Source of the DNA: a virus
Lineage: Duplodnaviria; Heunggongvirae; Uroviricota; Caudoviricetes
DNA: 10,603 bases
IMG/VR virus record: IMGVR_UViG_2571042056_000002
Direction: 5' to 3' (one strand)
Shown here: positions 1 to 10,603 of the stretch, piece after piece
Numbering within the stretch: the first letter of the stretch is position 1
How the letters are laid out: each line of letters begins with the position of its first letter
Program-made: the position numbers and the translations under genes
Notes under the pieces: generated by a model
Database searches by the model: none
What the model was told of the DNA's origin: nothing
What the model saw: the letters and a program-made list of their open reading frames with translations, nothing else

Positions 1-32
1 GATCTCGATGGAAGTTATTGAGTGATCTCCTT

Positions 33-830
33 TCATGAAAATACGCAAAAATTCGGGATCCAGAAAATCTCATCGACGTACAGGTCGCCGTTATGGCTCT
101 GTGCGGTGTTGGAGTTGGTGCCGAGAAAAATCAGTTTTGCACCGTTATTGCCCAGGACAATCGGGTCACCGGTCAGGTCAACGTCAACCAGCCGGGCAAA
201 GGCGATGATGTATTCGCGGAACACATACGCCTGCGTTTTACTGGCCGACAGAAAAATCTGGTTATGGCCGGTTTTCAGGGCGCGCAGCAGCGCCTCGCGG
301 GAAAAATAAAACGTCGCGCCAATCTGGCGGGATTTCAGGATATCGCGGATGCGGTGCTCAAGCCCGGCGCGATACCAGTGCAGCTGATATTCGAAAGACT
401 GCTCAAAGAAAATCTGCTCCAGCTTTTCGATGGCCTCGTCACTGAAAAAATTCTTTTTCGGTTTGCGCCGCCCGCCTTTGTTGCGGTTAGCGACGTTCGG
501 ATTAAGGTCTGCCTCGTTGCCGGTCTGACTGTAACGGTTTACCCGTGCCAGTCGTTCAATCTGGCGTCCCAGCAGGTCAATTTCCTTGAAGTCACCGCCG
601 GTTTTCTGCGGTTTGATGATGAGCTGGGTCAGCCGCGCTTCCAGACTCATTTCGACACGGCTGATGGGGGCAACGCTGTCCCAGCCGTCGCGCTGTTTCC
701 AGCTCTGCACCGTCGGGCGTTTCATCTGCAACATGGCGGCAATCTGCGGCACGGAAAACCCCTGCCAGTACAGCAGCGCCGCCTGACGACGCGGGTCGTG
801 TAAAAGAGTGGTGTCTGTGGTGATGGTCAT
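33..830 (-). CDS. P: Terminase ATPase (large) subunit GpP, N-terminal 265 codons only; reading frame closed by TGA at 33-35 (possible truncation or frameshift)
   Basis: Minus-strand ORF 33..860; likely start is the internal ATG at 828-830 (MTITTDTTLLHDPRRQAALLYWQGF...) preceded by GAGG. The N-terminus matches my recollection of P2 gpP. Position is divergent from O as in P2. Full-length P homologues are about 590 aa, so the gene should extend far beyond the left edge, but an in-frame TGA occurs at 33-35 and a second in-frame TAA at 15-17. Confidence 0.8.
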   Translation of the reverse strand: MTITTDTTLLHDPRRQAALLYWQGFSVPQIAAMLQMKRPTVQSWKQRDGWDSVAPISRVEMSLEARLTQLIIKPQKTGGDFKEIDLLGRQIERLARVNRYSQTGNEADLNPNVANRNKGGRRKPKKNFFSDEAIEKLEQIFFEQSFEYQLHWYRAGLEHRIRDILKSRQIGATFYFSREALLRALKTGHNQIFLSASKTQAYVFREYIIAFARLVDVDLTGDPIVLGNNGAKLIFLGTNSNTAQSHNGDLYVDEIFWIPNFCVFS

Positions 831-1003
831 GAATACCTCGCCGTGATGAATACACGGCAAGGCTACTGAGTCGCGCCCCGCGATTCGCTAAGGTGCTGTT
901 GTGTCAGTGATAAGCCATCCGGGACTGATGGCGGAGGATGCGCATCGTCGGGAAACTGATGCCGACATGTGACTCCTCTAATCACTATTCAGGACTCCTG
1001 ACA
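831..1003. promoter_or_regulatory. Divergent P/O intergenic region; expected site of late promoters for the leftward P(Q) and rightward O-operon transcripts
   Basis: 173-bp non-coding gap between divergently oriented P (start 830, minus) and O (start 1004, plus). In P2 this spacer holds activator (Ogr)-dependent late promoters. Only imperfect matches to the TGT-N12-ACA dyad are present: TGT-N12-CCA at 900-917 and TGT-N12-CAC at 968-985. Confidence 0.45.
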
Positions 1004-1858
1004 ATGGCAAAAAAAGTCTCAAAATTCTTTCGTATCGGCGTTGAGGGTGACACCTGTGACGGGCGTGTCATCAGTGCGCAGGATATTCAGGAAATGGCCG
1101 AAACCTTTGACCCGCGTGTCTATGGTTGCCGCATTAACCTGGAACATCTGCGCGGCATCCTGCCTGACGGTATTTTTAAGCGTTATGGCGATGTGGCCGA
1201 ACTGAAGGCCGAAAAGATTGACGATGATTCGGCGCTGAAAGGCAAATGGGCGCTGTTTGCGAAAATCACCCCGACCGATGACCTTATCGCGATGAACAAG
1301 GCCGCGCAGAAGGTCTACACCTCAATGGAAATTCAGCCGAACTTTGCCAACACCGGCAAATGTTATCTGGTGGGACTGGCCGTCACCGATGACCCGGCAA
1401 GCCTCGGTACGGAATACCTGGAATTCTGCCGCACTGCAAAACACAACCCCCTGAACCGCTTCAAATTAAGCCCTGAAAACCTGATTTCAGTGGCAACGCC
1501 CGTTGAGCTGGAATTTGAAGACCTGCCTGAAACCGTGTTCACCGCCCTGACCGAAAAGGTGAAGTCCATTTTTGGCCGCAAACAGGCCAGCGATGACGCC
1601 CGCCTGAATGACGTGCATGAAGCGGTGACCGCTGTTGCTGAACATGTGCAGGAAAAACTGAGCGCCACTGAGCAGCGCCTCGCTGAGATGGAAAACGCCT
1701 TTTCCGCACTTAAGCAGGAGGTGACTGACAGGGCGGATGAAACCAGCCAGGCATTCACCCGCCTGAAAAACAGTCTCGACAGCACCGAAAGTCTGACCCA
1801 GCAGCGCCGCAGCAAGGCCACCGGCGGTGGCGGTGACGCCCTGATGACGAACTGCTGA
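1004..1858 (+). CDS. O: Capsid scaffolding protein GpO
   Basis: ORF 938..1858; start chosen at ATG 1004 (MAKKVSKFFRIGVEGD...) with AGGA upstream, giving 284 aa, the P2 gpO length. Gly-rich C-terminus (ATGGGGDALMTNC). Position is immediately upstream of N. Confidence 0.88.
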   Translation: MAKKVSKFFRIGVEGDTCDGRVISAQDIQEMAETFDPRVYGCRINLEHLRGILPDGIFKRYGDVAELKAEKIDDDSALKGKWALFAKITPTDDLIAMNKAAQKVYTSMEIQPNFANTGKCYLVGLAVTDDPASLGTEYLEFCRTAKHNPLNRFKLSPENLISVATPVELEFEDLPETVFTALTEKVKSIFGRKQASDDARLNDVHEAVTAVAEHVQEKLSATEQRLAEMENAFSALKQEVTDRADETSQAFTRLKNSLDSTESLTQQRRSKATGGGGDALMTNC

Positions 1859-1916
1859 CCGGCGTCAGCCAGTCCGGGAAAACCTTCACGATTAACCCTT
1901 AATTTCAGGAAAAACT

Positions 1917-2990
1917 ATGCGCCAGGAAACCCGCTTTAAATTTAATGCCTACCTGTCCCGTGTTGCCGAACTGAACGGCATCGACGCCGGTGATGTGTCG
2001 AAAAAATTCACCGTTGAACCGTCGGTTACCCAGACCCTGATGAACACCATGCAGGAGTCCTCTGATTTTCTGACCCGCATCAACATTGTGCCGGTCAGCG
2101 AAATGAAAGGGGAAAAAATTGGTATCGGTGTCACCGGCTCCATCGCCAGCACCACCGACACCGCCGGTGGCACCGAGCGTCAGCCGAAGGACTTCTCGAA
2201 GCTGGCGTCTAACAAGTACGAATGCGACCAGATTAACTTCGATTTTTATATCCGCTACAAAACGCTTGACCTGTGGGCGCGTTATCAGGATTTCCAGCTC
2301 CGTATCCGTAACGCCATTATCAAACGCCAGTCCCTTGATTTCATCATGGCCGGTTTTAACGGCGTGAAGCGTGCCGAAACCTCTGACCGCAGCAGCAATC
2401 CGATGTTGCAGGATGTGGCGGTTGGCTGGCTGCAGAAATACCGCAATGAAGCCCCGACGCGCGTGATGAGCAAGGTCACTGACGAGGAAGGTCACACGAC
2501 CTCTGAGGTCATCCGCGTGGGTAAGGGTGGTGATTATGCCAGCCTTGATGCACTGGTGATGGATGCGACCAACAACCTGATTGAACCGTGGTATCAGGAA
2601 GACCCTGACCTTGTGGTGATTGTGGGTCGTCAGCTACTGGCGGACAAGTATTTCCCCATCGTTAACAAGGAGCAGGACAACAGCGAAATGCTGGCCGCTG
2701 ACGTCATCATCAGCCAGAAACGCATCGGTAACCTGCCGGCGGTACGCGTCCCGTACTTCCCGGCGGATGCGATGCTCATCACGAAGCTGGAAAACCTGTC
2801 CATCTACTACATGGATGACAGCCATCGCCGCGTGATTGTGGAAAACCCGAAACTCGACCGCGTGGAGAACTACGAGTCAATGAACATTGATTACGTGGTG
2901 GAAGACTACGCCGCCGGTTGTCTGGTGGAAAAAATCAAGGTTGGTGATTTCTCCACACCGGCTAAGGCGACCGCAGAGCCGGGAGCGTAA
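1917..2990 (+). CDS. N: Major capsid protein GpN
   Basis: 357-aa ORF, the same length as P2 gpN, and the sequence matches my recollection of it (MRQETRFKFNAYLSRVAELNGIDAGD...). AGGAAAAACT precedes the ATG. Canonical position between O and M. Confidence 0.9.
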   Translation: MRQETRFKFNAYLSRVAELNGIDAGDVSKKFTVEPSVTQTLMNTMQESSDFLTRINIVPVSEMKGEKIGIGVTGSIASTTDTAGGTERQPKDFSKLASNKYECDQINFDFYIRYKTLDLWARYQDFQLRIRNAIIKRQSLDFIMAGFNGVKRAETSDRSSNPMLQDVAVGWLQKYRNEAPTRVMSKVTDEEGHTTSEVIRVGKGGDYASLDALVMDATNNLIEPWYQEDPDLVVIVGRQLLADKYFPIVNKEQDNSEMLAADVIISQKRIGNLPAVRVPYFPADAMLITKLENLSIYYMDDSHRRVIVENPKLDRVENYESMNIDYVVEDYAAGCLVEKIKVGDFSTPAKATAEPGA

Positions 2991-2993
2991 CCG

Positions 2994-3737
2994 ATGACGA
3001 GTCCCGCACAGCGCCACATGATGCGGGTCTCGGCAGCGATGACCGCGCAGCGGGAAGCCGCCCCGCTGCGACATGCAACTGTCTATGAGCAGATGCTGGT
3101 TAAGCTCGCCGCAGACCAGCGCACACTGAAAGCGATTTATTCAAAAGAGCTGAAGGCCGCGAAAAAACGCGAACTGCTGCCGTTCTGGTTGCCGTGGGTG
3201 AACGGCGTGCTGGAGCAGGGCAAAGGTGCACAGGATGACATTCTGATGACGGTCATGCTGTGGCGTCTGGATACCGGCGATATTGCCGGTGCGCTGGAGA
3301 TTGCCCGTTATGCCCTGAAGTACGGTCTGACCATGCCGGGTAAACACCGCCGTACCCCGCCGTACATGTTCACCGAGGAGGTAGCGCTTGCGGCCATGCG
3401 CGCTCACGCTGCCGGTGAGTCTGTGGATACCCGCCTGCTGACGGAGACCCTTGAACTGACCGCCACGGCTGACATGCCTGATGAAGTGCGCGCAAAGCTG
3501 CACAAAATTACCGGTCTGTTTCTGCGTGACGGTGGTGATGCCGCCGGTGCGCTGGCTCACCTGCAACGTGCGACACAGCTCGACTGTCAGGCAGGCGTCA
3601 AAAAAGAGATTGAACGACTGGAGCGGGAGCTGAAACCGAAGCCGGAGCCGCAGCCCAAAGCGGCCACCCGAGCCCCGCGTAAGACCCGGAGCGTGACACC
3701 GGCAAAACGTGGACGCCCGAAAAAGAAAGCCAGTTAA
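2994..3737 (+). CDS. M: Terminase endonuclease (small) subunit GpM
   Basis: 247-aa ORF, the P2 gpM length, starting 4 nt after the N stop. Basic Lys/Arg/Pro-rich C-terminus (PKAATRAPRKTRSVTPAKRGRPKKKAS) is typical of a DNA-binding terminase subunit. Confidence 0.85.
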   Translation: MTSPAQRHMMRVSAAMTAQREAAPLRHATVYEQMLVKLAADQRTLKAIYSKELKAAKKRELLPFWLPWVNGVLEQGKGAQDDILMTVMLWRLDTGDIAGALEIARYALKYGLTMPGKHRRTPPYMFTEEVALAAMRAHAAGESVDTRLLTETLELTATADMPDEVRAKLHKITGLFLRDGGDAAGALAHLQRATQLDCQAGVKKEIERLERELKPKPEPQPKAATRAPRKTRSVTPAKRGRPKKKAS

Positions 3738-3836
3738 CAACCGAATGCGCCCCGCGCCAGGGCGGCACGCCGGTCAGTGAGGGTGAATCACCTGACACTG
3801 CACCGGCGTCCACCGCCCGACTTTTCAGAGGTAGTC

Positions 3837-4346
3837 ATGATGACGCTGATTATTCCGCGAAAGGAGGCTCCCGTGTCCGGTGAGGGTACGGTGGTCATCC
3901 CGCAACCGGCAGGCGACGAGCCGGTGATTAAAAACACGTTCTTTTTTCCCGATATCGACCCGAAGCGCGTCCGGGAACGTATGCGCCTTGAGCAGACCGT
4001 CGCCCCCGCCCGTCTGCGTGAGGCCATCAAGTCAGGCATGGCGGAGACGAATGCGGAGCTGTACGAGTACCGCGAACAGAAAATTGCCGCCGGTTTTACG
4101 CGTCTGGCGGACGTCCCGGCGGACGACATCGACGGTGAAAGCATCAAAGTTTTTTACTACGAGCGCGCCGTGTGTGCGATGGCGACCGCGTCGCTTTATG
4201 AACGTTATCGCGGCGTGGATGCCAGTGCCAAAGGCGACAAGAAGGCCGACAGCATTGACAGCACCATTGATGAGCTGTGGCGGGATATGCGCTGGGCAGT
4301 GGCGCGCATCCAGGACAAGCCGCGCTGCATCGTGAGTCAAATCTGA
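3837..4346 (+). CDS. L: Head completion/stabilisation protein GpL
   Basis: ORF 3777..4346; start chosen at ATGATG 3837 (MMTLIIPRKEAPVSGEG...) with GAGG upstream, giving 169 aa, the P2 gpL length. Its TGA stop overlaps the X start (ATGA). Confidence 0.85.
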   Translation: MMTLIIPRKEAPVSGEGTVVIPQPAGDEPVIKNTFFFPDIDPKRVRERMRLEQTVAPARLREAIKSGMAETNAELYEYREQKIAAGFTRLADVPADDIDGESIKVFYYERAVCAMATASLYERYRGVDASAKGDKKADSIDSTIDELWRDMRWAVARIQDKPRCIVSQI

Positions 4347-4549
4347 TGAAGACCTTTGCGCTACAGGGCGACACGCTCGACGCCATTTGTGTCCGGTATT
4401 ACGGGCGCACTGAGGGCGTGGTTGAGACCGTGCTCGCCGCAAATCCGGGACTGGCTGAACTGGGTGCGGTGCTGCCACACGGCACCGCTGTCGAACTGCC
4501 CGACGTTCAGACCGCGCCCGTGGCTGAAACTGTCAATCTGTGGGAGTAA
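4346..4549 (+). CDS. X: Tail protein GpX (LysM-like domain)
   Basis: ORF 4277..4549; start at ATG 4346 gives 67 aa (MKTFALQGDTLDAICVRYYGRTEGVVETVLAANPGL...), the P2 gpX length. Sequence pattern is LysM-like. Start overlaps the L stop. Confidence 0.85.
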   Translation: MKTFALQGDTLDAICVRYYGRTEGVVETVLAANPGLAELGAVLPHGTAVELPDVQTAPVAETVNLWE

Positions 4550-4552
4550 CGC

Positions 4553-4834
4553 ATGACAGCAGAAGAAAAAAGCGTCCTGTCGCTTTTCATGATTGGGGTG
4601 CTGATTGTTGTCGGCAAGGTGCTTGCCGGTGGTGAACCCATCACCCCGCGTCTGTTTATCGGGCGCATGTTGCTCGGTGGTTTTGTCTCGATGGTTGCCG
4701 GTGTTGTTCTGGTGCAGTTTCCTGACCTGTCACTGCCTGCGGTGTGCGGTATCGGCTCCATGCTGGGTATCGCCGGTTATCAGGTGATTGAGATTGCCAT
4801 TCAGCGCCGCTTTAAGGGCAGGGGGAAACAGTAA
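4553..4834 (+). CDS. Y: Holin GpY
   Basis: 93-aa ORF with about three hydrophobic transmembrane segments and a charged C-terminus (QRRFKGRGKQ). First gene of the lysis cassette; its stop overlaps the K start (TAATG). Confidence 0.88.
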   Translation: MTAEEKSVLSLFMIGVLIVVGKVLAGGEPITPRLFIGRMLLGGFVSMVAGVVLVQFPDLSLPAVCGIGSMLGIAGYQVIEIAIQRRFKGRGKQ

Positions 4835-5331
4835 TGCCGGTTATTAACACGCATCAGAATATCGCCGCCTTTCTCGACATGCTGGCCGTGTCCGAAGGGA
4901 CGGCAAACCATCCGCTGACGAAAAACCGGGGCTATGACGTGATAGTCACCGGACTGGACGGGAAGCCGGAAATTTTCACCGATTACAGTGACCACCCGTT
5001 CGCACATGGCCGACCGGCGAAGGTGTTTAACCGTCGCGGTGAAAAATCCACGGCCTCCGGTCGCTATCAGCAGCTTTACCTGTTCTGGCCGCATTACCGC
5101 AAACAGCTTGCCCTGCCGGATTTCAGTCCGTTGTCACAGGACAGACTTGCCATTCAGTTGATCCGCGAACGCGGTGCACTGGATGACATCCGGGCGGGAC
5201 GCATTGAGCGAGCCATTTCACGCTGTCGCAATATCTGGGCGTCCCTGCCGGGTGCCGGTTACGGTCAGCGTGAGCATTCACTGGAAAAACTGGTCACCGT
5301 CTGGCGTACCGCTGGCGGCGTACCGGCTTAA
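4834..5331 (+). CDS. K: Endolysin GpK (lambda R-like lytic transglycosylase / phage lysozyme family)
   Basis: 165-aa ORF. Motifs AFLDMLAVSEGT, YDVIV, FTDYSDHP, SGRYQ and IWASLPGAGYGQREH match what I recall of lambda R endolysin and P2 gpK. Confidence 0.9.
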   Translation: MPVINTHQNIAAFLDMLAVSEGTANHPLTKNRGYDVIVTGLDGKPEIFTDYSDHPFAHGRPAKVFNRRGEKSTASGRYQQLYLFWPHYRKQLALPDFSPLSQDRLAIQLIRERGALDDIRAGRIERAISRCRNIWASLPGAGYGQREHSLEKLVTVWRTAGGVPA

Positions 5332-5345
5332 ACGGAGTAAGCACC

Positions 5346-5771
5346 ATGAAGAAATTATCCCTTTCACTGATGCTGAACGTGTCGCTGGCGCTGATGCTGG
5401 CACTGTCCCTGATTTACCCGCATAGCGTGGCCGTCAATTTTGTCGCCGCCTGGGCGATTCTGGCGACGGTTATCTGTGTGGTTGCCGGTGGTGTCGGCGT
5501 GTATGCCACTGAGTATGTGCTGGAACGCTACGGGCGGGAGCTGCCGCCGGAATCGCTGGCCGTGAAGATTGTCGCGTCGCTGTTTTTGCAGCCGGTGCCG
5601 TGGCGCAGACGGGCGGCGGCTCTGGTGGTGATGGTGGCGGCGTTTATCTCGCTGGTCGCTGCCGGGTGGATTTTTACCGCGCTGATTTACCTCGTGGCGT
5701 CGGTGTTCTTCCGGTTGATACGCACGGCCTGTCGTCAGCGTTTTGAGGGGCGGGAACCATGTCAAAGCTGA
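5346..5771 (+). CDS. lysA: Lysis-timing membrane protein LysA (putative antiholin)
   Basis: 141-aa ORF with about four hydrophobic helices, GGAG upstream of the ATG, same length and position as P2 lysA. Its 3' end overlaps the lysB start by 13 nt. Confidence 0.8.
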   Translation: MKKLSLSLMLNVSLALMLALSLIYPHSVAVNFVAAWAILATVICVVAGGVGVYATEYVLERYGRELPPESLAVKIVASLFLQPVPWRRRAAALVVMVAAFISLVAAGWIFTALIYLVASVFFRLIRTACRQRFEGREPCQS

Positions 5772-6184
5772 TGATTGTGCTGGTTGTGTTGTTATCACTG
5801 GCGGTGGCCGGTCTGTTTCTGGCGAAGCATGAAAACGCCAGCCTGCGCACCTCGCTGGACAGGGCGAACAACGTCGCCAACGGGCAGCAGACGACCATCA
5901 CCATGCTGAAAAATCAGCTTCATGTTGCCCTCACCAGAGCAGACAAAAACGAGCTGGCGCAGGTGGCACTGCGTCAGGAACTGGAGAACGCGGCGAAGCG
6001 TGAAGCACAGCGCGAGAAAACCATCACGAGGTTACTGAATGAAAACGAAGATTTTCGCCGCTGGTACGGCGCTGGCCTGCCTGATGCTGTGCGCCGGTTG
6101 CACCAGCGCCCGGCCTGCACCGACGCCAGTGATTGTCGCCAGCGCCTGCCCGAAAGTGAGCCTTTGCCCGATGCCGGGCAGTGA
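5759..6184 (+). CDS. lysB: Inner-membrane spanin component LysB (Rz-like)
   Basis: 141-aa ORF with an N-terminal transmembrane helix (LMIVLVVLLSLAVAGLFLA) followed by a charged, likely coiled-coil region. Canonical P2 position. Confidence 0.85.
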   Translation: MSKLMIVLVVLLSLAVAGLFLAKHENASLRTSLDRANNVANGQQTTITMLKNQLHVALTRADKNELAQVALRQELENAAKREAQREKTITRLLNENEDFRRWYGAGLPDAVRRLHQRPACTDASDCRQRLPESEPLPDAGQ

Positions 6185-6329
6185 CCCGGAGACGAACGGC
6201 GATTTAAGTGCCGATATCCGACAGCTTGAGAACGCGCTGGCACGCTGTGCCAGCCAGGTAAAAATGATTAAACACTGTCAGGACGAAAACGATGCTCAAA
6301 CCCGACAGCCTGCGCAGGGCGCTGACTGA
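6039..6329 (+). CDS. lysC: Outer-membrane lipoprotein spanin component LysC (Rz1-like), in an alternative frame overlapping lysB and R
   Basis: 96-aa ORF in a different frame from lysB with GAGG upstream of the ATG. Signal peptide and lipobox-like LMLCAGC, then a Pro-rich mature region. Starts inside lysB and ends inside R, as in P2. Confidence 0.8.
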   Translation: MKTKIFAAGTALACLMLCAGCTSARPAPTPVIVASACPKVSLCPMPGSDPETNGDLSADIRQLENALARCASQVKMIKHCQDENDAQTRQPAQGAD

Positions 6330-6759
6330 TGCCGTCACGGTGCTGAAAACCAGTCCCGAGATGCTGCGGATATTCGTTGATAACGGGAGTATTGCCTCCA
6401 CGCTGGCGACGTCGTTGTCATTCGAAAAGCGTTACACGCTCAATGTGATTGTGACCGACTTTACCGGTGATTTTGACCTGCTCATCGTGCCGGTGCTGGC
6501 GTGGCTGCGGGAAAATCAGCCCGACATCATGACCACCGACGCAGGCCAGAAAAAGGGCTTCACGTTTTATGCAGACATCAACAATGACAGCAGCTTTGAT
6601 ATCAGCATCAGCCTGATGCTGACCGAGCGCACGCTGGTCAGTGAGGTGGACGGCGCACTGCATGTTAAGAATATCCCGGAACCCACGCCGCCGGAGCCGG
6701 TCACCCGCCCGATGGAGCTTTATATCAATGGCGAACTGGTGAGCAAGTGGGATGAATGA
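6292..6759 (+). CDS. R: Tail completion protein GpR
   Basis: 155-aa ORF, the P2 gpR length, in canonical position. Overlaps the S start by 8 nt. Confidence 0.85.
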   Translation: MLKPDSLRRALTDAVTVLKTSPEMLRIFVDNGSIASTLATSLSFEKRYTLNVIVTDFTGDFDLLIVPVLAWLRENQPDIMTTDAGQKKGFTFYADINNDSSFDISISLMLTERTLVSEVDGALHVKNIPEPTPPEPVTRPMELYINGELVSKWDE

Positions 6760-7204
6760 GTTTAAGCGTTTTGAAGACCGGCTGACCGGACTGATTGAAT
6801 CGCTGTCACCGTCAGGGCGTCGGCGACTGAGCGCCGAACTGGCGAAACGTCTGCGGCAGAGTCAGCAGCGTCGGGTGATGGCTCAGAAAGCCCCGGACGG
6901 CACACCCTACGCGCCACGCCAGCAGCAGAGCGCCAGAAAAAAGACTGGTCGTGTTAAGCGAAAAATGTTTGCGAAACTTATCACCAGTCGTTTTTTGCAT
7001 ATCCGCGCCAGCCCGGAACAGGCATCAATGGAATTTTACGGCGGGAAGTCACCGAAAATCGCCAGCGTGCATCAGTTCGGTCTGTCGGAAGAAAACCGGA
7101 AAGACGGTAAGAAAATTGATTATCCGGCGCGTCCTCTGCTCGGTTTTACCGGTGAGGATGTGCAGATGATTGAAGAGATTATTCTGGCTCACCTCGACCG
7201 TTAG
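6752..7204 (+). CDS. S: Tail completion protein GpS
   Basis: 150-aa ORF, the P2 gpS length; last gene before the S-V spacer. Confidence 0.85.
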   Translation: MNEFKRFEDRLTGLIESLSPSGRRRLSAELAKRLRQSQQRRVMAQKAPDGTPYAPRQQQSARKKTGRVKRKMFAKLITSRFLHIRASPEQASMEFYGGKSPKIASVHQFGLSEENRKDGKKIDYPARPLLGFTGEDVQMIEEIILAHLDR

Positions 7205-7270
7205 TTGTGCCATTCCCGACACCTCATCGTCACATTGCCGCCGGTATGACCCGGCGGCATCCTTCCCGTT
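7205..7270 (+). promoter_or_regulatory. S-V intergenic spacer; candidate late promoter (PV) region and/or weak terminator
   Basis: 66-bp gap between operons. It contains the near-dyad TGTGCCATTCCCGACACC (TGT-N10-ACA, also readable as TGT-N12-ACC) at 7206-7223 and a GC-rich hairpin at 7236-7259. P2 has a late promoter in front of V. Confidence 0.4.
7236..7259 (+). other. Perfect 9-bp GC-rich stem-loop (TGCCGCCGG - TATGAC - CCGGCGGCA), 12 nt upstream of the V start codon
   Basis: Read directly from the sequence: arms 7236-7244 and 7251-7259 are exact reverse complements with a 6-nt loop. The downstream tract TCCTTCCCGTT is only moderately T-rich, so assignment as an intrinsic terminator is uncertain. 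Confidence 0.35.
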
Positions 7271-7906
7271 ATGAACACTCTCGCAAATATCCAGGAACTC
7301 GCGCGCGCACTGCGCAACATGATTCGCACCGGCCTTGTCGTCGAAACCGACCTTAACGCCGGTCGCTGCCGTGTGCAGACCGGCGGCATGTGCACCGACT
7401 GGCTTCAGTGGCTGACCCATCGTGCCGGTCGTTCGCGCACATGGTGGGCACCTTCCGTGGGGGAACAGGTGCTGATTCTGGCCGTGGGCGGTGAACTTGA
7501 CACGGCGTTTGTTCTGCCGGGGATTTATTCCGGCGATAACCCCGCGCCGTCTGCGTCGGCGGATGCCCTGCATATCCGTTTCCCTGACGGGGCGGTGATT
7601 GAGTATGAACCTGAAACCAGTGCACTGACGGTAAGCGGAATTAAAACAGCCAACGTGACGGCTTCTGATTCTGTTACTGCCGCGGTGCCGGTGGTCATGG
7701 TGAAAGCATCAACCCGCGTCACCCTGGACACACCGGAGGTGGTCTGCACCAACAGGCTGATTACCGGCACGCTGGAAGTGCAGAAGGGCGGGACGATGCG
7801 CGGCAACATTGAACACACCGGCGGTGAACTCTCATCAAACGGTAAGGTACTGCACACCCATAAACACCCCGGCGACAGCGGCGGCACAACCGGGAGTCCT
7901 CTATGA
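7271..7906 (+). CDS. V: Baseplate central spike protein GpV
   Basis: 211-aa ORF, the P2 gpV length. C-terminal His-rich tip (VLHTHKHPGDSGG) resembles the HxH metal-binding apex I recall for P2 gpV. No clear Shine-Dalgarno sequence; ATG directly follows the hairpin. Confidence 0.88.
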   Translation: MNTLANIQELARALRNMIRTGLVVETDLNAGRCRVQTGGMCTDWLQWLTHRAGRSRTWWAPSVGEQVLILAVGGELDTAFVLPGIYSGDNPAPSASADALHIRFPDGAVIEYEPETSALTVSGIKTANVTASDSVTAAVPVVMVKASTRVTLDTPEVVCTNRLITGTLEVQKGGTMRGNIEHTGGELSSNGKVLHTHKHPGDSGGTTGSPL

Positions 7907-8250
7907 CAGCGCGTTATCTCGGAATGAATCGCAGTGATGGCCTGACGGTCACTGACCTCGAGCATATCAGCCAGAGTATCGGCGATATCCTGCGCACACC
8001 AGTCGGCTCACGGGTGATGCGTCGTGATTATGGCTCGTTGCTGGCGTCAATGATTGACCAGCCGCAGACCCCGGCGCTTGAGTTGCAGATTAAGGTCGCC
8101 TGTTACATGGCGGTGCTGAAATGGGAACCCCGCGTCACCCTGTCATCCGTCACCACTGAGCGCAGTTTTGACGGGCGAATGACGGTCACGTTAACCGGCC
8201 AGCACAACGACACCGGCCAGCCACTTTCGTTAACCATCCCTGTGAGTTGA
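7903..8250 (+). CDS. W: Baseplate wedge protein GpW (T4 gp25-like)
   Basis: 115-aa ORF, the P2 gpW length. Start overlaps the V stop (ATGA). Confidence 0.85.
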   Translation: MTARYLGMNRSDGLTVTDLEHISQSIGDILRTPVGSRVMRRDYGSLLASMIDQPQTPALELQIKVACYMAVLKWEPRVTLSSVTTERSFDGRMTVTLTGQHNDTGQPLSLTIPVS

Positions 8251-8254
8251 AACC

Positions 8255-9163
8255 ATGCCGATTATCGACCTGAACCAGCTACCCGCACCGGATGTGGTCG
8301 AGGAGCTGGACTTTGAAACCATTCTTGCCGAACGCAAGGCGACACTGATTTCCCTTTACCCGGAAGACCAGCAGGAGGCAGTCGCCCGTACCCTGACGCT
8401 GGAATCTGAGCCTCTCGTCAAACTGCTGGAGGAAAATGCTTATCGTGAGCTTATCTGGCGTCAGCGTGTGAATGAGGCCGCACGGGCGGTGATGCTGGCC
8501 TGTGCTGCCGGTAATGACCTTGATGTGATTGGTGCCAATTACAACACCACGCGTCTGACTATCACCCCGGCAGATGATTCGACCATCCCGCCGACACCGG
8601 CAGTGATGGAGTCTGACACCGATTATCGTCTGCGTATTCAGCAGGCGTTTGAGGGCTTAAGCGTCGCCGGGTCGGTGGGAGCCTATCAGTATCATGGTCG
8701 CAGTGCTGACGGGCGTGTCGCGGATATCTCTGTCACCAGTCCGTCTCCTGCCTGTGTCACCATCTCTGTGCTGTCACGTGAAAATAACGGCGTCGCATCC
8801 GAAGACCTGCTGTCTGTGGTGCGTAACGCCCTTAATGGCGAGGACGTCAGGCCGGTTGCCGACCGCGTGACCGTGCAGTCTGCCGCCATCGTTGAATACC
8901 AGATAAACGCCACGCTTTACCTTTACCCTGGTCCCGAAAGCGAACCCATCCGCGCGGCCGCCGTGAAAAAACTGGAAGCGTATATCACGGCACAGCACCG
9001 GCTGGGGCGCGACATCCGTCTGTCTGCCATTTATGCCGCTTTGCATGTGGAAGGCGTGCAGCGTGTCGAACTGGCTGCACCGCTGGCCGACATCGTGCTC
9101 AACAATACGCAGGCGTCTTTCTGTACCGAATACAGCGTCGTGACCGGAGGCTCGGATGAGTGA
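8255..9163 (+). CDS. J: Baseplate protein GpJ (T4 gp6-like)
   Basis: 302-aa ORF, the P2 gpJ length, in canonical position after W. Confidence 0.85.
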   Translation: MPIIDLNQLPAPDVVEELDFETILAERKATLISLYPEDQQEAVARTLTLESEPLVKLLEENAYRELIWRQRVNEAARAVMLACAAGNDLDVIGANYNTTRLTITPADDSTIPPTPAVMESDTDYRLRIQQAFEGLSVAGSVGAYQYHGRSADGRVADISVTSPSPACVTISVLSRENNGVASEDLLSVVRNALNGEDVRPVADRVTVQSAAIVEYQINATLYLYPGPESEPIRAAAVKKLEAYITAQHRLGRDIRLSAIYAALHVEGVQRVELAAPLADIVLNNTQASFCTEYSVVTGGSDE

Positions 9164-9767
9164 TTCGCGACTGCTGCCGACCGGCTCATCACCGCTTGAA
9201 GTTGCCGCCGCAAAAGCCTGTGCGGAAATTGAAAAAACGCCGGTCAGTATTCGTGAGCTGTGGAACCCGGATACCTGCCCGGCAAATCTGCTGCCGTGGC
9301 TGGCGTGGTCATTTTCGGTTGACCGCTGGGATGATAAGTGGCCGGAAGCGACAAAACGCGCTGTTATCCGCGATGCGTATTTCATTCACTGCCATAAGGG
9401 CACTATAGGAGCAATCCGGCGTGTGGTGGAGCCGCTCGGCTATCTGATTGAGGTGAGGGAGTGGTGGCAGCTCAACGAGGAACCGGGGACGTTCCGCATC
9501 GTTGTTGGCGTGCTTGAGCAGGGTATTACCGAGGAAATGTATCAGGAGCTGGAGCGTCTCGTTGCTGATGCAAAACCTGCAAGCCGCCATCTGACGGGAC
9601 TGGCTATCAGTTTAAGTACAACCGGCAACATTTTTGCCGGTGCGGGATGCTATCACGGCGACGCCCTGACGGTTTATCCCTACACCCCGGAGGCCATTAT
9701 TGTCGGAGGGGATTATTTCCCGGCCTCGGCCATTCATTTAATTGATAACCTGAGAGTAAACGCATGA
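9156..9767 (+). CDS. I: Baseplate protein GpI
   Basis: 203-aa ORF overlapping the J stop by 8 nt, with an N-terminus typical of gpI (MSDSRLLPTGSSPLEVAAAKACAEIEKTPVSIRELWNPD...). It is longer than the 176 aa I recall for P2 gpI. Confidence 0.8.
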   Translation: MSDSRLLPTGSSPLEVAAAKACAEIEKTPVSIRELWNPDTCPANLLPWLAWSFSVDRWDDKWPEATKRAVIRDAYFIHCHKGTIGAIRRVVEPLGYLIEVREWWQLNEEPGTFRIVVGVLEQGITEEMYQELERLVADAKPASRHLTGLAISLSTTGNIFAGAGCYHGDALTVYPYTPEAIIVGGDYFPASAIHLIDNLRVNA

Positions 9768-10603
9768 CAGTGAAATACTACGCCATTCTGACTAATCAGG
9801 GCGCAGCACGGCTGGCTAACGCGACGATGCTCGGCAGTAAGCTGAATCTGACGCAAATGGCCGTTGGTGATGCGAATGGTGTCTTGCCGACACCAGACCC
9901 GGCACAGACAAAACTGATTAATCAGAAACGCATTGCACCGCTGAATCTTCTGAGTGTTGACCCGAACAACCAGAGCCAGATTATTGCGGAGCAAATCATC
10001 CCTGAGAACGAGGGCGGATTCTGGATCCGTGAGATTGGGCTTTATGATGATGAAGGCGTACTCATTGCGGTGGCGAACTGCCCGGAAACGTACAAACCGC
10101 AGTTACAGGAAGGCAGCGGTCGTACCCAGACTATCCGCATGATTCTGGTTGTCACGAATATCGAAGCCATCACGCTGAAAATCGACCCGTCGGTGGTACT
10201 GGCGACCCGTAAATATGTGGATGATGAAGTCCTGGAATTAAGGCTGTATGTGGATGACCAGATGAGAAACCACATTGCCGCACAGGATCCTCATACCCAG
10301 TATGCACAGAAACATAATCCGACATTTACCGGAGAACCAAAAGCGCCGACGCCTGCCGCAGGAAATAACACCACGCGGATTGCGACCACTGAGTTTGTTC
10401 AGGCCGCTATTACCGCTCTGATTAACGGCGCGCCAGCCACGCTGGACACACTGAAAGAAATTGCCGCAGCCATTAACAATGACCCGAAATTCAGCACCAC
10501 CATTAACAATGCGCTGTCAGGTAAGCAGCCACTGGATGAGACGCTGACTCATTTGAGCGGAAAGGATGTTGCCGGCCTTCTCGCATACCTTGGTTTGGGA
10601 GAA
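9764..10603 (+). CDS. H: Tail fibre protein GpH, 5' partial (280 codons, continues beyond window end)
   Basis: My own translation from ATG 9764, which overlaps the I stop (ATGA), is open to the window end, so it is absent from the supplied complete-ORF track. Product: MTVKYYAILTNQGAARLANATMLGSKLNLTQMAVGDANG...EGGFWIREIGLYDDEGVLIAVANCPETYKP...TRIATTEFVQAAITALINGAPATLDTLKEIAAAINNDPKFSTTINNALSGKQP. It carries the conserved tail-fibre N-terminal and repeat motifs I recall from P2 gpH, but the sequence is clearly different. Confidence 0.8.
   Translation, partial: MTVKYYAILTNQGAARLANATMLGSKLNLTQMAVGDANGVLPTPDPAQTKLINQKRIAPLNLLSVDPNNQSQIIAEQIIPENEGGFWIREIGLYDDEGVLIAVANCPETYKPQLQEGSGRTQTIRMILVVTNIEAITLKIDPSVVLATRKYVDDEVLELRLYVDDQMRNHIAAQDPHTQYAQKHNPTFTGEPKAPTPAAGNNTTRIATTEFVQAAITALINGAPATLDTLKEIAAAINNDPKFSTTINNALSGKQPLDETLTHLSGKDVAGLLAYLGLGE

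Follow-up and report, generated by a model that had tools for sequence, protein, structure and literature searches.

The terminase gene P of an Escherichia coli P2-like (Peduovirus) prophage has almost certainly been interrupted by the insertion sequence ISEc12, and the contig on which we found it breaks off within this repeated element, which is seen here by its ends only. The window, the whole stretch of 10,603 nucleotides that we analyzed, is the complete draft contig AYJX01000113.1 of assembly GCA_000511425.1. Transposition of ISEc12, 2581 bp long in the reference copy, would have separated codon 261 of P from codon 262 and duplicated the 5 bp ATTTT; the element would point the same way as the gene. 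From the sequence, this appears to have been a simple insertion after codon 261, just past a Walker B-like motif. It also appears to have been a very recent one, because the late genes are full length, window positions 48 to 10603 are 99.3% identical to intact prophages, and P can be reconstructed exactly from the two sides of the element. The coordinates of the features are collected in Table 1.

Homology to P ends at base 48

The original prediction described a minus-strand P frame that was really cut short near the left edge of the window, and translation reproduced it. The frame opens at ATG 828-830, runs for 265 codons, and closes at TGA 33-35, with a second in-frame stop, TAA 15-17, five codons past the first. 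As had also been stated, both alternative minus frames are open across 1-60, and the first letters of the window are GATC. The A5 run, which had been placed at 46-50, lies instead at 47-51, where it is formed by the last A of the IS together with the AAAA of P. The expectation that P should be about 590 residues long was borne out by the relatives: intact P has 590 aa, and all long contigs with an identical neighboring gene O carry a P of this length. Residues 1 to 261 of the window product are identical to those of intact P, and the DNA of the P part is 100% identical to that of strain B27. The foreign part consists of CVFS and the stops only. Chance does not explain the truncation: all of the product but the last four codons is intact P. 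We also agree with the earlier argument that two stops speak against a single nonsense change. Both stops lie inside the IS end.

We compared window positions 1 to 1000 by megablast with 50,697 phage records and 5,426 complete E. coli genomes. This comparison returned hundreds of P2-like matches at 95 to 100% identity, and the query start was base 48 in every alignment listed. The same limit of P homology is seen in about 1500 intact relatives and 107 phage records among the alignments listed, and the alignments from a search with the whole window likewise begin at base 48. The alignment of the left end with P that had been proposed earlier therefore gives an exact answer: homology is lost at base 48. 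In a four-way alignment, the sequence from base 48 rightward is that of P in its intact form and differs from Eco_70239 at 2 of 83 nt. From base 47 leftward, it has no relation to P and agrees at every position with two independent ISEc12 ends. Neither contiguous cover of window 1-1000 nor a P junction like that of the window was found in any of the 5426 complete E. coli genomes. The exact 28- to 36-nt junction string is absent from the GTDB species representatives, IMG/VR, and the JGI metagenomes.

The first cause to be considered in the original prediction was a frameshift at the A run. Such a frameshift, or a homopolymer sequencing error at the same place, would let P go on in another frame, and the A5 run and the two open minus frames across 1-60 are in its favor. 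However, neither of the open frames resembles the continuation of P, QVLRKVASG (QVLRKVASGMASQ), and when all three minus frames were translated, as had been suggested, none of them carried on P. Homology does not continue in a shifted frame; nucleotide identity to P falls from about 100% to background at base 48, and bases 1 to 47 are an exact ISEc12 terminus. The contig with the other side of the insertion, described below, also speaks against a frameshift. We find this explanation hardly credible.

Bases 1 to 47 are the end of an ISEc12 copy

The first 47 bases of the window are identical, at 47 of 47 positions, to annotated ISEc12 in E. coli CD306 (locus L001, 3001-3047) and in Eco_70239. 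At base 47 the IS end reads ...ATACGCA, which is 5'-TGCGTAT... on the minus strand. The match in CD306 abuts an istA/istB pair annotated as "IS21-like element ISEc12 family." The CD306 copy as a whole spans L001 467-3047 (2581 bp), has the ends TGCGTAT...ATACGCA, and is flanked by an 8-bp duplication. Both 47-nt ends of the copy in P, the one in the window and the one on the sister contig, match this 2581-bp element at 47 of 47 positions and have terminal inverted repeats of the form 5'-TG...CA-3'. In reference copies of ISEc12 whose ends are the same, istA and istB are annotated. Judged by its ends alone, ISEc12 would lie to the left of the window, with istA and istB on the minus strand and in the same direction as P.

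ISEc12 is present in many copies. Used alone as a query, window positions 1 to 60 have 5028 matches spread over 1695 of the 5426 complete E. coli genomes, with a median of 3 and a maximum of 14 in a genome, and 758 more on plasmids. The copies sit at unrelated sites: the 41 IMG/VR loci have mostly different flanks, a few of which recur. Among these 41 loci and the other loci fetched, the ISEc12 duplications are 5 to 8 bp long, and the flanks and duplications show no obvious target consensus. An IS insertion was not among the candidate causes in the original prediction; the cause to which these matches point is ISEc12.

Reduced forms of the element were also seen. At L001 4150-4211, CD306 has a 62-bp miniature ISEc12 in which the IRL and IRR tips stand head to tail and overlap in the middle, with a CCAGG duplication; it looks like a MITE-type derivative. 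Plasmid pAPEC-O1-ColBM (L002, ~2980-3047) has a lone IRL end of ~65 nt between traQ and trbA, and this lone match recurs in many other plasmids.

A second contig carries the other side of the insertion

To find the second junction, we predicted the hybrid products of the IS leader and P for several duplication lengths and looked up these ten proteins exactly. The hybrids used the C-terminal 329 residues of P, a stretch shared without change by 7 of the 9 relatives that we compared. The hybrid made of DLHRCYSPISFTVIRNF and P residues 262 to 590 is WP_025693460.1 (346 aa), encoded at nt 1-1042 of AYJX01000045.1 (L055; 35,522 bp), a contig of the same assembly, GCA_000511425.1. This sister contig starts with 47 nt of the istB-proximal (IRR) end of ISEc12, followed by ATTTT and then by CAGGTACTG, that is, by P from codon 262 on. 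Its ATTTT is the reverse complement of window 48-52, which gives a 5-bp target duplication with one copy on each side of the element. Dropping one copy restores intact P exactly, and the rejoined gene is identical to the intact P of strain B27 at 1773 of 1773 nt. A duplication of 8 bp, as in the CD306 copy, had been assumed at first and was ruled out by the 5 bp on the sister contig. A pattern for the second junction with variable duplication length had no match in IMG/VR, the GTDB representatives, or the JGI metagenomes.

The original prediction advised a look farther left for Q and cos, and both are on AYJX01000045.1, beyond the IS. Downstream of P lies an intact 344-aa portal gene Q, and the P2 cos 19-mer is found without a mismatch at L055 2246-2264 (expected by chance, 0.01). 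Past cos there are two cargo genes, then A, B, and cox, which we assigned by Pfam family match to P2. A 103-aa ORF in the position of repressor gene C follows, then the integrase and a host radical-SAM gene. Together, the two contigs have Q-P divergent from O-N-M-L, with cos beyond Q. Nothing has been deleted on the sister-contig side of the prophage.

These data bear on the proposal that the prophage is decaying and that its P frame ends where a deletion or rearrangement took place. In that case, an IS-mediated or other deletion or rearrangement would have removed the 3' part of P, Q, and cos and left a remnant. Within the window alone, whatever lies left of the junction is invisible. However, the sister contig of the same assembly has the other IS end with the matching 5-bp duplication. 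It also has P codons 262 to 590 without a mismatch to the intact allele, as well as Q, cos, the early genes, and int. On the window side, all 15 complete late genes are intact, and we saw no other decay. The part of the proposal that stands is the junction itself, which is one with a mobile element; the deletion does not stand, as the 3' part of P, Q, and cos are present across the IS, and we hold it to be very improbable. It is also very unlikely that the two contigs come from different prophages in one cell, because the 5-bp duplication is exact and the reconstruction of P has no mismatch in 1773 nt.

The contigs break inside the repeat

An insertion of ISEc12 also explains why the assembly breaks in P. 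The element is multi-copy and a short-read assembler is unable to cross it, so AYJX01000113.1 would stop 47 nt into one IS end, and only the final 47 nt of the other end would be on AYJX01000045.1. Only two contigs on record encode the truncated protein, AYJX01000113.1 and Logan contig ERR8574480_299 (L005). The Logan contig shares the P::ISEc12 junction, orientation included, and its 265-aa product is identical; it ends 29 nt into the IS, at window base 19. The GATC with which the window begins is coincidental, because this independent assembly stops at base 19 instead; the ISEc12 ends are rich in GATC.

Thus, the earlier suggestion of an assembly or cloning boundary was half right. There is an assembly break, and it lies inside the repeat; a GATC cloning site does not fit, since the other assembly stops at base 19. 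We also considered whether the junction itself could be an assembly chimera or a GATC cloning boundary, with the true P intact. A window that begins with GATC and ends in a repeat would be compatible with this, and misjoins occur at contig ends. However, a second read set yielded this junction in an independent assembly whose contig stops at base 19 and not at GATC, and bases 1 to 47 match the IS, not a vector. In addition, the reciprocal junction on the sister contig, with its target duplication, is a signature of transposition and not the product of a chimera. An artifact of this kind is exceedingly unlikely.

The two alleles with the P::ISEc12 junction are not the same. Aligned with window 19-10603, the Logan contig has 234 mismatches in 10585 aligned positions (2.2%), evenly spread and without gaps. 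The first difference is 25 nt from the IS, and the 8 differences in P are all synonymous. Over 48-2000, the window allele matches the intact B27 prophage at 100% identity; the Logan allele is 99.9% identical to the intact prophage of AMSCJX04. The same hybrid-protein lookup gave no match for the second junction of ERR8574480. The site between P codons 261 and 262 could be a recurrent ISEc12 target, with the same phosphodiester bond hit twice, but we regard this as doubtful. We lean toward one old insertion followed by replacement of the flank by recombination up to the IS boundary, because ISEc12 is without site specificity elsewhere.

The truncated product has half an ATPase domain and no nuclease domain

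Intact P has Pfam matches to Terminase_5 (residues 12-69), Terminase_6N (164-386), and Terminase_6C, the RNaseH-like nuclease (413-571). In the window product, Terminase_5 is found at 12-69 and Terminase_6N at 164-262, over profile positions 2-112 of 215, and there is no Terminase_6C. The window ORF therefore does not have the domain set of P2-like gpP (Terminase_5, Terminase_6N, and Terminase_6C in about 590 aa). It ends just past DLYVDE, a Walker B-like sequence, and codons 1 to 261 cover the HTH domain and, of the ATPase, the first half. The P of the window is a disrupted member of the gpP family and not a short variant.

A lineage in which the terminase ATPase is naturally about 265 aa long, for which the original prediction had left room, has nothing in its favor except the ORF itself. 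All of the long contigs with an identical gene O have a 590-aa P, and the window product halts midway through the Terminase_6N profile, without Terminase_6C. The cluster to which the 265-aa protein belongs has only assorted N-terminal fragments as members. A naturally short terminase is close to inconceivable here.

In the gene interrupted by ISEc12, the P frame would enter the IS end for four codons and then meet the IS-encoded stops. The 265-aa protein made from it would have the N-terminal HTH and the first ATPase half and would be without the remaining ATPase and the whole RNaseH-like nuclease domain. Half an ATPase domain without a nuclease does not translocate or cut DNA, and P is essential in P2 genetics. 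From this domain content and from P2 genetics, we infer that the prophage is no longer able to package DNA, in agreement with the original prediction for an element with this P gene.

The insertion may also affect the next gene. On the sister contig, Q comes directly after P in the same orientation and overlaps the P stop by one base. Late transcription from the P promoter would run into istA and istB. Because Q follows P in this way, its expression is probably reduced by polarity.

The rest of the prophage

Late genes O to I have the lengths of those in intact relatives and no internal stops. The P-O intergenic region presumably holds divergent late promoters, as in P2. Nothing informative came from scanning 1-1100 for promoters and terminators, and an Rfam scan of the window gave no match.

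Table 1. Features of the window (positions are those of the 10,603-nt stretch)
Feature	Position	Strand	Basis or remark
ISEc12 (IS21 family) terminal 47 nt, istA-proximal (left, IRL) end	1..47	-	47/47 identity
Second in-frame stop TAA, within the IS end	15..17	-	Translation
IS-encoded codons CVFS (36-47) and TGA (33-35), closing the hybrid ORF	33..47	-	Translation
Target-site duplication AAAAT (ATTTT in the P sense)	48..52	.	Second copy on AYJX01000045.1
P codons 1-261 (terminase large subunit)	48..830	-	Identical to intact 590-aa P
P-O intergenic region	831..1003	.	Intact, inside the 48-2000 stretch that is 100% identical to B27
Late genes O N M L X Y K lysA lysB/lysC R S V W J I, full length	1004..9767	+	Gene calls, Pfam

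The right contig edge, window 10578-10603 (TTCTCGCATACCTTGGTTTGGGAGAA), coincides exactly with an arm of an inverted repeat of 26 nt. The two arms of this repeat flank a 1.9-kb tail-fiber segment in Eco_70239 (L003 14531-14556 and 16455-16480). A recombinase gene lies at L003 19143-19715, ~2.7 kb beyond the repeat and past an ISEc12 copy. The repeat looks like a crossover site for a Din-type invertase. Both independent assemblies, AYJX01000113.1 and the Logan contig, end at the right edge within 1 nt. This suggests that both orientations of the tail-fiber segment occurred in the sequenced cultures, which would account for the right contig end.

The slot between cos and gene A holds cargo that varies among otherwise near-identical prophages (L055 2687-4275 versus L050, L052, and L054 700-3700). 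The window strain, B27, and Eco_70239 have a Lactamase_B/ComEC-like 361-aa gene and a 162-aa ORF. The cargo is an OLD-like TOPRIM/AAA ATPase in L054, a PDDEXK_GAPS4 protein with two unknowns in L052, and a DprA-like protein with a PRTase-like protein in L050. The slot looks like the known position of variable (defense) cargo in P2. Between tail genes S and V, relative L052 also has an extra 247-aa gene (13415-14158) that has no Pfam match and is encoded on the opposite strand; at this position the window (7205-7270) has a short spacer only.

Implications

Both the element and this kind of event are known, and the mechanism is not a new one; such an insertion is an ordinary way to disable a prophage. 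For annotation, the 265-aa ORF and the 346-aa WP_025693460.1 should be treated as two halves of one IS-disrupted pseudogene and not as short terminases. The prophage should be scored as packaging defective, though the other genes on both contigs are intact. A gene that runs into a contig edge may conceal the insertion of a mobile element. A pattern is visible in which ISEc12 disables P2-like prophages, by insertions in Q, O, and the tail-fiber region and, with the present case, in P.

Comparison with other ISEc12 insertions and with P2

ISEc12 splits tssM in E. coli ST131 clade C, where it made a 5-bp duplication and draft contigs are truncated (PMC10711316). The insertion in P shares with tssM::ISEc12 the element, its terminal sequences, the 5-bp duplication, and the two gene fragments flanking istA-istB (PMC10711316). 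It differs in its target, which here is a prophage terminase gene, and in the duplicated sequence, which is ATTTT here and ACTGC in tssM (PMC10711316).

Other P2-like prophages have ISEc12 insertions as well. In strain 22AR0010 (L047 226-3847), ISEc12 splits portal gene Q, and both halves are pseudogenes flanking the IS; as in the window strain, istA and istB there run in the same direction as P and Q. A second strain, CREC8, has an IS-end match at a different distance from P. IMG/VR locus L045 has ISEc12 in gene O, and its flank at 10786-10815 matches window 1093-1122. In Eco_70239 (L003 16673-18975), ISEc12 sits beside the tail-fiber invertible segment. The insertions in Q, in O, and in the tail-fiber region involve the same element and the same type of phage as the one in P, but the insertion points are different.

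Compared with P2 and the Peduovirus gpP family, the prophage has the same arrangement of Q-P divergent from O-N-M-L, and its cos 19-mer is identical to that of P2. In contrast to Peduovirus gpP, the P gene of the window is interrupted and encodes the HTH domain and half of the ATPase domain only.

Follow-up and report, generated by a model that had tools for sequence, protein, structure and literature searches.

Recombination inside tail gene I probably joined a P2-type prophage backbone to a differing, invertible-type tail-fibre module

How far does a prophage whose late genes follow those of phage P2 also share the P2 tail fibre, and where does the likeness stop? This question is raised by the locus described here, a 10,603-base late-gene block of a P2-type (Peduovirus) prophage of Escherichia coli; this whole stretch is referred to as the window. 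An earlier note, made from the sequence alone, had proposed that the tail-fibre genes I and H at its right end are swapped relative to P2. Our reading, which we hold with a probability of about 0.88, is that this is a P2-type prophage with a differing tail-fibre module, joined to the backbone by recombination in I and carrying an H gene of the invertible type. The features concerned are collected in Table 1.

Table 1. Coordinates of the features discussed (window positions).
Feature	Position	Strand	Basis or remark
ISEc12 (IS21-family) terminus abutting truncated terminase gene P	1-47	.	identical (100%) to ISEc12 ends adjoining istA
Truncated P	left end of window	-	
O, N, M, L, X, Y, K, lysA, lysB, lysC, R, S, V, W, J, I, then H (first 280 codons)		+	in this order
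Gene J, baseplate wedge, 302 aa	8255-9163	+	last gene entirely P2-type; backbone reference
Gene I, 203 aa	9156-9767	+	
P2-type 5' part of I, codons 1-96, within Tail_P2_I domain	9156-9443	+	P2 identity
Non-P2 3' part of I, codons 97-203 plus stop	9444-9767	+	MaxChi breakpoint
gpI C-terminal tether, aa 147-203	9594-9764	+	includes the ~28-aa tail missing from P2 gpI
Constant part of H, 280 codons up to the window end	9764-10603	+	stop-free translation
H N-terminal baseplate-adaptor domain PF12571, aa 1-150	9764-10213	+	Pfam
Conserved H fibre block, ~75 aa (aa 184-257)	10313-10534	+	
Left crossover site, Gin/Hin/Cin/Pin type, TTCTCGCATACC-TT-GGTTTGGGAGAA	10578-10603	+	last 26 bases of window

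The backbone follows P2 closely. Alignment with P2 (NC_001895) gave 97.8% nucleotide identity for window positions 48-7206 against P2 2211-9369 and 95.0% for 7271-9592 against P2 10308-12629, both ungapped. The statement of the earlier note that the products of O through J have exactly the P2 lengths was borne out by these alignments together with the ORF table and the P2 annotation (O 284, N 357, M 247, L 169, X 67, Y 93, K 165, lysA 141, lysB 141, lysC 96, R 155, S 150, V 211, W 115 and J 302 aa). The ORF coordinates map one to one, the gene order is that of the Peduovirus late-gene cluster and the closest isolates belong to this genus. J differs from its P2 counterpart at 23 of 906 nucleotides, with 19 of the differing codons being synonymous, and gpJ shows 99% amino acid identity to P2 gpJ. 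The minus-strand ORFs at 8774-9385, 9309-9590, 9734-9994 and 10042-10275 had no Pfam match at E<=0.01 and were treated as antisense noise, a scan of the whole window against Rfam returned zero matches at the gathering score, and a search of the S-V spacer for the P2 pV activator site found neither blastn similarity nor a match to TGT-N12-ACA.

The likeness to P2 extends into I for 96 codons. The 176 aa that the earlier note gave for P2 gpI are correct (P2 gene I, 12193-12723, according to the P2 annotation) and the window product is longer; the two share 82% identity over 175 aa, being nearly identical over the first 100 residues and divergent beyond, and the window protein carries 28 extra C-terminal residues. 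The Tail_P2_I domain (PF09684) was found in gpI with E = 3e-56 and 189.6 bits against a cut-off of 20.6, and it covers the complete model (1-139 of 139) at aa 7-143 only, the same extent as in P2 gpI.

In a sliding comparison, which the earlier note had suggested as a means of locating a breakpoint, identity to P2 is ~97% up to ~9270, ~90% over 9275-9420 and ~70% over 9425-9575 and reaches background after ~9650, placing the drop within I. Identity to the Gemsvirus phage 500465-2 runs the other way, with ~55% up to 9245, ~70-77% over 9275-9420, 80-87% over 9425-9575 and 90-100% over 9635-10470, a stretch that comprises the 3' part of I and the constant part of H. Using blastn we found 89.7% identity to 500465-2 over 9257-10519 and 76% for 10442-10603 against the second copy of a fibre block in that phage, and zero similarity outside 9257-10603, with nothing upstream of 9257. 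We applied the maximum chi-square method to informative sites, defined as positions at which the window has the base of either P2 or 500465-2 but not of both. The breakpoint fell in codon 97 of I, between 9443 and 9446 (chi2 = 704, reached by 0 of 1000 permutations). To its left (8255-9443) the ratio of P2-like to 500465-2-like sites is 452:14 and to its right it is 29:373. The fall in P2 identity is far beyond chance, as this chi-square value and the permutations demonstrate, and of the two places that the earlier note had considered for a breakpoint, inside I or just after it, the first applies.

One clean break would nevertheless be too simple a description, as the junction appears to be a stepped mosaic. 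The nucleotide difference from P2 rises from 2.6% through 9.3% to 24.7% (codons 89-146) and 43.7% (codons 147-175), and as the zone 9275-9440 is close to neither parent, either several events took place or one of the parents has not been sampled. Such steps, and the fast evolution of tail-fibre genes, could also be cited for a history with no recombination at all, in which diversifying selection acting on the fibre drove the 3' half of I and H apart from P2 in situ. We regard this history as highly improbable. Among codons 39-88 of I, 10 of the 12 differing codons are synonymous, and divergence that is stepwise and at first mostly synonymous points to recombination rather than selection. Moreover, the MaxChi result is extreme, the near-identity of 9635-10470 to a phage of another genus at the nucleotide level effectively refutes divergence in place, and the P2 region 12629-17572 is wholly replaced by different gene content. 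In the relatives pro483 and CUVET16-819 no homology to P2 returns before the promoter region of the F operon (P2 17572), and therefore the module replaces the 3' part of I, H, G and fun(Z) of P2.

These two relatives are also the closest references for the window as a whole. CUVET16-819 from E. coli shows 99.3% identity over 48-10603, and phage pro483 (Peduovirus pro483) shows 98.0% both over 3156-10603 and over 48-10603. Both are collinear with the window, encode the same 203-aa gpI, the same constant part of H and the same crossover site, and like the window are without P2 orf30. They differ from it in having an intact terminase gene, where the window has an ISEc12 end in P, and in extending past the crossover site at which the window stops.

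A chimeric contig assembled from two prophages could have produced a similar picture, and the window does resemble a repeat-bounded short-read contig, starting in an IS end and finishing in an inverted-repeat site. Such an artefact is refuted, however, by the recurrence of the same J-I-H junction, which is found at >=99% identity in 56 E. coli complete-genome records and likewise occurs in the independently sequenced pro483, vB_EcoM-640R3, S164 and MET_P1_103_31, and the probability of an artefact is close to nil. At least 80% of window positions 9000-10603, the query spanning the junction, is covered in 547 of 5,426 complete E. coli genomes (about 10%), and for gpI with precisely these 203 aa an assembly collection lists 23,277 blocks.

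The gene H that follows I begins within the stop of I (ATGA at 9764-9767), whereas a 10-nt gap separates the two genes in P2. The adaptor domain PF12571 was found with E = 2e-62 over the complete model (1-150 of 150) directly downstream of I, placing the product among the gpH-type fibres, so that P2 and the window share both protein families, Tail_P2_I and PF12571, in addition to the order and lengths of O to J and the first 96 codons of I. As the earlier note had supposed, the H N-terminus is unlike that of P2 gpH, with 42% identity by BLASTP and 45% by MAFFT compared with 99% for gpJ. Two findings would have spoken against a swap, a P2 gpI of 203 aa and an H N-terminus as P2-like as the backbone, and neither was seen. 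The motif GGFW-RE-GLYDD-G-LIAVAN, said to be kept in H, was indeed seen there as GGFWIREIGLYDDEGVLIAVAN and aligns with GGFWMRELGLYDDAGTLIAVAN of P2. The tail-fibre repeat motifs, said to be kept as well, were not recovered: P2 gpH has PF03406 and window H has no match to it at E<=0.001.

Window H is 100% identical to H of vB_EcoM-640R3, 97% to H of 500465-2 and 75% to Cartapus H, and the P2-type N-termini are the outliers with 42-48%. With its conserved fibre block the P1 fibre shares 73-74% identity and lambda Stf about 54%. According to a protein alignment this block is present in two tandem copies in H of 500465-2 and Cartapus and in one copy in the window. A second module boundary at ~10500-10519, where the matches to S164, to the O157:H43 'P2' and to 500465-2 end, was considered and rejected as a reflection of this difference in copy number.

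The long form of gpI is widespread. Its tail ...YTPEAIIVGGDYFPASAIHLIDNLRVNA aligns across the gpI of Gemsvirus, Eganvirus (186-like) and Elveevirus, and P2 gpI ends at ...TVYPG where the long forms continue. We found it in 149 phage records, from phages of Ralstonia, Klebsiella, Yersinia, Salmonella, Erwinia, Pseudomonas and Aeromonas, and in the records examined it is always paired with a non-P2-type H N-terminus, a pairing that spans genera. Since the long tail occurs in so many records across many hosts, the 203-aa protein is the usual Peduoviridae form and the short 176-aa gpI of P2 the exception.

This distribution allows the direction of the exchange to be turned around: the module of the window could be ancestral and typical of the family, and P2 together with most Peduovirus isolates could have acquired a module with short gpI, H, G and Z/fun. 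The statement that the module is swapped relative to P2 would stay true and the novelty would lie on the P2 side. The many hosts of the long gpI tail, its alignment across three genera beyond the P2 terminus and the outlying position of the P2-type H N-termini all speak for this direction, and we consider it possible, if rather unlikely. Most members of the genus are of the P2 type, however, with 71 phage records covering at least 80% of the window and 9 (6 distinct phages) covering at least 80% of 9156-10603. In addition, the stretch 9635-10470 is 90-100% identical to 500465-2, the other late genes of which are only ~55% identical, and near-identity amid such neighbours argues for a recent transfer involving the pro483 lineage and not only for ancient retention.

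What kind of fibre gene is joined to the backbone can be read from the last bases of the window. The crossover-site consensus matched once in the window, against 0 matches expected, with the full 26-bp site TTCTCGCATACCTTGGTTTGGGAGAA. It lies in frame in H and encodes ..LLAYLGLGE; its 12-2-12 layout and its frame are those of Mu gixL (TTATCCAAAACC-TC-GGTTTACAGGAA, encoding ..FIQNLGLQE), with which it agrees at 17 of 26 positions. Such an in-frame site at the window end suggests an invertible fibre gene with the 280 codons of H as its constant part; Mu S likewise has its 26-bp 12-2-12 site in frame at the end of the constant part, encoding ..LGLxE. The window thus resembles the invertible tail-fibre host-range switches represented by the Mu G segment with Gin, the P1 C segment with Cin and the e14 P segment with Pin, while its backbone is P2-type and not that of Mu or P1, and its H belongs to the P2 family with PF12571 and shows 22% identity to the N-terminus of Mu S. 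P2 itself differs in having a fixed H-G pair with fun(Z) and no invertase.

The window stops at the left site, and the right site, the invertase and both orientations were seen in its relatives only. There I (203 aa) and H are followed by a chaperone, by a second chaperone and a second fibre C-terminus in inverted orientation, by the invertase and by FI, so that, as in Mu, P1 and e14, two opposed fibre C-termini, each with a chaperone, are followed by a serine invertase. The inverted partner TTCTCCCAAACC-AA-CGTTTATGAAAA, the AA core of which is TT on the other strand, is found about 1.9 kb downstream of the left site and just upstream of the invertase gene (loci L002, L003, L005 and L007). The invertase itself has 197 aa, contains PF00239 (Resolvase) and PF02796 (HTH_7) and matches Mu Gin (PDB 3uj3) with E = 8e-94. 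Of 10 further loci encoding the identical gpI, in which H has 392 to 602 aa, 9 have both sites and the invertase; in the tenth, L016, the left site is degenerate and the right site and the invertase are missing. Locus L013 carries the segment in the orientation opposite to that in L014 or L009, with collinear flanks and the interior on the opposite strand, and collinearity stops and restarts at the crossover sites. The left crossover site of 500465-2 is identical to that of the window, and this phage also has an invertible cassette and an invertase. Inversion in P2-like prophages of EPEC has been demonstrated experimentally (PMC4272514). We infer that the source genome of the window carries the cassette and the invertase downstream of the last base sequenced here.

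The claim of the earlier note that the receptor-binding module was swapped therefore needs to be divided. There is an exchange of modules relative to P2, but the swapped part within the window consists of the gpI tether and the adaptor and shaft of H and not of the tips. The tips that bind the receptor would follow past the right end of the window, in an invertible cassette as seen in the near-identical relatives.

Why the exchange should have its border inside I might be understood from the baseplate of P2. According to a cryo-EM preprint each baseplate wedge contains one gpI and two gpJ, and gpI, with its C-terminal part starting at R153, holds the gpH trimer by the N-terminal adaptor through a rope-like interface, a contact that is based on low-resolution density and AlphaFold models and on the short gpI of P2 rather than the long form (10.64898/2026.09.14.750843). 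We propose that homologous recombination within I, with its main switch at 9443-9446, joined a left piece consisting of P2-type baseplate genes through the first half of I to a right piece of the long-gpI type, consisting of the second half of I and H and nearly identical to the module of Gemsvirus 500465-2. The N-terminal domain of gpI would pack with gpJ in the wedge and its C-terminal tether would bind the N-terminal adaptor of the H trimer, and a crossover within I would keep both interfaces, gpI-gpJ and gpI-H, matched. As the swapped DNA encodes both tether and adaptor, the contacting parts would travel together while the half of gpI embedded in the wedge would stay with gpJ, and the contact between gpI and gpH would explain the co-transfer. 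The 280 codons of H, ending in the 26-bp crossover site, would then serve as the constant part. As in the near-identical prophages, in which a Gin-like serine invertase flips a segment of about 1.9 kb at this site, every flip would join one or the other of two receptor-binding C-termini, together with its own chaperone, to this constant part and so switch the host range.

Both ends of the window look like break points of a short-read assembly. On the left, all P2-type matches start at window position 48, equal to P2 2211 and lying within gene P, and the ISEc12 end, which is outside the fibre module, marks the left end; the junction of positions 47 and 48 was spanned by no match in the complete E. 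coli genomes. On the right, the window ends exactly at the last base that both segment orientations have in common, and the base that follows is already different between the two continuations possible in CUVET16-819. Break points at both ends would imply that both orientations were present in the sequenced culture. The segment might then be still flipping even though the terminase cut by ISEc12 bars DNA packaging, and the locus would be a P2-derived, tailocin-like weapon with switchable targets, kept by the host in the manner of carotovoricin Er, and not a decaying prophage. We consider this speculative reading improbable.

In summary we could place the border between the P2-type backbone and its tail-fibre module inside I. 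The arrangement is already known and common, being found in pro483, in ~10% of the complete E. coli genomes and in the literature: exchange of tail fibres and the presence of DNA invertases at this place in P2, the Z/fun hotspot, have been described previously (PMC4272514; bioRxiv 10.1101/2024.10.15.618418). The value of the analysis lies mainly in annotation, as it provides reference points for a common allele, namely the switch at codon 97 of I, the H constant part of 280 codons and the crossover site given above. For the engineering of P2-type particles or tailocins it would suggest moving the C-terminal tether of gpI and the N-terminal fibre adaptor as one unit.

At its left end the window begins within the IS21-family element ISEc12, which adjoins the large terminase gene P and is found in multiple copies on E. 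coli chromosomes and plasmids. Gene P is truncated at this junction, and DNA packaging by the prophage is therefore probably abolished. Around the lysA/lysB junction (5650-5850) the identity to P2 falls locally to 89-92%, and this stretch may be another small mosaic patch; elsewhere in the head and lysis genes the identity is 97-100%.

Between genes S and V, P2 9370-10307, carrying orf30 and the region of the pV activator, is missing from the window and an unrelated spacer containing the hairpin GCCGCCGG-N6-CCGGCGGC is found. At the same position L011, another prophage encoding a gpI identical to that of the window, carries a 246-aa gene (7298-8038), and the S/V junction is therefore a second cargo site.

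The constant part of the tail-fibre gene H differs in copy number, as the Gemsvirus phage 500465-2 and Cartapus possess the conserved fibre block twice in tandem (NPTFTG...NDPKFSTTIN and SPALTG...NDPNFSTTVLN) but the window only once. This difference is consistent with unequal recombination between the repeats.

Features of the window and of related loci
Feature	Sequence	Coordinates	Remark
ISEc12 terminus	window	1-47	adjoins gene P at the equivalent of P2 2211
S/V spacer	window	7205-7270	64-66 bp
Conserved fibre block	window	10313-10534	one copy
Two-copy fibre-block region	L005 (relative)	6050-6569
Two-copy fibre-block region	L007 (relative)	5550-6062
Region with fixed H	L016 (prophage, identical gpI)	10609-12734	507 aa; left crossover site degenerate, no invertase
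Region with ISEc12 insertion	L012 (prophage, identical gpI)	10612-14382	directly after gene I, at the start of H

The final base of the window, 10603, is also the final base of the crossover site and the last one common to both orientations of the invertible segment. This exact stop suggests that the contig broke there because the sequenced population contained the segment in either orientation. In some hosts the fibre module itself is decaying or becoming fixed, as in L016 with its fixed H and in L012 with its insertion.
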